Positions 1 through 64,000 of a stretch of 64,000 nucleotides of DNA are shown here, piece after piece. Position 1 is the stretch's first letter, and the number at the start of each line of letters is the position of its first letter. The stretch comes from an uncultured Erysipelothrix sp. GTDB taxonomy: Bacteria; Bacillota_I; Bacilli_A; Erysipelotrichales; Erysipelotrichaceae. Both the position numbers and the translations under genes were made by a program. Under the pieces are notes generated by a model, which worked only from the letters and a program-made list of their open reading frames with translations, made no database searches and was not told where the DNA came from. The stretch covers positions 15,380 to 79,379 of the forward strand of contig CAZZFJ010000001.1 of NCBI GenBank assembly GCA_964653415.1, written 5' to 3'.

Positions 1-45
1 ATCATCAGTATCTCGATAGAGTTTCTTATTTCCATGATAAGCCAT
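1..45 (-). CDS. PspC-domain protein, N-terminal fragment (runs off the left edge of the window)
   Basis: Not in the ORF track. The minus strand reads RBS GGGGGTGA, then ATG GCT TAT CAT GGA AAT AAG AAA CTC TAT CGA GAT ACT GAT GAT = MAYHGNKKLYRDTDD, matching the KKLYR(S/D)xxD start of PspC domains. Confidence 0.65.
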   Translation of the reverse strand, partial: MAYHGNKKLYRDTDD

Positions 46-59
46 TATTACTTCACCCC

Positions 60-539
60 CTACTCTACTCGTCTAATATATTCAATCACAACATCTTCTA
101 AAGGTTTGTCATTGTAATCTCTTTTTGAAGCGACTATGGTATCAACAGTTTCCACACCATCAATTACCTGTCCAAATGCAGCATATTGACCATCTAAATG
201 GGGTGCATCAGCAGTCATAATAAAAAACTGACTCCCTGCAGAATTGGGATCCATTGAACGAGCCATAGACAACACTCCACGAGTATGTTTTAGTGGATTA
301 TTGTGACCGTTGGATGAAAACTCCCCAAAAATGCTGTGTCCAGGTCCACCCATCCCAGTTCCTTGAGGGTCGCCCCCTTGAATCATAAATCCTGGAATTA
401 CACGGTGGAATATTAAACCATCATAGAAATTTTTATCCACGAGGTTTAAAAAGTTCTCGACTGTTTTAGGTGCAACTTCTGGATCAAGATTTGCAAGCAT
501 CGTTCCGTGATCTTTTATCTTAATTTCAATTTTCGTCAT
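60..539 (-). CDS. ppiB: Cyclophilin-type peptidyl-prolyl cis-trans isomerase
   Basis: Motifs FHRVIPGFMIQGGDP, GVLSMAR, SAGSQFFI and HLDGQYAAFGQV. Confidence 0.95.
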   Translation of the reverse strand: MTKIEIKIKDHGTMLANLDPEVAPKTVENFLNLVDKNFYDGLIFHRVIPGFMIQGGDPQGTGMGGPGHSIFGEFSSNGHNNPLKHTRGVLSMARSMDPNSAGSQFFIMTADAPHLDGQYAAFGQVIDGVETVDTIVASKRDYNDKPLEDVVIEYIRRVE

Positions 540-549
540 AAGTTCTCCT

Positions 550-1047
550 TTATCGAATCATAAATTCGCTCTCTAAATTCAATGTGTACTTAACTTGTTC
601 GAGTTCTTTACGTCCCAAATGAAGGGTTCTTGTTTCATGCGTTTGCTTAAAGCCATTTTTTTCGTAAAACTTAGCTGCTCGCACGTTTTCTTTAATATCC
701 CAAAGAAAAGCAAAGCGATAACCACGCTCAAGAAGTTCCATAGCCATTGCATGTAATAAAAGGCGCCCATAACCATGATCTACATATTCATGATTGAGGT
801 AAATACTTTGTATTTCCCCAGCATCCTCTTGCGCATCACGTATTGAGGCAATACCCACAACATCCTTATCAGATACCATCACAAAGAAATCTTTATGATT
901 TTGAATGCCTTCTAACCAATTTTTTTGAGTCACAGAATCAATAAACTCTTGCGTTAAGAAATCCTTATAAGTTTCTATAAAGCTATCAATATAAACGCGA
1001 GAAATTAATGATAAATTATCTGTGTTACGTACATTTCTAACTATCAT
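550..1047 (-). CDS. GNAT family N-acetyltransferase
   Basis: Acetyl-CoA motif IYLNHEYVDHGYGRLLL and NVRAAKFYEKNGF. Start moved to ATG 1047 (the track start at 1056 is a GTG too close to the RBS). Confidence 0.85.
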   Translation of the reverse strand: MIVRNVRNTDNLSLISRVYIDSFIETYKDFLTQEFIDSVTQKNWLEGIQNHKDFFVMVSDKDVVGIASIRDAQEDAGEIQSIYLNHEYVDHGYGRLLLHAMAMELLERGYRFAFLWDIKENVRAAKFYEKNGFKQTHETRTLHLGRKELEQVKYTLNLESEFMIR

Positions 1048-1111
1048 TAAGGTCACATCCTCTTTCTCATCATACCATTAAAGCTATATAAAAAAAAGAA
1101 AAAGATAAGTC

Positions 1112-2434
1112 CTAAGACTCATCTTCACTCTCTTGAGTTACTTTTAAGATTCGTACACGTGAAACAACTTTCTCTTCAATCTCTACAATAGAGAATAAAT
1201 ACCCATTATAAATAAAATCTGAGACATCGGAGTTTGCATCCTCAAGTGTAGGCATTCTACCCAATTCACCAATCACAAAACCACTCACTGTATCATAGTC
1301 TTCAACAGGTAAATCCGCTTGGATAACTTCCTCAAGATCTTCAAGATCAGCATATCCTTCTACAAGATACTCCCCTGAATGAACTTTATTAATCAGCACT
1401 TCTTCAACATCATACTCATCCATAATATTACCCATTACTTCTTCAATAAGATCTTCCAAAGTAATGATTCCAGCAGTACCACCATATTCATCCACAACAA
1501 CTGCAATATGAGTTTTGTGAAGTTTTAATTCAGCAAACAATTCATCAGATCTTTTGGATTCTGGCACAAAATAAGGTTTACGCATACGCTTAGTAAATTC
1601 AAATTGTGTTGGATCGCCACCCTCATAAATATATGAAAGTAAATCACGCAAGTGGAAAATCCCAACAATATTATCAATGCTATCCACATAAACTGGATAA
1701 CGCGTATAAGGCTCATTATGTACTAACTGCATTAAGTCATCAAAGCTGGTATTGATGTCTATCGCAATAACTTCAGTACGGTGAGTCATGATGTCTTCCA
1801 CTTCAAGATTATCAAACTCAAAAATATTTTCAATCATCTCTTTTTCAATAACATCAATTTCACCTTGTTCAACTAATAAGCGAATTTCTTCTTCAGTAAT
1901 CTCCTCCACAGCGTGTGGATCAATTCCAATAACAGATAAAATCAAGTTAGTTGAAAAGGACAAGAGTTTAACAATGGGCTTAAACACAACAGAAATAATA
2001 GAGATTGGGGTCGCTACTAAAAGGGCAAACTTTTCCGCATTGGCCATGGCAATTCTTTTAGGCACTAACTCACCAAAGACTAAAATTAAATACATGGTGA
2101 CAAGCGTAATCATCACCACAGCTAAAGGTTTTACAGCAACCAAACTCAAACTTCCACCTGAAATGTTAACCAAAAAATTGGCCAAACCCGTTGCGAAAGC
2201 ATCAGAAGCTAAGGCACCTGATAGAATACTGGATAAACTTACACCCACTTGAATTGCTGATAAAAAGTTAGAGGGCGATTCGATAATCGGAACTAAGCGC
2301 TTCGCATTCTTATTACCTTCTTCCGCCAATACATTTATTTTACCGTGATTAACAGATATAAACGCAAGTTCAGAACCCGCGAAAAAAGCATTCATCAGTA
2401 TCAACAACATCATGATTCCTATTTGAACACCCAT
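1112..2434 (-). CDS. HlyC/CorC (CNNM/DUF21 + CBS pair + CorC_HlyC) transporter, probable Mg2+/divalent cation efflux protein
   Basis: NAFFAGSELA, AIQVGVSL, VFGELVPKRIA, IMTHRTEV, YTRYPVY, VDEYGGTAGIITLEDLIEEVMG and a C-terminal YDTVSGFV domain. Confidence 0.92.
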   Translation of the reverse strand: MGVQIGIMMLLILMNAFFAGSELAFISVNHGKINVLAEEGNKNAKRLVPIIESPSNFLSAIQVGVSLSSILSGALASDAFATGLANFLVNISGGSLSLVAVKPLAVVMITLVTMYLILVFGELVPKRIAMANAEKFALLVATPISIISVVFKPIVKLLSFSTNLILSVIGIDPHAVEEITEEEIRLLVEQGEIDVIEKEMIENIFEFDNLEVEDIMTHRTEVIAIDINTSFDDLMQLVHNEPYTRYPVYVDSIDNIVGIFHLRDLLSYIYEGGDPTQFEFTKRMRKPYFVPESKRSDELFAELKLHKTHIAVVVDEYGGTAGIITLEDLIEEVMGNIMDEYDVEEVLINKVHSGEYLVEGYADLEDLEEVIQADLPVEDYDTVSGFVIGELGRMPTLEDANSDVSDFIYNGYLFSIVEIEEKVVSRVRILKVTQESEDES

Positions 2435-2487
2435 ATATATTCCTCACTTTCGTAAGCTAACTTCCTACAATCCTCTGTATCTTCCAT
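2419..2487 (-). CDS. Putative 22-aa leader peptide MEDTEDCRKLAYESEEYIWVFK overlapping the start of the CorC/CNNM gene
   Basis: GGAGG RBS 7 nt before ATG 2487, just downstream of a TTGACA-17-TAAAAT promoter. The stop lies inside the first codons of the downstream gene, in a different frame. Confidence 0.45.
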   Translation of the reverse strand: MEDTEDCRKLAYESEEYIWVFK

Positions 2488-2509
2488 TCATGGACCTCCA
2501 TTTTATAAT

Positions 2510-2538
2510 ATTTTAGAAGTTTAAGTTTCTCTTGTCAA
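2510..2538 (-). promoter_or_regulatory. Sigma-A promoter for the CorC/CNNM gene and its leader ORF
   Basis: TTGACA (2538-2533), 17-nt spacer, TAAAAT (2515-2510). Confidence 0.7.
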
Positions 2539-2552
2539 TAGTATATGACCGA

Positions 2553-3287
2553 TTAATCCAACAACTGAATATAATTGAGAACCTTTAATATTTCATTTTT
2601 AACTCTAGATTCCTGATTAGCTTGTGTCTCACTTGAAAACAATTTATCTTGAAAAATAAACTTATTAGAATAAATAGCAATATGCAACTCTTGTTCATTC
2701 AGATAGAAAGAGACATTTTCATGATGCTTCTCATACAACTCCAAAATCTTTTGTGGAGACAAAACCTTAAAAGCTGCTTGAGCATCATTTGTATAGATCT
2801 TGTATTCCTTATTGAAACCAATACTTTCTAACTCAATCTTCTCTAAATCCGTTTTAGCAAAAAAACCTGGTTTATGCGGGGTAGAAAAATGAAACTCTTT
2901 ATCAATAATATAAAGTTTAGAACTCAGCTTTATTTTAGGCTTAATAATGATCCATTGACCTATAAAATACGTATCCGTATGAGTCTGATCATTAACAGTA
3001 TAGCTGTCTTTTACCTCAACATTAGAAAATTCAAAATCTAAATCGTGATAACGTGCCCGTAAGTAATCTGAACTTGCATAACTATTCCCAGAGTTTACAA
3101 GCTTTGTATCATAAATTCGTCTTTTATCAATTCCCTGTGTTGTTGTATAATGGACATTATCAAAAGTAGACTCCAATACATCTTTAACAATTGTTTCTTT
3201 AAATTTCTTATTTTTAAAATAAGAAAAAATACTTCCTATAAGAATAGAAACAAATACAACTCCAAAAATCCCAAATAGAAATCCCAT
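2553..3287 (-). CDS. DUF3137-like membrane-anchored protein (LemA-associated)
   Basis: N-terminal TM helix followed by a soluble domain with F.G.W and IELESIGFNKEYKIYTND..AFKVLSP patterns typical of DUF3137. Lies directly downstream of lemA. Start moved to ATG 3287. Confidence 0.65.
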   Translation of the reverse strand: MGFLFGIFGVVFVSILIGSIFSYFKNKKFKETIVKDVLESTFDNVHYTTTQGIDKRRIYDTKLVNSGNSYASSDYLRARYHDLDFEFSNVEVKDSYTVNDQTHTDTYFIGQWIIIKPKIKLSSKLYIIDKEFHFSTPHKPGFFAKTDLEKIELESIGFNKEYKIYTNDAQAAFKVLSPQKILELYEKHHENVSFYLNEQELHIAIYSNKFIFQDKLFSSETQANQESRVKNEILKVLNYIQLLD

Positions 3288-3291
3288 AATA

Positions 3292-3828
3292 TCACCAACC
3301 CAAATCTGGATTTTGAAGCTCTGCAGCTTCAAATTTAAGCATTGATAAGGATTTAACATTCAAACTCTCTGCAGCAATATTGCCAGGAAAAGTCTCAATT
3401 CTTTGATTGAAAATTGCGATATTCGAATTATATATTCTTCTTGCGGCAGATAAGTTATCTTCCGTTTCAACAACAGCATCTTGAAGATTTAAGAATAAGC
3501 GGTCTGCCTTTAGCTCAGGATAATTCTCACTTAAAAAATTAACACGCTGATAGCCCGACTCAATCTGGCTATAAGCAACTTCTTTTTCATCTAAACTCAT
3601 ACCCTGACGGACTTGTATAATTGAGAGCAAAGTCTCTTTTTCATATTTAGCATAAGCTTTAGCGACATCCATCAGTTTCATAAGCACTTGATAACGCTTT
3701 GCTAGCGCAATATCAATATTTGAAAAACTTTCCTGAATTTTAATTTGATAGCGTTTAATATCATTATAAACACTAACATACCACATCATCGGAACAGCAA
3801 TAATCATCAGTACAATTAAGATTCCCAT
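3292..3828 (-). CDS. lemA: LemA family protein
   Basis: N-terminal TM, SNIDIALAKRY, ENYPELKAD and LSAARRIYNSNIAIFNQRIETFPGNI. Start at ATG 3828 after a GGGAGAG RBS. Confidence 0.92.
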   Translation of the reverse strand: MGILIVLMIIAVPMMWYVSVYNDIKRYQIKIQESFSNIDIALAKRYQVLMKLMDVAKAYAKYEKETLLSIIQVRQGMSLDEKEVAYSQIESGYQRVNFLSENYPELKADRLFLNLQDAVVETEDNLSAARRIYNSNIAIFNQRIETFPGNIAAESLNVKSLSMLKFEAAELQNPDLGW

Positions 3829-3922
3829 ATACTTTCTCTCCCTGCAAGATATTTGCACTCTTGGTTTATCCTTACAACCTTGTTAAGTTGTGGGTTCGCC
3901 TTACATAAAATAATAACATTTT

Positions 3923-6781
3923 CTATTCATCAAAACTCTTTAAAGCTTCACTCATATTTACTTTATTCGCCTTCTTAGCCATACGGTAGTTAATTAAAAT
4001 AGACATACCTAATGTTAAGACAAAAGCCACCAAATAAGCCGATAATTGCAGTTCATAATTAAACATAACCATATCGATTTCCGCTTGTGTTATTACAAAG
4101 TAATGGAGTATTTTCCCAAAAGCAAAACCAAAGATGCTCGACATCAAAGTTAAGATAATGTTCTCTCTTAATATGTACGATGAGAGCTCCCTTGTATTAA
4201 AACCTAGAACCTTTAAGGTGGCAAGTTCCTTCTTTCGCTCTGCCATGTTCATAGAAATTAAATTGGTTAAGACCAGAACCTCAAGAGCTAAAGCAGCCCC
4301 CACTACAACCCAAATAACAACATCAAAACTCTTCATCATATCGCCATAACTATCTTTTAACTCACCTAAGAATTGGACAGTTAAAACTTCATCACTTTGA
4401 AGTATTTTCTCTGCTAAAATATTATGATCTTCTACACTGGTTTTAAACAAAGTCATGTTGTAGTTTAAATTTGATTCCATGATATTTTCAAGTGTATCTT
4501 TACTTAAATAAATATAATGATTTGCATAGTTTTCCGTAATATGAGAAATATTAAACTCATATTTCTTATCAGAAATCATAATTTCAGTACTATCCCCTAC
4601 TTTAACTCCTAGAAGTTTAGCCAGTTTTTCAGTAATCACTATATCACTATGTTTCAAATCTAGGGCTTCATGTTTCTTACGGTCTTGCAGCTGAATGAAA
4701 TCTTGAAGTGAGTCTAAATCTTCTGCAGCATAGACGGATAAATCAAAATGCTCCGCTTTCGCACTTTCCACATAAACTTGAATACTGGAAGTGAAATCAT
4801 CCTTATAATAATCATCTTTTCCATAGAATACTAAACCATCATATTGAATAATTTCTTCAAACTGCTTATCGACAATGGAGTAAATAGAATGCTCGATTCC
4901 AAATCCTACAATAAGAAGTCCCGTAGTTCCCCCTATACCCAATAAAGTCATTAAGAAACGAGTTTTATTTCTAAATAAATTTCTAAAGCTCACTTTATAC
5001 AAGAATGAGAAACGTTGCCATAAAAATGGAATGCGTTCTAATAAAATTCTTTGGCCTGCTTGCGGGGCAACAGGTCTTAACAACTGAGCAGTTTTTTCTC
5101 TAGACACTTTCATACTCTTTACAAATGTAACCCCAACGGAGCTTAAAAAGCTGATTAAAACTGGAGTCCAAGCGTATGAAAACACAATTCCGCCTACCAT
5201 ATCAGGAGTTTGATACATGATTCGATAGGCATCATAGATTATTCTTGGAATAAAGTAGAAGCCAAAGTATAGACCTAAGGCCGTCCCAATTAACCAAGAT
5301 AAGAAGGTGAAATAAACATATTTTAATGAAGTTCTTAAGGAAGAGTAACCTAAAGCCTTGTAGACACCCATTTCCATTCGATTTTCATCAATCATACGCG
5401 TCAGGGTACTGAGCGTAATCAATATGGATACAAGAAAGAAAATAATTGGAAAGACTTTACCGATTTTCTCAATACGCATGGAATCATCATAAAACTCATT
5501 ATAACCAATGATAACATCCTCGCGACTTCGAACGTATAAAATTCCATGATCTTGTTTTTCAATTTGAGCATATGCTTTATCAATGTCACTTTGACCCTTA
5601 TCTAATTCAGACAAGGCCTTCTCTTTTTCAACAACAAAATTTTCTTTTTCTTTTTCAAGTTTCGCAACGCCTGCATTGTAATCTTTGACGCCTTGTTCTA
5701 CCTGATTATAACCCTTTAAAAACTCCTGGTTCATCGTATAAAGATCAGCGGTATTACTATCCAACTGTTGTTGGAGGTATGCTTTAACTTCCTCACTTGT
5801 TGCTTGAGCAATTTGATTTTCGATGCCCTTAATGACCATTTCAATGGCTTCTTTAGTTTTGAGGTAGCTTGCATGGGCAAACTCTAAGCGTTCATCTAAA
5901 GTTCCGGTGGTTATGGGAATAAAACTCAGTTGGCTAATTGCACTTTCTAACTGAGCTTTCGCTATTTCTAAATCTTTTTCAGCTTTATCAAATGCTCGCT
6001 CTGCAGCTTCAAACTGAAGATTTGCACTCTTTCTTGCTTCATCCAAATCTTTTTGGTGCGCTTGTAATTTTTCAATTTCAGGTTGAATTAAGCGATCAAA
6101 ACGAGCCTTTGAAATGGCTTCTGCTTCACTTTCTAAATAGGATATATCTAAGTCTTTATCTGAAATACGAACCCCTGAGTATATTGCGGGTTCATGCAAT
6201 TTAGGCAGGTCCTTGGCATACATAAAACCACTAACGGTTCCAACGCCCAACTTAGTATTCCCCCGTTCTAAGTTCATAAATAAACTCGACTCAACAAAAC
6301 CAACCACATTCACTTCCGAAGTGTCAAAGAAGTCATTTTTCATAAGTTTTATGGTATCGTTAATCTCAAAACCATAGGTTTCCTTCATCACAATATCCAA
6401 TACAACCTCTAAAGGCTTTGAAGGGAATTTTCCTTCGATTAAAGTTAAGTCATTTTTAGTCACATCAGATAGTTCAAAAACCTTAATGACACTATCAAAA
6501 TCAGTGCTATGTCCATACATATCACTTTCATAAACTGGACTTACTTCGCCTTGAACAAGGGATTGAATATCTTCAACCATTTCACTGTCAATTCCTAACG
6601 AATGTTGTGCAAGAAAGTCTAAAACGGAACGCTCATCCATATAAGCGTCCCCTGTTTGTCTCATATTGTAGCCTGTCACTTGGATTCCCACAAAGAAACC
6701 AACCCCCAAAGTTGTAATCAAAGTGAGGGCAATGAATTGATAGGCTCTTCTTTTTATCTCTCTAATTAAATCTTTTACCAT
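3923..6781 (-). CDS. FtsX-like ABC transporter permease with two TM blocks and a periplasmic coiled-coil
   Basis: FPIIFFLVSILITLSTLTRMIDENRMEMGVYKALGY and ERKKELATLKVLGF FtsX signatures; overlaps the stop of the upstream ATPase. Confidence 0.9.
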   Translation of the reverse strand: MVKDLIREIKRRAYQFIALTLITTLGVGFFVGIQVTGYNMRQTGDAYMDERSVLDFLAQHSLGIDSEMVEDIQSLVQGEVSPVYESDMYGHSTDFDSVIKVFELSDVTKNDLTLIEGKFPSKPLEVVLDIVMKETYGFEINDTIKLMKNDFFDTSEVNVVGFVESSLFMNLERGNTKLGVGTVSGFMYAKDLPKLHEPAIYSGVRISDKDLDISYLESEAEAISKARFDRLIQPEIEKLQAHQKDLDEARKSANLQFEAAERAFDKAEKDLEIAKAQLESAISQLSFIPITTGTLDERLEFAHASYLKTKEAIEMVIKGIENQIAQATSEEVKAYLQQQLDSNTADLYTMNQEFLKGYNQVEQGVKDYNAGVAKLEKEKENFVVEKEKALSELDKGQSDIDKAYAQIEKQDHGILYVRSREDVIIGYNEFYDDSMRIEKIGKVFPIIFFLVSILITLSTLTRMIDENRMEMGVYKALGYSSLRTSLKYVYFTFLSWLIGTALGLYFGFYFIPRIIYDAYRIMYQTPDMVGGIVFSYAWTPVLISFLSSVGVTFVKSMKVSREKTAQLLRPVAPQAGQRILLERIPFLWQRFSFLYKVSFRNLFRNKTRFLMTLLGIGGTTGLLIVGFGIEHSIYSIVDKQFEEIIQYDGLVFYGKDDYYKDDFTSSIQVYVESAKAEHFDLSVYAAEDLDSLQDFIQLQDRKKHEALDLKHSDIVITEKLAKLLGVKVGDSTEIMISDKKYEFNISHITENYANHYIYLSKDTLENIMESNLNYNMTLFKTSVEDHNILAEKILQSDEVLTVQFLGELKDSYGDMMKSFDVVIWVVVGAALALEVLVLTNLISMNMAERKKELATLKVLGFNTRELSSYILRENIILTLMSSIFGFAFGKILHYFVITQAEIDMVMFNYELQLSAYLVAFVLTLGMSILINYRMAKKANKVNMSEALKSFDE

Positions 6782-7476
6782 GCGATATCATCTACAGACA
6801 TACTATTGTGATTTCTTTCATCACGTTCTACTTTACCATCACGAATCTCAATAACTTGATCTGCCATCTTACTAATAACTGAGTTATGGGTAATGACAAG
6901 AACAGTCATATTATAGACGCGACTACAATCTTGTAAAACTTGCAAGATTTGCTTACCCGTTTCAGTATCTAAAGCACCGGTAGGTTCATCACAAAGGAGT
7001 ATCTTCGGATTTTTGGCAATTGCACGAGCAATTGCCACTCTTTGTTGTTCCCCACCAGAAAGCTGTGCTGGAAAATTACTGAGTCTATCTGATAAACCTA
7101 CTTGAGCAAGAATTGATTTTGCATCTTTAGCATCCTTTTTAATTTGGGTAGCCATTTCAACATTTTCTAGTGCTGTTAAATTTGAAATTAAGTTATAAGA
7201 TTGAAATACAAAGCCAACATCATCACGACGATACTGAGTGAGTCCTTTATCACTTAAAGAAGAAATATCTTTTTGATCAACAAGGATGGTACCTGATGTG
7301 GGTAAATCCATGCCACCAAGAATGTTCATCACGGTGGTTTTCCCAGCGCCTGATGGACCCACAATAACTGTGAAGCTTCCTTGTTCAACAATAAAACTTA
7401 CTCCATCAACAGCCTTAATTTCACGATCACCCATTTGGTATATTTTTCTTATATCTTTAACTTCAATGTATGGCAT
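6775..7476 (-). CDS. ABC transporter ATP-binding protein (LolD/MacB type)
   Basis: Walker A GPSGAGKT, signature [14 protein letters not shown], Walker [13 protein letters not shown] and H-loop ITH. Confidence 0.95.
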
Positions 7477-8782
7477 CTCTAATCCTTAATGCTTCTTTTA
7501 AGAGGGCGTCTTTATCATTGGCAATTTTTTCTTCAATGACTTTTGTAATGAGTTCATCTAGGATTCGTTTACGAATTCCAGGTTCAGCTTGCAGTTCGTC
7601 ACCAGAAATTGCTAGATCTTTAATACTTGTTGGAGGTCTTTCTTCATCAATACGATTTAAGAACATTTCATAAGTCGCACATTTCTCAAGCTGATACTCG
7701 GCGTTGTGATTCTTAGACATATTATCAGCCCGTTTAAACTCGACTAATTTACGCATAAAATCTAAACCATTGTAGTGAACAAGTTTCTTCATTTCAATAT
7801 AATCCAGTGGAATGGATAAATCATGTAATAGAACAATTTTTCGGATAGTATCTTTGTTGATTCCTTGTAAATTCCACTCGCTAAAATAACGATTCATAAT
7901 TTTTAAACTTTCAGTGGCATGATTGGGATAACTAAAAGTACCATCATTATTTGCTTTTTTAGTCGTTAATTTACCAATATCATGGAATAAGGCAGCAATC
8001 TTAAGTTCTGTTCCCTTAACATTATTAACCACACTTGTTGTATGTTCAAACAAATCTAAATGATGGAAAATACTGTTTTGGTCAAAACCAACGGCTTCCT
8101 TCAGTTCTGGAATGATATTATGAACCATCCAAGGATACTCATTTGCATATTTTGCGAAATGTTCAGCTTCAATAAAACCAATAAAATCATTTTCAAGTTG
8201 CGATAAACCCAACTCTGCAACACGATAATAGTGCTCTTTAACAACACGGAATGTATGAGTTTCAAAAGTAAAGTTAAGCTTTGCAGCAAAACGTACCAAT
8301 CGAAGAAATCTTAAATAATCCTCATTTAGCTTCAAATAAGGATTTCCGATTGTTTTCATTTCTCTTTTTCTAAGACCATCTAAGCCTTCAACTAAATCAC
8401 CAACACCGCGATCAGGATGAAAAACAAGGCCGTTGATGGTAAAATCACGACGCAAGATATCATCTTTTAAAGTCGCTTTGAAACTAATTGATGTGGGGTA
8501 ACGATGTTTTTGATATTTACCTTCTTTTCTGAAACGCGTAATATCTATCGTATATTCATCGTACTTAAAATTTAAGTTCCCATAGTTTTCATAGACCATT
8601 GGAGAATAATCTATAAAAATTTCTGAAAGCACCTCTGTTGGTGCATTCGTGTTGATGTCAATATCAAAAGTTTCAACCCCCAAAATGGCATCCCGAACGC
8701 ATCCCCCTACGAAATACGCCTCGTACCCACGAGCGTTAATTTTTGATAATATATCCGTTAACTTTTCTGGAAATTTAATCAT
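7463..8782 (-). CDS. cca: CCA tRNA nucleotidyltransferase with HD domain
   Basis: VGGCVRD..DIDI, DDILRRDFTING, EDYLRFLRLVRF and HD motif ALFHDIGK. Confidence 0.9.
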   Translation of the reverse strand: MIKFPEKLTDILSKINARGYEAYFVGGCVRDAILGVETFDIDINTNAPTEVLSEIFIDYSPMVYENYGNLNFKYDEYTIDITRFRKEGKYQKHRYPTSISFKATLKDDILRRDFTINGLVFHPDRGVGDLVEGLDGLRKREMKTIGNPYLKLNEDYLRFLRLVRFAAKLNFTFETHTFRVVKEHYYRVAELGLSQLENDFIGFIEAEHFAKYANEYPWMVHNIIPELKEAVGFDQNSIFHHLDLFEHTTSVVNNVKGTELKIAALFHDIGKLTTKKANNDGTFSYPNHATESLKIMNRYFSEWNLQGINKDTIRKIVLLHDLSIPLDYIEMKKLVHYNGLDFMRKLVEFKRADNMSKNHNAEYQLEKCATYEMFLNRIDEERPPTSIKDLAISGDELQAEPGIRKRILDELITKVIEEKIANDKDALLKEALRIRDAIH

Positions 8783-8921
8783 ATTATCACCTAATGATAT
8801 TATAGCATGTTTTTACATGAAACCACATTCAAAATTTGATATATAGCATGATAATTGACTAAAATATCATCATTTAAACTTCCTATAAATACTTCCAAGC
8901 AAGCTCTTTAGTAAATAATAT

Positions 8922-8949
8922 AAAAAAGACTCCTAATTTAAGGAGTCTT
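8922..8949 (-). terminator. Intrinsic terminator after ileS-trmH
   Basis: Hairpin AAGACTCCT-TAAATT-AGGAGTCTT followed by a T run on the minus strand. Confidence 0.8.
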
Positions 8950-9667
8950 ACCCTTGTTTTAATGCATAAGCGATGATACCACAAGCGACCGCAACATTCA
9001 AAGATTCAAAGTTAGATGTTTTAATATGAAGACTTGCATCCATATGATCCAAAGTCGTTTGCGAGACACCCTGACCTTCAGAGCCCATAACAACCGCTAG
9101 TTTTCCAACAGGTTTAAAGGCGTCCAAAGTTAAGGAATCATCACTGACATGGGTTGCAAGAATTTGTACATCGGCCTCATGCAGCATTCTATAGCTGTCA
9201 TTTAAGTCTTGTCGAATACACGGAATATGAAAGATAGCACCTTGGGATGATCGAATGGTCTTATCACTATACATATCAGCACAATCCAAGGATAGATACA
9301 CTGCATCAAATCCAAAGCTATAAGCACTTCGAATGCATGTTCCAACATTACCGGGATCTTGTACCCCATCCAAAACAAGGATTCTTGATCCGATTGTGAC
9401 ATCAGAATGGGGCTTTTTAATTAGGGCAAAACGGGATGATCCCGATTTTGTACTGGATAACTTTTGTGAAATTGGAGCAGTTATCATAATATCTGCATCT
9501 TCTAAACCTATTGTTTCCAAGATTAAACCAGCATCACTGGCTTCTTGAATTAAATGTTCCCCTTCAATCAAAAGAACATCACTCACATCGCGATACTTCT
9601 TGTCTTTTAGTTTAACCCAATCCTTGACCCGGTTGTTTTGTAGTGATGTTATTGTCATTTTAGCCAT
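8948..9667 (-). CDS. TrmH/SpoU family RNA 2'-O-methyltransferase
   Basis: LDGVQDPGNVGTCIRSA, VMGSEGQG and ESLNVAVACGI SPOUT motifs. Confidence 0.92.
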   Translation of the reverse strand: MAKMTITSLQNNRVKDWVKLKDKKYRDVSDVLLIEGEHLIQEASDAGLILETIGLEDADIMITAPISQKLSSTKSGSSRFALIKKPHSDVTIGSRILVLDGVQDPGNVGTCIRSAYSFGFDAVYLSLDCADMYSDKTIRSSQGAIFHIPCIRQDLNDSYRMLHEADVQILATHVSDDSLTLDAFKPVGKLAVVMGSEGQGVSQTTLDHMDASLHIKTSNFESLNVAVACGIIAYALKQG

Positions 9668-12380
9668 TTATTACTTCATGACAACGATCACAGAGATCAT
9701 CACTATGGACATGGGGCACAAGATTCCAGCATCGTGGACATGTTTCTCCCTCAAATGGAACAGCATCAACTTGGAAGTTCATTACTTCAGGTAATGTCTC
9801 TTGAGTAAATTGAACATCTGAAACAATGAACCATTGTTTTAAGCTTTCGCCTAGGTATTGATCCACAAGACTTTGATCCTCATCACTTAAGTTCAATAGT
9901 ACCTGAGCTTCTAAAGACTTACCAATCACCTTTAAGGCACGTTTGTCTTCTAAAGCTTTATATACCGCATCACGTAACTCAAACAAACGTTCAAATGCTT
10001 GAACTTCAACTTCACTTAATAAAGCTTCCTTGGGCTCTACAAAGCTTTGTAGGTGAATACTTTCATCTTCGGGTCTAAAGATTCTATTTAATTCCTCTGT
10101 TGTATAAACAAGAATGGGAGCTAATAAACGAGAATAGGTCAGTAAAGCTTCATATAAGACCGTTTGGATTTCACGTCTATTTTTTGAATCTAATTTTTCA
10201 ATATAAAGAATATCTTTTGTATAATCCAAGTAATAAGCACTCATCAGATTTGTTAGGGCAGTACTGATAGTTGTTGTAACACGTTGGAAATCATAGTTAG
10301 CATAGTACTTTTGCGATAATATATTGTGTTGGTTGACTTCATTTAAGACATAACGGTTTAAAGCACTCATATCTTCATATGAAACACGATCTGTCTCATA
10401 ATTGAAATCACTGAGGTTACCATGCATAAATCTGAAAGTATTGCGAATTTTACGATAAGTTTCACTCACTTGTTTAAGAACATTTTCTGAGAAAGGTGCA
10501 TCATTTTGATAATCCACAGAAGCAACCCATAAACGTAGAATATCTGCTCCTAATGTATTGAAAATATCACGTGGACTCTTAGCATTCCCTTTGGATTTAC
10601 TCATTTTTTCACCATCTTCTTGCATGATGAACCCATGAGATAAGACGGTTTTATAAGGTGCATGGTCATAAACAGAGGTTGCGATAATAAGTGATGAATT
10701 AAACCAACCACGGTACTGGTCAGATCCTTCTAGGTATAAATCAACAGGCAGTGGTGTTTCATCATGATTTAAAGCAGCAGTATGACTGGATCCTGAATCA
10801 AACCATACGTCCATAATATCCGTTTCTTTACGGAAAATACCATTAGGTGATGAAGGATGTGTATAGCCCTTAGGAAGCAAATCTTTTGCTTCTTTTTCAA
10901 ACCAAACATTAGTACCCTGCTCTTTTACTAAAGCAATCACATGATCTAAGACTTCTTTTTCTATAATAGGTGTATCATCTTCACCATAGAAAACAGGAAT
11001 GGGAACACCCCATACACGTTGACGTGAAATGGTCCAATCTCCGCGATCTGCAATCATATTGTGCATACGACGTTTTCCCCATGAAGGAATCCACTCCACT
11101 TCATTTTCAATAATATCTAAAACGCGTTCACGCACCTTATCAATGGAGGCAAACCATTGAGTGGTCGCGCGATAAATAACAGGTTTTTTTGTACGCCAAT
11201 CATGTGGGTAGGAGTGGGTAATCCAAGCCAATTTTAGTAAGGCTCCCACTTCATCTAAAGCAACGGTCACTTCTTTATTGGCTTTTTCAAAGAACATGCC
11301 TTCAAAAGGTCCTGTTACAGCCGTCAAATGTCCCTTATCATCAACTGGCATGATGGGTTGAATTCCATATTTTTTACAGACTTCAAAGTCTTCCTCACCA
11401 TGGTCAGGTGCCGTATGAACTGATCCAGTACCTGCATCATCAGTAACATGATCTCCCAGTAAAATAGGAGAAGTACGTTCATAAAGAGGGTGTTGAGTTG
11501 TAATGTTTTCAAACTCAGAACCCTTAAATTCATTAAGAATAGAACCCGTAAGTTCCAGTTCTTTTAAGACAGTTTCATAACGTGTTTTAAGTAAAATAAG
11601 TTTGCCTTTTTCAGTATCCACCAAGACATAATCTAAATCGGGATTCACTGAAATCGCAAGATTACCCGGAATGGTCCAAGGTGTGGTCGTCCAAATTACA
11701 AAATAAGTATCATTGTCTAGGACATTTTTCCCATCAACCACTTTAAACTTGACATAAATTTGTGGATCACGACGATCTTGGTATTCAATTTCTGCTTCAG
11801 CCAAAGCACTTTCACTGGATGGTGACCAGTAGACAGGGCGATGTCCCTTATAAATCATACCCTTTAAGGCCATTTTCGAGAACACTTCTAGTTGCTTCGC
11901 TTCGTAATCTTTATTTAATGTGATATAAGGATTATCATAATCCGCTACAGTCCCTAAGGCTTTTAAGTCTTCAACTTGAAGTGCTACTTGTTCACGCGCA
12001 AAGGCCTCACATAGTTTTCTAAATTCGGCTGTAGGCATTGATTTACGATCGACACCTCTTTTTTGCATTTCCACTTCAATTGGAAGTCCATGCGTATCCC
12101 ATCCTGGTCTATATGGTACTTTAAAACCAGCCATATATTTAGAACGCACTACAAAGTCTTTCAATGACTTATTGAGGGCATGACCTAAGTGGATGTTACC
12201 ATTTGCATAAGGAGGCCCATCATGAAAACCAAATACTTTCGCATCTTTTCTAGTTTCTAACATTCTTTGGTAAAGTTTGTCTTCCTCCCATGAGTTTCGA
12301 ATTTGCGGTTCTTTTTTGTTTAAATTTCCGCGCATCTCAAACTCAGTTTTTGGAAGATGTAAGGTATCTTTGTAGTTCAT
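9660..12380 (-). CDS. ileS: Isoleucyl-tRNA synthetase (type 1)
   Basis: HDGPPYANGNIHLGH, WTTTPWT, EGSDQYRGWF, KMSKS and a C-terminal CPRCW...CDRC zinc finger. Confidence 0.98.
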   Translation of the reverse strand: MNYKDTLHLPKTEFEMRGNLNKKEPQIRNSWEEDKLYQRMLETRKDAKVFGFHDGPPYANGNIHLGHALNKSLKDFVVRSKYMAGFKVPYRPGWDTHGLPIEVEMQKRGVDRKSMPTAEFRKLCEAFAREQVALQVEDLKALGTVADYDNPYITLNKDYEAKQLEVFSKMALKGMIYKGHRPVYWSPSSESALAEAEIEYQDRRDPQIYVKFKVVDGKNVLDNDTYFVIWTTTPWTIPGNLAISVNPDLDYVLVDTEKGKLILLKTRYETVLKELELTGSILNEFKGSEFENITTQHPLYERTSPILLGDHVTDDAGTGSVHTAPDHGEEDFEVCKKYGIQPIMPVDDKGHLTAVTGPFEGMFFEKANKEVTVALDEVGALLKLAWITHSYPHDWRTKKPVIYRATTQWFASIDKVRERVLDIIENEVEWIPSWGKRRMHNMIADRGDWTISRQRVWGVPIPVFYGEDDTPIIEKEVLDHVIALVKEQGTNVWFEKEAKDLLPKGYTHPSSPNGIFRKETDIMDVWFDSGSSHTAALNHDETPLPVDLYLEGSDQYRGWFNSSLIIATSVYDHAPYKTVLSHGFIMQEDGEKMSKSKGNAKSPRDIFNTLGADILRLWVASVDYQNDAPFSENVLKQVSETYRKIRNTFRFMHGNLSDFNYETDRVSYEDMSALNRYVLNEVNQHNILSQKYYANYDFQRVTTTISTALTNLMSAYYLDYTKDILYIEKLDSKNRREIQTVLYEALLTYSRLLAPILVYTTEELNRIFRPEDESIHLQSFVEPKEALLSEVEVQAFERLFELRDAVYKALEDKRALKVIGKSLEAQVLLNLSDEDQSLVDQYLGESLKQWFIVSDVQFTQETLPEVMNFQVDAVPFEGETCPRCWNLVPHVHSDDLCDRCHEVING

Positions 12381-12389
12381 TTTTTTCTC

Positions 12390-12600
12390 TCTCCTTAATT
12401 AAAAATAAAAAAGGCGCCCTAATATAGGACGCCTTAGCGTGGTACCACCTAAATTCATGATGTAAAACATCACGCACTTAATTCATCGATAACGAAATGA
12501 CCCGGTTTCTCTAACTATTCAAGAAACTAACTCACACGTGATATTCGATAAGTGTCGCTCTTCAGTTACACCAACCCTGAAGTCTCTATGAAACTACTTC
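12390..12600 (-). promoter_or_regulatory. T-box riboswitch (Ile specifier) upstream of ileS
   Basis: Minus strand has the stem I distal motif GAGACTTCAGGGTTGGTGTAACTGAAG, specifier ATC before GAA, T-box AATTTAGGTGGTACCACG and terminator AAGGCGTCCTATATTAGGGCGCCTT-T run. Confidence 0.92.
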
Positions 12601-13067
12601 TTAAAGAATGTGTCGTGATCTTTGTTAAATATCATTAAATTTTTGACAGCCTGAGCATCTACACCCGATAAAATATGAGCCAATTGGTGTGTTTTAAACT
12701 CCAATTTTTTCGTAATATCATAGTTATAGGATGCACTTGATTCCATTTCTTGAAGTACATTGTCGGCTGATGCAAGGACTTCCTGGATAATTAAATCAGC
12801 ATTTCTATATGCCTTGTTTATTATAGCACTTGCTTCTTGGTTTGCAAGTTCTATACGTTCCATAATGGCATCTTCTTTTTCCAACAAAGCGTCATATTTT
12901 TCTTCATAACTACGCTTCGCATAATCCAGCTGACTTACCAAGTGGGTAACTTGAGTTCTTAAACTGTTATTTTCATTAATAAGTTGTGCAATATCGGTTT
13001 CAAGACGTTGACGATTTTTTTCTTGATCCAGTATACTTTGACGTTTACCTGGTACGCTTTTCAGCAT
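12594..13067 (-). CDS. divIVA: DivIVA-like coiled-coil cell division protein (divergent N-terminus)
   Basis: Sits between sepF and ileS, the canonical divIVA slot. Coiled-coil with an ANQEASAIINKAYRNADLII pattern like the DivIVA C-terminal half. Confidence 0.6.
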   Translation of the reverse strand: MLKSVPGKRQSILDQEKNRQRLETDIAQLINENNSLRTQVTHLVSQLDYAKRSYEEKYDALLEKEDAIMERIELANQEASAIINKAYRNADLIIQEVLASADNVLQEMESSASYNYDITKKLEFKTHQLAHILSGVDAQAVKNLMIFNKDHDTFFKK

Positions 13068-13483
13068 TACTCATCAAGATCGTCGATATTCATGCTGATT
13101 TCGCCCTCAACTGACACTGAATTTGGAGCACATAGAATAACATCGTGGCCAATCTTTTGAATGGTACCATCTAATGCAAAAACTACGCCTGTCAAAAAGT
13201 CAATTGTTCGCTGTGCGAAGTCACGTTGTAATCGATGAAGATTCACAACTGCTGCACGCTTATCTTTAAGGAATCTAGCGACTTCTTCCGCTTCCTCAAA
13301 AGTTCTAGGTTCGAAAAGCACCATGTGTGTATCGGTTGGAAAACTCATACGCCCCTGGGATTTTGCTTTTTCATATTCGCTCAGCCCCTGAACAGGACCT
13401 TCAATTTCATCTGAATCAAACTCAATATACTCATCATCTTCAACCGGGTTCAAAATATTTTTAAATACATCTTTAAAACTCAT
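13067..13483 (-). CDS. sepF: Cell division protein SepF
   Basis: FEPRTFEEAEEVARFLK..AAVVNL..AQRTIDFLTGVVFALDGTIQKIG..VILCAP. Confidence 0.92.
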   Translation of the reverse strand: MSFKDVFKNILNPVEDDEYIEFDSDEIEGPVQGLSEYEKAKSQGRMSFPTDTHMVLFEPRTFEEAEEVARFLKDKRAAVVNLHRLQRDFAQRTIDFLTGVVFALDGTIQKIGHDVILCAPNSVSVEGEISMNIDDLDE

Positions 13484-13541
13484 GTTTTTACCTCCACTTT
13501 TGGATAGATTATATCATAATATTAACAATTAAGCATTATTT

Positions 13542-14078
13542 TTATTTTTCAACTTCCAATAAGCCATAGTCACCATCAAGACGCTTATAGACCACTGCAA
13601 CTTCATCTGTTTCTTCATCGGTATATATAAAGAATGTATGTCCTAAAAGTTCCATACTAAGAATTGCATCATTCAGTTCCATTTTCTCGGCATGTATTGT
13701 TTTTGTTCGCACTAATTTTGCTTCATCGACTTCATCTGTTGAACTTTCAATCAATTCAATAAATGCCTCAGACAAGCTCTCTCTATTCTTTCTTGAAAGC
13801 TTTGTTTTTTGACGGCGAATTTGATCTTCTAGTTTATCAACTGCGATATCTAGTGCTGCATAGAAATCATCATGTTGTACTTCAGCTCGTAAAATACCAA
13901 ATTTTGTATGAATGGTTATTTCCACTTCAATCGTTGGTTTTTGTGTTGTCACGATAACATTGGCGCGATAAGAATCATCTAGCTCAAAATATTTGTCCAT
14001 GAACTGAAGCTTTGCTTCAATTCTCTCGTGCATTGCATCCGTAATATTAATATTTTTTCCATGAATATAAACTAACAT
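13542..14078 (-). CDS. hpf: Ribosome hibernation promoting factor (long HPF)
   Basis: GKNINIT, DFYAALDIAVDKLEDQIRRQKTK, and C-terminal MELLGHTFFIY...VVYKRLDGDYGLLE. Confidence 0.93.
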   Translation of the reverse strand: MLVYIHGKNINITDAMHERIEAKLQFMDKYFELDDSYRANVIVTTQKPTIEVEITIHTKFGILRAEVQHDDFYAALDIAVDKLEDQIRRQKTKLSRKNRESLSEAFIELIESSTDEVDEAKLVRTKTIHAEKMELNDAILSMELLGHTFFIYTDEETDEVAVVYKRLDGDYGLLEVEK

Positions 14079-14094
14079 AATATAGCCTCCGTTT

Positions 14095-15075
14095 TCATAT
14101 TCTCTTTAAGTAGACACTTTCAAAAAATTTCATCTCAACACCCTCTGCACGACCCGTATCATAGCAGCGTCCTTGCAGTAAATTATCGAATGTTTCTCCC
14201 TTAGTTTCTAAAGCTTCACTCAATTTTTCAATTGATTGAATTCCAAGATCAATCGATTGATTATATAAGTCCACAAAACTTTGGGTTGAAGTCTGTGTAA
14301 GATCTGTAGGATTAGACCAAGTTTCATGCTTTAAATTTAGAACATCATATTTCGATTCAATCTTAGAACTCACCACATGACTGGAATACTTCCAAGGGCT
14401 GTGTTTTGCTTTTTCATAAGCAGATATGATATGAAAAGAAATATTGTTGGGATCATATACATAATTTAAAGTGATTCTAAATGTTTTAATTGCTTCTTCA
14501 ATCACTTTGGTATCTTCTTGTATATCAAAGATGACATATAGCATTCTTTGATAAAAAGAAGCAATGATGCGTCTTTGTTCTGCATTCACATCAACAAAGC
14601 GCTTAACACGAAGATCACTCAGTCGTTTTCTTTTGACAAAGGTAATCATCAGAGAATCAATCATTGACTCATAGCGATAATGATCATAGGGTCTTTGTCC
14701 TTGTAACGAACCGGAACGATAAAACACAAATGGATGCGCTAAAGAATCTAACGCCCAGTGTTGTAAGTGTCCAGCGAGATAAGAAATGAGAATTTCTTGT
14801 CTGTGTCCATCTTGGATAGATCCAATGAAGCTTACTGCTTCATTATAGAACTCATTGATCTGACTTGAATGGACGACATGGCCGTAATCAGCAACTTTCT
14901 TATTCAATTTCTGGTCTTGCCAAGGTAAAGCTTGGTAATAGAAAAGAATATCAGGACCATTACTTCCCAAAAGGTAGGCTTCTGGGAATTTTTTAATCGC
15001 TGATTTGACTGTAGATGCCTCTATTTGATTATAAACATCGAGTGCCATTAAACCATGCGTCACAAAATTTGGCAT
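14095..15075 (-). CDS. Zinc-dependent phospholipase C family protein
   Basis: MPNFVTH, LGSNGPDILFY, GHLQHWALDSLAHPFV and HYRYES metal-ligand pattern. Start at ATG 15075 after AAGGAGG. No signal peptide apparent. Confidence 0.75.
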   Translation of the reverse strand: MPNFVTHGLMALDVYNQIEASTVKSAIKKFPEAYLLGSNGPDILFYYQALPWQDQKLNKKVADYGHVVHSSQINEFYNEAVSFIGSIQDGHRQEILISYLAGHLQHWALDSLAHPFVFYRSGSLQGQRPYDHYRYESMIDSLMITFVKRKRLSDLRVKRFVDVNAEQRRIIASFYQRMLYVIFDIQEDTKVIEEAIKTFRITLNYVYDPNNISFHIISAYEKAKHSPWKYSSHVVSSKIESKYDVLNLKHETWSNPTDLTQTSTQSFVDLYNQSIDLGIQSIEKLSEALETKGETFDNLLQGRCYDTGRAEGVEMKFFESVYLKRI

Positions 15076-15137
15076 GATGGCCACCTCCTTTATATCTTAA
15101 ATACATTGTACCAATAACTCACAATTATTGCTATCAC

Positions 15138-16250
15138 TTAGATGAGTTTCATTAAATTTACATACTCCTTGTTTAAGGCTTTTGCGACCTGTGGATGCAC
15201 AATTTCCCCCGCATAAACATTCAAACCTCGAGCAATCCCCTCAGATGCAACAATCGCTTGTTCTAAACCTAAGTTTGCAATTTGAAGACCATAGTGAAGC
15301 GTTGCATTACCTAATGCTTGAGTTGCTGTCATCGGAACAGCTCCTGGCATATTCCCTACACAATAATGGATCACGCCATCCACCTCGAAAATGGGATCAT
15401 CATGGGTTGTAGGACGACTCGTCTCGGCGCAGCCTCCCTGATCAATTGCAACATCTACAATAACTGATCCTTTTTGCATTAAACTCAAATGGTTTCTCAT
15501 AATTAGCTTGGGCGTTTTTCCACCTGGTACAAGGACTGAACACACCACTAAATCCGCAGTCTTAAGCTCGCGTTCTAAACTAATTCTATCTGAGTATACC
15601 GTTTGAATTTGACCATTAAATACATCCGAAAAATAATCAAGTCTTGATAAATCTTTACCTAAGACAGTTACATTCGCTCCCATACCCAAAGCAGTCTTAC
15701 AAGCATTCATACCCACAACACCACTTCCAATGATAAGCACATTGCCCCCACGCACTCCTGGAACTCCTGATAAAAGTATTCCTTTACCACCATATTGCTT
15801 TTCTAAATATTTGGAGCCCTCCTGAATAGCCAGTCTTCCAGCCACCTCACTCATCGGCTTTAGCAAAGGCAAGCGACCAAACTCATCTTCAATTGTTTCA
15901 TAGGCAACAGCCTTCACCTTCTTCTTTTGAAGAATCTCTGCCAATCTTTGATCACTGGCCAAATGAAGGTAGGTGAAAAGGATGAGATCCTCTTTGAAAA
16001 ACTCATATTCAGATTCTAAAGGCTCTTTCACCTTCAACATCATTTCCGAAAAATCCCAAACATCTTTAGCACAAGTAGCTACTATTACACCAACAGCTTG
16101 GTAATCTTCATCACTGTAGCCACTGCCTAAACCGGCACCACTTTCAATCATGATTTCATGGCCAGCCATAATATATTCATCCGCATGTGATGGTGTTAGT
16201 CCTACTCTATTCTCAAAGGGTTTAATTTCTTTTACACATCCTATTTTCAT
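15138..16250 (-). CDS. ald: Alanine dehydrogenase
   Basis: MKIGCVKEIKPFENRVGLTP, LFTYLHLA, MSEVAGR, DVAIDQGGC and HYCVGNMPGAVP. Confidence 0.96.
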   Translation of the reverse strand: MKIGCVKEIKPFENRVGLTPSHADEYIMAGHEIMIESGAGLGSGYSDEDYQAVGVIVATCAKDVWDFSEMMLKVKEPLESEYEFFKEDLILFTYLHLASDQRLAEILQKKKVKAVAYETIEDEFGRLPLLKPMSEVAGRLAIQEGSKYLEKQYGGKGILLSGVPGVRGGNVLIIGSGVVGMNACKTALGMGANVTVLGKDLSRLDYFSDVFNGQIQTVYSDRISLERELKTADLVVCSVLVPGGKTPKLIMRNHLSLMQKGSVIVDVAIDQGGCAETSRPTTHDDPIFEVDGVIHYCVGNMPGAVPMTATQALGNATLHYGLQIANLGLEQAIVASEGIARGLNVYAGEIVHPQVAKALNKEYVNLMKLI

Positions 16251-16957
16251 TATAGTTTCTCCTTAACACGTTGGTAAAATTCTTCTCTTGAGCCACTCCA
16301 ATCTGAAACGTCATTATTATTTCTTGAAATTAGATAATCAGTGATAATCCAACCATCCATTCCCAGCTCCTTTGCAACCATGTCCTCTTCCATATCATTT
16401 CCAATCATTAAGCAATCCCTTGCCTCTAAATTATTGAATCTTAAGACTTCTTCAAAATATTTTTTTTGTGGCTTGGTTGCAGTATGAATTTCAAAATTTG
16501 AAACGAAATCAAAATCTTCAAGATTTAAACCCGAAAACTCTATACGCTTCTCAACTGCAATAGGAGGAAACATAGGGTTAGTTGCAACAATTAATCGATA
16601 ACCCCGACTCTTTAAATATTCTATAGTTTTGACCATCTTTGAATTATCATCAAAACCAGATTGTAAAATACTGAATTCATTTCTATAATATTCATCAAAC
16701 TTCGGTTCTAACACACTCGCCAGCTCATCCCCTAACAAACTTTTAAAGTGACTAAAAAATATTTGGTCGTTTGTGATATTGCTTGAATCTCTCATCATTA
16801 CCTGTAAAGCATCCATCATCGAATGCATCAGTGCTCTTGGTTCGATGTAGGGAGCAAGTTTTTGTCCCAAGGTGCTCAAGTATAGCTTTTCAAAATCATC
16901 ATTATCCATCGGCATCAAAGTACCGTCTAAATCAAATAATATGGCTTTATACTTCAT
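16250..16957 (-). CDS. HAD family hydrolase
   Basis: Motif I FDLDGTL, ATNP, KP and motif IV MIGNDMEED. Start at ATG 16957 after AAGGAGG. Confidence 0.88.
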   Translation of the reverse strand: MKYKAILFDLDGTLMPMDNDDFEKLYLSTLGQKLAPYIEPRALMHSMMDALQVMMRDSSNITNDQIFFSHFKSLLGDELASVLEPKFDEYYRNEFSILQSGFDDNSKMVKTIEYLKSRGYRLIVATNPMFPPIAVEKRIEFSGLNLEDFDFVSNFEIHTATKPQKKYFEEVLRFNNLEARDCLMIGNDMEEDMVAKELGMDGWIITDYLISRNNNDVSDWSGSREEFYQRVKEKL

Positions 16958-17065
16958 AATGACCTCCTTTATTTCGTATATTATACCATAAGACCCATTC
17001 CATATTTTCATAAAATTTCAAAATATATTGAAACTTCTTTCACGAATGTTTTTCACCTTCTCTAA

Positions 17066-17094
17066 TTGCACTAGAGGGCTTTAATTGATACAAT
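17066..17094 (+). promoter_or_regulatory. Sigma-A promoter for the mgtA leader and gene
   Basis: TTGCAC (17066-17071), 17-nt spacer, extended -10 TGaTACAAT (17086-17094). Gives a leader of about 145 nt. Confidence 0.65.
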
Positions 17095-17122
17095 GATGAA
17101 AGGAAGGATGTGGTGATATTAT

Positions 17123-17206
17123 ATGAAGCCTCGAAGTTGCAGTTCAGAGAAATGCGGACAGTTTCTCGACGAAGACCCTTGTAGTATCACAAGGAGCATC
17201 GCATAA
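17123..17206 (+). CDS. Putative mgtA leader peptide MKPRSCSSEKCGQFLDEDPCSITRSIA (alternative overlapping leader ORF at GTG 17113-17184)
   Basis: GGTGA 7 nt before ATG 17123. Lies wholly within the mgtA 5' leader and overlaps two hairpins. Confidence 0.35.
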   Translation: MKPRSCSSEKCGQFLDEDPCSITRSIA

Positions 17207-17246
17207 GAGATACTGACCATAATTATTATGGAAGGAGAATATACTT

Positions 17247-19826
17247 ATGAAACTAGATATTCTAGAAACCCTAAGACTCAATCAAGATGAACTCTTTGAA
17301 TTAGTCGAGGGAAAACAAGGCGGATTCACATCCGAAGAAGCCGCCACACAATTAGAAAAATTCGGACCCAACGCGATCACAAAAGCGAAAAAACCAAATC
17401 CACTCATTGGATTTGTAAACGTTTTGATTAACCCTTTTAACTTAGTTCTCATTGTGGTGATTATCATCACATTTATTAATGATATTTTAATTGTAAAAGA
17501 AAAAGATTTTGTTACCATCGGAATCCTCTTATTGGTTGTTTTAGCTTCCACTCTGGTATCCTTCATCCAAGATGAAAGATCCAGTGCAGCTGGTGAAAAA
17601 TTACTGGACATGGTATCCAATACCACAGCCGTATTACGGGATGGAAAATTCATAGAAGTTGCGATTAATGACATTGTTTTGGGTGATATCATACGTTTAT
17701 CAGCCGGAGATATTATCCCAGCTGATTTACGGATAATATCAGCCAAGGACCTCTTCTTATCTCAAGCAACATTAACTGGAGAATCCCTGCCTATTGAGAA
17801 ATGGGTGAGCTTAGATGATGAACTTTTAGACCAAGAAACTGATTATACAAACTTAGCACTCATGGGGACAAACGTTGTCTCTGGTGCAGGAAGTGGTGTT
17901 GTCATTCGCCGTGGGGATGATTCTTATTTAGGAAGCATGGCCAAGTCCCTATCAGAAATCGAAAGTACCAATAGTTTTGAAAACAGCATTAGTATTATTT
18001 CAAAACTTCTATTTAAATTGATGTTGGTGATGCTACCTATTATCTTCTTAATTAATGGACTCCTAAAAAAAGACTTTGTTTCAGCATTTATATTTGCTTT
18101 AACTGTTGCGGTAGGGCTAACACCTGAAATGTTACCCGTTGCCCTAACCAGTGGTTTATCACGCGGGGCCATCAACATGGCCAAACATAAAACAATCATT
18201 AAATCACAATCATCGATTTCAACTTTTGGAGAAATGGATATTCTATGTACTGACAAAACAGGTACAATTACTCAAGATGAAATCATCTTAGAGCGATATA
18301 TGGATGTTAAAGGTGATGATGATATGCGTATACTTAGACACGCTTATCTAAACTCCTACTTCCAAAGTGGACTAAAAAATTTAATCGACTTAGCTATCAT
18401 TACCCGTGCTGAATCATATAATATGCAAGATTTAGTCAATTACTATGATGTAGTAGATGAAATTCCATTTGATTTTGCTCGACGCAGAATGAGTGTTATC
18501 CTAGAAGATCAAAACGGAAAACGACAATTAATTACTAAAGGAGCTGTCGAAGAGATTCTAGAGAACTCTAAATATATCGACCGCGATGGTGAAGTCATGT
18601 TACTGGATGATACCGTACGTGCTGAAGCCCTTGAAGTATATTCCCAGCATAATCATGATGGTTTACGAATGATTGCAGTTGCACAAAAAAATGACATTCC
18701 TGAAGAGCATGAGTTTTCAATTGAAGATGAAAATGACCTGGTGCTCATTGGATTCATTGGATTTTTAGACCCACCAAAAGAAAGTGCCAAACCAACAATC
18801 GAAAGTTTACACGATCATGGTGTTGAAGTAGTGGTCATTACAGGCGACTCCCTAGGAGTAGCGAAAAAAGTTTGTTCTAAAGTTGGAATTGAAACAGATA
18901 TAACCTATTTAGGAACTGAGATTGAAATGATGAGTGATGAAGAACTTCAAGAAATCATCCCAACATGTCAACTTTACGCCAAAATATCACCTACCCAAAA
19001 ACAAAGAATTGTACAGGCCTATCAAAACCGAGGCCATATCGTTGGATTCTTGGGTGATGGTATTAATGACTCCCTAGCATTAGGTCAAGCAGATGTTGGT
19101 ATTTCTGTAGATACAGCTGTAGATATCGCCAAAGAAAGTGCTGATATCATTCTTTTAGAAAAAGACTTACGCGTACTTGAAGCTGGAATCCTTGAAGGTA
19201 GAAAAACAATAGTGAACATGATTAAATATCTCGAACTTGCTGTTAGTGGTAACTTTGGGAATATGATATCTGTTATTGTTGCAAGTATCTTCTTGCCCTT
19301 TTTACCCCTATTACCTGTTCATATTTTAGTTCAAAATTTAATTTCTGATGTAGCGCAGATCGGTATTCCTTTTGATAACGTTGAGGAATCAGAAGTCTTA
19401 AGACCCAAGCGATTAGATAGTAACTCACTCAAACACTTCATGAAAGTATTTGGTCCTTTGAGTTCTATCTTCGATATCCTCTGTTTTGTAGTTCTATGGT
19501 TTGTCTTAAAAATTCAAACACCAGAACAAGCCATCATTTTCCAAGTATTCTGGTTCACATTTGGAATCATTTCACAATCCTTGGTCATCTATGTCATTCG
19601 TACTAAAAAACCTTTATCAATCAAAAACAAACCCTCTACAACGATGGTCATAACCACCTTGTCATCTGTAGTTGCAACACTCTTAATTGTTACAACTCGT
19701 CTTTCAGAAACAGTAGATTTAATTATGATTGATCCCATTCACTTACTGTGGGTATTTGGAATTGTTGCATTGTACTTAACAACAACAATTATCGTCAAAA
19801 AATTTACTTGGACCCCATTAGATTAA
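17247..19826 (+). CDS. mgtA: Magnesium-translocating P-type ATPase (P3B)
   Basis: TGES, VGLTPEMLP, phosphorylation motif LCTDKTGT, YFQSGLKNLID, DEIPFDFARRRMS, FLDPPK, GDGIND and SGNFGNMIS. Confidence 0.93.
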   Translation: MKLDILETLRLNQDELFELVEGKQGGFTSEEAATQLEKFGPNAITKAKKPNPLIGFVNVLINPFNLVLIVVIIITFINDILIVKEKDFVTIGILLLVVLASTLVSFIQDERSSAAGEKLLDMVSNTTAVLRDGKFIEVAINDIVLGDIIRLSAGDIIPADLRIISAKDLFLSQATLTGESLPIEKWVSLDDELLDQETDYTNLALMGTNVVSGAGSGVVIRRGDDSYLGSMAKSLSEIESTNSFENSISIISKLLFKLMLVMLPIIFLINGLLKKDFVSAFIFALTVAVGLTPEMLPVALTSGLSRGAINMAKHKTIIKSQSSISTFGEMDILCTDKTGTITQDEIILERYMDVKGDDDMRILRHAYLNSYFQSGLKNLIDLAIITRAESYNMQDLVNYYDVVDEIPFDFARRRMSVILEDQNGKRQLITKGAVEEILENSKYIDRDGEVMLLDDTVRAEALEVYSQHNHDGLRMIAVAQKNDIPEEHEFSIEDENDLVLIGFIGFLDPPKESAKPTIESLHDHGVEVVVITGDSLGVAKKVCSKVGIETDITYLGTEIEMMSDEELQEIIPTCQLYAKISPTQKQRIVQAYQNRGHIVGFLGDGINDSLALGQADVGISVDTAVDIAKESADIILLEKDLRVLEAGILEGRKTIVNMIKYLELAVSGNFGNMISVIVASIFLPFLPLLPVHILVQNLISDVAQIGIPFDNVEESEVLRPKRLDSNSLKHFMKVFGPLSSIFDILCFVVLWFVLKIQTPEQAIIFQVFWFTFGIISQSLVIYVIRTKKPLSIKNKPSTTMVITTLSSVVATLLIVTTRLSETVDLIMIDPIHLLWVFGIVALYLTTTIIVKKFTWTPLD

Positions 19827-19839
19827 GTCAAAGCAAATG

Positions 19840-19877
19840 AAAACACTATGTCAATTTTATAACATAGTGTTTTTTTT
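19840..19877. terminator. Bidirectional terminator between convergent mgtA and oppD
   Basis: AAAACACTATGT ... ACATAGTGTTTT inverted repeat with A and T runs on the flanks. Confidence 0.8.
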
Positions 19878-20814
19878 ACTTTAAATTTACTGCAACAAAG
19901 TGATCCTTTTCATACTGATACCAGTCTGAATCTGCTTCACCATTTTCTCTGAAATTCTTAAAATCAAATGTATCACACTCATTAATGTAATAATCGAGTT
20001 TTTTATTCTCAGTCTTATCCGAATTAATATCAGTACGCATAAAAGCAGATATTAAGATACGAGTATAAGGATGCACTGGCTTTTTAAATATTTTTTCAAT
20101 TGGAGCTTTTTCAACAACCTTACCATGAATCATTACAATGACATCATCTGCCATTTGAGATACCACTCCTAGATCATGTGAAATGAAGATAATGGATGTA
20201 CCAAGATCATGTTTTAAATCGTTCATTAGCTTTAAGATATCAGCCTGTATGATAACGTCCAATGCTGTAGTAGGCTCATCAGCAATCAATAATTTAGGAT
20301 TACATGCAAGAGCCATAGCAATCATAACCCTTTGGCTCATGCCACCTGATAATTGAAAAGGATAGGCATTTAAAATTCGCTTAGGATCTTGAATACGAAC
20401 GGCCTCTAACATTTGTAGTGATAATTCACTTGCCTCTTTCTTACTCACATCCTGATGAAGTAATATCGCTTCATTCAACTGTTTTTTAACAGTAAAGACA
20501 GGGTTTAGTGATGTCATGGGCTCTTGAAATATCATAGAGATTTCATTACCACGAATGTCTCTGAGCTCCTTTTCACTCATTTGGGTAAGTTCTTTACCGT
20601 CGTATTGAATGCTGCCTTCATATATTTTTTGGTTGTCTTCAAAAAGTCTCAAAATAGACATAGCAGTCTGACTCTTACCACTGCCTGATTCTCCAACAAT
20701 ACCTAGAGTTCTCCCTTTTTCAAGTTCAAAACTCACACCTTGAACCGCCTTAACAGTCCCTTTATCGGTTTCAAAATAAGTGTGTAAATTCTCTACTTTT
20801 AGTAATGGCATCAT
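19876..20814 (-). CDS. oppD: Oligopeptide/dipeptide ABC transporter ATP-binding protein (OppD/DppD)
   Basis: GESGSGKS, MIFQEPMTSLNP, LSGGMSQRVMIA, ADEPTTALD and HPYT. Confidence 0.92.
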   Translation of the reverse strand: MMPLLKVENLHTYFETDKGTVKAVQGVSFELEKGRTLGIVGESGSGKSQTAMSILRLFEDNQKIYEGSIQYDGKELTQMSEKELRDIRGNEISMIFQEPMTSLNPVFTVKKQLNEAILLHQDVSKKEASELSLQMLEAVRIQDPKRILNAYPFQLSGGMSQRVMIAMALACNPKLLIADEPTTALDVIIQADILKLMNDLKHDLGTSIIFISHDLGVVSQMADDVIVMIHGKVVEKAPIEKIFKKPVHPYTRILISAFMRTDINSDKTENKKLDYYINECDTFDFKNFRENGEADSDWYQYEKDHFVAVNLK

Positions 20815-22076
20815 AGATCCCCTTTCTCTAAATTCCGAGCAGCAACAAAGTGTTTTGGTCTCACTTCAACCCACTCTCTATCAGGAATTTTAGATTCTTC
20901 AAAGGAAGCAAAATCTACTTCAACATCTCGCTTATTCTCAAATACCAATTCTTCATCACTTAATCGTGGAATTGCTTTTAAGAGTTGCTTTGTATAGGGA
21001 TGTTGTGGGTTATTAAAAATTTCCTCAGCAGGCGCTAGTTCGACCAAGTTTCCAAAGTACATAACTCCGATTCTATCACTAATATAGCGCACTACCCCTA
21101 AGTCATGAGTAATAAACAGGTAAGTCATTTTACGCTGTTTCTTTAAATCTTGAAGTAAGTTTATTATTTGCGATTGAATGGACACATCCAATGCACTTAC
21201 AGCCTCATCCGCGACAATAAAGGTCGGTTCAAGCGCTACTGCTCTAGCAATGCCAATCCTTTGTCTTTGACCCCCTGAAAACTGATGAGGATACCGTTTG
21301 GCGAAACTACGATCGAGTCCACATTGTTCCATAACATCATAAATATATTCCTTGTATTCCGGACTTTTTTTATCTTTAAAGATTCCCATAGTAATTAAGC
21401 CTTCTCCAATGATATCCTCCACTGTATGACGGGGATCTAAAGAAGAGTAAGGGTCTTGAAAGATAATTTGTAGTTCCTTTCTTAGAGAACGCATTTCATT
21501 TTTAGTCAGCAAACTTAAATCAATGCCTTCATCACGGTACTGATCCCAGAAAGTAAAATCACTTTGCTCTTTTGCTTCTACTAATAATGTATCAAAAACC
21601 TGCCTCAATGATTCTTTATTAGAGTAGGCTTTTTGAAGTCGTTTTTGGGCCTCAGAAAGATTGGGATGTGCTAGGATACCTCCAAAGAAACGTAGAGCAC
21701 CACGCTGAGGACTGACTAAAAGAAACTTATCTACTTTTTTGCTTCGTTTAGCGCGAATATCTAAGAGTGCTTTTTTGATTGAAGTGATGCGCATCATATC
21801 TTTTTTTAGATACTCGGGCCTAAAATCAAAAATATTGACACCATAATAGAGTGTTGCACCCCCTGTTTGTTCATGAAGTTGGATTAATGTTCTACCAAAT
21901 GTTGATTTTCCACATCCTGATTCCCCCACTAAACCCAAAGTTTCTCCTTCCAGAATATCAATGTTAATATCCTTATTGGCACGAACAAAATCTTGTTTCT
22001 TTGATAAGAAATTGGAGTTACTAATCGGGAAATATTTTCTTAGATTAAATGCAGAAATTAATACTTTTTCACTCAT
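20811..22076 (-). CDS. oppF: Oligopeptide ABC transporter ATP-binding protein (OppF/DppF) with internal insertion
   Basis: GESGCGKST, IIFQDPYSSLDP, FSGGQRQRIGIARA, ADEAVSALDVSIQ and HPYT. Confidence 0.92.
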   Translation of the reverse strand: MSEKVLISAFNLRKYFPISNSNFLSKKQDFVRANKDINIDILEGETLGLVGESGCGKSTFGRTLIQLHEQTGGATLYYGVNIFDFRPEYLKKDMMRITSIKKALLDIRAKRSKKVDKFLLVSPQRGALRFFGGILAHPNLSEAQKRLQKAYSNKESLRQVFDTLLVEAKEQSDFTFWDQYRDEGIDLSLLTKNEMRSLRKELQIIFQDPYSSLDPRHTVEDIIGEGLITMGIFKDKKSPEYKEYIYDVMEQCGLDRSFAKRYPHQFSGGQRQRIGIARAVALEPTFIVADEAVSALDVSIQSQIINLLQDLKKQRKMTYLFITHDLGVVRYISDRIGVMYFGNLVELAPAEEIFNNPQHPYTKQLLKAIPRLSDEELVFENKRDVEVDFASFEESKIPDREWVEVRPKHFVAARNLEKGDL

Positions 22077-22954
22077 CGTGCGCCTCCTTTACTTCTAAGT
22101 TTTGGGTCAAAGGCATCACGGATACCATCACCTAATAAGTTAAATGATAAAATTGTAAGCATAATTGCAGCCCCTGGGAATATCGTTAAATATGCATGGG
22201 TTCGAATATAAGCACGACCAGCATTCAACATGGTTCCCCATTCCGCTGTTGATGCTTCAATTCCCAAGCCAATAAAACCAAGACCTGCTGCAGATAGGAT
22301 TGCTGATGCAACTCCCATTGTCGCTTGTACAATGATGGGTGACATGGCATTGGGCAAAATATGTTTGACGATAATTTTTAAATCACTCATTCCCGTTGCA
22401 CGCGCTGCTTCAATGAACTGTTGTTCTTTTACTGACATCACTGCAGATCGTACAATCCGTATAAATATTGGAACATTACCTACTCCAATTGCAAATATTA
22501 AATTTCTTAGACTCGAACCAAACGCTGCTACAAGAGCAATCGCTAAAAGAATGGATGGAATGGATAAGAGCATATCCGTTAATCGCATGATCACTTGATC
22601 GACTCGTTTTCCAAAATAGCCCGCTAACACTCCAAAAAAAGTACCAACCACTAATGCAATAGCCATAGAACTGGTTCCAATAATAAGTGAGATACGAGTA
22701 CCATAAATGATACGACTCAGGACATCGCGTCCAAGATCATCCGTTCCAAAAATATGGGTCATATTGGGTTTTTGTAAATTATTCTTCAAATTTTGTGTTC
22801 TCATTCCAAAGGGTGCAATGAGATCTGCAAAAACCGCAAGGAAGACTAAAAAAATGATAAAGTATAAACCCACCATCGCGCGCTTATTCTTTTTCAGTTC
22901 ATACCAAAATGAATTGAGGGAATTTTCTTTTCTTTGTTTTTTATCTTTTTTCAT
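22073..22954 (-). CDS. oppC: Peptide ABC transporter permease (OppC/DppC)
   Basis: FGTDDLGRDVLSR, EAARATGMS..IIVKHILPN and FNLLGDGIRDAFDP. Confidence 0.92.
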   Translation of the reverse strand: MKKDKKQRKENSLNSFWYELKKNKRAMVGLYFIIFLVFLAVFADLIAPFGMRTQNLKNNLQKPNMTHIFGTDDLGRDVLSRIIYGTRISLIIGTSSMAIALVVGTFFGVLAGYFGKRVDQVIMRLTDMLLSIPSILLAIALVAAFGSSLRNLIFAIGVGNVPIFIRIVRSAVMSVKEQQFIEAARATGMSDLKIIVKHILPNAMSPIIVQATMGVASAILSAAGLGFIGLGIEASTAEWGTMLNAGRAYIRTHAYLTIFPGAAIMLTILSFNLLGDGIRDAFDPKLRSKGGAR

Positions 22955-22963
22955 ACTATCCCC

Positions 22964-23893
22964 CTACTTATATTGTTCTGAAATTCTTGGATCAATGAAG
23001 GCATATAAAATATCAACACCCAAATTTACTAGGGTAAAAACAAGAGCTACAAATAGGACAGATCCCTGTACTATCATCATGTCTCGCTGGCGAATTGCAT
23101 TTACCATTAAGGTTCCTAAGCCGTTGATACTAAAAATAGACTCTGTTAATACTGCCCCTCCCAGTAGACTTCCAAATTGTAAACCAATAACTGTCACAAC
23201 TGGCAGTAAAGCATTTCTAAGGGTATGTTCAAAAATAACAGTAAGATTAGAAGCTCCCTTAGCCCGTGCAGTACGAATAAAATCTTGACCTGCTACATCT
23301 AAATAAGAGGAACGCGTAATCCGTGCTATAGAGCCAATGGATGCTGAAGCCAGTGTAAACACTGGTAAGACCATTTGATTCAAATGATCAAATCCTGTTG
23401 TTGGAAACCAACCTAGCGTTAAGGAGAAAGTGATAATTAAAATTAAGCCCATCCAAAATGCAGGCATACTTACCCCAATCAACGACAATATCATAATAAA
23501 ATTATCAGCTTTTGAATTGGGCTTAATTGCAGCAATTACCCCTAATGGGATACCTAATACTGCAGCAACCCCAATACTTAAAGCAGCCAGTTGCATGGTA
23601 TTGGGCAGTCGAATCAATATTTCTTTCATCACCTGACGATTATTGATATATGAACGACCCAAATCAAAGTTAAAGAACACCTTATAAGCATAGTTCCCAA
23701 ATTGAACCAAGAACGGTTTATCCAAGCCCAACTCTTGAGTTAGTTTCAAAACATCTTCAGGTTGTGCAGATTCGCCAAGAATAATGGTAATGGGATCACC
23801 TGGTGAGAAATGCATGATTGAAAAGACAATGAAAGAAACCCCCAACATGACCGGTATAACCCATAAGAGTCTTTTTAATATATATTTAACCAT
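22964..23893 (-). CDS. oppB: Peptide ABC transporter permease (OppB/DppB)
   Basis: DFIRTARAKG, HTLRNALLP, GAVLTESIF and DILYAFIDPRI. Confidence 0.92.
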   Translation of the reverse strand: MVKYILKRLLWVIPVMLGVSFIVFSIMHFSPGDPITIILGESAQPEDVLKLTQELGLDKPFLVQFGNYAYKVFFNFDLGRSYINNRQVMKEILIRLPNTMQLAALSIGVAAVLGIPLGVIAAIKPNSKADNFIMILSLIGVSMPAFWMGLILIITFSLTLGWFPTTGFDHLNQMVLPVFTLASASIGSIARITRSSYLDVAGQDFIRTARAKGASNLTVIFEHTLRNALLPVVTVIGLQFGSLLGGAVLTESIFSINGLGTLMVNAIRQRDMMIVQGSVLFVALVFTLVNLGVDILYAFIDPRISEQYK

Positions 23894-23911
23894 AATTCAT
23901 CCTTTCATAGT

Positions 23912-23942
23912 TTTTTAAAGGGTCAATTTTCATTGACCCCTT
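23912..23942 (-). terminator. Hairpin between oppA and oppB (partial terminator or mRNA-stabilising stem)
   Basis: AAGGGGTCAAT-GAAA-ATTGACCCTT on the minus strand directly after the oppA stop. Confidence 0.65.
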
Positions 23943-23947
23943 CTGTA

Positions 23948-25462
23948 TTATTCTACGTAAACTTTGTCTAGGTAGTGCGTTGCGGTAGGGTGATGTTTAA
24001 AACCTTTCACCTTATTAGAAATACCAGTAATGTTTTCACCATCTTGTAGGAAAATCCATGGAGCATCTTCATTAATATAAACTTGTGCTTCTTGGTAATC
24101 CTTGAGACGAGCATCCTGATTGGTACTGTAACGCGCAGCTGTTAATAGAGCATCTACTTTTTCATTCTTATAGAATGAACGGTTTCCTGCTTCACCAAAT
24201 TGTGATGAGTGGAATAGTGGGAACAAACCATAATCCCCATCGGTAGTAACAGTAGTCCATCCAAGAATAAACATATCATGTTCGCCCTCTGCAGTAGCTG
24301 CTAAGAATGCGCCCCACTCCAGTTGCTTAATTTCAACATTAATATTGATTTTGGAAAGTTCTTCCTTGACAACTTGAGCAATTTGAATTCTTTGTGGGTT
24401 GTTGTCACCAACAAATAGATTCACTGAGAAGCCATCGGCATATCCTGCTTCAGCAAGTAGTGCCTTAGCTTTATCGACATCATAGTCATAAGTATCAAGA
24501 TTAGGATTTGCACCGAATGCTTGCGCATTTAGCGGTCCTTGTGCAGGTTTTCCAACACCAAGATATACAGCTTCTAAAATAGTATCAATATCAATAGCGT
24601 AGTTAATTGCTTGACGTACTGCTTTTTCTTTAATAGGAGTATCACTTAACAGATTAAATCCAACATAAGATGTGGATAGATCTAAGTCACGAACTAATGT
24701 TAGATCAGCATGTGCCTCAACTTTTGCAATATCTGCAGGTGCTATATTATAAGCAATATCTACTTCACCATTTTCAAGTGCTGCTTCACGAACCGTTGCA
24801 TCTCCAATGAACTTAAAGACAATTTTAGGAGATTTTGCTTTATCGCCATGGTAATCATCATTTCTTTCTAAAGTGAGGTCACTTCCAACATTCCATGATC
24901 CTAATTTGAAAGGTCCTGTACCCACAGCAGTAGTTCCTAAATCTTCACCTGCCGCTTCAACAGCCTTTTCACTCATAATCGCCGTAGCAGGGTGCGCAAG
25001 ATGGGTTAAAAAGGGTCCAAAAGGTTCTTCAGATCCAATACGAATGGTGTAATTATCCACTACCTCAAGTTTATCAAGTGATATTGAACTTACAATATGC
25101 CCAATATATCCTGATCCTTTAGCACGCGTCAGTGAGAATGCAACGTCTTTGGCAGTAAAGTCACTACCATCATGCCATTTGACACCTTGCTTCAATTTGA
25201 ACTCATAGGTAGTCTCATCGACAGCCTCCCATGACTCTGCAAGTGATGGAATCAAATTAAGATCTTCATCTTGTCTGATTAATGTTTCAAAAATATTTTT
25301 TGCAACACGAGTTGTTGCTGTATCATTTGTATTTTGAATATCAAATGTTACAGGGTCAGTGTCTGCTGCAACATACACGCCATCTTTTGCATCAGATGAA
25401 CATGCTGTTAATGCGAGTAATGCCACAATCAGAACACTCAGTAATTTAGCTGTTTTTTTCAT
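23948..25462 (-). CDS. oppA: Family 5 peptide-binding lipoprotein (OppA/DppA/GsiB-like)
   Basis: Lipobox LTAC, FETL..PSLAESWE, GVKWHDG..TAKDV, VGTGPFKL and GNRSFYKNEKVD. Confidence 0.9.
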   Translation of the reverse strand: MKKTAKLLSVLIVALLALTACSSDAKDGVYVAADTDPVTFDIQNTNDTATTRVAKNIFETLIRQDEDLNLIPSLAESWEAVDETTYEFKLKQGVKWHDGSDFTAKDVAFSLTRAKGSGYIGHIVSSISLDKLEVVDNYTIRIGSEEPFGPFLTHLAHPATAIMSEKAVEAAGEDLGTTAVGTGPFKLGSWNVGSDLTLERNDDYHGDKAKSPKIVFKFIGDATVREAALENGEVDIAYNIAPADIAKVEAHADLTLVRDLDLSTSYVGFNLLSDTPIKEKAVRQAINYAIDIDTILEAVYLGVGKPAQGPLNAQAFGANPNLDTYDYDVDKAKALLAEAGYADGFSVNLFVGDNNPQRIQIAQVVKEELSKININVEIKQLEWGAFLAATAEGEHDMFILGWTTVTTDGDYGLFPLFHSSQFGEAGNRSFYKNEKVDALLTAARYSTNQDARLKDYQEAQVYINEDAPWIFLQDGENITGISNKVKGFKHHPTATHYLDKVYVE

Positions 25463-25685
25463 AAGCCACCTCTTTCATGGTATCAATATACCAAATGATT
25501 TTCTAGTTTGCAATACTTTTTCATACATTTTTGTAAATAATTTCAGTAATTTATGAAATGATTTACATTTTCTTTCATAAACATGCATTAAATCATACAG
25601 TAAAAAATCGGAAAAGAAATCCTTGAATACCCCAATTTTACTTTTTTCATTTGCACAAAAACCAAAGCTATGAAATACTATATGT

Positions 25686-26522
25686 ATGGAAAAGAAATAT
25701 AGAGTAAAAAAAATATTAAATAATAATGCTGTTTATGTAACCGCAAATTTTTTAGAGTACATTGTTATCGGTTTAGGGATTGGCTACCATTTAAAAACGC
25801 ATCAAATTGTACCTAATGATAAAATTGAAAAAGTATTTGCTTTAGAAAAAGAAGATGTGGGTCGTATTATGAAATTGGCTCAAGAAGTACCCCAGGGACT
25901 TTTCATGGATTTATACAATATCATCGACAACATCGCCCATCAATATAAGATTGATTTAGATAATCATGCCTATATCGCTTTAATTGATCACATTCAATTC
26001 TCAATCCAACGTTATAATCAAAATCAAAAAGTTCAAAACTTAATGAATCCTGATATCAAAATATTCTATCCTAAAGAATATGAAATGGCACAAAATTTAT
26101 TAAATCAATTAAATACACAACTAAATATTGACCTTCCAGAGGATGAAATAGGTTTTATCACAATTCACATTGTGAATGGTATCAACACCAGTATTAATAA
26201 CCAAACCAATACCATCACAGATGCAATCTATGATACTCTTAATATTGTACGTGACCATTATCTCATTTCCTTAAAACTTGAAGACCCCATGACCCAGCGT
26301 ATTACCATTCACTTAAAAATGCTGATTCAACGGGTTCTTTCCAAAACACAAATCCTTGAGGAAAAGATTGTCTTAGAGAATGTTTTAAAGGATTTTGTTG
26401 AGGCAAAGGAATGCGCCATCAAAATTAAAGATTACTTAGAAAAACGCTTTAAAACCTCAGTGAATACACAAGAAATTGTATATTTAACGATTCATTTGAA
26501 TCGACTTCAAAGTCACATTTAG
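25686..26522 (+). CDS. BglG/LicT-family transcriptional antiterminator (CAT + two PRD domains)
   Basis: CAT domain YRVKKILNNNAV...GLGIGY. PRD histidines in LIDHIQFSIQR, FITIHI, ITIHLKMLIQR and YLTIHLNR. Confidence 0.9.
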   Translation: MEKKYRVKKILNNNAVYVTANFLEYIVIGLGIGYHLKTHQIVPNDKIEKVFALEKEDVGRIMKLAQEVPQGLFMDLYNIIDNIAHQYKIDLDNHAYIALIDHIQFSIQRYNQNQKVQNLMNPDIKIFYPKEYEMAQNLLNQLNTQLNIDLPEDEIGFITIHIVNGINTSINNQTNTITDAIYDTLNIVRDHYLISLKLEDPMTQRITIHLKMLIQRVLSKTQILEEKIVLENVLKDFVEAKECAIKIKDYLEKRFKTSVNTQEIVYLTIHLNRLQSHI

Positions 26523-26532
26523 ATAAAATGAT

Positions 26533-26587
26533 TTGACAAGCACTCCCCTTCAGTTTATACTCTAGGTAGATGTAACCACTTACGTCT
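26533..26587 (+). promoter_or_regulatory. Promoter of the trehalose operon with a cre-like palindrome near the start site
   Basis: TTGACA (26533) -17- TATACT (26556-26561). Imperfect palindrome AGATGTAA-CCAC-TTACGTCT (26568-26587) contains TGTAACCACTTACG, two mismatches from the cre consensus. Confidence 0.6.
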
Positions 26588-26612
26588 ATAGACTTATGTA
26601 ATCAAACCATGA

Positions 26613-26677
26613 GGCTTGTAACCAAATGGGCAAGACCTCCGAGTTGATGTTTTTTAAACACGACTTGGGGGTCTTTT
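26613..26677 (+). promoter_or_regulatory. RAT (ribonucleic antiterminator) overlapping an intrinsic terminator
   Basis: GGCTTGTAACCAAATGGGCAAGACC matches the GGxTTGTxACx...GGCAxxACC RAT pattern. Its 3' end is the 5' arm of terminator AAGACCTCCGAGT...ACTTGGGGGTCTT-TTGT. Confidence 0.8.
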
Positions 26678-26718
26678 GTATTGATTAAACCCATTTCATA
26701 AATAAAGGAGGTACAAAA

Positions 26719-28158
26719 ATGGGAAAATTTAATAATGATGTAAATCTCTTACTTCAACATATTGGTGGTAGAGAAAACATCCAAGCAGTAACACACTGTG
26801 TTACTAGAATGCGCTTTGTGTTAGCTGATGAAACTAAGGCTAACATTAAAGAAATTGAAGCCATTCCAAGTGTTAAGGGAACCTTTACTCAAGCAGGTCA
26901 GTTCCAAGTTATTATTGGAAATGATGTGGACTTATTCTACAACGAGTTTACAGACTTAGCTGGTATTGAAGGCGTTTCTAAAGAAGCTGTTAAAAAACAA
27001 GCACAAGTTCATCAAAAACCCCTACAGCGCATCATGAGTGATATCGCAGAAATTTTCGCCCCAATTATTCCCGCGATTATTGTTGGTGGGATGATTCTTG
27101 GTTTTAGAAATATCCTTGAAGGTGTCAAAATGTTTAATGATGCAGGCGGATTTGATTTAGTCAATGGTACCAAAACTATCACTGATTTATCAGTATTTTG
27201 GAATGGTGTTAATCACTTCCTATGGCTTCCAGCCGAAGCCATCTTCCATATGCTTCCCGTAGGAATTGTATGGTCTGTCACACGTAAAATGGGTGGTACA
27301 CAAATTTTAGGGATTGTTTTAGGAATTACCCTCGTTTCCGGACAATTACTCAATGCCTATGGTGTATCTGGCGCAGAAACCATACCTTTCTGGGATTTTG
27401 GTTACTTTAAGATAAATATGATTGGATATCAGGCTCAGGTTATACCCGCAATGTTAACTGGATTTGCCTTTGTTTATCTTGAAAGATTTTGGAAGAAGAT
27501 TGTTCCAAATGCTATCTCAATGATCTTAGTTCCCCTATTCTCATTGTTACCAGCAATTGTTTTAGCACACGTCGTATTAGGACCTATTGGATGGAAACTG
27601 GGTTCCATGATTTCTTCAGTCATTTACGCCGGATTAACATCCTCAATTCGTGTTGTATTTGCAGGTATATTTGGATTCCTTTATGCACCACTGGTTATTA
27701 CTGGTTTACATCATATGACCAATGCAATTGACTTCCAACTCGCAAACGACTTTGGTGGAACATTATTGTGGCCCATGATTGCCCTAAGTAATATTGCACA
27801 AGGGAGTGCCGTTCTTGGTATTTGGTATCTTCATAGAAAATCCAATCCCGAAGAATCTCAAATATCAATTCCAGCCTTAATTTCATGTTATTTAGGAGTT
27901 ACAGAACCCGCAATGTTTGGGATTAATCTTAAGTATAACTACCCCTTCTTCTCAGCCATGACAGGAAGTGCTTTAGCCGCTATTGTATCCGTTGGCTTTG
28001 GTATGATGGCTAATACTGTTGGTGTGGGTGGTTTACCAGGAATTCTTGCTTTCAACATTAAGTGGTGGCCAATATTTATATTAACCAGTGCCATTGCAAT
28101 TATCGTTCCTTTCACACTCACCGTCATGATTGGTAGAAGAAAAGAAAATGAAGCCTAA
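26719..28158 (+). CDS. treB: PTS trehalose-specific EIIBC component
   Basis: EIIB site HCVTRMRF, PAIIVGGMILGFRN, LVITGLHH, LSNIAQGSAV and GVTEPAMFGINL. Adjacent to a GH13 phosphotrehalase. Confidence 0.88.
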   Translation: MGKFNNDVNLLLQHIGGRENIQAVTHCVTRMRFVLADETKANIKEIEAIPSVKGTFTQAGQFQVIIGNDVDLFYNEFTDLAGIEGVSKEAVKKQAQVHQKPLQRIMSDIAEIFAPIIPAIIVGGMILGFRNILEGVKMFNDAGGFDLVNGTKTITDLSVFWNGVNHFLWLPAEAIFHMLPVGIVWSVTRKMGGTQILGIVLGITLVSGQLLNAYGVSGAETIPFWDFGYFKINMIGYQAQVIPAMLTGFAFVYLERFWKKIVPNAISMILVPLFSLLPAIVLAHVVLGPIGWKLGSMISSVIYAGLTSSIRVVFAGIFGFLYAPLVITGLHHMTNAIDFQLANDFGGTLLWPMIALSNIAQGSAVLGIWYLHRKSNPEESQISIPALISCYLGVTEPAMFGINLKYNYPFFSAMTGSALAAIVSVGFGMMANTVGVGGLPGILAFNIKWWPIFILTSAIAIIVPFTLTVMIGRRKENEA

Positions 28159-29764
28159 GCTTTACGAAACGGTTATTTATCAAATCTATCCCCGTTCTTT
28201 TCAGGATACTAATGGGGATGGCATTGGCGATCTCAATGGAATTAGAAAACGACTCAGTTATCTTGAAAAATTGGGAATCGATATGATTTGGATCACACCA
28301 TTTTATCCCAGTGGAGGCAAGGATAATGGATATGATGTTATTGACTATCGTGCCATTGACCCGCTATTTGGCACTATGGATGACTTCAAAAACTTAGTAA
28401 CAGAAGCTAAAAACCACAATATAAAAATTATGTTGGATATGGTCTTAAATCATACCTCAACCCTACACCCGTGGTTTCAAAAAGCCTTGACTGGCGACAA
28501 AAAATATATGGATTACTACTTCTTCCAGGACACAGCTACCAACTGGGAATCCAAATTTGGAGGTAGTGCTTGGGAGTATGTACCCAGTCTTAATAAATAC
28601 TATCTTCATTTATTTGATGTAATGCAAGCAGATCTAAACTGGGACAACAAAGATGTTCGCGACGAGGCAATCAATATCGTTAAGTTCTGGATGGATTTAG
28701 GCGTTGATGGCTTTCGCTTCGATGTGATTAATCTAATTTCAAAACCAGCAGCGTTTAAAGATAGTATATCAGGAGATGGTCGAGAACTTTATACCGATGG
28801 ACCTAAGGTATTGGAGTACCTTCAAGAATTATCTAACCAATCTTTTGGTAAAAGTGACGCTATCACAGTGGGAGAGCTGTCTTCAACCACTGTAGAAAAT
28901 GCCGCAAAATATGTCACTCCCAAGAATAAAGGACTCAGTACTGCCTTTGGCTTTCATCATTTAAAAATTGATTATAAAGACAATAAAAAATGGCAGCTTC
29001 AAGAACCAAACTTCAAGTCACTCAAAGATATTTTGAGACTATGGCAAGATACCATGGAATCAAACGATGCGGTAATGGCCTTGTTTTGGAATAATCATGA
29101 CCAACCACGAAGTATCTCTAGACTGGGTAATGACACACAATACCCTTATGAAAGTGCCACGATGCTTGCTTCAATGATGCACCTACTCAAAGGGATGCCT
29201 TATATATATCAAGGTGAAGAAATTGGTCTACCCAATGCATACTTTGAGAGCATGGATGATTATCAAGACATCGAGTCACAAAATATGCGAAAAATCTTAA
29301 GTAGATCCCTTTCAAACGATGAGGTCAAAAAAAGACTTGCTGCGCACTCGCGTGATAATGGCAGAACCCCTATCCCCTGGGATTCATCTTCTCATTATGG
29401 ATTCTCCAGTGTCAGTCCGTGGATTAAATTCTCACAACACAAGCACTTAGAAACCGTCGAGTCTACTTTACAAAAGAGCCAATCTATTTTCAGTTGGTAT
29501 CAAAAACTCATTCAATTACGACATAGCAATAAACTAATTTCACAAGGTAAAGTGATATGGTTACCAGATAGTGAGGATGCAAGTTTTCATTTTAAACGCG
29601 TGTTAGAAGATGAAAGCCTCTTAGTCCTTAACAACCTCAGTGATACTTCCATCACATACACACTTGACAAGGAGTATAAGGATATTATTTTATCCAACTA
29701 CCATCGCACAGCTTTTGATCAAATAATAACACTGAATCCCTATGAAACCTTAGTGCTTCAATAA
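28148..29764 (+). CDS. treC: Alpha,alpha-phosphotrehalase (GH13)
   Basis: YQIYPRSFQD, DNGYDV, DMVLNHTS, DGFRFDVINLISK, TVGELSST, NNHDQPR, YQGEEIG and SRDNGRTP. Confidence 0.88.
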   Translation: MKPKLYETVIYQIYPRSFQDTNGDGIGDLNGIRKRLSYLEKLGIDMIWITPFYPSGGKDNGYDVIDYRAIDPLFGTMDDFKNLVTEAKNHNIKIMLDMVLNHTSTLHPWFQKALTGDKKYMDYYFFQDTATNWESKFGGSAWEYVPSLNKYYLHLFDVMQADLNWDNKDVRDEAINIVKFWMDLGVDGFRFDVINLISKPAAFKDSISGDGRELYTDGPKVLEYLQELSNQSFGKSDAITVGELSSTTVENAAKYVTPKNKGLSTAFGFHHLKIDYKDNKKWQLQEPNFKSLKDILRLWQDTMESNDAVMALFWNNHDQPRSISRLGNDTQYPYESATMLASMMHLLKGMPYIYQGEEIGLPNAYFESMDDYQDIESQNMRKILSRSLSNDEVKKRLAAHSRDNGRTPIPWDSSSHYGFSSVSPWIKFSQHKHLETVESTLQKSQSIFSWYQKLIQLRHSNKLISQGKVIWLPDSEDASFHFKRVLEDESLLVLNNLSDTSITYTLDKEYKDIILSNYHRTAFDQIITLNPYETLVLQ

Positions 29765-29767
29765 ATT

Positions 29768-29811
29768 AAAAGAGTTTACAAGATTATTTAAATCTTTGTA
29801 AACTCTTTTTT
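29768..29811. terminator. Bidirectional terminator between treC and the VanZ gene
   Basis: AAAAGAGTTTACAA ... TTGTAAACTCTTTT inverted repeat. Confidence 0.8.
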
Positions 29812-30281
29812 ACGCTTTGATAAAGGATGACTCCCACAAGACCTCCTAGGGTATTAGTGATAAGATCTGTAATATCCGAAGCACGTGTGCCTCCTAGTAA
29901 TGGCTGAACCAATTCGATACTAAGACTTGTAAGAAATACAATGACCACTGCTTTTACCGGTTTAATGTCATACACTAAGGGCAGTAAAAACCCCAAAGGC
30001 ATTAACATTATGATATTTAAAACCACCTCAAGAATAGCCCTTGGGCGCCCTAAAATTAAATCTTCAAATGCAACCATATGCATCGATTGATAACTATTTT
30101 GAAACAAACTAAATAATTGTAATGTAAAGGGCATCAAGGTCACCCATATAATTCCCACGGCATTCAAATAAAAAACTGTTTTTAAAAACAAGCGGTCTTG
30201 TTTTTCCCAACGCGGATAAAAAAACTTGAAATATATTAATGCTAAAAGGAAAAAATCAATGAGACTTTTAAAACTAAACAT
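29784..30281 (-). CDS. VanZ family membrane protein
   Basis: NIIMLMPLGFLLP, SLSIELVQ and RASDITDLITNTLGG. Confidence 0.85.
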   Translation of the reverse strand: MFSFKSLIDFFLLALIYFKFFYPRWEKQDRLFLKTVFYLNAVGIIWVTLMPFTLQLFSLFQNSYQSMHMVAFEDLILGRPRAILEVVLNIIMLMPLGFLLPLVYDIKPVKAVVIVFLTSLSIELVQPLLGGTRASDITDLITNTLGGLVGVILYQSVKKSLQRFK

Positions 30282-30313
30282 AGGCCACTCCTTTTCAACT
30301 TCCTAATTATAAC

Positions 30314-30343
30314 AAAAAGAAGGGGAAAATTCGCCCTTCTTTT
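30314..30343 (-). terminator. Terminator closing the ndh2-dmkB-dmkA unit
   Basis: AGAAGGGCGAATTTTCCCCTTCT followed by a T run on the minus strand. Confidence 0.7.
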
Positions 30344-31241
30344 AAAGAATATTTGCAATAATCATGAAAAGTATCATACTAACACTAATCATAATAAAGT
30401 TTTGAATAACAAAAGGAAAGGATCGCTCTTTGGAAAATTCAATTCCTAAATCTTTTGCATTCTTAATAACTTTTGGACTAATTAGAAGAACCAAAAGCAT
30501 GTAAATCGGATACAGACCGCTGATAACTCCAAGAATTATGCCTACAAATACGAATGCATAAAGTGCAATCAGTAAGATTAAGGCTTTATTTTGTCCAATA
30601 TAATAGGGCAAAGTATAACGATTGACTTGTATATCCTTTTTTAAATCACAAACATTATTACCTAGCATAATTGCAGCTGTGATGAGGGTTGGAATAAGAC
30701 CGAAGATAGTAAATTGAACGAAAAGTTTCGTATTTAATACAATCTGTATACTTGAACCAACTGATACATCAAGGAATTGATCTTGAAGATTTATGTATAC
30801 GATAATAAAAGGGATAACATAGCCATAAAGTACACCTGAGATAATTTCACCATAGGGTTGTCTTGATATCGCAATGGGACCGTAAGTATAAAGAATACCC
30901 ACTGCAAATGAGAACATTCCAAGTAAAAGTACGACCCAATCCGTCAAATATACGAGCCATAAACCAAGAACTATGCTGAGTGCTAACAGTGAAAAGAGCA
31001 TCATCTTGAGTGTTTTTCTTGAAAAACCAAACTCTTCATCGTTTGTTTTTGAATCAATATAGTTATTAATTGCTGTTGTTGTTAAATCAAAGGTAAACAT
31101 CCCCAGAAAAAACACAGCTGTTTCTAATACTTTTATATCAACACCGTGATAATTTAATAATAACATCACCAATGTAAAGGTTAGTAGACTTGTAATTTTA
31201 GTTTGAATTTCAATATAAAGCAAAAAGTTTTTTATTTTCAT
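30342..31241 (-). CDS. dmkA: UbiA-family DHNA prenyltransferase (MenA/DmkA-like)
   Basis: EIQTKITS, FDLTTTAINNYID, YTYGPIAISRQPYGEI and MLGNNVCDLKKDIQVNRYTLP. Multi-TM. Confidence 0.8.
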   Translation of the reverse strand: MKIKNFLLYIEIQTKITSLLTFTLVMLLLNYHGVDIKVLETAVFFLGMFTFDLTTTAINNYIDSKTNDEEFGFSRKTLKMMLFSLLALSIVLGLWLVYLTDWVVLLLGMFSFAVGILYTYGPIAISRQPYGEIISGVLYGYVIPFIIVYINLQDQFLDVSVGSSIQIVLNTKLFVQFTIFGLIPTLITAAIMLGNNVCDLKKDIQVNRYTLPYYIGQNKALILLIALYAFVFVGIILGVISGLYPIYMLLVLLISPKVIKNAKDLGIEFSKERSFPFVIQNFIMISVSMILFMIIANIL

Positions 31242-32170
31242 ATAGTACTATGTGCCTTGTCTAAGAGCCCTTTTAATAAATCATATTTAATTGGATCAAG
31301 CTCAAGTCCATTTAAGATTGCGACTGCTTCGTCGTAATATTCTCGTGTTTTGTTTTTTGAATAGCCAACGCCATCAAATTGTTTTACAATTTTATTAATA
31401 ATTGATCGGTTTAACTTACCTTCTTTTAATGAAGGATCTTGCTCAAAAGCATAAAGTAAAGGCAAGGTCATCACACCTTGTTCATAATCGGATTGTACGG
31501 GCTTTAAAGCCTGGGTTTCATCTTGTAAGAAATCAATCATATCGTCATTGATTTGAAACATCATTCCAATGAGTTCACCTATTTTTTTATAGGCATTGAT
31601 TTCCTCTATATCAGCACTTCGGGTAATGACCCCTGCATAGAAAGAAGCCTCAAATAGTTTGGCAGTTTTCCCATTGATAATTTTTAGGTATTCAGGAATA
31701 CTTAAATTTAGATTACCATTGTTGATGTGTTGCGATAGTTCGCCTAAAGCAATTTCTAACATAATATCTGAGAAATCAAAATTGAGATATTTGTCTTTAT
31801 CCTCAACTTTATTCATCAAGCTCATCGCAAGGGCCATCAAATAGTCCCCTGTAATGACTGCAGTTTTCTTACCATATAGTGTATGGAGTGTTGGAATGCC
31901 CCGTCTTGAGTCGGCTTCATCCATCACATCATCATGTACTAAGGTTGCAAGATGCAAGATTTCAATACCACTTGCAAAAGTGAAGGCATCTTCATGAATG
32001 CTTTGATTCTCATCCATGGCACTGATTAAAACAGATAGGGCTCGAATCCCTTTGCCTTTCGCTTTACTTAAATGCTGAGTGTACTTCCTAACGATTAAAG
32101 GAGAGGTTGACAATAGTCTGTCAACCTCAGCATTTACTTTATCAAGTTGTTTATAAATTTGTTGATTCAA
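31238..32170 (-). CDS. dmkB: Polyprenyl diphosphate synthase (HepT/DmkB-like)
   Basis: GKGIR, HLATLVHDDVMD...RRG, GDYL, GKTAKLF and FQINDDMID (two DDxxD motifs). Confidence 0.85.
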   Translation of the reverse strand: MNQQIYKQLDKVNAEVDRLLSTSPLIVRKYTQHLSKAKGKGIRALSVLISAMDENQSIHEDAFTFASGIEILHLATLVHDDVMDEADSRRGIPTLHTLYGKKTAVITGDYLMALAMSLMNKVEDKDKYLNFDFSDIMLEIALGELSQHINNGNLNLSIPEYLKIINGKTAKLFEASFYAGVITRSADIEEINAYKKIGELIGMMFQINDDMIDFLQDETQALKPVQSDYEQGVMTLPLLYAFEQDPSLKEGKLNRSIINKIVKQFDGVGYSKNKTREYYDEAVAILNGLELDPIKYDLLKGLLDKAHSTI

Positions 32171-32182
32171 AATTCATCACCA

Positions 32183-34138
32183 TTAATCGTGGTATAAATA
32201 CCATTTACTTACAAACGGTATTTTCTTCCACATTTCTTTTAGCCATGGCATGACATAATAATCAAGTGATAATGCTTGTCCACCCACAAAGAGTAATGCA
32301 AAAGCACCAAAGAACATCCAAGCATTCGATAAATACCAACCTGTTGTCGTTAAGAACATTAATTGAAGTACAATTGAGAAACCTGAAGCCAGTGTTGTGA
32401 ATAAACCAGCTAATAGTGCAAGACCAATTAGGATTTCAGCAACTACAATGAATCTTTGCATAAAGAATGCAAGATCTTGGTTAGCAAGCAAGACATTATC
32501 CACAAACCAGTTCATGAGTGGAATATCTATTTTAAATGCGAATTGATCAAGTGTTGCTTCTTTTAAAGGCGCTGTTGAAAGGAAAATTACTTGGAATAAT
32601 TCCCATACTTTCCAGTTCATATAAATTTGAGCTGTACTTTCGGCAGCACCACTTGCAGTTGAAGCTGCATCTGTTGCACCACTTGAAAGACCTGGATTTA
32701 AAATTCCATTATAGAAATTATTAGCACCACTGAAGAATTGATCCAATTGAAAGGTTTCAAACCAACCTTCCCATACTTTGTGAACACCTTCAAACAACCA
32801 AACAAATCCAAGCCATAAACGAATTGGGAAACTTACAAAACTAGGACCTCTATTGGATAGATGACCTCCCACAAATGAACGTCTATTGCGAATGGTGAAA
32901 AACTCATGATGTAGGTAAGTAAAGATACGATTCCAACCTAAGACTTGAACGAAATACACCATATTAATAAAGTGTTTTGCAAACATAGCAAAGAAGGAAG
33001 GAAGGTTAAACATAAAGTTAGGTAAACCTACGCGAGCAGTACCATAACGTCCACCCACACAAACCATAACTCCATGGAAGCTAGGTTTATAAGCTTTGAA
33101 ATCTTCAGTTCCTAAGATCGCTTGTGTAACGTTGTGAGCTGCAGTTCCTGCACTATGCTCAGCGTTTTCAACCATTTGGGGTACTGGTTTATCATGACCC
33201 TCTGGTGTGAAGAACATGTTGTCACCGACAACAAAGACATCTTCAGATCCTTTAGCACGTAAGAATTCATCGGTTTCAATACGTCCACCACGTTGAGCTG
33301 CATCTAATTTTTGACCTGATTCAGTTGCAACTTGGGAACTTTCAATACCTGCTGTCCAAATGACAGTATGGGTTTCTTCACGTAGAATATCATCGCCACG
33401 TTTGTACTCGATGAAATCTTCACCTACTGCACAAACAAAGGAGTTGAATTCTAAACGAACGCCCATCTTATTTAAACGTTTTTCAACTTTAGCAGACAAT
33501 TTTTCAGGAAGAATTGGAACAGCACGACCTAAGCCATCCACATTAACTAAAGTAACTTCTTCTTTGTTAATACCATATTCTTTAGAAATGAATGGAACAT
33601 ACTCTGCTAATTCACCAATCATTTCAACACCTGTAAATCCAGCACCAACAACATGGAATGTTAAAACTTTACGACGAAGAACTTCATCTTGAATCCCTGC
33701 TGCCTTTCTAAAGACATCACGAATTCTATCGCGTAATACAACCGCATCATCATAGGACCATAATGTATAGGAATGCTCTTTAGCACCTTCTACACCAAAG
33801 TATGTTGGTTTAGACCCAGTAGCAAGCACAACAATATCATATTCATATTGGTTTGCTTTTCCAAAAATAACCTTGTTTTCAAAATCGATATTAGAAATTT
33901 CATCGAGTTGGACATCCACTTTACGTCCTTTAAAAATCTTCTTTAAATCCATACGAATACTTGATTCGTCCACTCTAGATGCTGCTACCTCGTGTAACTC
34001 AGTTAGCATCGTGTGGAATGGATTTTTATCGATAATTGTAATACTTACATCGTCGTTTTTCTTAAACTTTTTAGCAAGTTTTTTAGCTGTTAAGATTCCA
34101 GCATAACCGGCTCCAACGACCACAATATTCTTTTTCAA
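32183..34138 (-). CDS. ndh2: Type II NADH dehydrogenase fused to a C-terminal DoxX-like membrane domain (Ndh2 of EET loci)
   Basis: GAGYAG and GAGFTGVEMIGEL Rossmann motifs, IWTAG and VFVVGD, then a TM domain IRLWLGFVWLFEG...AEILIGLALLAGLFT. TTG start after GGAGG. Confidence 0.88.
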   Translation of the reverse strand: MKKNIVVVGAGYAGILTAKKLAKKFKKNDDVSITIIDKNPFHTMLTELHEVAASRVDESSIRMDLKKIFKGRKVDVQLDEISNIDFENKVIFGKANQYEYDIVVLATGSKPTYFGVEGAKEHSYTLWSYDDAVVLRDRIRDVFRKAAGIQDEVLRRKVLTFHVVGAGFTGVEMIGELAEYVPFISKEYGINKEEVTLVNVDGLGRAVPILPEKLSAKVEKRLNKMGVRLEFNSFVCAVGEDFIEYKRGDDILREETHTVIWTAGIESSQVATESGQKLDAAQRGGRIETDEFLRAKGSEDVFVVGDNMFFTPEGHDKPVPQMVENAEHSAGTAAHNVTQAILGTEDFKAYKPSFHGVMVCVGGRYGTARVGLPNFMFNLPSFFAMFAKHFINMVYFVQVLGWNRIFTYLHHEFFTIRNRRSFVGGHLSNRGPSFVSFPIRLWLGFVWLFEGVHKVWEGWFETFQLDQFFSGANNFYNGILNPGLSSGATDAASTASGAAESTAQIYMNWKVWELFQVIFLSTAPLKEATLDQFAFKIDIPLMNWFVDNVLLANQDLAFFMQRFIVVAEILIGLALLAGLFTTLASGFSIVLQLMFLTTTGWYLSNAWMFFGAFALLFVGGQALSLDYYVMPWLKEMWKKIPFVSKWYLYHD

Positions 34139-34177
34139 TATAACTCCTCCTTATAAGTCAGTAACTTATGCTTTACA

Positions 34178-34206
34178 ATTATATGAAAGCTCTAGAGTAC
34201 TTTCAA
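34178..34206 (-). promoter_or_regulatory. ndh2 promoter with an inverted repeat across the -35 and spacer
   Basis: TTGAAA-17-TATAAT; TGAAAG-N10-CTTTCA at 34184-34205. Confidence 0.6.
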
Positions 34207-34267
34207 TTAGTTTACCTCACTATTTTTCCTTATTTTTTTACTTTTAACATTAATTGTTCTTTTGCAC

Positions 34268-34317
34268 AAAAAAAGAAAGACACTTTGTGAAAAGCTGTAC
34301 TAGTCTCACAAAGTGTC
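34268..34317 (-). terminator. Terminator after leuS
   Basis: 12-bp stem GACACTTTGTGA / TCACAAAGTGTC followed by a T run on the minus strand. Confidence 0.75.
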
Positions 34318-34329
34318 ACATAATAATAA

Positions 34330-36723
34330 TTATTTTACGACGATATTCACAATTTTGTTTTTAATGACAATCTCTTTAACAATTGTCTTACCTTCAATAT
34401 TTTTCTGAACATTCTCTTGAGCGTAAACAAGAGCCTTTAAATCGTCCTCACTTAAATTCGATGGTGCATTGAATTTCGCACGCACTTTCCCATTGATTTG
34501 AGCTACAATTTCAATTTCATCTAAGACCAATTTATCAGGATCATAGCTAGGCCAAGCAGTAAATGAGATGCCTGTTTCATCCGTTAGATGTTGATATAAC
34601 TCTTCACCCATATGGGGTGCAAAAATTGCAAACATCTTTACAAATCCCAATGCATATTCATTAAATACCTTGCCTTGTTTATAAGCTTCATTCACAAATA
34701 TCATCATCTGTGATATCGCTGTGTTAAAGCCAAAGTTTTCTAGGTCTCTTGTTATTTTCTCAACAGTTGCATGATAGACATAATCCAAGCTACCATCATT
34801 CTCTAGTGTGATATGACTTTGATCGCTGAAGAATCTCCAAACGCGATCTGTCCAACGTTTTATACCATCAATACCACGAGTACTCCAAGGAATAGCACCA
34901 TCAAAGGGACCCATAAACATCTCGTAAAGTCTTAGCGAATCTGCACCATGACTTTCAACAATTTCATCTGGATTTACCACATTACCACGTGATTTACTCA
35001 TTTTCTCATTGTTGTCACCTAGAATAAATCCTTGGTGATAAAGTTTTGTAAAAGGTTCTTTGGTATCGACAACTCCAATATCATAAAGCACTTTATGCCA
35101 GAATCTTGCATAGAGTAAATGCAACACTGCATGCTCTGCCCCTCCAACATAAAGATCCACTGGAAGCCAATGACTTAATAGTTTAGGATCAGCAATTGCT
35201 GTGTCATTTTTCGGATCTAAAAAGCGCATATAGTACCAGCAACTTCCAGCCCATTGAGGCATCGTATTGGTTTCACGACGTCCCTTTGAGCCATCAGCAA
35301 AGGTCACTTCCAACCAATCTTCAGCGTTTGCTAAGGGTGATTGTCCATCAGGTGCTGGTTTGTAGTTTGCTACTTCTGGAAGTTCTAAAGGTAACTCTTC
35401 AATATCAAGTGTTCGCATTGTTCCATCTTCCATATGTACAACTGGAATAGGTTCACCCCAATATCGCTGACGAGAAAAGAGCCAATCACGTAAACGGTAG
35501 GTCACCTTGGGTTCCCCAACTCCCTTATCCACAAGCCAAGTATTCATCGCCTCAATAGCATCTTCCTTATTTAATCCATCTAAGAAATCGGAATTAATAT
35601 GAAGTCCATCTTCTACCATAGGTAAAACATCACTCTCTGATTTGAGTACTGGGATAATTTCAATTCCATACTTTGTCGCAAATTCAAAGTCACGCTCATC
35701 ATGTGCCGGAACGGCCATAATGGCACCAGTACCATAACTTGCAAGCACATAATCCGCAATATAAATTGGAATTTCTTTTTGGTTGACCGGATTTATCGCA
35801 TAGGCCCCAGTAAATACACCGGTCTTCTCTTTATTTAATTCAGTACGCTCTAAATCACTTTTATGTTGAGTATTCGAAACATATTGATTCACCGCTTCAA
35901 GATTATCTGCAGTGGTAATATCACTCACATAAGGGTGATCAGGAGCTAAGACACAATAGGTTGCCCCAAAGAGTGTATCAGCACGTGTGGTAAAAACAGT
36001 AAATTCTCTGTTGTGATTTTTAATTTTAAAAGTAACATTGCTACCCACTGATTTACCAATCCAGTTGATTTGCATCTCCTTAGTAGAAGCTGGCCAATCC
36101 ACTAACTCTAAATCATCTAATAATCTTTCAGCATAATCGGTAATCTTTAAAACCCACTGACGCATCGGAATACGAATAACATCAAAGCCACCTACTTCAG
36201 ATTTACCATCAATAACCTCTTCATTTGCAAGTACAGTTCCAAGCTCAGGTGAAAAATTGACTGGTTTTTCATCAACATAAGCCAAGCCTTTTTCATAAAG
36301 CTTCGTGAAAATCCACTGAGTCCACTTTACATAGTTAGTATCTGTAGTGGATATTTCTTTGCTCCAATCATAAGACAAGCCCAAAGATTGAATTTGACGT
36401 TTGAAGGTTTCGATATTTTTTTTGGTAAAACCTTCGGGATGATTCCCAGTTTTTAAGGCAAACTGTTCCGCAGGTAAGCCAAAGGCATCCCATCCCATAG
36501 GGTGTAATACATTATATCCTTGCATACGTTTTTGTCTTGCAAGAATATCAGTTGCTGTATATCCACGCGGATGTCCTACATGAAGACCATCACCTGATGG
36601 GTAGGGAAACATGTCCAAAATATAATATTTAGGTTTTGTAAAATCATAGACATCTGTTTTAAATGTCTCATTTTCTTCCCAATATTTTTGCCATTTCTTT
36701 TCAATTTCTAAATGATTATACAT
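34330..36723 (-). CDS. leuS: Leucyl-tRNA synthetase
   Basis: [67 protein letters not shown] and KMSKS. Confidence 0.98.
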
Positions 36724-36734
36724 AATCTCCTCCT

Positions 36735-37002
36735 GTACAAATAAAAAAGTGCCACCGCAACAAGGACGATAAAAGTCTACCGCGGTACCACCTATATTCT
36801 CAATATCATTGAGCTCTTAAACTTTTAACGCAAGTAAAACGCTTCTCTCTACCAGTTCAAAAGAAGAGCTCCAAGATGAGTTCAATAGATTCCGCTTGTT
36901 GATTTACACCTAACATCAACTCTCTAGAAAGCTTTGTCTATCTACTAGTTCTTTTCATCGCTTATACTTCTATATATTAATTGTTTATTGAAGTCTTGTC
37001 AA
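36735..37002 (-). promoter_or_regulatory. Promoter and T-box riboswitch (Leu) upstream of leuS
   Basis: TTGACA-17-TAATAT, AGTA, stem I GAGAGTTGATGTTAGGTGTAAATCAAC, a Leu codon (CTT or TTG) in GAACTCATCTTGGAG, T-box AATATAGGTGGTACCGCG and a downstream hairpin with T run. Confidence 0.88.
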
Positions 37003-37019
37003 ACATTAAACAGAGAGTT

Positions 37020-38153
37020 CTAAGATTTAATATCTAATATATATTTCCCTGCTGTATATCCAGTGCTTAAAGCCGAAGTAATATTGTATCCGCCGGTAAA
37101 TGAGCTAACATCTAAGAGTTCACCAACAATTGAGACATCTGGATTTATCTTTGAACGCATAGTTTTAGGATCAATCTCTTTTAACATCACTCCCCCATTG
37201 GTAACAAAGGCAAATTTAAAACCACGAGTATCATAAATAGTCATTTTAAAATGTCTTAGATTTTGATATAAATCGCCTTTTAAAGTAGCAACATAATCAA
37301 TCAATCGCTTCTGGTAGTTAAAATGTGTCTCATCTAACTCCGATGAATCGGGGAAAAAATCAATAACAATCTCTACCGGACCTGTTTCAACCATCTTTTG
37401 AATCTCAAAACTAGAGCGCAATGCACAAGGGCCTGAGAGTCCAAAATGAGTGATTAGTAAATCATGAGTAATATGACTCACAACTTTTTTACCCTTAAGA
37501 ACTTTGATACTCACATCCTTAAAGGATAATCCTTGCAATACTTTTTCTTGTATAAAACGATCGTTTGAAACCAGTGGTACCTCAGCGGGAATTAATGGCG
37601 TGATATGATGTCCCAGAGATTGAGATAGCAGGTAGCCATTGCCATCTGAACCCGTATTAGGAACAGTTTTAGCTCCAGTAGCAAGGATAATCTTATCATA
37701 TGGAACATTACCCTCACTAGTATGAAGTATTTTCCGATTGACATCAATTGCTTCAACTTTATGAGACAGTTTAATTCGAACACCTTTTTGCACTAAAACA
37801 TTATGCAATGTATTAACAATATCACCTGACTTATCACTAATGGGAAACATACGATGATGATCTTCTTCTTTCAGCTCACAACCATGATTTTGAAAAAAGG
37901 TGATAATATCTTTAGGTGCAAAGTTAGACAAGGAAGAATAAAGAAAACGACCATTTTTAGGTGTGTTTTGAATTACTATGCTCTCATCAACATTCGCACT
38001 AACATTACAACGTCCGCCCCCTGTTAATCTCATTTTTTTCCCTAATATCTTATTACGCTCTATCAGCACAACTTCAGCATGAGGGTGATGCGTTTTCGCA
38101 GAAATAGCGGCCATCATACCTGAAGGACCTGCTCCTACCACAACAATTTTCAT
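37020..38153 (-). CDS. HI0933/BaiN-family NAD(P)/FAD-dependent oxidoreductase
   Basis: GAGPSGMMAA, LGKKMRLTGGGRCNV, GSDGNGY, LITHFGLSGP, VTNGGV and TGGYNITSALSTG. Confidence 0.9.
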   Translation of the reverse strand: MKIVVVGAGPSGMMAAISAKTHHPHAEVVLIERNKILGKKMRLTGGGRCNVSANVDESIVIQNTPKNGRFLYSSLSNFAPKDIITFFQNHGCELKEEDHHRMFPISDKSGDIVNTLHNVLVQKGVRIKLSHKVEAIDVNRKILHTSEGNVPYDKIILATGAKTVPNTGSDGNGYLLSQSLGHHITPLIPAEVPLVSNDRFIQEKVLQGLSFKDVSIKVLKGKKVVSHITHDLLITHFGLSGPCALRSSFEIQKMVETGPVEIVIDFFPDSSELDETHFNYQKRLIDYVATLKGDLYQNLRHFKMTIYDTRGFKFAFVTNGGVMLKEIDPKTMRSKINPDVSIVGELLDVSSFTGGYNITSALSTGYTAGKYILDIKS

Positions 38154-38224
38154 ATAGTATCACTCCAATTCTCTATTTATTCTAACATATTACAGCGCAA
38201 TAGCTTATAATTAAATTAGAAAGG

Positions 38225-39133
38225 ATGCAGATTATGATTTATACTTCAAATATTGATCAACATCAAACTCATATGACTAAGAAAATTCATCCAAAGGCTA
38301 AAGCAAATATTCTAATTATTCATGGAATGGCAGAACATCGCTTTCGCTATAAGAATTTTATTGATATACTTTTTCAAAACCAGTACAGCGTTTTCGCAAT
38401 TGACTTAAGAGGCCATGGAGAAAGTCTTATTGAAAACAAAAAAGGCTTTTTCGCAAAAACAGATGGTTATTTAAAAAATATCGAGGACATTAAAGGAATT
38501 ATTGATTTGATTCACGAGAAATATCCCAATAAGTTAATTCTCTTGGGACATAGTATGGGCTCGCTTTTCGCAAGGGCTGTTTTAAGAAACTACCCTCACG
38601 CTTGTGATGCATTAATCTTATCTGGCAGTCCCTATCCTCCAAAAGGTAGTTTTATACTTCGTAAATTCCTTTATTTACCCGCAAAGTTCTTTCCAAAAAG
38701 TGAATCGCGTATCATCTATCGTTTCATGAACTATGGATTCAATAAGCATATCTCAGACCCCCAATCAAACTGCGACTGGCTCAGCTTTGATCAAAATAAT
38801 GTCCAAAAATACATCCAGGACCCTTTGTGTAATTTCCCTTTTACACTCAGTGCCTACTATGATTTATTCAGTCTTATGAAACTTGTTTACCAAGACAACT
38901 GGCTCAAAGTAGATAGCCTCATGCCCATTCACTTTATTATTGGTGCTTTTGATCCTTGTGCCGATTTTAAAAATGATGGTTTCAATCAAGCAATCACCAA
39001 ACTTAGGGAAACTGGTTACCATAATATCACTTCGAAAATATATCCAAATTCAAGACATGAGCTGCTAAATGACCAAGAAAAAGCTGAAGTAACTTCTGAT
39101 CTTATCGCATATATAAAAAGTCTGGAGCTCTAA
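38225..39133 (+). CDS. Alpha/beta hydrolase (lysophospholipase/Hydrolase_4 family)
   Basis: IIHGMAEH, DLRGHGES, nucleophile GHSMG and SRHELLND. Confidence 0.9.
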   Translation: MQIMIYTSNIDQHQTHMTKKIHPKAKANILIIHGMAEHRFRYKNFIDILFQNQYSVFAIDLRGHGESLIENKKGFFAKTDGYLKNIEDIKGIIDLIHEKYPNKLILLGHSMGSLFARAVLRNYPHACDALILSGSPYPPKGSFILRKFLYLPAKFFPKSESRIIYRFMNYGFNKHISDPQSNCDWLSFDQNNVQKYIQDPLCNFPFTLSAYYDLFSLMKLVYQDNWLKVDSLMPIHFIIGAFDPCADFKNDGFNQAITKLRETGYHNITSKIYPNSRHELLNDQEKAEVTSDLIAYIKSLEL

Positions 39134-39146
39134 TTTCCAGACTTTT
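39116..39146. terminator. Bidirectional terminator shared by the hydrolase and rloB
   Basis: AAAAGTCTGGA-GCTCTAATT-TCCAGACTTTT, an 11-bp stem spanning the hydrolase stop and abutting the rloB stop. Confidence 0.8.
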
Positions 39147-39729
39147 ACTTTATAAAATAATCTTTGATTAATTGACCTATACGAGAAAAGGCTGCCTGTT
39201 CATAATTCTCAAAAGTATGAATGGACTTATCTTTGGCGCGGGTCACTTCAGCCATGCCAATACCATGTTTTTCCCAATTAAAACTGCTCCCTTTACGATA
39301 CTCAGGAAGATAATGCTTCAACTCCTTTTCCATGGCTTGAGCAGATATTCCTCTATTGGGATGCGCATGGGCATTTTTGTGATGTAATAAAAAATGATAC
39401 TCAATACATGGTTGAACCAGATATGTATTTTTATGTCTAAGTTGACCATTTACTAAGAACTTTTGATACTCCCAAAGGGAGTTCTCCAAATCATACATCA
39501 ATACAAGTTCTTCACTAGCAATCGACTCTTCTTTTGAAAAACGAAGAATCGATTCATTAATATCCGCACCCAGTGTCGACTTTCTGCGAATTCTAAGTTT
39601 GATATTGGTGTTATAGATGTACTTTAAGTATTTTAGATAATTCTCCTCTGTTTCACCTTCAACTAAAAGTACGAGTACATTTTCTTTTTTTGTAGCCCTT
39701 TTATCTTTATATTGAGTTTTATGACGCAT
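39145..39729 (-). CDS. rloB: RloB-like (TOPRIM-fold, AbiLii-like) protein
   Basis: Basic N-terminus, LLVEGETEENYL, MYDLE and QPCIEYHFLLH (RloB consensus EGxTExxYF, FDxD, SNPCFExWxLLH), plus YRK. Coupled to the upstream AAA gene by a TAATG overlap. Confidence 0.75.
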   Translation of the reverse strand: MRHKTQYKDKRATKKENVLVLLVEGETEENYLKYLKYIYNTNIKLRIRRKSTLGADINESILRFSKEESIASEELVLMYDLENSLWEYQKFLVNGQLRHKNTYLVQPCIEYHFLLHHKNAHAHPNRGISAQAMEKELKHYLPEYRKGSSFNWEKHGIGMAEVTRAKDKSIHTFENYEQAAFSRIGQLIKDYFIK

Positions 39730-41048
39730 TATTTATCACCATTTAAAATATTTTGAAGCTGCGATAAAAGCGAGTATTCTGAGGAAGTATCCGGATTGGT
39801 TCCATAGGCGTCTAGCTGATATCTTTGAGATAAAGTATGTTGGGGATTCAACTGATATTCCGATAAATACTCAATTTGAGGAAGCTTGTCATCATCCAAC
39901 TTAAATAAGATTTTATTTTCATTAGAGATAAAATCATAATCTAAGAGTTTAGCGCGGTGAGTCGAAATAATAAATTGGATGGTTGGAATGAGTTTAACCA
40001 CATTCTTAAAAAACACCATAATTAAATTCACAAGGTCATCATGTAAGCCCAATTCTATCTCATCAAAGATCATGACCGAATTATCTTTAATCCCCTCTAT
40101 CATTGGAAGAAGAATGTGGATAAGTTGCTTAGATCCTGAGGAAATATCTTTATAGGCATAACTGGCACCGCTACGGTGGATAAAACTAAAGTCTTGATAG
40201 TCTCTTTTTTGTCTTAATACATCTTTGTTAAGAAGCTGTGGAATCAAGGACATATTTTCGTGAATCAAACTTTCAGATTCCAACTTTTTTTCATCCCTTG
40301 AAAGATCTGAGAATTGAATCATGCGTAAACGATCTAGAATTCCTTTTTCTTCCTGAGTTAAACGATTGAGTTTCACTTCTTTTATATCTAAGTCTGCTAC
40401 TGCTAAAAAGGTGTTAAGAAGTTTCATACTTCTTTTATTTTCAGAAAACTCAATCATATTATCAATTAAGTCTTCCTTTTGGTGTGGATTAACACAGTCA
40501 ATAATTTGAATATTTTTTAAAAGTTCCATTAAAGTATGTATTTCCAAATAATCATGATTCATCGCTTGAAAATATTGTACTAATAAAATGGAGTCCTTTA
40601 GTTTATGTAAAACATCCTTATCAGGATCAATACGCATTTCAAAATCAGGTTGGCTCCGAATAAAAACACAGTCTTCTATTCCCTGTTTTTCAGTAAATAA
40701 CCATTCATCGATGATACAGTTTTTGTGAATATTGATTTCAAATCCATAGCGAAGATCATACTCGGAGTTTTCTAAGACAATTTCAAATAGAGATGCTTGA
40801 TTGTTTAAAATAGGGTAAGTGGGTTCTAAGGCTAAGTTACCACTAACAATATAATCAATAACCTCGCGTAAAATCTTAAAGAAGTTGGATTTACCAATAT
40901 TATTTTTCCCAAATACCAAAGAAAAATTAGCAATACTATCTTGAGTAAAGCGATGTTGGTAACTTTGATCGTTACCACTATTTACAAAATCTAAACTGAT
41001 CTTATTTTTAAAGTTATATAAATTTGAAACGGTTATTTGCTTAATCAT
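39729..41048 (-). CDS. ABC/AAA_21-type ATPase (RloA/AbiLi-like)
   Basis: MIKQITVSNLYNFK, Walker A GKNNIGKSN, YDLRYGFEI...IIDEWL, signature ISSGSKQ, Walker B MIFDEIELGLH, QFIISTH and C-terminal YQLDAYGTNP. Start at ATG 41048 after GAGGTG. Confidence 0.8.
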   Translation of the reverse strand: MIKQITVSNLYNFKNKISLDFVNSGNDQSYQHRFTQDSIANFSLVFGKNNIGKSNFFKILREVIDYIVSGNLALEPTYPILNNQASLFEIVLENSEYDLRYGFEINIHKNCIIDEWLFTEKQGIEDCVFIRSQPDFEMRIDPDKDVLHKLKDSILLVQYFQAMNHDYLEIHTLMELLKNIQIIDCVNPHQKEDLIDNMIEFSENKRSMKLLNTFLAVADLDIKEVKLNRLTQEEKGILDRLRMIQFSDLSRDEKKLESESLIHENMSLIPQLLNKDVLRQKRDYQDFSFIHRSGASYAYKDISSGSKQLIHILLPMIEGIKDNSVMIFDEIELGLHDDLVNLIMVFFKNVVKLIPTIQFIISTHRAKLLDYDFISNENKILFKLDDDKLPQIEYLSEYQLNPQHTLSQRYQLDAYGTNPDTSSEYSLLSQLQNILNGDK

Positions 41049-41081
41049 ATCATACACCTCTTATCTCAATTATATCACAGC

Positions 41082-41103
41082 AAAAGAAAAGAGCCGAAGC
41101 TCT
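41082..41103 (-). terminator. Terminator after degV, followed by an extended -10 (TGaTATAAT) for the ATPase-rloB pair
   Basis: GAGC-TTCG-GCTC hairpin plus TTTTCTTTT; TGTGATATAAT directly downstream. Confidence 0.7.
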
Positions 41104-41126
41104 ATAATAAAAATAATGACTGTAAA

Positions 41127-41975
41127 CTAAATTCTTGAAACGCCTACCCCAAAACCTTCACGACCCGAATGAACAGACAGTGCTGGAGAAATTTTTTCAA
41201 TTAAGATTTCCTCAGCTTTATCAAATTTTTCCTTGGCGTACTCCAGGATTTTCCCAAAGTCTTCTTTTGAATCTGCATGCAGTAAAACGACACGATAGCG
41301 ATCCAAATCTTTGACAAACTCATGTGCCTTATCAATCGTACGATAAATGACTCGAGGATATCCTCTAGTTTTACCTGCAGTATAATATACCCCTTCATCA
41401 TTCACCGAGATAATTGGTTTTATATTTAAAACACTCGCAACAGATCCAGCTATAGTTCCAATACGTCCCCCTTTAATTAGATTTTCAAGGGATTGGAGTG
41501 TAAAGTAGACATTGGCAGAGAATTTATTGGCCTCAATATAATCTAAAATTTCCTGAAATGAGAGTCCTTCTCTAACCAATTCTTCAGCCTTTAATGCAAC
41601 ATAACCTGCACCAAGGGAAATGCGAAGTGTGTCCACTACTGCAATTTGAAGACCTTCAAAGTCATCGGCTACATGCTTAATGACATTATAAGTGCCCGAC
41701 ATGGCCGATGTTATAGTGATGACTATTGCATGGGTATATCCTTCATTTTTGACACGATTGAAAACATCTTCAATATCCTTCCCATTGGGTAGTGAACTGG
41801 ATACTGTAGATTTTTCCATCGCTTGGAAAACTTCTTCTCCCGTAATATCTCTTCCTGCGATGTATGATTTACCATCAATATTTATTTGAAGTGGGATTTG
41901 AAATATTGTATGTCCTTTTCCAAGATTCTCAGTAATGTCCGTTGCTGAGTCTGCAATAATTGCAATTTTTTCCAT
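41127..41975 (-). CDS. DegV family fatty-acid-binding protein
   Basis: IIADSATD, SSSLP, ITSAMSGTY, LENLIKGGRI, LNIKPII and VHSG. Confidence 0.92.
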   Translation of the reverse strand: MEKIAIIADSATDITENLGKGHTIFQIPLQINIDGKSYIAGRDITGEEVFQAMEKSTVSSSLPNGKDIEDVFNRVKNEGYTHAIVITITSAMSGTYNVIKHVADDFEGLQIAVVDTLRISLGAGYVALKAEELVREGLSFQEILDYIEANKFSANVYFTLQSLENLIKGGRIGTIAGSVASVLNIKPIISVNDEGVYYTAGKTRGYPRVIYRTIDKAHEFVKDLDRYRVVLLHADSKEDFGKILEYAKEKFDKAEEILIEKISPALSVHSGREGFGVGVSRI

Positions 41976-42505
41976 TATTTTTTCTCCTTTAATACTAGAT
42001 TTTTGAATGAGTAATCTGCCAACAACTTTCCAGCAAAAGCTAAGGTAGCTGCTTTAAGGGGAATTACCATGCTCCCAGATTCACTGGCTTGAAACTTATT
42101 GGGCTTGTCATAGACTTCTGAAACCGTAAAGCGCATACTTTCCTCAACATAACCAATAAACATATTGTAGCCATTTTCAATACCATAGATTTCAAGCATC
42201 TGATCAACACCTTTGGTGATGTGATTGATATTCATAATTTGCTTTAATATTGTTATCGCAATAATATAAACAAGATGGTCTTTATTATAACGCTTTTTTT
42301 CTGGTGCAGGCATGGCTTTATGTTTTACATAGTTATTAATCATGGCTTGGGTTAAAATGTTTTCTTCAAATGCAAAAAGCACTGATAATTTATCATTTGT
42401 AAATTCTAAGATTTGATCCAAGTACAATGGAATTTCTGGAAGATCTTGATATCTGGGTAATTCCAAATTTTGCGCTCTATCTAACCATGTATCATATTTA
42501 CTCAT
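41975..42505 (-). CDS. DUF1836 domain protein
   Basis: LPRYQDLPEIPLYLDQI and LTQAMINNYVK..MPAPEKKRY..DHL. Typical degV neighbour. Confidence 0.85.
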   Translation of the reverse strand: MSKYDTWLDRAQNLELPRYQDLPEIPLYLDQILEFTNDKLSVLFAFEENILTQAMINNYVKHKAMPAPEKKRYNKDHLVYIIAITILKQIMNINHITKGVDQMLEIYGIENGYNMFIGYVEESMRFTVSEVYDKPNKFQASESGSMVIPLKAATLAFAGKLLADYSFKNLVLKEKK

Positions 42506-42624
42506 TTAATCACCTAGTTTCTGTTACTAGATTACCACATATCATACATTACATCAATCCGTTGCAATTAAAACAACATAAAATCACATAAGCTCAGCCC
42601 TATTTTTTTAAGAAAAAAACTCCT

Positions 42625-43164
42625 TTATGGAGTCTTAGATTTAAAATCACAGCTGTTAACATGGTCATCTACCATGCCAATAGCATGCATGTAGGAATAG
42701 ATAATTGTAGGACCAACAAACTTAAAGCCTATTTTTTTCATATCCTTTGATATTTGTGTAGAAAGTGAGTTGAAAGAAGGAACCTGGGATTCAACTTTTA
42801 TATCATGAATAATCGCAACCCCTTGGGTGTAAGACCAAATCCATTGAGACAAATCAATTTCCTTTTCAACAATTATTTTCGCATTATGAATAATAGCATC
42901 AATTTTGAGCTTATTACGAACAATTTTAGGATTGTCATAAAGAAGTTTAGGATCCATCTTTGCGACTTTATCCACCTCGAAATTGAAGAATACCTCGCGG
43001 TAGTTTTCGCGTTTCTCCAAGATGGTGCGCCAACTTAAACCCGCTTGCATCATTTCTAACACCAACATCTCAAAAAGATAGCGCTTGTCAAAAGATATCT
43101 TGCCCCACTCTTGATCATGATATGCTATTTCTAAGGCTGTTTTAGGCCATGCACAGCGTTTCAT
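42625..43164 (-). CDS. tag: DNA-3-methyladenine glycosylase I
   Basis: RCAW, YHDQEWG, LFEMLVLEMMQAGLSW, RNKLKI, GFKFVGPT and GMVDDHVNSC. Confidence 0.93.
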   Translation of the reverse strand: MKRCAWPKTALEIAYHDQEWGKISFDKRYLFEMLVLEMMQAGLSWRTILEKRENYREVFFNFEVDKVAKMDPKLLYDNPKIVRNKLKIDAIIHNAKIIVEKEIDLSQWIWSYTQGVAIIHDIKVESQVPSFNSLSTQISKDMKKIGFKFVGPTIIYSYMHAIGMVDDHVNSCDFKSKTP

Positions 43165-44165
43165 TAGAGTAAATCAATCTTGCCTTTTACAGCATTCAAT
43201 GTTTCATCATCCCATAGAGATACTTGAACTTCGCCAATATGGGCTTTACCTAATAAGAGCATGCAGAGTCGACTTTGTCCAATCCCACCGCCAATGGTTA
43301 ATGGGAGAACATCACCCACAACCTGTTGGTGAAACTCATATTGTAAACGATCCTCTTTATCTGCAATCTTAAGTTGATTTAACATGGACTCAGCGTTAAC
43401 ACGAATCCCCATACTCGATAACTCCAGAGCGATTCCTAAGGGTTCATGCCAAAAAACTAGATCTCCATTGAGTTCCCAATCATCATAATCAGGTGCTCTA
43501 TGTCCGTGAGCTAAGCCACTTTCTAGCGGATGTCCAATTTTCAAAATAAAGCTTGTATGGTGTTTTTTAACATACTCATGCTCACGTTCATCAGGTGTTA
43601 AGTCAGGATACATATTTTCAAGTTCTTGAGTTGTGATAAAGGATACTTCAGGGTCAATTTTAATATTCACATTCTTATATTTAGTTTGAAGACGCATGGA
43701 AGTTTCACAAATAGCTAAAACAATTTGCTGGACTGTATCCTTTAAGTACTCTTCATTACGCATTGATGGATCAATGACCCGCTCCCAGTCCCATTGGTCT
43801 ACGTAAATTGAGTGTGTATTATCCAAGATTTCATCACGGCGAATTGCATTCATATCAGTGTAAAGACCATTTCCCACACGAAAATCATACTGATACAAGG
43901 CCATGCGTTTCCATTTAGCGAGGGAGTGAACAACCTCTCCATCTTGATTTAAAGAAGGTACATCAAAACTTACGGCTCTTTCGCTTCCACTCAAATCATC
44001 ATTCAATCCACTTTTAGCTGCAACAAACAAAGGGGCAGACACACGCTTAAGTTTTAAACTCCCTGTTAAAGCCTCTTCAAACCAGCGCTTAATAAAGCCA
44101 ATAGCAGTTTGGGTATCATAGATTCCAAGACTGGATTTATAGTCTTTTGGAATGATTGTTTTCAT
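43164..44165 (-). CDS. asnA: Aspartate-ammonia ligase
   Basis: GLNDDLSGSERAVSF, VHSLAKWKR, HSIYVDQWDWE, RAPDYDDW and TIGGGIGQSR. Start moved to ATG 44165. Confidence 0.95.
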   Translation of the reverse strand: MKTIIPKDYKSSLGIYDTQTAIGFIKRWFEEALTGSLKLKRVSAPLFVAAKSGLNDDLSGSERAVSFDVPSLNQDGEVVHSLAKWKRMALYQYDFRVGNGLYTDMNAIRRDEILDNTHSIYVDQWDWERVIDPSMRNEEYLKDTVQQIVLAICETSMRLQTKYKNVNIKIDPEVSFITTQELENMYPDLTPDEREHEYVKKHHTSFILKIGHPLESGLAHGHRAPDYDDWELNGDLVFWHEPLGIALELSSMGIRVNAESMLNQLKIADKEDRLQYEFHQQVVGDVLPLTIGGGIGQSRLCMLLLGKAHIGEVQVSLWDDETLNAVKGKIDLL

Positions 44166-44260
44166 AATCGACTCTCCTCTTTTAATATGCTTTATCATAT
44201 CATGAAATGAAAATATTTCAAAGTCTGCAAATACTTTCATAAAGTAATCTCTAGTAAAAT

Positions 44261-44291
44261 AAAAAAGACTTCATAGTCATACTATAAAGCC
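44261..44291 (-). terminator. Terminator closing the atp-ktr transcription unit
   Basis: GGCTTTATAGT-ATG-ACTATGAAGTC stem followed by TTTTT. Confidence 0.75.
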
Positions 44292-44292
44292 A

Positions 44293-44463
44293 TTATTTTT
44301 GATTCTTATTGATGCTCCATAACACTAAAGCAAATACTATGGTAATAATAATCAAATTACTAATCAGACTATCCATATCTTTTGTCTCACTGTACATAAG
44401 AAGCTTGGTTATGATGGCCAATCCATATAATAAAAATGAAGGTGTTTTAACAAAATTCTTCAT
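44293..44463 (-). CDS. Unannotated 56-aa protein with two predicted TM segments
   Basis: MKNFVKTPSFLLYGLAIITKLLMYSETKDMDSLISNLIIITIVFALVLWSINKNQK. ATG lies 2 nt after the ktrA stop and the ORF ends just before the terminator. Below the ORF-track size cutoff. Confidence 0.65.
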   Translation of the reverse strand: MKNFVKTPSFLLYGLAIITKLLMYSETKDMDSLISNLIIITIVFALVLWSINKNQK

Positions 44464-44465
44464 AT

Positions 44466-45122
44466 TTAAATTTCTAAGGATTCATTCATCGCTTTATTTT
44501 CAGATAAGACTAAGATTGTATCCCCTTTTTCAAATACATAGGCGGGACTTACTTGTAAATTATATTGTGAATCATTGACCGATTTAATAGCTAAAATGTT
44601 ATAGCCATAATTTTTTCGGATGTCCAGTTTATATATGGCTTTACCAATCCACTCACGTAAGACGTTCAACTCTAAAATGTGATAATTTTCATCCAATGCT
44701 AGATGATCAATCACTGTGGCATTGCTAATTTCATGTGCTAAGCGAATTCCCATTTCTGACTCAGGAAGGATAACTCGAGTGGCACCTACTTTCAACAACA
44801 CTTCTTTATAGTCCTTGTTTTTGGTTTTTACAATAACTTCTTTGATACCTAGCTTTTTAAGATTCATAATACCAATGATAGTATTTTCCAGACGCTCACC
44901 TGCAGCAATCACAGCAATATCAGCATCTTTAACACCCACCTCAATTAGTTGATCAATCTTGGTGAAATCTGCTTGAACTGGCATCTCAACATCTAACATA
45001 ACCTCTTCAACATGATCCATCTTTGAATCTACTGCAATGACATCCACACCATCACGCGCCAATGTCTTGGCCAATGCGCTTCCAAATAAACCTAAACCTA
45101 ATACTGCAACTGTTTTACTCAT
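44466..45122 (-). CDS. ktrA: Ktr/Trk K+ uptake regulatory subunit (RCK_N + RCK_C)
   Basis: VLGLGLFGS, LLKVGATRVILPESEMG and a C-terminal TrkA-C domain. Start at ATG 45122 after AGGTGA. Confidence 0.9.
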   Translation of the reverse strand: MSKTVAVLGLGLFGSALAKTLARDGVDVIAVDSKMDHVEEVMLDVEMPVQADFTKIDQLIEVGVKDADIAVIAAGERLENTIIGIMNLKKLGIKEVIVKTKNKDYKEVLLKVGATRVILPESEMGIRLAHEISNATVIDHLALDENYHILELNVLREWIGKAIYKLDIRKNYGYNILAIKSVNDSQYNLQVSPAYVFEKGDTILVLSENKAMNESLEI

Positions 45123-45131
45123 ATTTATCAC

Positions 45132-46465
45132 CTAACCGATTAAGACACTATCTTCTGGATAATGTACTTTTGATTCTTTATCTACTGATCCTAAAGATAG
45201 GATTACTGTAAGTGTACCAACACGTCCCATAAACATCAAGATAATTAATAGAAATTTACCAAACCAATTTAAGTATGGTGTCAAACCCATCGACAAACCC
45301 ACGGTACCAAAACAGGAGAAGACCTCCATCAGCACAGCTTCAAAACCAAAGCCTTCAGGTATTGTTTGGGTCATAAACATTAATAATAAAATGGTCGTAA
45401 TAGTTAATAAGGCCACTACTAAAAGTAAGAAGGCTTTTTGAATTCTTTCTTTACCAATTGCCCGAAAACCAAATCGAGGTTCTTCACGTCTAAACTGCGA
45501 CACAAATGAAAAGAAAAGAACTGATAAAGTAGTTAACTTTATACCACCAGCTGTTGATCCAGAAGATCCTCCCATAAACATTAAAACTATGGTAACAAAG
45601 ATTCCTGCCATTGACAGTTGTTGGTAGTTAATATTTGAGTATCCCGCAGTTCTGGGTGTAACTGCAAGAAATAAGGTATTTACCACTTGGTCAAAGGGAT
45701 TTAGATGAGCAAAAGTGCCGTGTCTAAACTCTGTAATTCCCAAAATTAAAAAACTTACTAGAAGTACAATCCCAGTGGCACTGAGTGCAATTTTAGTATG
45801 AAATAGTAACTTCTTATTCTTTCTAAAGGTTGAGAGATCACGCCAAACTATAAATCCCAGTCCTCCAATAATAATCAAACTCATGATTACAAAGAGAATG
45901 TATGGATTCTCTTGAAAGCCGGCCATAGAATTACCAAACAAGTCAAATCCAGCATTACAAAAGGCTGATATAGAGTGAAATATTGAAAAATAAGTTCCCT
46001 TAATCAAACCCATTTGAGGAATCCATGAGATTCCCAGTAGTATGGCGCCAATAATTTGAATCGAAATTGAAAAGCGCAATACATAACTAACAATCGAACC
46101 TGCTTGAGATGTATCTTCTATATTGAGCGACTCTTGAATAATCTTTTTTTCTCTAAGGCTAATTTTTTTTCCAAGTAATAGGAAAAACAAAACAAGAACG
46201 GTCATAAAACCCAAGCCACCAATTTCAATTAAGCTTAAAATCACTGTCTTACCAAAATAGTTCCAGTGACTTGCGGTTTCTAAGGTAATTTGGCCCGTTA
46301 CAAATAAAGCAGATGCTGCTGTGAAAAAGGCATCCCAAAAAGGGGTAAATTCACCACTTTGGGATGCAATTGGTAACATGAGCATACTACCCCCAAGGAT
46401 CAGTATGGATAAAAATCCGAATACTATAAATTGAGGGATACTTAATTTCTTAATTAAGGTTTGCA

Positions 46466-46466
<1 letters not shown>
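45132..46466 (-). CDS. ktrB: Ktr/Trk K+ uptake membrane subunit
   Basis: Four pore loops: TAASALFVTG, SAFCNAGF, TPRTAGY and FGTVGLSMG. Also MFMGGSSGSTAGGIK and MFMGRVG. Confidence 0.9.
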
Positions 46467-48986
<2,520 letters not shown>

Positions 48987-48997
<11 letters not shown>

Positions 48998-50510
48998 TAG
49001 AACTCACCTTGAAATCTTGTAATATTTTATCCAATGCATTTTTAATGGATTCAATTAGAGCATCATCTAACTTATATTCTTTTTTAATCTCACTTAATAT
49101 TTCTGGATAATCTTCTTGAATCATACGGTGCATATAACTTTCAAAAGCTAAGACCTCTGATACTTCCAATTGGTCAAGATAACCATAGCGATTTAGAAAT
49201 AAACTTAGAACCATTAAATCATGAGATAAAGGTTCATTAATACCTTGTTTTAAAAGTTCAGTGATTCTTTCTCCATGGTCTAAAATAGCCTTGGTTGAAG
49301 CATCAACATCCGTACTAAATTGAGCAAAACTCATAAGGTCAGCATAGTTTGCAAGTTCCAATTTAAGACTGGCTGCAACATGTTTCATTGCTGGAGTTTG
49401 TGCTGCTGAACCTACACGTGAAACAGAAAGTCCACTATCAACTGCAGGTCTTTGTCCTGAGTTGAATGCATCAAGATTTAAGAACAATTGTCCATCAGTA
49501 ATCGAGATGACGTTTGTAGGGATATAGGCACTAATATCTCCTGCTTGAGTTTCTATAATAGGCAGTGCGGTCATTGAACCACCACCCATTTTTTCTGATA
49601 ATTTAGCACTTCTTTCAAGAAGGCGTGAGTGTAGATAGAAAACATCTCCAGGGAATGCTTCACGACCTGATGGTCTGCGCAATAGTAAAGAAATCGTACG
49701 ATATGCTACCGCATGTTTTGATAAATCATCATATACAATCAGTACATCTTTCCCTTGGTTCATCCAGTATTCAGCAATGGATGCTCCAGTATAGGGGGCA
49801 ATATATTGTAATGAAGCCATATCATCTGCAGGACTGGCAACTATAACCGTATTTTCAAGTGAGCCATGACGATCTAATTGATCAACAAGGCGTGTAATGG
49901 TTGAAGCTTTTTGACCAATCGCAACATAAACACAAATGACGTCTTCGCCTTTTTGATTCATGATCGCATTCATGGCAATACTTGTTTTTCCTGTTTGTCT
50001 ATCTCCAATGATAAGTTCTCTTTGTCCCTTACCAATTGGAATCATTGAGTCAATAATTTTCCATCCTGTAAAAAGAGGTTGATTTACACTTTGTCTTGCC
50101 ATAACAGGTGCCGCTGGATTTTCAATAGGACTTCTTTCAGTCGTATGAACCTCACCTTTAGCATCAATTGGAAAACCTAAAGCATCTACAACACGTCCCA
50201 ATAGTGCATCACCCACTGGGGTATCTACAACGTGGTTTGTGCGATAGACACGGTCATTTTCACGAATTTCACTATCACTACCTAACAAGACAACACCGAC
50301 TTGGTCCTCTTCTAGGTTCATAGCAAGGCCATAAATCCCTTCATCAAAACGAAGAAGTTCTCCTGATAAAACATCTTTTAAGCCTTTTACAAAGGCTATT
50401 CCATCTCCAACACTGTAAACTACGCCACTATCTGTTGCATCTTCATCCCAACTATAACTTTCAATGCGCGCTTTAAGTCTTTCGACAATGCGCTCGCTTT
50501 TTTTATCCAT
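48987..50510 (-). CDS. atpA: ATP synthase F1 alpha subunit
   Basis: VGDGIA, GDRQTGKT, LRRPSGREAFPGDVFYLHSRLLER and IPTNVISITDGQ. Confidence 0.98.
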
Positions 50511-51016
50511 TAAGATACCTCCGATAACAGACGTTCTAAGCGTCCTGTAATACTTAAGTCTATCGACTCGTTATTCAAATACATTCTAATTCCAGATTTT
50601 AACTCTGGTCGTATTTTATGCACAATTTCAACATTACCATTGGTTTTTGCTTGAATCATGCTGACTAATTTATCATTGAAACCTTCTGAGAGTTGCTCAG
50701 AACTTTCAATAACACAATAGTTATAATCCCCTTGCTTGACTAAAATATCACGGACTGAAATTTCGATTTTAAACAGTTGTTCAATTAATCCATCTTCAAT
50801 CACTATTTTAAGAAAATTGTAAACTAGGGGTGAAAAACGGGCTTTGAATTCATCATCAAACTTTTCAAATCGTTCACGACTAAAAAGTAATGCATCCACA
50901 AATTGTGGAATTTGTCTGAATACATCCACCATTTCTTTAAATTCTAAATAATATTTAACCGTATCACTTTGACTGGATGCTACAAAAGCCTGGGCATAAT
51001 TCTCATGATCGTACAT
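50510..51016 (-). CDS. atpH: ATP synthase F1 delta subunit
   Basis: Position between atpF and atpA; YAQAF N-terminus and LKSGIRM...IDLSITGRLERL C-terminus. Confidence 0.8.
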   Translation of the reverse strand: MYDHENYAQAFVASSQSDTVKYYLEFKEMVDVFRQIPQFVDALLFSRERFEKFDDEFKARFSPLVYNFLKIVIEDGLIEQLFKIEISVRDILVKQGDYNYCVIESSEQLSEGFNDKLVSMIQAKTNGNVEIVHKIRPELKSGIRMYLNNESIDLSITGRLERLLSEVS

Positions 51017-51512
51017 GAGCTTTATCCATTTCTTTTTCTAATGCTTGTAACATTTCCGTTTCATCAAAGCGATAGCCTTCTAAAACTTTTTCCGTCATGA
51101 CATAAGCCACATCAACAATTTCTTTTTCAACTTCTTTGAGCATTGCTGCTTTTTCTTTAGCAATCGCTTCACTTGCTTGAGATTTCATACGTGCAACATC
51201 CATGTGAGTTTCCTCAACCAATTTTTCACGCATTGTTTCAATATCCTTAAGCATCATTTGCTTAGATTTCTCCAGAGCATCCAGTTGTGAAGCCTTCTCT
51301 TTTTCAAATAGAATCTTGTCTTCAGCTTGTTGTTGATTCAGCTTTTCAATTTCAGTATAAGCTGCTTGAAAATCACTGGCTTTTTTATCCATGATTTTTA
51401 AAACAGGTTCATGTAAATACTTTTTATATACTAAAAATATGACCCCTGTTGCACATAGCTGTACTAAAATTGTTAAAATGTTGGGAAATAGAAGCGCTTT
51501 TATATCTGGCAT
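51003..51512 (-). CDS. atpF: ATP synthase Fo b subunit
   Basis: N-terminal TM (ILVQLCATGVIFLVYKKYL) followed by a long coiled-coil; operon position. Confidence 0.88.
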   Translation of the reverse strand: MPDIKALLFPNILTILVQLCATGVIFLVYKKYLHEPVLKIMDKKASDFQAAYTEIEKLNQQQAEDKILFEKEKASQLDALEKSKQMMLKDIETMREKLVEETHMDVARMKSQASEAIAKEKAAMLKEVEKEIVDVAYVMTEKVLEGYRFDETEMLQALEKEMDKAHVRS

Positions 51513-51529
51513 CTAATTCACACCCATCC

Positions 51530-51769
51530 TTAAAACATGAAAATTAATAAGAATGCAATTAACATACCATAAATCGCAGCAGTTTCTGCAATACCAGCAC
51601 CTAACATAAGCATCGTACGAATTTCATTGTTTGCTTCTGGGTTTTTACCCACAGCTTCTACAGCTTTTGCTGCAGCATATCCTTGTCCCAAAGTTGAGAA
51701 AATACCTGTCATAACCGCCATCGCAGCAGCGATTGCCACTAATCCTTTACCAATACTAACACTATCCAT
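51530..51769 (-). CDS. atpE: ATP synthase Fo c subunit with Na+-type ligands
   Basis: LGQGYAAAKAVEAVGKNPEA and GIAETAAIYG. Confidence 0.93.
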   Translation of the reverse strand: MDSVSIGKGLVAIAAAMAVMTGIFSTLGQGYAAAKAVEAVGKNPEANNEIRTMLMLGAGIAETAAIYGMLIAFLLIFMF

Positions 51770-51770
51770 T

Positions 51771-52448
51771 TTAATTTTCCTCCTTCATTTCAATAGCAAT
51801 AAAAATGGTTGTAAGCGAAATAAATAAAAACGCTTGTAAAAAACCAGAAAACAAGTCGAAATACATGTGTAACCATGGGGCAATTAGAACTCCGAAGAAA
51901 TCAAAGCCACCAATCACAGGTATTAGACCACTTAACCACCCTGTAAATGAATACAGCATCGTCATAATCATCATTCCCGATAGAACATTACCAAACAGCC
52001 TTAATGATAAACTAATTAAGGGAGCCACTGTCCCAAAAATGTTGGGGATGACAAAGAAAGCAAAAGGTTGAAAGAAATCCGCAATGTATCCTTTAAAACC
52101 GATACTTTTAATTTTAACAACTTGAATTGCAACCCAAGTAATTAGCGCCAGCGCTAAAGTTACACTATAATTTGACGTAGGAGAGTTGAACCCCAACAAT
52201 CCCGACCAGTTTGATAATAAAATGAAGATAAAAACAGAGCCAATATAACCCGCCATTTTCTTTCCATTCTTCTCACCCATAACAGGTACTGTGATTGAAA
52301 GGATACTTTCTACATACGTAATCGCATAGAGAACAATACCACTTGGTTTTTCACCATATTCATAGGCAACAATTTTCTTGTTGGCGAACATGATGACACC
52401 TATAAGGACACTAGATACTACTAGAATTGTAAATAATTCAGCTTGCAT
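51771..52448 (-). CDS. atpB: ATP synthase Fo a subunit
   Basis: FILLSNWSGL, ISLSLRLFGNVLSG (conserved Arg) and FSGFLQAFLF. Confidence 0.93.
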   Translation of the reverse strand: MQAELFTILVVSSVLIGVIMFANKKIVAYEYGEKPSGIVLYAITYVESILSITVPVMGEKNGKKMAGYIGSVFIFILLSNWSGLLGFNSPTSNYSVTLALALITWVAIQVVKIKSIGFKGYIADFFQPFAFFVIPNIFGTVAPLISLSLRLFGNVLSGMMIMTMLYSFTGWLSGLIPVIGGFDFFGVLIAPWLHMYFDLFSGFLQAFLFISLTTIFIAIEMKEEN

Positions 52449-52785
52449 GAGTCTCCTCCTTCATAAAGAGATTGAATATGAAGTGCACAGCACGATCTGT
52501 GAAATACGCCGTAAACAAGGCAAAAGGATTGAGTATGTCTTGAAATAGAAACGACAAGCCCAAAGGCACTGCCAGTAAAGCTATTGTAAAGACAATATAT
52601 GAAATATACTTACTCACACTAAATTTTGATGTGTCTAATAGAATTCCATAAAATCGTTCCCGTGAAAACACAAGCAAAATCATGACAACATGTCCTAAAG
52701 TCCAAGCCAAGCCAATTGAAGAGTTCAATAGAGCTACAGGTAAACCCAGTACAGCCAGTATTGCATAAATCATCCAAATCTTCAT
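52438..52785 (-). CDS. AtpI-like membrane protein
   Basis: About four TM segments, first gene of the atp operon, strong GAGGAGGTG RBS. Confidence 0.6.
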   Translation of the reverse strand: MKIWMIYAILAVLGLPVALLNSSIGLAWTLGHVVMILLVFSRERFYGILLDTSKFSVSKYISYIVFTIALLAVPLGLSFLFQDILNPFALFTAYFTDRAVHFIFNLFMKEETHAS

Positions 52786-52987
52786 ATGTCACCTCCTCAA
52801 TTATCGTGCTAGATAAGCTTAATCTCTTCAGCGCTCTTAAAGAGAGTATACCTGAAAATCAGACATATATTCTTTCTAGCATTCATCATGTATTATAACA
52901 CAAAAACTAGAGCTACTGATAAGTATTACCCAATATATAGTCTTTATTAAGTTAAAAATTATTAACAATTAGTTTTAGCACAAAAAT

Positions 52988-53016
52988 AAAAGGTTGAGAT
53001 TAATCCCAACCTTTTT
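52988..53016 (-). terminator. Terminator after tRNA-Arg
   Basis: AAAAGGTTG-GGATTAATCT-CAACCTTTT on the minus strand. Confidence 0.75.
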
Positions 53017-53027
53017 GAATAAATATT

Positions 53028-53104
53028 TGGCGCGCCCGACAGGACTTGAACCCACAACCTTTTGAACCGGAATCAAACGCGCTATCCAATTGCGCCACGG
53101 ACGC
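53028..53104 (-). tRNA. tRNA-Arg (anticodon CCG)
   Basis: GCGTCCG acceptor stem, D-arm TGGCGCAATTGGATAGCGC, anticodon arm TTTGA-TTCCGGT-TCAAA, T-arm GTGGGTTCAAGTCCTGT and encoded CCA end. Confidence 0.95.
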
Positions 53105-53132
53105 CTATTAATAGATTCAAAGAAAGATACAC

Positions 53133-53882
53133 TTACTTTGAATCTTTTTTTAATACCGTTAAGAAGTCTTTGAGGACTGTTTCACCTACAATATCATAAC
53201 TTCCTTCATTACTATAAGCATAACTCACAAACTGCCCTTGAGTAGTGGGATCTTTTTCCCAAGACTTAAAAGATGCATGGACTTGATTTACACCCGTTGT
53301 ATTAACAATCTCTAATACATTTTTTTTGTTGATGCCAGAACCTACAATAATTTCTATTTGATTACCATATTGCTCTTGAAGTTTTTTCAACAAGCTCATA
53401 CCTTCGTAACTTTTTTCTGCAAGGCCACTTGTTAAAACGCGATTCACTCCACATTGGATTAAAGTCTCTATTGCTATAAATGGATCCACTACATTATCAA
53501 ATGCACGATGAAATATCGCATCTATATTATATTCTTGACATATATTAACAAATTTAAGCGTGTTTTGAACATCTATACTACGGTCTTCATTTAAAAATCC
53601 AAAGACCAAGCCCTCTACTTTTTCTTTAGCAAATAAATGAGCATCTAATAGCATCGTCTCTACTTCTAAAGCACTGTAATGAAAGCCACCACCTCGCGGA
53701 CGCAGCATCGGGTAAATCGGAATAGACACCTTCGATTTAGCAAGTTTAACTGTCGCTAAAGAAGGAGTTAAACCACCCATATAAACTGCAGAATTTAGCT
53801 CGATTTGATCAGCTCCAATTTCTTGTGCAATCAAACAATCCTGCACGCTACCTGCACATACTTCTACTTTTATATGTTTCAT
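53133..53882 (-). CDS. cutC: CutC family protein
   Basis: VEVCAGS, IELNSAVYMGGLTPS, MLRPRGGGFHYS, IFHRAFD and RVLTSG. Confidence 0.92.
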   Translation of the reverse strand: MKHIKVEVCAGSVQDCLIAQEIGADQIELNSAVYMGGLTPSLATVKLAKSKVSIPIYPMLRPRGGGFHYSALEVETMLLDAHLFAKEKVEGLVFGFLNEDRSIDVQNTLKFVNICQEYNIDAIFHRAFDNVVDPFIAIETLIQCGVNRVLTSGLAEKSYEGMSLLKKLQEQYGNQIEIIVGSGINKKNVLEIVNTTGVNQVHASFKSWEKDPTTQGQFVSYAYSNEGSYDIVGETVLKDFLTVLKKDSK

Positions 53883-53925
53883 GTTTGCCTCCACGATATA
53901 ATACTATATCTTAACGACAATAAAA

Positions 53926-54551
53926 TCAAACATATTTGGGTGGATAGTTTTCCGGATCTTCACGCCAGAGTTTTAAAAGAGCTAAGTCTTCGGGCTTAAT
54001 AGCCTCCTGTTTTAAGGCAACATCAATGAGTACTGGATAGGAACTGAGAGTCTTTAATGGCACATCCTTAAAATTATCTTTTGCTTTTTGAAGATCATAA
54101 GTAAATACTGCTACAACACCTAGCACATCATAATTATCTTGTTTTACGGCATCCACTGCTTTTAAAACAGAACCCCCAGTAGAAATTAGATCTTCAATCA
54201 TGACTACCTTTGCATGCGGTTTTAAGTATCCTTCAACTTGCTTCGCCTGTCCATGCTGTTTGGCCTGAGGTCGAACATAGGCTAATGGTAGTTGTAACAA
54301 CTCTGCAACTAAACTTGCTTGAGGTAAGCCACCAGTAGCCACACCTACAATCGCTTCTACATCTGGAAACTGTTCTAATATTAAATCTTTTAAACCTTGA
54401 GCAATCAAGCTTCGTACTTTAGGGTATGATAAAGTAATGCGATTGTCACAATAAATAGGACTTTTTAATCCAGATGCCCATGTAAAAGGCTCTGTAGCAT
54501 TTAAGCTTACTGCCTTTGTATCAAGTAATGCTTTAGCAACTTCTCTTGCAA

Positions 54552-54555
<4 letters not shown>
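53926..54555 (-). CDS. pyrE: Orotate phosphoribosyltransferase
   Basis: [20 protein letters not shown] and [12 protein letters not shown]. Confidence 0.96.
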
Positions 54556-56857
<2,302 letters not shown>

Positions 56858-56861
<4 letters not shown>

Positions 56862-58123
56862 AAACCCTCCTTATAAACTACTTGACCCTCAACCATACAT
56901 AAAACACAAGCACCTTTAACTTTTCGATTCATAAAAGGGGTATTGTGTGATTTTGATCGGATAAACTTTGGATTAATAATAACTTCTTTCTCTAAATCAA
57001 AAACTGCAAAATCTGCAGGATCACCCTCACGCATAAAGTTCCCTTCTAAATTGAATAAAATTTTAGGTTTAAGACTCATCCAATCTTGTAGGTTCTCTAG
57101 TGTAAATTCTTGTTGCTTTAAAACAAATTCTGTATATAAAAGAGGAAAGGCTGTTTCTAAACCGATGATTCCAAAAGGGCCTGCAAAACCTTTAGCTTTT
57201 TCACTCTCTGTATGGGGTGCATGATCGGTTGCAATAATATCAATGACACCGGACTTTAAAGCTTCTATCAAGCACTTTTGATCTTTTGAACTTCTTAAGG
57301 GGGGATTCATTTTATAGGCACCATCATTACCAGGAATATCCATTTCGCAAAGTAATAAGTGATGGGGTGATACCTCTGCACTCACTTGTGCTCCAATAGT
57401 CTTCCCCATTTCAATTGCTGCTACAGACTCTTTACTGGATACATGGCAGACATGGTAGTGTGCTTGCGTTTCATAGGCTAAGATTACATCTCGTGCCACT
57501 TGGCTACTTTCTGTTGCGCCGATAATGCCTTTTAGTCCCAGTTGTTTGTTGCGGATTCCTTCATGCATCACTCCTCCATACAGCAGACCATCATCTTCAG
57601 TATGAGCAACGATGGGTTTATTTAATCGTGAGGCTTCTTTCATGGCTTCGTACATTACTTTGGAGCTTTGAACCCCTACCCCATCATTGGTATAGGCAAA
57701 AGCATTGATATTCTCCATATCTACAATTTGCGAAGAAGTGAGAGAATGTGTAATAGGCGCATATTGTAAAACTTTCACAAGAGCATCTTTTTCAATGATT
57801 TCTAAGATGTTTTTATATTTTTCAACGGTATCAGGGACAGGATTGACATTGGGCATGGCACATACCATCGTATAGCCCCCTTTTGCTGCAGCTTGAGTTC
57901 CAGTCTTAATGGTCTCTTTCTCACAATACCCTGGTTCTCTAAGATGAACATGAACATCCACCAAGCCAGGCATCAAGAGTTTCCCCTGCAAATCAATGAC
58001 TGTTTCGACATCAAATACAGGACTGTTAATTGAAACTATTTTCCCCTTTTCTATCAAAACATTTACCCTTTGAAGAGTATTATCTTGAAATACGATTTGG
58101 GCATTTTTTAATAAAGTTCTCAT
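56858..58123 (-). CDS. pyrC: Dihydroorotase
   Basis: DVHVHLREPG, GGYTMVCAMPN, HVCHVS, EVSPHHL, KMNPPLR and IATDHAPH. Confidence 0.95.
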
Positions 58124-58995
58124 CCTTGAATCCATTCTAGTATTGCCATTCTTGCATACACTCCATTACTCATTTGCTCTACAATTCTCGATTTGTCACT
58201 TTCAATAAGATGCGATGCGATTTCCACATCCCGATTAACAGGAGCTGGGTGCATTATAATGGCACTTTTCTTTAGGCGGTCATATCGCTTTTGATTCAAA
58301 CCAAATTGATCCAAATAGTTCGCTTCTGAGTGTTTCTCAGATTCACTATGACGTTCAAACTGAATACGAAGTAACATGAGTACATCCACCTCTTCAATGA
58401 TTTCATCGATGCTTTTATAAGTTCCGTAAGCTTCAAACTCTGAATCATGATAATAATTGGGGCTACAGAAATAGATTTCAGCACCCATTTTACTTAAGAT
58501 TCTTGCATTACTTCTTGCAACCCGGCTGTGAACTAAATCCCCTACAATCGCAATTTTTAAGCCTTCAATCTTATTAAAATTTTCATAAATAGTCATAATA
58601 TCCAGAAGACTTTGTGATGGATGTTCACCACTTCCACTCCCTGCATTAACTATAGAAATTCCCATATCTAAAAGTGGTTGATAGTAGTTATTTTCAGGAT
58701 GGCGTATAATAGCAACCTCCATCCCAATAGCTTTCATGGTTAAGACAGAATCATAAAGACTTTCACCTTTATTGACAGAGCTTGTTGAGACATCAAAGTT
58801 AAACTGATCACACTGTATATTGTTTTCTGCCATTTCAAAACTCATTTTTGTACGCGTACTATTTTCAAAAAACATATTGACAACTTTCAGTTTTTTTCCT
58901 TGAATCTGTGGTGATTGTTTTAATGCAATGCCTCTTTTGGCAAGGTCCAAAAATTCCTCATGATTGAACTGGTTTACTTCTAGAAAATGCTTCAT
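58120..58995 (-). CDS. pyrB: Aspartate carbamoyltransferase catalytic subunit
   Basis: FFENSTRT, SSVNKGESLYD, HPSQSLLD, HSRVARS and IMHPAPVNR. Confidence 0.96.
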   Translation of the reverse strand: MKHFLEVNQFNHEEFLDLAKRGIALKQSPQIQGKKLKVVNMFFENSTRTKMSFEMAENNIQCDQFNFDVSTSSVNKGESLYDSVLTMKAIGMEVAIIRHPENNYYQPLLDMGISIVNAGSGSGEHPSQSLLDIMTIYENFNKIEGLKIAIVGDLVHSRVARSNARILSKMGAEIYFCSPNYYHDSEFEAYGTYKSIDEIIEEVDVLMLLRIQFERHSESEKHSEANYLDQFGLNQKRYDRLKKSAIIMHPAPVNRDVEIASHLIESDKSRIVEQMSNGVYARMAILEWIQG

Positions 58996-59015
58996 ATTTA
59001 TTACCTCCATAATAT

Positions 59016-59093
59016 AAAAGCTGCAGTCAGAGTCAACTACAGCTAAGCAAAAAGTTTAATTTAGCTTGTATGTCTCTCTGTACATAATTAAAG
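59016..59093 (-). promoter_or_regulatory. PyrR attenuator 2 (between pyrR and pyrB)
   Basis: Binding-loop motif CTTTAATTATGTACAGAGAGACAT (59093-59070), antiterminator AGCTAA...TTAGCT and terminator AGCTGTAGTTGACTCTGACTGCAGCT-TTT. Confidence 0.8.
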
Positions 59094-59102
59094 TAAATTA
59101 AT

Positions 59103-59609
59103 TTATTTAAATATAACTTGATTGGTACCATCCACAGCTTCTACTTGAACTTTGATGGATTCATTTTTAGAAGTTGGAATGTTTTTCCCGATAAAATCAG
59201 GACGTATAGGAAGCTCTCGATGCCCCCGATCTACTAGCACGGCTAAACTAACGGATTGTGCACGCCCATAATCAAGCATTGCATCCAGTCCAGCACGTAT
59301 GGTTCTACCTGTAAATAAAACATCATCAACTAAAACAACCTTCTTATCTTTAAGGATATTGGATGGCTGTATCTCTATTTTCTCTTCACGATAATCATCG
59401 CGATATTGTCTTACATCCAGTTCAACTACCTCGACATCCCCTTCTAGATGTTTGATAATTTCTTGAATGCTTCTTGCTAAATGGACACCCCGCGTTTTGA
59501 TTCCAACTAGAACCACATCATCGATCCCATCGAATTTCTCTAATATCTCATAAGAAATTCGCGTCAACGCCCGTTGTATCTCTAATTCATTCAGTACTAC
59601 TTTACTCAT
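59103..59609 (-). CDS. pyrR: PyrR bifunctional regulator/uracil phosphoribosyltransferase
   Basis: RALTRISYEI, GIKTRG, YRDD, VDDVLFTGRTIRAG and VDRGHRELPIRPDFIGK. Confidence 0.96.
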   Translation of the reverse strand: MSKVVLNELEIQRALTRISYEILEKFDGIDDVVLVGIKTRGVHLARSIQEIIKHLEGDVEVVELDVRQYRDDYREEKIEIQPSNILKDKKVVLVDDVLFTGRTIRAGLDAMLDYGRAQSVSLAVLVDRGHRELPIRPDFIGKNIPTSKNESIKVQVEAVDGTNQVIFK

Positions 59610-59623
59610 TCTGACCTCCATAG

Positions 59624-59751
59624 AAAAACCTCTTCCCTATAGAAAGAGGTCAAAAGGTTATCTTGGGTCTCTTTCCTTTCATGTCTCTCTGGACATAATT
59701 AAAGGTGAGTTTTTCTATACTCATAATACCATCTCAAGACATAATGTCAAG
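59624..59751 (-). promoter_or_regulatory. pyr promoter and PyrR attenuator 1
   Basis: TTGACA-16-TATTAT promoter, CTTTAATTATGTCCAGAGAGACAT (59704-59681), antiterminator GAAAGAG/CTCTTTC and terminator ACCTCTT-TCTATAGGG-AAGAGGT-TTTT. Confidence 0.82.
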
Positions 59752-59801
59752 ATGGGTAAATAACTTTATTAAAGGATTCTTTTAAGCTATAATATAAAAG
59801 A

Positions 59802-59960
59802 ATACTTCAGGGCAGGGTGTAATTCCCGACCGGCGGTAAACCCCGCGAACCTTTGGGTTGAATCAGTGAAATTCTGGTGGCGACAGTAAAGTCTGGATGG
59901 AAGAAGTTTTTTTTCATGTCTCCTGGAGTGTATCATTTTTTTGAAACTAGGAGGTTTTTT
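59802..59960 (+). ncRNA. FMN riboswitch (RFN element) with expression platform
   Basis: CTTCAGGGCAGGGTGTAATTCCCGACCGGCGGT...CAGTGAAATTCTG...CGACAGTAAAGTCTGGATGGAAGAAG. Downstream hairpin CTCCTGG/CTAGGAG covers the RBS and is followed by a T run. Confidence 0.95.
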
Positions 59961-59961
59961 T

Positions 59962-60504
59962 ATGAAAAAAATGAATACACACCATATGGTTATGCTCGCA
60001 TTTTTAAGCGCTATTGCGACCGTTCTGTTTATGTTTGAGTTTCCCCTACCAGGATCTCCACTTCAATTTGATTTGAGTGATTTACCGGTATTAATAGGAG
60101 CTGTCCTATATGGACCTGGCGCCGTAATTATCATTGCTTTTCTGAAAAATGTGCTTCACATCTTGTTTATATCCAAAAACTCAGGTCTTGTGGGTGAGCT
60201 TGCGAACTTTGTTTATGCTGTCTCATTAGCTTTGCCCCTGTCACTATTGGTTTCTCAGATCAAGAAGCATCCAAAAAAAAGAATGGGCATTAGTATCGCT
60301 ATTGTAGTATTTTCTTCACTTTTGATGCATCTATTTAACTACTATGTTACCTTTCCTTTGTATGGTTTATCACAGGAAGGCGCTTGGCAAATGTTAAATG
60401 CGATTTATCTACCATTTAATCTTATTAAAGGAAGTATCTTAATGATATTATTATCCCTTATTAAACCTGTTTTTCACCAACTAAATCTTGTATTGAGAAC
60501 ATAA
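59962..60504 (+). CDS. ribU: ECF transporter S component, riboflavin (RibU)
   Basis: LSAIATVLFMFEFPL, LQFDLSDLP, GELANF and LPFNLIKG. FMN riboswitch upstream. Confidence 0.9.
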   Translation: MKKMNTHHMVMLAFLSAIATVLFMFEFPLPGSPLQFDLSDLPVLIGAVLYGPGAVIIIAFLKNVLHILFISKNSGLVGELANFVYAVSLALPLSLLVSQIKKHPKKRMGISIAIVVFSSLLMHLFNYYVTFPLYGLSQEGAWQMLNAIYLPFNLIKGSILMILLSLIKPVFHQLNLVLRT

Positions 60505-60520
60505 GGAATTTAGCTATAGC

Positions 60521-60552
60521 AATCTGCAACAAATCAATGTTGCAGATTTTAA
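60521..60552 (+). terminator. Terminator after ribU
   Basis: AATCTGCAAC-AAATCAAT-GTTGCAGATT-TT. Confidence 0.78.
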
Positions 60553-60698
60553 TTTATAAAATGAATCTACTTGAAAGTCATATAGTTGAGTTTTGAAATA
60601 TTTTCATACTTCAGCTTGGCTCAGTTACTTTCGTTGACAACTTTCTTACACACGCTTAGAATTAATTTAGATAGAAGACTGTCTAACAGGAGGAGCTT

Positions 60699-62039
60699 AT
60701 GAATATTATAATCATCGGTGGTATTGCTGCTGGGATGAGCGTTGCTGCCAAAGCAAAACGAACCAACCCTAAGGCAAATATAACCGTTATAGAGAAAGAG
60801 GATTATATATCCTTTGGTGCTTGCGGACTTCCCTACTATATAGGAGGTCAATTTGAAGATGAAAATGAAATGTATGCTCGTTCAGTTGAGCAAATTCGTG
60901 AAAGTGGTATTGAGGTACTCTTAAAACATGAAGTGTTAAGTGTCGATTTTGACAACAAAACCCTTGAAACACTGGATTACACATCCAATACAAAAACGAC
61001 AATGAGTTATGATCGTTTAATGATTGCAACAGGAGCCAGTGCCATTAAACCACCCATCAGTGGTATTGATGGCGAGAATGTCTATACTATTACTAAACCT
61101 TATGATGGAAATCGTTTCAAAGAAAATCTTCATTTGATGCAAGAAATTGTGATTGTGGGGGGTGGCTTTATTGGTGTTGAGATGGCTGAACAGCTAGCAC
61201 ACGCTGGGAAAAAGGTTCACATTATAGAAGCTCAAGATAACTTACTAAGTGGCCCTTTTGATCCTGAAATTTCACAGAAAATTAAGGAAGCCTTAGAGGC
61301 AGCAGATGTTGATGTTCACTTATCAGCCCTTGCGAAATCTTTTAATACTGAAAATGGAAAAGTGGTATCTGTTGAAACAAATCAAGGAACCTTCAATACA
61401 GATGCAGTGATTGTTTCAGTAGGTTTTAGACCCAACACAGCCTTTATTAAAGGCCAATTAGATATGCTTGATAATGGCGCAATCATTGTAGATGAATATG
61501 GACAAACTTCGATAAAAGATGTCTTTGCTGCAGGAGATTGTGCGACTGTCAATCATCGTATTGCATCTACACGCTATATCCCTCTTGCAACTTATGCCAA
61601 TAAGATGGGACGTTTAATTGGAACAAACATTGTTTCTGACAAAAAGGATTGGCTTGCTTTTGCGGGAGCCTTAGGTTCAGGAGCCATAAAGGCTGGAGCT
61701 TTTGAGGCAGCCACAACAGGCATTACCGAGCAAACTGCTAAGGACTTACATCTTAATTACAAAACAACCCTTGTGTATACAAACAATCATTCCAATTATT
61801 ATACTGATGTGCCACAAGAGAAAATAATGATTAAACTCATTTATGAAGCGGATACTAAAGTATTATTGGGAGCCCAGGTTTTTGGTAGAAATGAAGCTGT
61901 TCTAAGAATCCATGCATTCACAACTGCCATTCATGCTAAACTCACTGCAGATGAAATTGGCTTTATTGATTATGCTTACGCACCACCATTTGCATCAACT
62001 TGGGAAGCAATAAATGTCGCTGCAAATACAGCAAAATAA
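60699..62039 (+). CDS. CoA-disulfide reductase / NADH oxidase-peroxidase family flavoprotein
   Basis: GGIAAGMS, single redox Cys in SFGACGLPY, ATGA, GGGFIGVEMAE, FAAGDCA and YAPPFA. No rhodanese tail. Preceded by a TTGACA-17-TAGAAT promoter. Confidence 0.88.
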   Translation: MNIIIIGGIAAGMSVAAKAKRTNPKANITVIEKEDYISFGACGLPYYIGGQFEDENEMYARSVEQIRESGIEVLLKHEVLSVDFDNKTLETLDYTSNTKTTMSYDRLMIATGASAIKPPISGIDGENVYTITKPYDGNRFKENLHLMQEIVIVGGGFIGVEMAEQLAHAGKKVHIIEAQDNLLSGPFDPEISQKIKEALEAADVDVHLSALAKSFNTENGKVVSVETNQGTFNTDAVIVSVGFRPNTAFIKGQLDMLDNGAIIVDEYGQTSIKDVFAAGDCATVNHRIASTRYIPLATYANKMGRLIGTNIVSDKKDWLAFAGALGSGAIKAGAFEAATTGITEQTAKDLHLNYKTTLVYTNNHSNYYTDVPQEKIMIKLIYEADTKVLLGAQVFGRNEAVLRIHAFTTAIHAKLTADEIGFIDYAYAPPFASTWEAINVAANTAK

Positions 62040-62058
62040 TATTTAAAGGAGAAAAGAT

Positions 62059-63474
62059 ATGTTAAATTCACCATTTTTTACACAATTCTTAAAAATCAGT
62101 AATCCCATTACTTTGATTGCAATTGTGGCATTAGTCGGAGCACTGTTTGCTCTAAATAAAATGAACAAAAAGAAAGTAAGCTTTTCCAATCGAATGCTGA
62201 TTGCTTTAGCAATTGGTCTTGTGATTGGTCTTGCCATTGATTTCTTTGGTTCTAATTTTGAAGTGTATGATAAATTCGCCCGCAAGGAGATTTCAGTTTG
62301 GTTTAGTTTAATTGGTTCAGGCTTTGTAAGACTGGTTCAATTAATGGCAGTACCTGTAGTTTTCTTATCTATTATCAAAGTAGTAGTGGATGTTGAGGGC
62401 GATCGTATACGCACATTAACCGGAAAAACTTTCTTTGTTTTACTTGGAACTACTTCAATTTCAGCTATTGTTGGTATTACAGTAGTTAAATTATTTGGAC
62501 TTCAAGGATCCAATTTTACCGGCACTCTTTCTGAAAGTAGTATTGATCGTATGGGTAGCATCGCTGCTCAAAGCTTCCCTGAGTTTTTCTTACAATTGAT
62601 TCCAAATAATATATTCTCAGTTTTCAGCAATAACGCATCGGTTGTTTCTGTTGTTATTATCGCAGCAATGTTTGCCTCAGCCATTCGTTTCTTACAGGTC
62701 AAAAAACCGGATCAGGTTAGACCTTTTGTTGAAGTATTGGATTCTATTCGTACAACAGTAAACTCTGTTTTAATTAACGTTATAAAGTTAATGCCTTATG
62801 GTATTGTAGCCTTGGTATCTAACACCTTAATTTCTAACGGTTTAGACGCTATTGCTGGAGTAATAGGCTTTATTATTGCCCTTTATGTAGGGGTAATAAT
62901 TATGATGTTAGTCTATGTTGTAATTTTGGTACTACTGGGTTTAAATCCCATCACTTTCTACAAGAAAGCTTACACTACAATCGTCTTTGCATTTTCTAGT
63001 CGTTCTAGTGTAGGTACCCTTCCCTATACTCTAAAAACCTTAAACGATGATTTAGGTGTTTCTTCACAAACCTCAAACTTTGTCGCAACTCTTGGAACAT
63101 CAATCGGTATGAATGGATGTGCTGGAGTCTTTCCTGCAATGCTTGCAACATTAGTAGCTTCTGCAGTAGGCTATGAGATGAACTTTGCATTCTATGTCTT
63201 GGTTGTTCTAGTGGTTACTATTGGTTCCATTGGAATTGCTGGTGTCCCTGGAACTTCTACCGTTGCTGCAACTGTAACCCTTAATGGATTAGGCTTTGGA
63301 GCAGCAATGTCTCATATTGGTGCCATTTTTGGTATTGATCCTATTATTGATATGGGCCGTACTGCATTGAATGTCACAGGTTCCATGGTCGCTGCAATCG
63401 TAGTGGATAATTGGGAGCAAAGCTTCAATAAAGATTTATACAATAGTCCAAAGAAATTAGATATAGAAGAATAA
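62059..63474 (+). CDS. tcyP: DAACS-family cation:amino acid symporter, TcyP (L-cystine)-like
   Basis: FVRLVQLMAVP, FSSRSSVGTLP, SIGMNGCAGVFP, SIGIAGVPG and DPIIDMGRTALNVTG. Confidence 0.75.
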   Translation: MLNSPFFTQFLKISNPITLIAIVALVGALFALNKMNKKKVSFSNRMLIALAIGLVIGLAIDFFGSNFEVYDKFARKEISVWFSLIGSGFVRLVQLMAVPVVFLSIIKVVVDVEGDRIRTLTGKTFFVLLGTTSISAIVGITVVKLFGLQGSNFTGTLSESSIDRMGSIAAQSFPEFFLQLIPNNIFSVFSNNASVVSVVIIAAMFASAIRFLQVKKPDQVRPFVEVLDSIRTTVNSVLINVIKLMPYGIVALVSNTLISNGLDAIAGVIGFIIALYVGVIIMMLVYVVILVLLGLNPITFYKKAYTTIVFAFSSRSSVGTLPYTLKTLNDDLGVSSQTSNFVATLGTSIGMNGCAGVFPAMLATLVASAVGYEMNFAFYVLVVLVVTIGSIGIAGVPGTSTVAATVTLNGLGFGAAMSHIGAIFGIDPIIDMGRTALNVTGSMVAAIVVDNWEQSFNKDLYNSPKKLDIEE

Positions 63475-63500
63475 AAAAGAGCTCGCTAACTGCGGGCTCT
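63473..63500. terminator. Terminator between convergent tcyP and hemW
   Basis: AGAGCTCGC-TAACT-GCGGGCTCT with an A run on the left. Confidence 0.7.
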
Positions 63501-64000
63501 AATCCATAAATTCTAATAAAATATCATCCAACATTATAAATCCCTCTTCACTTGCAGTGATATGGGTATCGCTTAAGATTATTAAATCTTGAGCTTTTTT
63601 TATGGCCTCATGATAATGTTTTCTAAAATCTACGCCAAATACATCATAAAATCGTTTAAAGGAAATACCTTCTTTTAGTCTTAAACCCATCATAACAAAT
63701 TCAAACATGGATTCGTCCTTACTTAGATGAAGAATTTCATCAAAGGTATCGCCCCGTAAATAACGGCGCATATTAGAGGTCCAAGTTTTTCGAACATTAT
63801 CAATTTTCATACTACTCCCAGGACCTAATGCATAATAATTTTCATAGTGCCAATACACTTTGTTGTGACGACTTTGATAATTCTTTTTTGCAAAATTGGA
63901 TATTTCATAATGTTCATATCCATTAGATTTCATCATATCAATGCATCTTAAATACATTTCTGTTTCTAAATCAACAGATACTTGCTTGATACCAGCCTTC
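63499..64000 (-). CDS. hemW: Radical SAM heme chaperone HemW (HemN-like), C-terminal part; open at the window edge
   Basis: YEHYEISNFAK...SRHNKVYW..ENYYALGPGS and EFVMMGLRLKEGI. The frame stays open to 64000 (KAGIKQVSVDLETEMY). Confidence 0.85.
   Translation of the reverse strand, partial: KAGIKQVSVDLETEMYLRCIDMMKSNGYEHYEISNFAKKNYQSRHNKVYWHYENYYALGPGSSMKIDNVRKTWTSNMRRYLRGDTFDEILHLSKDESMFEFVMMGLRLKEGISFKRFYDVFGVDFRKHYHEAIKKAQDLIILSDTHITASEEGFIMLDDILLEFMD

Follow-up and report, generated by a model that had tools for sequence, protein, structure and literature searches.

We report that the gene for a CNNM/CorB-type transporter in Erysipelothrix is preceded by a short upstream open reading frame (uORF) that runs across the ribosome-binding site (RBS) of the transporter gene. 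Comparison of orthologues shows that, in all of Erysipelothrix and in a large part of the Erysipelotrichaceae, selection has acted on the leader ORF, on its strong Shine-Dalgarno sequence (SD), on its acidic N-terminus and on its extension over the RBS of the putative exporter, with the rest of the peptide free to vary in sequence and length. On balance, we favor the explanation that the acidic leader ties exporter synthesis to ribosome stability, and thereby to cellular magnesium, via intrinsic ribosome destabilization (IRD); the Mg2+ response of the leader is the part that we infer.

A leader ORF overlapping a CNNM/CorB-type gene

The locus lies in a 64,000-nucleotide stretch of an uncultured Erysipelothrix sp. 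(the window). An earlier note, made from the letters of this DNA, had described a promoter, a GGAGG, a 22-codon acidic uORF and its overlap with the CNNM gene, and each of these elements is found where the note had placed it on the minus strand (Table 1). The promoter is the best promoter-like site between positions 900 and 4000, and transcription would start at about 2503, a few bases 5' of the uORF SD; in relatives, too, the uORF SD is immediately preceded by a TTGACA/TTGACT-type promoter. Another ATG, at 2491, follows the SD by only 3 nt; it opens an 8-codon ORF and was disregarded. Seven of the 22 residues of the leader peptide are acidic, four of them within the first six. The uORF and the CNNM gene share 16 nt in different frames (the uORF stop ends at +16), and their starts are 53 nt apart (offset 2), so that deleting one AT from the (AT)4 run fuses the frames. 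The SD of the CNNM gene is inside the uORF and would therefore be passed over by ribosomes translating the leader. The promoter and the terminator-like hairpin suggest that leader and CNNM gene form a monocistronic unit.

Table 1. Features of the leader and the CNNM/CorB-type gene, in window coordinates
Feature	Position	Strand	Detail
Sigma-70-type promoter, TTGACA 2538-2533 / 17-nt spacer / TAAAAT 2515-2510	2510..2538	minus	11/12 matches
SD of uORF, GGAGG	2495..2499	minus	7 nt before uORF ATG
Leader uORF, 22 codons + stop, ATG 2487 to TAG 2419	2419..2487	minus	Peptide MEDTEDCRKLAYESEEYIWVFK
Acidic core, codons 2-6 (GAA GAT ACA GAG GAT = E D T E D)	2470..2484	minus	Conserved IRD-like portion
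Alternative 5-bp stems of the earlier note: GTAGG 2468-2464, CTTAC 2456-2452, GAAA, GTGAG 2447-2443	2443..2468	minus	Present; not counted as functional
SD of CNNM gene, GAGGA	2441..2445	minus	Inside uORF
(AT)4 run across main start codon	2433..2440	minus	Sequence
CNNM/CorB-type transporter gene, 440 aa	1112..2434	minus	CNNM (DUF21) membrane domain, CBS pair, CorC_HlyC
Terminator-like hairpin, then T run	1101..1126	minus	Just 3' of CNNM stop codon

The gene product has the domain architecture of the CNNM/CorB family, with a membrane domain (CNNM, PF01595, 6.4e-47), two CBS motifs (PF00571 in two stretches, 1.8e-17) and CorC_HlyC (PF03471, 3.6e-17), and it matches the CorB structures 7m1u/7m1t with E about 1e-45. 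All NCBIfam equivalogs score under their cut-offs (GldE 264 bits against 376, PaeA 240 against 500, CorC 131 against 379), so the substrate is not assignable from them; the polyamine-exporter model PaeA outscores CorC, both being below cut-off. Mg2+ efflux is the activity that membership in the family would predict.

Conservation and composition of the leader

One 22-codon ORF arising by chance has little meaning; its significance comes from comparison. The alignment that the earlier note had proposed as a check bears out the uORF: it is present, SD-led and 18-44 codons long, in 22/22 Erysipelothrix orthologues, and within the genus it is never fused in frame with the CNNM gene. GGAGG is followed by GTG or ATG 6-9 nt further on in all 22 (7 nt in 18/22). 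The same arrangement recurs in 23/40 sampled orthologues from other Erysipelotrichaceae genera; across genus and family the uORF spans 18-53 codons, and its frame offset relative to the CNNM gene is 1 or 2, never 0. In L002 and L003, the closest relatives of the window locus, the uORF is likewise separate and 20-22 codons long.

Beyond the N-terminus, what is kept is the open frame rather than the peptide. The uORF frame is open up to the main start in all 22 genus orthologues, the other two frames containing 1-8 stops each, and over 26 diverged lineages the joint shuffle probability of a frame open beyond codon 10 is about 1e-17, while sequence past residue 10 is not conserved even between close species. 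The uORF thus has what is expected of a regulatory leader, namely its own SD and start and a frame maintained independently of peptide sequence and length. Its stop also lies near or over a downstream start in a different frame, as in overlapping ORF pairs: in 36 non-identical uORF loci the end of the stop falls at -1 to +19, counted from the main start, a range to be read against the 60% of out-of-frame read-throughs in the genome that are expected to end within 19 nt of a start, which makes the position of the stop weak evidence for re-initiation. One locus has a uORF that terminates about 50 nt too soon.

Within its genome, the uORF is the only real SD-led one ending on the start of a long ORF; three other candidates returned by a genome-wide search for acidic uORFs were rejected as artefacts (one inside purL, one inside gyrA and one T-box-like leader). 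An exact look-up of seven uORF peptides in a collection of 15 billion proteins found six absent and one present as an unnamed gene call: such leader peptides are missing from annotation. The comparisons support the view that the uORF is a real, conserved and translated-looking leader, physically coupled to the CNNM gene.

The conserved part of the peptide is its acidic N-terminus, in line with the acidic codons that the earlier note had singled out. Asp and Glu make up 40% of uORF residues 2-8, compared with 9% in the background, and bulky residues are scarce (0-10% in uORFs vs 24-47%); after residue 10, composition is normal again. Every Erysipelothrix uORF (100%) has an acidic residue at aligned position 5, where GAA, GAG, GAT and GAC are all used, which argues for selection on the residue class rather than on the bases. 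The published IRD criterion calls for a 10-residue window that immediately follows the initiator Met and holds more than three D/E/P, the neighboring residues being small and not bulky (Chadani et al., 2021). MEDTEDCRKLAYESEEYIWVFK has four (E2, D3, E5 and D6) in residues 2-11, with T and C as neighbors. More than three D/E/P at positions 2-11 occur in 1% of background N-termini, compared with 72% of the uORFs from Erysipelothrix and 45% of those from other genera; about half of the latter thus stay below the published threshold. In all uORFs the acidic core lies at residues 2-7, within the first ~30 residues, when the exit tunnel is still empty. None of the 327 GGAGG-led long ORFs in the genome has four acidic residues at positions 2-9, and N-termini of highly expressed genes are lysine-rich, with 30% basic and 9% acidic residues at positions 2-3. 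As far as composition can tell, the leader fits the published IRD rules.

In more distant orthologues (38-43% identity) the transporter itself begins with a comparable acidic/proline motif (MDADPQTTS, MDPDPNS), read in frame and placed just ahead of the first membrane helix. In a 70-protein tree, with gene rows taken from tblastn coordinates and row L140 left out, a single 51-row clade (SH-aLRT 98) holds all 45 genes with a uORF and none of the in-frame cases; the detached, coupled uORF therefore looks derived, apparently from an in-frame N-terminal motif. Five genes within the clade have no leader, corresponding to three inferred losses, and together with the one early uORF stop these losses indicate that the uORF is dispensable in some lineages.

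Proposed ribosome-based control and its alternatives

A leader of this composition could act as follows. The exporter mRNA would open with a well-translated short ORF whose first 6-10 residues are acidic and small, with no bulky side chains. When the nascent chain is only a few residues long, this sequence would destabilize the translating ribosome, more so at low Mg2+, where many ribosomes would abort in the first codons and never reach the exporter RBS. At high Mg2+, the leader would be completed, the RBS region would be unfolded or occupied, and termination would take place on the start codon, leading to re-initiation or fresh initiation and to more exporter. In the distant orthologues, the motif in frame at the transporter N-terminus would give the same logic directly. 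The earlier note had proposed this direction of control, with stable ribosomes or high Mg2+ turning the exporter on, and it would fit the architecture, the in-frame acidic N-termini of distant orthologues and the proposal made for CorC/YbeX by Chadani et al. (2021). A point against such a sensor is that the main RBS of the window is barely structured (opening cost 5.0 kcal/mol, vs 4.5 kcal/mol for the uORF RBS) and has its own SD, so that it might initiate independently.

The earlier note had also suggested that mutually exclusive 5-bp hairpins in the leader mask or free the exporter SD. Each of its pairing segments can be located, and the minimum free energy (MFE) fold includes the CTTAC/GTGAG stem, but neither stands out from chance or is conserved: the leader folds no better than its shuffles (z = -0.87), CTTAC and GTGAG are missing in L002 and L003, and Rfam gives only chance-level matches in the leader region (2000-3000, E up to 10) and nothing relevant in the whole window at gathering scores. 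There is a different, covarying 5-bp hairpin (GGAC...GUCC, codons 6-10) in the long-leader Erysipelothrix species; it is specific to that clade, is not in the window and does not involve the main SD. An RNA switch acting on the exporter SD is thus, in our judgment, very improbable. The long-leader species also show hardly any base changes in the first 30 nt of their uORFs, a segment that contains a covarying hairpin; an RNA-level function is therefore at work there as well, which is a further point against the sensor described above. A hairpin at +10 to +42 was set aside as a general feature, since it is clade-specific (long-leader Erysipelothrix, and one other genus with a different sequence) and absent from the window. 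A hairpin with the uORF start codon in its loop (H1) shows no compensatory change and 20% broken cells and is not claimed. The uORF could instead encode a small protein with a function of its own, such as a metal-binding Asp/Cys peptide or a transporter partner: Cys is common near residues 7-10 (in Erysipelothrix, 67% at aligned position 9), and it is especially abundant in one uORF, MKDCSDQCCDRMCCKEMRLGNEC. Set against this, lengths vary from 18 to 53 residues with no conservation beyond residue 10, the Erysipelothrix Cys codon belongs to the 3' arm of the covarying hairpin and gives way to Tyr or Leu where the stem changes, and several C-terminal Cys residues arise because the uORF reads through the ATG of the main gene in another frame; we give this explanation very little weight. 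A last explanation is an artefact or phase variation, in which the gene really begins with the uORF and has been cut in two by slippage at the (AT)4 run or by an error in the assembly; the earlier note had itself raised slippage and assembly error. Deletion of one AT does fuse the frames, and more distant orthologues do have an in-frame acidic N-terminus, but 45 orthologues from many species, L002 and L003 among them, have a separate uORF at offset 1 or 2 and no AT run, and the Pfam CNNM domain begins at residue 7 of the gene as called, which makes this explanation very unlikely, to the point of being negligible.

Two further explanations were weighed. One keeps the sensor and reverses its sign: ribosomes on the uORF would occlude the SD and start of the exporter, and their abortion at low Mg2+ would de-repress it. 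The uORF SD (GGAGG) is indeed stronger than the main SD in the window, the uORF covers the whole main RBS, that RBS is not masked in the window and would need no help to initiate, abortion in MgtQ promotes downstream translation, and the substrate may not be Mg2+ given that PaeA scores above CorC. However, abortion at the in-frame motif of distant orthologues can only lower expression, a change of sign on detachment would be the less economical scenario, and, if the protein resembles CorB or MpfA in function, raising the amount of a Mg2+ exporter when Mg2+ is scarce would work against the cell. The main RBS is, moreover, on average harder to open than the uORF RBS (8.3 vs 5.4 kcal/mol averaged over 36 loci, and harder in 30/36 of them). 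We regard the reversed sign as distinctly unlikely. The leader could also be a constitutive translational coupler or enhancer, or a sensor of something other than Mg2+ (polyamines, pH or the supply of Asp/Glu-tRNA), its acidity being inherited from a transporter N-terminus where it once served an N-out topology. The positive-inside rule would account for in-frame acidic N-termini before a first membrane helix with no need for regulation, the tree hints at a transporter N-terminus as the ancestor of the uORF start, and NCBIfam assigns no substrate to the CNNM protein. Yet the detached peptide has no topological role and has kept its acidic, small-residue character across many genera, with free codon choice at the acidic residues and a fast-evolving remainder; the lysine-rich rather than acidic N-termini of highly expressed genes also speak against it, as does the D(D/E)DP leader that mgtA has independently in this genus. 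This explanation we consider unlikely, leaving the acidic leader as a Mg2+-responsive IRD element, on when completed, as the reading that we favor.

Related leaders and magnesium homeostasis

The earlier note knew of no described leader of this kind in Firmicutes. This stands in the searchable literature as regards Firmicutes, but the principle has been published for enterobacteria, with MgtL, MgtQ, YbeX and YoaL. In E. coli CorC/YbeX, an N-terminal IRD sequence is proposed to abort less at high Mg2+ and so to yield more efflux protein (Chadani et al., 2021; bioRxiv 10.1101/2021.02.02.429294). There too, ribosomes on the mRNA of a Mg2+-efflux factor of the CorC family begin with an acidic small-residue stretch (MSDDNSHSSDT), and the in-frame N-termini of the distant orthologues have the same arrangement. 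The YbeX motif is, however, part of the protein, and YbeX has no membrane domain, whereas here a separate, out-of-frame uORF precedes a full CNNM/CorB transporter in a Gram-positive lineage. MgtL, too, is a short leader ORF that has an SD and precedes a Mg2+ transporter on the same mRNA, and its acidic/proline start (MEPDPT) makes translation abort at low Mg2+ (bioRxiv 10.1101/2021.02.02.429294). Its target, however, is an importer, turned on at low Mg2+, and control relies on transcription termination and alternative RNA structures within a long leader, whereas the Erysipelothrix leader measures 53 nt from start to start, overlaps its gene, has no terminator and would target an exporter. MgtQ, an 8-codon uORF before mgtB in Salmonella, shares the strong SD (AGGAGG) and the control of a Mg2+ transporter at the level of translation; its acidic residues at positions 2 and 5 are required and bL31 counteracts it (Choi et al., 2021; PMC8092293). 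Unlike the present leader, MgtQ lies well upstream of its gene and remodels a stem-loop hiding the RBS, its abortion promotes expression, and its target is an importer (PMC8092293).

Another parallel is YoaL of E. coli and Salmonella, a small upstream ORF that overlaps the start region of yoaE/mgpA, a CorC-domain gene protecting against excess Mg2+. Knocking out the YoaL start codon strongly lowers yoaE/mgpA translation, i.e., coupling is positive. YoaL is not known to have acidic or IRD character, and YoaE/MgpA is a TerC-CBS-CorC protein with a TerC rather than a CNNM membrane domain.

In Firmicutes, Mg2+ importer genes can carry the M-box (ykoK), a structured Mg2+ riboswitch RNA of ~170 nt. 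Both are cis-acting elements on Mg2+ transporter genes of Gram-positive bacteria, if the CNNM leader responds to Mg2+ as we propose, but the CNNM leader has no M-box match and is compact, at about 55-135 nt. The M-box (RF00380) was not found anywhere in the genome, in a search that matched control genomes. mgtA, whose leader lies at 17123-17206 of the window, has its own conserved D(D/E)DP uORF, in 19/22 assessable loci.

Regulation of Mg2+ efflux in bacteria is little understood: control of corC and mgpA is called unclear in the Salmonella literature, and the IRD idea for CorC is based on a single E. coli protein. The locus described here adds a Gram-positive, family-wide example with a full CNNM/CorB transporter, in which the acidic motif is naturally separated from the protein, and this separation argues for an action during translation. 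We tentatively raise the broader possibility, which we hold with less than even confidence, that Erysipelotrichaceae lack a detectable M-box and sense Mg2+ via the ribosome instead, with two acidic leader peptides of opposite output: a non-overlapping D(D/E)DP uORF would turn the importer mgtA on upon abortion, and an overlapping acidic uORF would turn the CNNM exporter on only when completed. The detached N-terminus of the exporter would then be natural evidence that the acidic/proline N-termini widespread among bacterial CNNM/CorB proteins serve to sense Mg2+ during translation and do not belong to the protein as such. Taken together, the CNNM leader and the D(D/E)DP leader of mgtA suggest that this lineage, from which the M-box is apparently missing, has a Mg2+ homeostat based on the ribosome.

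The CNNM/CorB-type gene and its leader

All the sequence elements described in the earlier note, namely a promoter, a GGAGG Shine-Dalgarno (SD) motif, a 22-codon upstream open reading frame (uORF) and the gene downstream of it, were found on the minus strand (table below). The nearest solved relatives of the gene product are the CorB structures 7m1u and 7m1t, and the Pfam CNNM domain begins at residue 7, so that the called start gives a normal N-terminus. Since a terminator-like hairpin lies 3' of the gene and a DUF3137 gene is the upstream neighbor of the leader, the unit comprises the promoter, the leader and a single gene. The DUF3137 gene and a LemA-family gene, listed as overlapping ORFs, have no evident tie to this unit. 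Against NCBIfam equivalogs, every score of the product was below the cut-off and PaeA scored higher than CorC, so these scores assign no substrate to the transporter.

Coordinates of the leader, the CNNM gene and other features of the window
Feature	Position	Strand	Remarks
Promoter	TTGACA 2538-2533; TAAAAT 2515-2510	-	17-nt spacer; 11/12 matches; top promoter-like site within 900-4000
uORF SD GGAGG	2499-2495	-	7 bases 5' of uORF ATG
uORF	ATG 2487, TAG end 2419	-	22 codons; peptide MEDTEDCRKLAYESEEYIWVFK
CNNM/CorB-type gene	2434-1112	-	440 aa; Pfam CNNM membrane domain, CBS pair, CorC_HlyC domain
DUF3137 gene	2553-3359	-	
LemA-family gene	3292-3858	-	
T-box leader	12422-12631	-	Rfam match
mgtA uORF	17123-17206	+	MKPRSCSSEKCGQFLDEDPCSITRSIA
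mgtA	17247-19826	+	
T-box leader	36759-36967	-	Rfam match
tRNA	53031-53104	-	Rfam match
FMN riboswitch	59799-59912	+	Rfam match

Conservation of the frame and of its acidic start

We compared 22 orthologues from 22 Erysipelothrix species. In each, GGAGG is followed after 6-9 nt (7 nt in 18/22) by a start codon, GTG except in the window, which has ATG. This codon opens a uORF of 18-44 codons, and the uORF ends -1 to +19 nt from where the CNNM start codon begins. The frame between the two start codons contains no premature stop, against 1-8 stops in each other frame. Past about codon 10, peptides of different clades can no longer be aligned and vary in length; the frame is nonetheless open, with a joint probability of ~1e-17 by shuffling over 26 diverged lineages. 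Because 60% of out-of-frame read-throughs in the window's genome are expected to end no more than 19 nt past a start, the real constraint is the lack of a uORF stop before the exporter's RBS. The earlier note had also considered slippage or an assembly error at an (AT)4 run, where loss of one AT would fuse the two frames. The separate frames of all 22 orthologues (offset 1 or 2 and in none 0) and the position of the CNNM domain make this very unlikely.

The Erysipelothrix peptides begin with the consensus M-E-(N/E/D)-x-(D/E)-x-D-(S/R)-C-P, shortened to M-E-D-T-E-D-C-R-K in the window's clade. The invariantly acidic position is encoded by GAA, GAG, GAT and GAC across the genus, which shows that residue class, not base sequence, is under selection. 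When 38 non-identical uORFs were set against 335 GGAGG-led long ORFs of the window's genome, D/E made up 40% of residues 2-8 versus 9%, falling back to 9% past residue 10, and bulky hydrophobics 0-10% versus 24-47%, most residues being small. Four acidic residues in positions 2-9 occur in 0/327 GGAGG-led long ORFs of this genome, where the CNNM leader is also the sole genuine SD-led uORF whose end falls on a long ORF's start; of three further candidates, all rejected, two lie within purL and gyrA, respectively, and one belongs to a T-box-like leader. Leader peptides often have a Cys near residues 7-10, and the one from a locus of genus g31 (L074, MKDCSDQCCDRMCCKEMRLGNEC) is unusually Cys-rich (7 Cys in 23 residues).

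Distribution and origin across the family

Orthologues at E <= 1e-90 were present in 56 of 201 sampled genomes of the family, and we examined 40 upstream regions from other genera. An out-of-frame, SD-led uORF reaches the CNNM start codon in 23. Its N-terminus is acidic, small-residue or proline-rich (MNDDPGDADRR..., MNENPDPCRC..., MEDSDTDTPIS..., MTESDSSSAPSC..., MSDEGSDERE...); it ends at +1 to +19 in 22 and at -4 in L084, and about half of these uORFs fall below the published DE/P (Asp, Glu, Pro) threshold. Another acidic uORF stops ~50 nt early (L076), and five orthologues have none. In the 11 most distant (38-43% identity; 10 clear, L097 doubtful), the motif is in frame and abuts the first membrane helix (MDADPQTTS, MDTDPAGTS, MDPDPNS, MPTDPDAS), as it is in clostridial homologues (MDDTDPDTNN, MVDPDPDTNH). 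The observation of the earlier note is confirmed and, on these comparative grounds, much stronger. Four things are shown to be conserved: an apparently translated frame, the SD that precedes it, the acidity of its first residues and its reach across the RBS of the exporter.

Many CNNM/CorB homologues have an in-frame acidic/proline start before the first membrane helix (MDVDPEPS, MDPDGEQ, MDDTDPDTNN, MDADPQTTS); those recorded here (L024, L025, L045-L052, L093-L104) come from other Erysipelotrichaceae genera and other Bacillota. Such N-termini may be translational sensors, topology signals or both. When 70 full-length proteins were placed in a maximum-likelihood tree, all 45 uORF-bearing genes fell in one clade of 51 rows (SH-aLRT 98). 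The gene with the early stop belongs to it too, as do five genes that have no uORF and from which three losses of the leader in some lineages are deduced. With clostridial sequences as the root, every in-frame case lies outside this clade; the root is approximate because this outgroup is not one side of any branch. The simplest reading would be a single event in which the acidic N-terminus of an ancestor became a separate, coupled uORF that was then kept. A detached peptide cannot serve membrane topology, yet its character is maintained, which bears on function. One uORF-less CNNM gene, from a MAG labelled Atopostipes (L043, contig JARICH010000072.1), sits on a long branch (0.78) within the Erysipelothrix clade beside L007 (SH-aLRT 97) and could reflect horizontal transfer or a mis-binned contig.

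RNA structure and a possible Mg2+ response

A switch between mutually exclusive 5-bp stems over the main SD, in which CTTAC pairs with GTGAG or GTAGG, had been proposed in the earlier note and finds no support: the leader fold (-13.2 kcal/mol, z = -0.87) is not better than dinucleotide shuffles, opening costs are about equal for the main and uORF RBS (5.0 versus 4.5 kcal/mol), the CTTAC and GTGAG arms are absent from the two closest orthologues (L002, L003), and an Rfam search of the leader matched no family. At gathering scores, Rfam matches nothing in the window beyond the two T-box leaders, the FMN riboswitch and the tRNA of the table. Across loci, opening the main RBS costs more than opening that of the uORF in 30/36 (mean 8.3 versus 5.4 kcal/mol), a comparison poorly controlled because the uORF RBS lies at the transcript 5' end; it lends modest support to the mechanism proposed below.

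In the long-leader Erysipelothrix loci (L007-L022, to which the window does not belong), the uORF is nearly invariant at base level over its first 30 nt. Over the first 40 nt (GGAGGAUUGUUUGUGGAAAACAGUGACCAGGACAGUUGUCC) this includes third codon positions, while the CNNM proteins are only ~60% identical. Codons 6-10 form a 5-bp hairpin, (A/G/U)GGAC-AGUU-GUCC(U/C/A), with both sides changing in two of five pairs (outer pair AU in 5, GC in 4, UA in 1; inner pair CG in 9, UA in 2). Two species have an extra codon in the loop with the stem intact, which speaks for a hairpin in the RNA rather than a DNA palindrome bound by a protein. In another genus, a hairpin of different sequence lies equally far from the start and shows an exchange of A-U for U-A. 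We speculate that the hairpin at codons 6-10 may slow the ribosome when it has made only 3-7 residues of the chain. The GUG start codon sits in the loop of a second hairpin, which showed no covariation.

DE/P-rich sequence right after the start codon destabilizes the translating ribosome (intrinsic ribosome destabilization, IRD), favored by small neighboring residues, an empty exit tunnel, low Mg2+ and missing bL31; MgtL senses Mg2+ in this way (Chadani et al. 2021, bioRxiv 10.1101/2021.02.02.429294). In E. coli YbeX/CorC, the same authors demonstrated IRD at the start of the protein (MSDDNSHSSDT), which by their proposal lets high Mg2+ increase efflux capacity (bioRxiv 10.1101/2021.02.02.429294). 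Control of mgtB by the 8-codon uORF MgtQ depends on its Asp2 and Glu5 (PMC8092293), and translation of yoaE/mgpA needs the leader ORF YoaL. A translational Mg2+ sensor driving the exporter, as suggested in the earlier note, is plausible; for enterobacterial CorC-family genes the idea is already in print. At low Mg2+, ribosomes would abort in the leader's first codons and not reach the exporter's RBS; at high Mg2+, the leader would be completed, the RBS region opened or occupied by ribosomes, and termination on the exporter start codon would allow initiation there. The sign proposed for the regulation rests mainly on continuity with the in-frame arrangement, in which abortion could do nothing but lower expression.

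The M-box (RF00380) was not found in the window's own genome (94.7% complete) by a search that matches B. subtilis and L. lactis. Upstream of mgtA, 19 of 22 assessable Erysipelothrix loci carry a uORF, 24-34 codons long, whose D-(D/E)-D-P core (DEDP, DDDP or EEDP) at about residues 16-22 hardly varies and which ends 25-79 nt before mgtA without overlap: an MgtL-like leader in a Gram-positive genus.

The CNNM leader is kept across much of Erysipelotrichaceae and is unannotated, and a leader of this kind is not described in the searchable literature. Our verdict, from comparative sequence, is that it is probably an IRD-like peptide that has become separate from a CNNM/CorB exporter and is coupled to it in translation. 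The importer and the exporter of one genus both have acidic leader peptides with different output architectures, which would fit a common ribosome-based sensor with opposite outputs.

Follow-up and report, generated by a model that had tools for sequence, protein, structure and literature searches.

Gram-positive bacteria are thought to depend on the M-box for control of Mg transport genes. To our knowledge, experimental demonstrations of Mg sensing by way of a ribosome on a leader peptide are confined to enterobacteria, where the mgtL, corL and mgtCBR leader ORFs are the examples. The underlying phenomenon is referred to as intrinsic ribosome destabilisation, and was reportedly described by Chadani et al. 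in 2017. Short nascent chains and small residues promote destabilisation; the acidic-proline run of MgtL (M-E-P-D-P) follows directly upon the initiator Met, and abortion occurs within the first six residues (bioRxiv 10.1101/2021.02.02.429294). In the mgtA and corA leaders of E. coli and Salmonella, the OFF state comprises stems A and B, with stem A sequestering the SD of the uORF, while the ON state comprises stem C. Inefficient elongation of the uORF at acidic or proline codons leads to the ON state (PMC11552253).

The locus considered here lies in a window of 64,000 nucleotides from an uncultured Erysipelothrix species, the window being the whole stretch of DNA that was analysed. By analogy, its mgtA leader of ~146 nt resembles the MgtL sensor of enterobacteria and may be its Gram-positive counterpart. 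No description of a mgtA leader peptide from a Firmicute or from Erysipelothrix was found in the literature. The main features of the locus are as follows.

17066–17094, + strand: promoter as read from the sequence, with −35 TTGCAC at 17066–17071, a 17-nt spacer and an extended −10 (TGaTACAAT) at 17086–17094
17123–17206, + strand: uORF3, the conserved leader ORF, 27 codons plus stop, encoding the peptide MKPRSCSSEKCGQFLDEDPCSITRSIA
17168–17179, + strand: motif codons GAC GAA GAC CCT (Asp-Glu-Asp-Pro, residues 16–19), the presumed site of ribosome pausing or abortion
17247–19826, + strand: mgtA, encoding a Mg-translocating P-type ATPase of 859 aa, a TIGR01524 equivalog

The mgtA product scores 943.8 bits against TIGR01524 (cut-off, 610.75) and carries the Pfam domains E1-E2_ATPase, Cation_ATPase_N, Cation_ATPase_C and Hydrolase. 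A preliminary description of the locus had proposed the promoter TTGCAC-17-TACAAT, and this is indeed present, with the −10 hexamer TACAAT at 17089–17094 and the TG of the extended −10 at 17086–17087. Its pattern (TTGnnn-17-TGnTAnnnT) is kept in 16 of 16 leaders, 22–29 nt 5′ of the uORF ATG. A consensus promoter scan missed the promoter because the −35 matches at only three of six positions. The transcript is predicted to start near 17101. An intrinsic terminator was found neither on the + strand between 16800 and 17400 nor in the leaders of relatives. A trp-type transcription attenuator was consequently rejected, as that span of the + strand contains no terminator hairpin with a U-run.

Known RNA families do not account for the leader. 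The 4227 models of Rfam gave no match at gathering score in the region of the window and none at E ≤ 10 in 16950–17350, the latter including the Mg_sensor family that represents the enterobacterial mgtA leader. The M-box (RF00380; threshold, 44 bits) has no match in the window, in the leader at E ≤ 10 or in the whole genome, and yybP-ykoY and other cis-regulators of Rfam are without a match at the leader. The covariance search thus bears out the earlier statement that M-box and yybP-ykoY core sequences are missing here. Elsewhere in the order, RF00380 is found on 21 of the 50 fetched upstream regions of mgtA homologs, including those of the closest outgroup and of an Erysipelothrix paralog. 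An mgtA paralog is preceded by an M-box in 12 of 28 Erysipelothrix genomes, and matches in the genus reach 88–139 bits. A uORF leader therefore stands where the mgtA genes of relatives have RF00380, as expected from the proposal that a leader peptide takes the place of an M-box at this gene.

The three overlapping uORFs recognised beforehand are all in the sequence, namely ATG-TGG-TGA (uORF1, 17108–17116), a frame opening with GTG (uORF2, 17113–17184) and uORF3, which opens with ATG. When the mgtA leaders of relatives were compared, as had been suggested, one uORF proved to be conserved, and this conservation points to uORF3 as the translated frame of the three. The other two were rejected: uORF1 is confined to the species of the window and the nearest relative, and the frame of uORF2 closes after 5–20 codons in other species. 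Orthologs of uORF3 before mgtA are 24–35 aa long. The frame is free of stops in 16 of 16 leaders, while the other two frames are closed by stops in 13 and 15 of the 16, and both the start codon and the SD spacing are kept in all leaders. Of 27 Erysipelothrix genomes, 24 have a member of the family, in one copy and always 5′ of mgtA, as does one genome from a neighbouring genus. A peptide HMM returns a single match per genome in the same fraction of Erysipelothrix genomes (24/27; E-values, 7e-9 to 5e-14). In searches of 401 genomes from the family and 399 from the class, it had no significant match beyond Erysipelothrix and the genome G287. Three Erysipelothrix species (L008, L016 and L018) have mgtA without the uORF.

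The most constant part of the peptide is the acidic-proline motif. Every peptide has [DE][DE]DP within residues 14–20, and these are invariant columns of the leader alignment. Among 16 leaders, codon positions 1 and 2 of the motif have an entropy of 0 bits, while the third positions vary (1.49, 1.68, 0.70 and 1.01 bits). Such comparison shows uORF3 to be under selection at the level of the peptide. Small residues account for 44% of the 12–15 positions that lead up to the motif (background, 25%), and the share of Cys ahead of it is 12.5% (background, 0.5%). The residue directly before the motif is usually a bulky L, F or I. The C-terminal part is variable among relatives in both length and sequence, and the peptide is without a hydrophobic segment. 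Of the earlier view that the uORF is MgtL-like, the part that stands is a conserved acidic-proline leader peptide in a mgtA leader; the motif, however, is internal (residues 16–19) rather than an N-terminal M-E-P-D-P.

The leader can be divided into five strands that form three helices, designated P1, P2 and P3.

17106–17124, + strand: strand A, comprising the uORF SD, spacer and start codon near the transcript 5′ end; 5′ strand of P1, from duplex energies
17155–17167, + strand: strand U (CGGACAGTTTCTC, uORF codons 11–15), a mimic of the RBS region of mgtA; 5′ strand of P2, from covarying U:T duplexes
17180–17201, + strand: strand B, beginning at the first base past the Pro codon; 3′ strand of P1, from duplex energies
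17202–17224, + strand: strand T, an anti-SD common to P2 and P3, including the uORF stop TAA (17204–17206) and CCATAA (17217–17222)
17225–17249, + strand: strand D, the mgtA RBS and 3′ strand of P3, with TTATGG (17226–17231), the SD GGAAGGAG (17230–17237) and the ATG at 17247

In P1 (A:B), the SD and start codon of the uORF itself are paired with the 16 nt directly 3′ of the Pro codon. In P2 (U:T), the 16 nt directly 5′ of the motif are paired with strand T. In P3 (T:D), the same strand T, which bears the uORF stop, is paired with the SD and start of mgtA. Together, P1 and P3 keep the start sites of the uORF and of mgtA hidden. P2 crosses the former and competes with the latter for T; it therefore excludes both helices and leaves the two start sites open. 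In the window, CATAAG (17202–17207) pairs in addition with CTTATG (17244–17249), a segment that takes in the start codon of mgtA. In all 15 leaders examined, strand T contains or adjoins the stop codon of the uORF.

Alignment-based folding was of little help with these helices. RNAalifold on a MAFFT alignment of 18 leaders gave no structure because the helix registers shift by 0–3 nt between lineages, and on six close relatives it gave only six P1 pairs, with no double changes. For this reason, the helices were tested by comparing the duplex energies of cognate strands with those of non-cognate strands. P1 has an RNAduplex energy of −15.4 kcal/mol in the window and −11.5 to −20.5 across all 18 leaders, and its cognate pairs are more stable than non-cognate ones (−14.9 versus −11.5, p = 0.0002). 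When a sliding window was used to locate the partner of A, Pro+3 to Pro+18 emerged as cognate (−14.1 versus −10.4, p = 0.0002), and P1 was recovered in three hold-out leaders from outside the derivation set. P2 gave p = 0.003 in the cognate test and p = 0.0002 for the mapped window, with Pro−24 to Pro−9 as the only cognate partner of T in the sliding-window test (−10.2 versus −5.3, p = 0.0002). Covarying U:T duplexes include GGACAG/CTGTCC, GAATGTT/AACATTC and GAGTGCG/TGCACTC. P3 likewise distinguishes cognate from non-cognate strands (−11.5 versus −7.0, p = 0.0002). By these tests, P1, P2 and P3 all covary, while nine other segment pairs (A:T, A:C, B:D, B:T, U:M, U:B, A:M, M:D and U:D) are without covariation support. 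The leader as a whole folds no better than shuffled sequence (z = −1.28), and its structural signal is one of covariation, not of energy.

The three hairpins first drawn for this leader are all present in the sequence. The one adjoining the SD (CCATAA-TTA-TTATGG) is conserved and forms the core of P3, but GAGAAA/TTTCTC and CCTTGT-AGTATC-ACAAGG are not conserved among leaders. A pseudoknot or alternative fold between AGTATC and GATACT had also been considered, and has to be given up: the complementarity is not conserved, and the B:T cognate test gives p = 0.97.

As P3 covers both the SD and the start codon of mgtA, these features point to control at the level of translation. The reading that we lean towards, if only slightly, is that the leader is a translated leader-peptide switch acting on initiation at mgtA, in which low Mg would cause a stall at the motif, a stall would favour P2, and P2 would turn mgtA on. 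With no ribosome, or with quick and full translation of the uORF, the RNA would settle in P1 plus P3 and mgtA would be off. When Mg is scarce, the acidic-proline motif would make the ribosome dwell or dissociate, as on MgtL. Held at this point, the ribosome would mask B and keep P1 from closing, yet T would be entirely free and U mostly so, which would allow P2 to form. The chance of this would be greatest before transcription of the mgtA RBS is complete, and the RBS would then be left open. Ribosomes that reach the uORF stop codon might also melt P3 briefly. Since P2 would leave the mgtA RBS open under Mg shortage, the element would do for mgtA the job of an M-box, with the ribosome as the sensor. 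That Mg is the signal is suggested by gene identity, the motif and analogy to MgtL, and the direction of control is likewise presumed.

A bolder version of the same scheme treats the motif-paused ribosome as the “ligand” of the switch. The loop of the ON helix would house the ribosome, whose footprint would fill the ~34 nt between U and T and block the P1 lock, while U and T pair around it. Such a geometry is not known to have been described for any leader peptide; it would have arisen independently of MgtL, in a Gram-positive genus and beside an M-box paralog, and might respond to Mg2+ bound to the ribosome instead of free Mg2+. We regard this version as doubtful.

Ensemble folds with and without a ribosome bear on these schemes in different ways. 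The free leader has 8.5 bp of P1 and 10.4 bp of P3, with 31% of the mgtA SD unpaired. A ribosome masked at the uORF start gives 6.0 bp of P2, and one masked at the uORF stop codon reduces P3 to 2.6 bp and leaves 64% of the SD unpaired. On transcripts ended at T, the number of leaders (of 15) that form P2 is 11 in the absence of a ribosome, 14 when one is placed at the uORF start and 10 when its P-site is one codon past Pro. Folds with the P-site at this position, or of transcripts without D, allow P2. With a ribosome masked exactly on the motif, the equilibrium fold favours P3 (11.9 bp, with 0.4 bp of P2). Taken alone, that fold predicts that a stall turns mgtA off and complete translation turns it on, the reverse of MgtL logic. 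This preference for P3 counts against the preferred switch, as do the internal position of the motif and the bulky L, F or I before it, both of which weaken ribosome destabilisation in E. coli, and the three Erysipelothrix species with mgtA and no uORF. The small residues before the motif count in its favour, since destabilisation is favoured by small residues. We know of no precedent for strands pairing around a parked ribosome in the manner of U and T.

The motif-masked fold leads to a different reading, in which coupling is direct and the logic reversed. Only ribosomes that pass the motif and terminate in T would melt P3, so that mgtA would be made when Mg is sufficient and be off upon stalling or abortion, with P1 merely limiting the loading of the uORF. 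The stop codon in or adjoining the anti-SD strand in 15 of 15 leaders fits this reading, as does the rise in unpaired SD from 0.31 to 0.64 with a mask on the stop codon, when a mask on the motif leaves P3 intact; so does a CNNM exporter in the same window whose acidic uORF overlaps the exporter start. It is nevertheless unlikely. The direction is wrong for a TIGR01524 importer whose homologs and paralog carry an M-box (off at high Mg2+), and is opposite to the experimentally established logic of mgtL and corL (PMC11552253). Moreover, the covarying P2 is left without a role, and the tight abutment of U and B to the motif is unexplained. The existence of three covarying helices could also be taken to mean that RNA alone is the sensor, with P1, P2 and P3 responding to Mg2+, to another ligand or to folding kinetics, and with a reading frame that is incidental or serves to reset the structure. 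Direct sensing of Mg2+ has been proposed for the Salmonella mgtA leader RNA, as cited in PMC11552253, and a leader from another genus (L069) has a P1-like helix with a uORF that lacks the acidic motif. An RNA-only sensor is improbable given the period-3 pattern of conservation in the motif, the open frame, start codon and SD spacing kept in all leaders, and the peptide HMM that matches exactly once per genome; nor is there a Rfam match or a fold better than shuffles (z = −1.28).

Conservation of the peptide, for its part, admits readings in which Mg is not the signal or the leader peptide is not a sensor. Four consecutive codons of a regulatory type, invariant at the amino-acid level, might report on charged tRNA, EF-P/ABCF status or osmotic stress, and the proline codons of mgtL are stated to matter for mgtA regulation in Salmonella, as cited in PMC11552253. 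A stress sensor of this kind has little probability, as the regulated gene is a Mg pump with no tie to Asp, Glu or Pro metabolism and the motif has a single Pro codon; the reading is compatible with the main explanation. The least probable reading is that the 27-aa peptide, Cys-rich and acidic, is itself the product and acts in trans, for example in metal binding or as a partner of MgtA in the manner of MgtS, MgtR or MgtU. The enrichment of Cys before the motif (12.5% versus 0.5%) and the annotation of the ORF as a hypothetical protein in some genomes speak for such a role. Against it are the variable length and sequence of the C-terminal part, the lack of a hydrophobic segment, unlike known partners of MgtA, MgtB and MgtC, and a frame that is interwoven with the helices hiding its own start site.

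With the leader-peptide switch as the preferred reading, the locus can be set beside systems that are already known. Like MgtL, the uORF lies before a gene of the same family, has conserved acidic and proline residues and is presumed to use the ribosome as sensor. As in the enterobacterial mgtA and corA leaders, a stem encloses the uORF and sequesters its own SD (stem A there, P1 here), and two folds exclude each other (A plus B versus C there; P1 plus P3 versus P2, computed only, here). In contrast, there is no similarity to MgtL in sequence or Rfam family, and the motif is at residues 16–19 instead of 2–5. Unlike in the mgtL leader, the ON helix begins 5′ of the motif and holds it in its loop. 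As to output, the SD and start of mgtA are predicted to be sequestered, whereas mgtL in Salmonella acts by Rho-dependent termination. The host is Gram-positive (Bacillota), and outside its genus the element is restricted to a single genome from a neighbouring genus. Across the order, the M-box takes the corresponding place ahead of mgtA homologs, and both elements presumably answer to Mg status; RF00380, however, is a 169-nt metal-binding aptamer without a reading frame.

There are also parallels with the erm/cat attenuators, MifM-yidC2 and SecM-secA, in that a paused ribosome would re-pair the leader and free a downstream SD, and control would be translational, with no terminator. As in erm/cat attenuators, the regulated SD is sequestered (P3) and can be opened by a segment of the leader ORF (P2), with T common to both. 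In erm/cat, MifM and SecM, the structure that hides SD2, directly or by way of one downstream exchange, has its 5′ arm covered by the stalled ribosome. In the Erysipelothrix leader, by contrast, the footprint would cover the 3′ strand of the uORF-SD helix, the rescuing strand U would lie behind the ribosome, and no antibiotic or secretion signal is involved.

A second acidic frame occurs within the window itself, before the CNNM/CorC exporter gene (uORF at 2419–2487, minus strand; MEDTEDC...). Like the mgtA uORF, it is a short acidic frame ahead of a Mg-transport gene in the same genome, with ribosome stability as a likely signal. It differs in that its acidic residues are N-terminal (MEDTED), it overlaps the exporter start, which implies direct coupling, and it has no sequence in common with the mgtA uORF. 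A link between the two leaders is plausible, although they would have to work with opposite logic. Together with the exporter frame, we count among the closest known systems the acidic N-terminal sequence of ybeX/corC from E. coli.

If the leader works as proposed, a cultivable genus that includes E. rhusiopathiae has the same gene family under either an M-box or a leader peptide, and so provides a conserved and defined test case. Some genomes, such as that of E. tonsillarum, carry both sensors on two paralogs (the uORF on mgtA1 and the M-box on mgtA2), which is a natural experiment on free Mg2+ versus the state of the translating ribosome. An internal motif flanked exactly by regulatory strands also raises the question of whether destabilisation or true arrest can act 16 residues into a chain. 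As for annotation, a 29-aa form of the uORF is recorded as a hypothetical protein in E. rhusiopathiae entries, and the small ORF, now given that name or absent, should be called a leader peptide. A possible cousin of this uORF (MEPSC) belongs to the G174 gene, and the relatives of that gene have two-component regulators or plain leaders instead.

The spacer of 235 nt preceding mgtA is a true promoter-leader region, since the neighboring upstream gene, encoding a HAD hydrolase, is divergently oriented. The promoter proposed in the preliminary description (TTGCAC at 17066-17071, a 17-nt spacer, and TACAAT at 17089-17094) can be read in the sequence, and its -10 is of the extended type, with a TG at 17086-17087. 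The three overlapping short frames, termed here uORF1 (17108-17116), uORF2 (17113-17184) and uORF3 (17123-17206), and the three hairpins reported with them, are likewise present as described. They are followed by:

17230-17237, plus strand: mgtA Shine-Dalgarno sequence (SD), GGAAGGAG, 9 nt upstream of the ATG at 17247
17247-19826, plus strand: mgtA, 859 aa, magnesium-translocating P-type ATPase

The product scores 943.8 bits against the TIGR01524 equivalog (cut-off 610.75), and Pfam is concordant. It is the only mgtA gene (mgtA1) in a genome that also has one CorA-family gene and no MgtE.

Orthologs of mgtA (70-85% identity) occur in 24/24 sampled genomes of Erysipelothrix, while the best homologs beyond the genus reach ≤52% identity. 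Which of the short frames is translated had been left undecided; comparison of the ortholog upstream regions singles out uORF3 as the sole conserved one. Its frame is stop-free from start to motif in 16/16 leaders, and the other two are interrupted by stops in 13/16 and 15/16. uORF1 is confined to the window species and its closest relative, and the frame of uORF2 closes early in other species. The conserved uORF has 24-35 codons, with GGTGG or GGAGGTG at SD distance upstream. Its peptide begins M-[KEN]-x-[RQ]-[SC]-C and contains [DE]-[DE]-D-P at residues 14-20, mostly 16-19 or 17-20. Within the frame, the invariant columns of the DNA alignment are G71 A72, G74 A75, G77 A78 and C80 C81. Across 16 leaders, entropy in the motif codons is zero at positions 1 and 2 and 1.49, 1.68, 0.70 and 1.01 bits at position 3, a signature of peptide-level selection. 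A 29-aa form of the peptide is annotated as “hypothetical protein” in records of E. rhusiopathiae, E. tonsillarum and E. amsterdamensis.

The residues preceding the motif are unusual in composition. In the uORF peptides of leaders L002-L027, cysteine makes up 12.5% of residues 2-15 (vs. 0.5% for the window's long ORFs), and Ser plus Cys 34%. Small residues account for 44% of the 12-15 residues upstream of the motif (vs. a 25% background), and the residue immediately before it is mostly L, F or I. The Cys/Ser enrichment may stem from an RNA constraint (a conserved AGTTGC), from promotion of ribosome destabilization by small residues, or from metal binding.

The stated absence of an M-box (the ykoK Mg2+ riboswitch, RF00380) is borne out by Rfam searches, which returned nothing in 16950-17350 at E ≤ 10 beyond two chance-level matches and no M-box across the whole 1.49-Mb genome. 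The whole window yielded only two T-boxes, one FMN riboswitch and one tRNA; the T-box leaders and FMN riboswitch, at 12422-12631 (-), 36759-36967 (-) and 59799-59912 (+), are all well over their gathering scores. Folding of the entire leader is no more favorable than that of shuffled sequence (z = -1.28), and fixed-column structure methods failed to detect helices in the leader alignment because registers shift by a few bases among lineages. We therefore took the duplex energies between segments of the same leader (cognate) and compared them with those of segments swapped among 14 lineages, which controls for composition. Only three pairings were significant, and none of nine other segment pairs stood out in the same test:

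P1, plus strand: A, 17106-17124 (uORF SD, spacer and start codon), with B, 17180-17201 (directly 3′ of the Pro codon); cognate -14.9 vs. non-cognate -11.5 kcal/mol, p = 0.0002
P2, plus strand: U, 17155-17167 (uORF codons 11-15), with T; -9.7 vs. -7.7 kcal/mol, p = 0.003
P3, plus strand: T, 17202-17224 (uORF stop codon, CCATAA), with D, 17225-17249 (TTATGG, SD, mgtA ATG); -11.5 vs. -7.0 kcal/mol, p = 0.0002

The P1 duplex amounts to -11.5 to -20.5 kcal/mol in 18/18 leaders, was recovered in three leaders left out of its derivation, and shows two-sided changes (GGTGATAT/AGTATCAC, GGTGGTA/TACCACC, GAGGTG/CACCTC, GGTGGCAA/TTGCCATC, TGATACC/GGTATCA, GGGAGGT/ACCTCCC). Examples of P2 (U/T) are GGACAG/CTGTCC, GAATGTT/AACATTC, GAGTGCG/TGCACTC, GAGTGTC/GACATTC and GTGAACGA/TTGTTCAT, and strand U visibly imitates the mgtA ribosome-binding site (RBS) region in several species. 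In sliding windows, the sole cognate uORF partner of T was Pro-24 to Pro-9 (-10.2 vs. -5.3, p = 0.0002) and that of A was Pro+3 to Pro+18 (-14.1 vs. -10.4, p = 0.0002). Both regulatory strands thus directly adjoin the 12-nt motif. A promoter of the form TTGnnn-17-TGnTAnnnT lies 22-29 nt upstream of the uORF ATG in 16/16 leaders, which places strand A at the extreme 5′ end of the predicted transcript. Strand T is common to P2 and P3, and P2 crosses P1 in the order A-U-B-T, so the alternatives are P1 plus P3, with both start sites hidden, or P2, with both open. The uORF stop codon falls within or beside T in all leaders.

In our preferred reading, a ribosome held up at or just past the motif would cover B and block the P1 lock, while T would stay fully and U mostly accessible. 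P2 would then form and the mgtA RBS would emerge unpaired, while rapid, complete translation of the uORF would lead to P1 plus P3. Ensemble folds were computed with the ribosome footprint masked:

Mean base pairs per helix and unpaired fraction of the SD over 15 leaders
Free leader, no ribosome: P1 8.5, P2 2.0, P3 10.4; SD unpaired 0.31
Ribosome at uORF start: P1 0, P2 6.0, P3 6.6; SD unpaired 0.41
P-site on Pro: P1 0.8, P2 0.4, P3 11.9; SD unpaired 0.28
P-site two codons after Pro: P1 0.1, P2 3.2, P3 9.7; SD unpaired 0.34
Ribosome at uORF stop codon: P1 8.2, P2 0.0, P3 2.6; SD unpaired 0.64

When transcripts were truncated at the end of T, so that the mgtA RBS was still absent, P2 (≥4 bp) formed in 11/15 leaders without a ribosome, in 14/15 with one at the start, and in 10/15 with the P-site one codon past Pro. 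Weighing against delay-induced opening are the modeled equilibrium folds, which favor P3 when the ribosome sits precisely at the motif, and the requirement that P2 enclose a parked ribosome as it forms. The opposite sign would follow from the simplest reading of the geometry, in which termination within T itself opens P3. That the mgtA leader is a conserved translated switch is quite probable; towards the full statement, in which magnesium is the signal and low Mg2+ turns the switch on, we lean only slightly.

In the published model of the mgtA and corA leaders of E. coli and Salmonella, a stem A encloses the uORF and sequesters its SD, stems A plus B represent the OFF state and C the ON state, ribosome loading has to occur during transcription, and the ON state results when ribosomes elongate inefficiently at acidic or proline codons (PMC11552253). 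Intrinsic ribosome destabilization driven by D, E and P is strongest with short nascent chains and is countered by chain length (plateau near 30 residues) and bulky residues (bioRxiv 10.1101/2021.02.02.429294). The Erysipelothrix element has the same topology as these leaders. It differs from MgtL and its leader in lacking sequence or Rfam similarity, in the internal position of its acidic-proline motif, in its probably translational output, and in its Gram-positive host. By this comparison, it appears to work like the MgtL/mgtA leader, yet lies outside that family. Literature searches found no published description of it.

A six-frame search with the peptide profile gave exactly one significant match per genome in 24/27 Erysipelothrix genomes (E 7e-9 to 5e-14), just 5′ of mgtA wherever contigs permit checking. 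The metagenome-assembled genome G001 (88% complete, 2% contamination) has two near-identical copies, on contigs C232 and C37, which may reflect strain heterogeneity or contamination. One match was found in a neighboring genus (G287, MDTDGSRRKRSLILTEDPYLSSGFCLPL), with P1 in the same register. There was no further match below E = 0.006 among 401 genomes of the family, and none beyond Erysipelothrix among 399 genomes (218 genera) of the class. Three Erysipelothrix leaders (L008, L016 and L018, from G023, G014 and G003) precede orthologous mgtA with the same promoter type but are short and without the uORF; in these species the leader peptide has been either lost or replaced. Two of them contain a GGGAT.../...ATCCC hairpin, and the upstream gene differs.

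Homologs of mgtA in other genera of the order, together with the Erysipelothrix paralog (mgtA2), contributed 50 upstream regions. An M-box (89-115 bits) was present in 21 of these, including those of the nearest outgroup gene (52% identity) and the E. tonsillarum paralog, and a [DE][DE][DE]P uORF in none. One M-box each was found in 12/28 Erysipelothrix genomes, 250-800 nt upstream of the paralog in the eight where its position is also listed; several genomes therefore contain both M-box-mgtA2 and uORF-mgtA1. Different short frames occur in front of the M-box-less homologs L069 (G174), L102 (G222), L101 (G331), L098 (G379) and L054 (G151), which belong to other genera of the family (MEPSCNGRRL..., MEDSPRRLNL..., MRKSS...APDPDS..., MTTDGSS... 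and MGEQSDSY...). A P1-like helix covers the start codon of the first of these frames, and the second has a terminator-like hairpin and U-run downstream. Immediately 5′ of the mgtA paralogs of L070, L076, L081 and L100, from other genera, lies the end of a gene for an OmpR-type response regulator (...GYKFN...). This arrangement suggests that two-component control of the PhoP type is a third regulatory solution within the order; L100 combines this gene with the TEDP uORF. G052 (contig C23) and G040 (contig C15) each have a same-strand tandem pair of mgtA paralogs.

A second acidic frame adjoins another gene of the window:

2419-2487, minus strand: acidic uORF MEDTEDCRKLAYESEEYIWVFK, 22 codons, overlapping the exporter gene start by 16 nt
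1112-2434, minus strand: CNNM/CorC-type exporter gene

Within one genome, acidic leader frames thus accompany a magnesium importer gene and an exporter gene alike.
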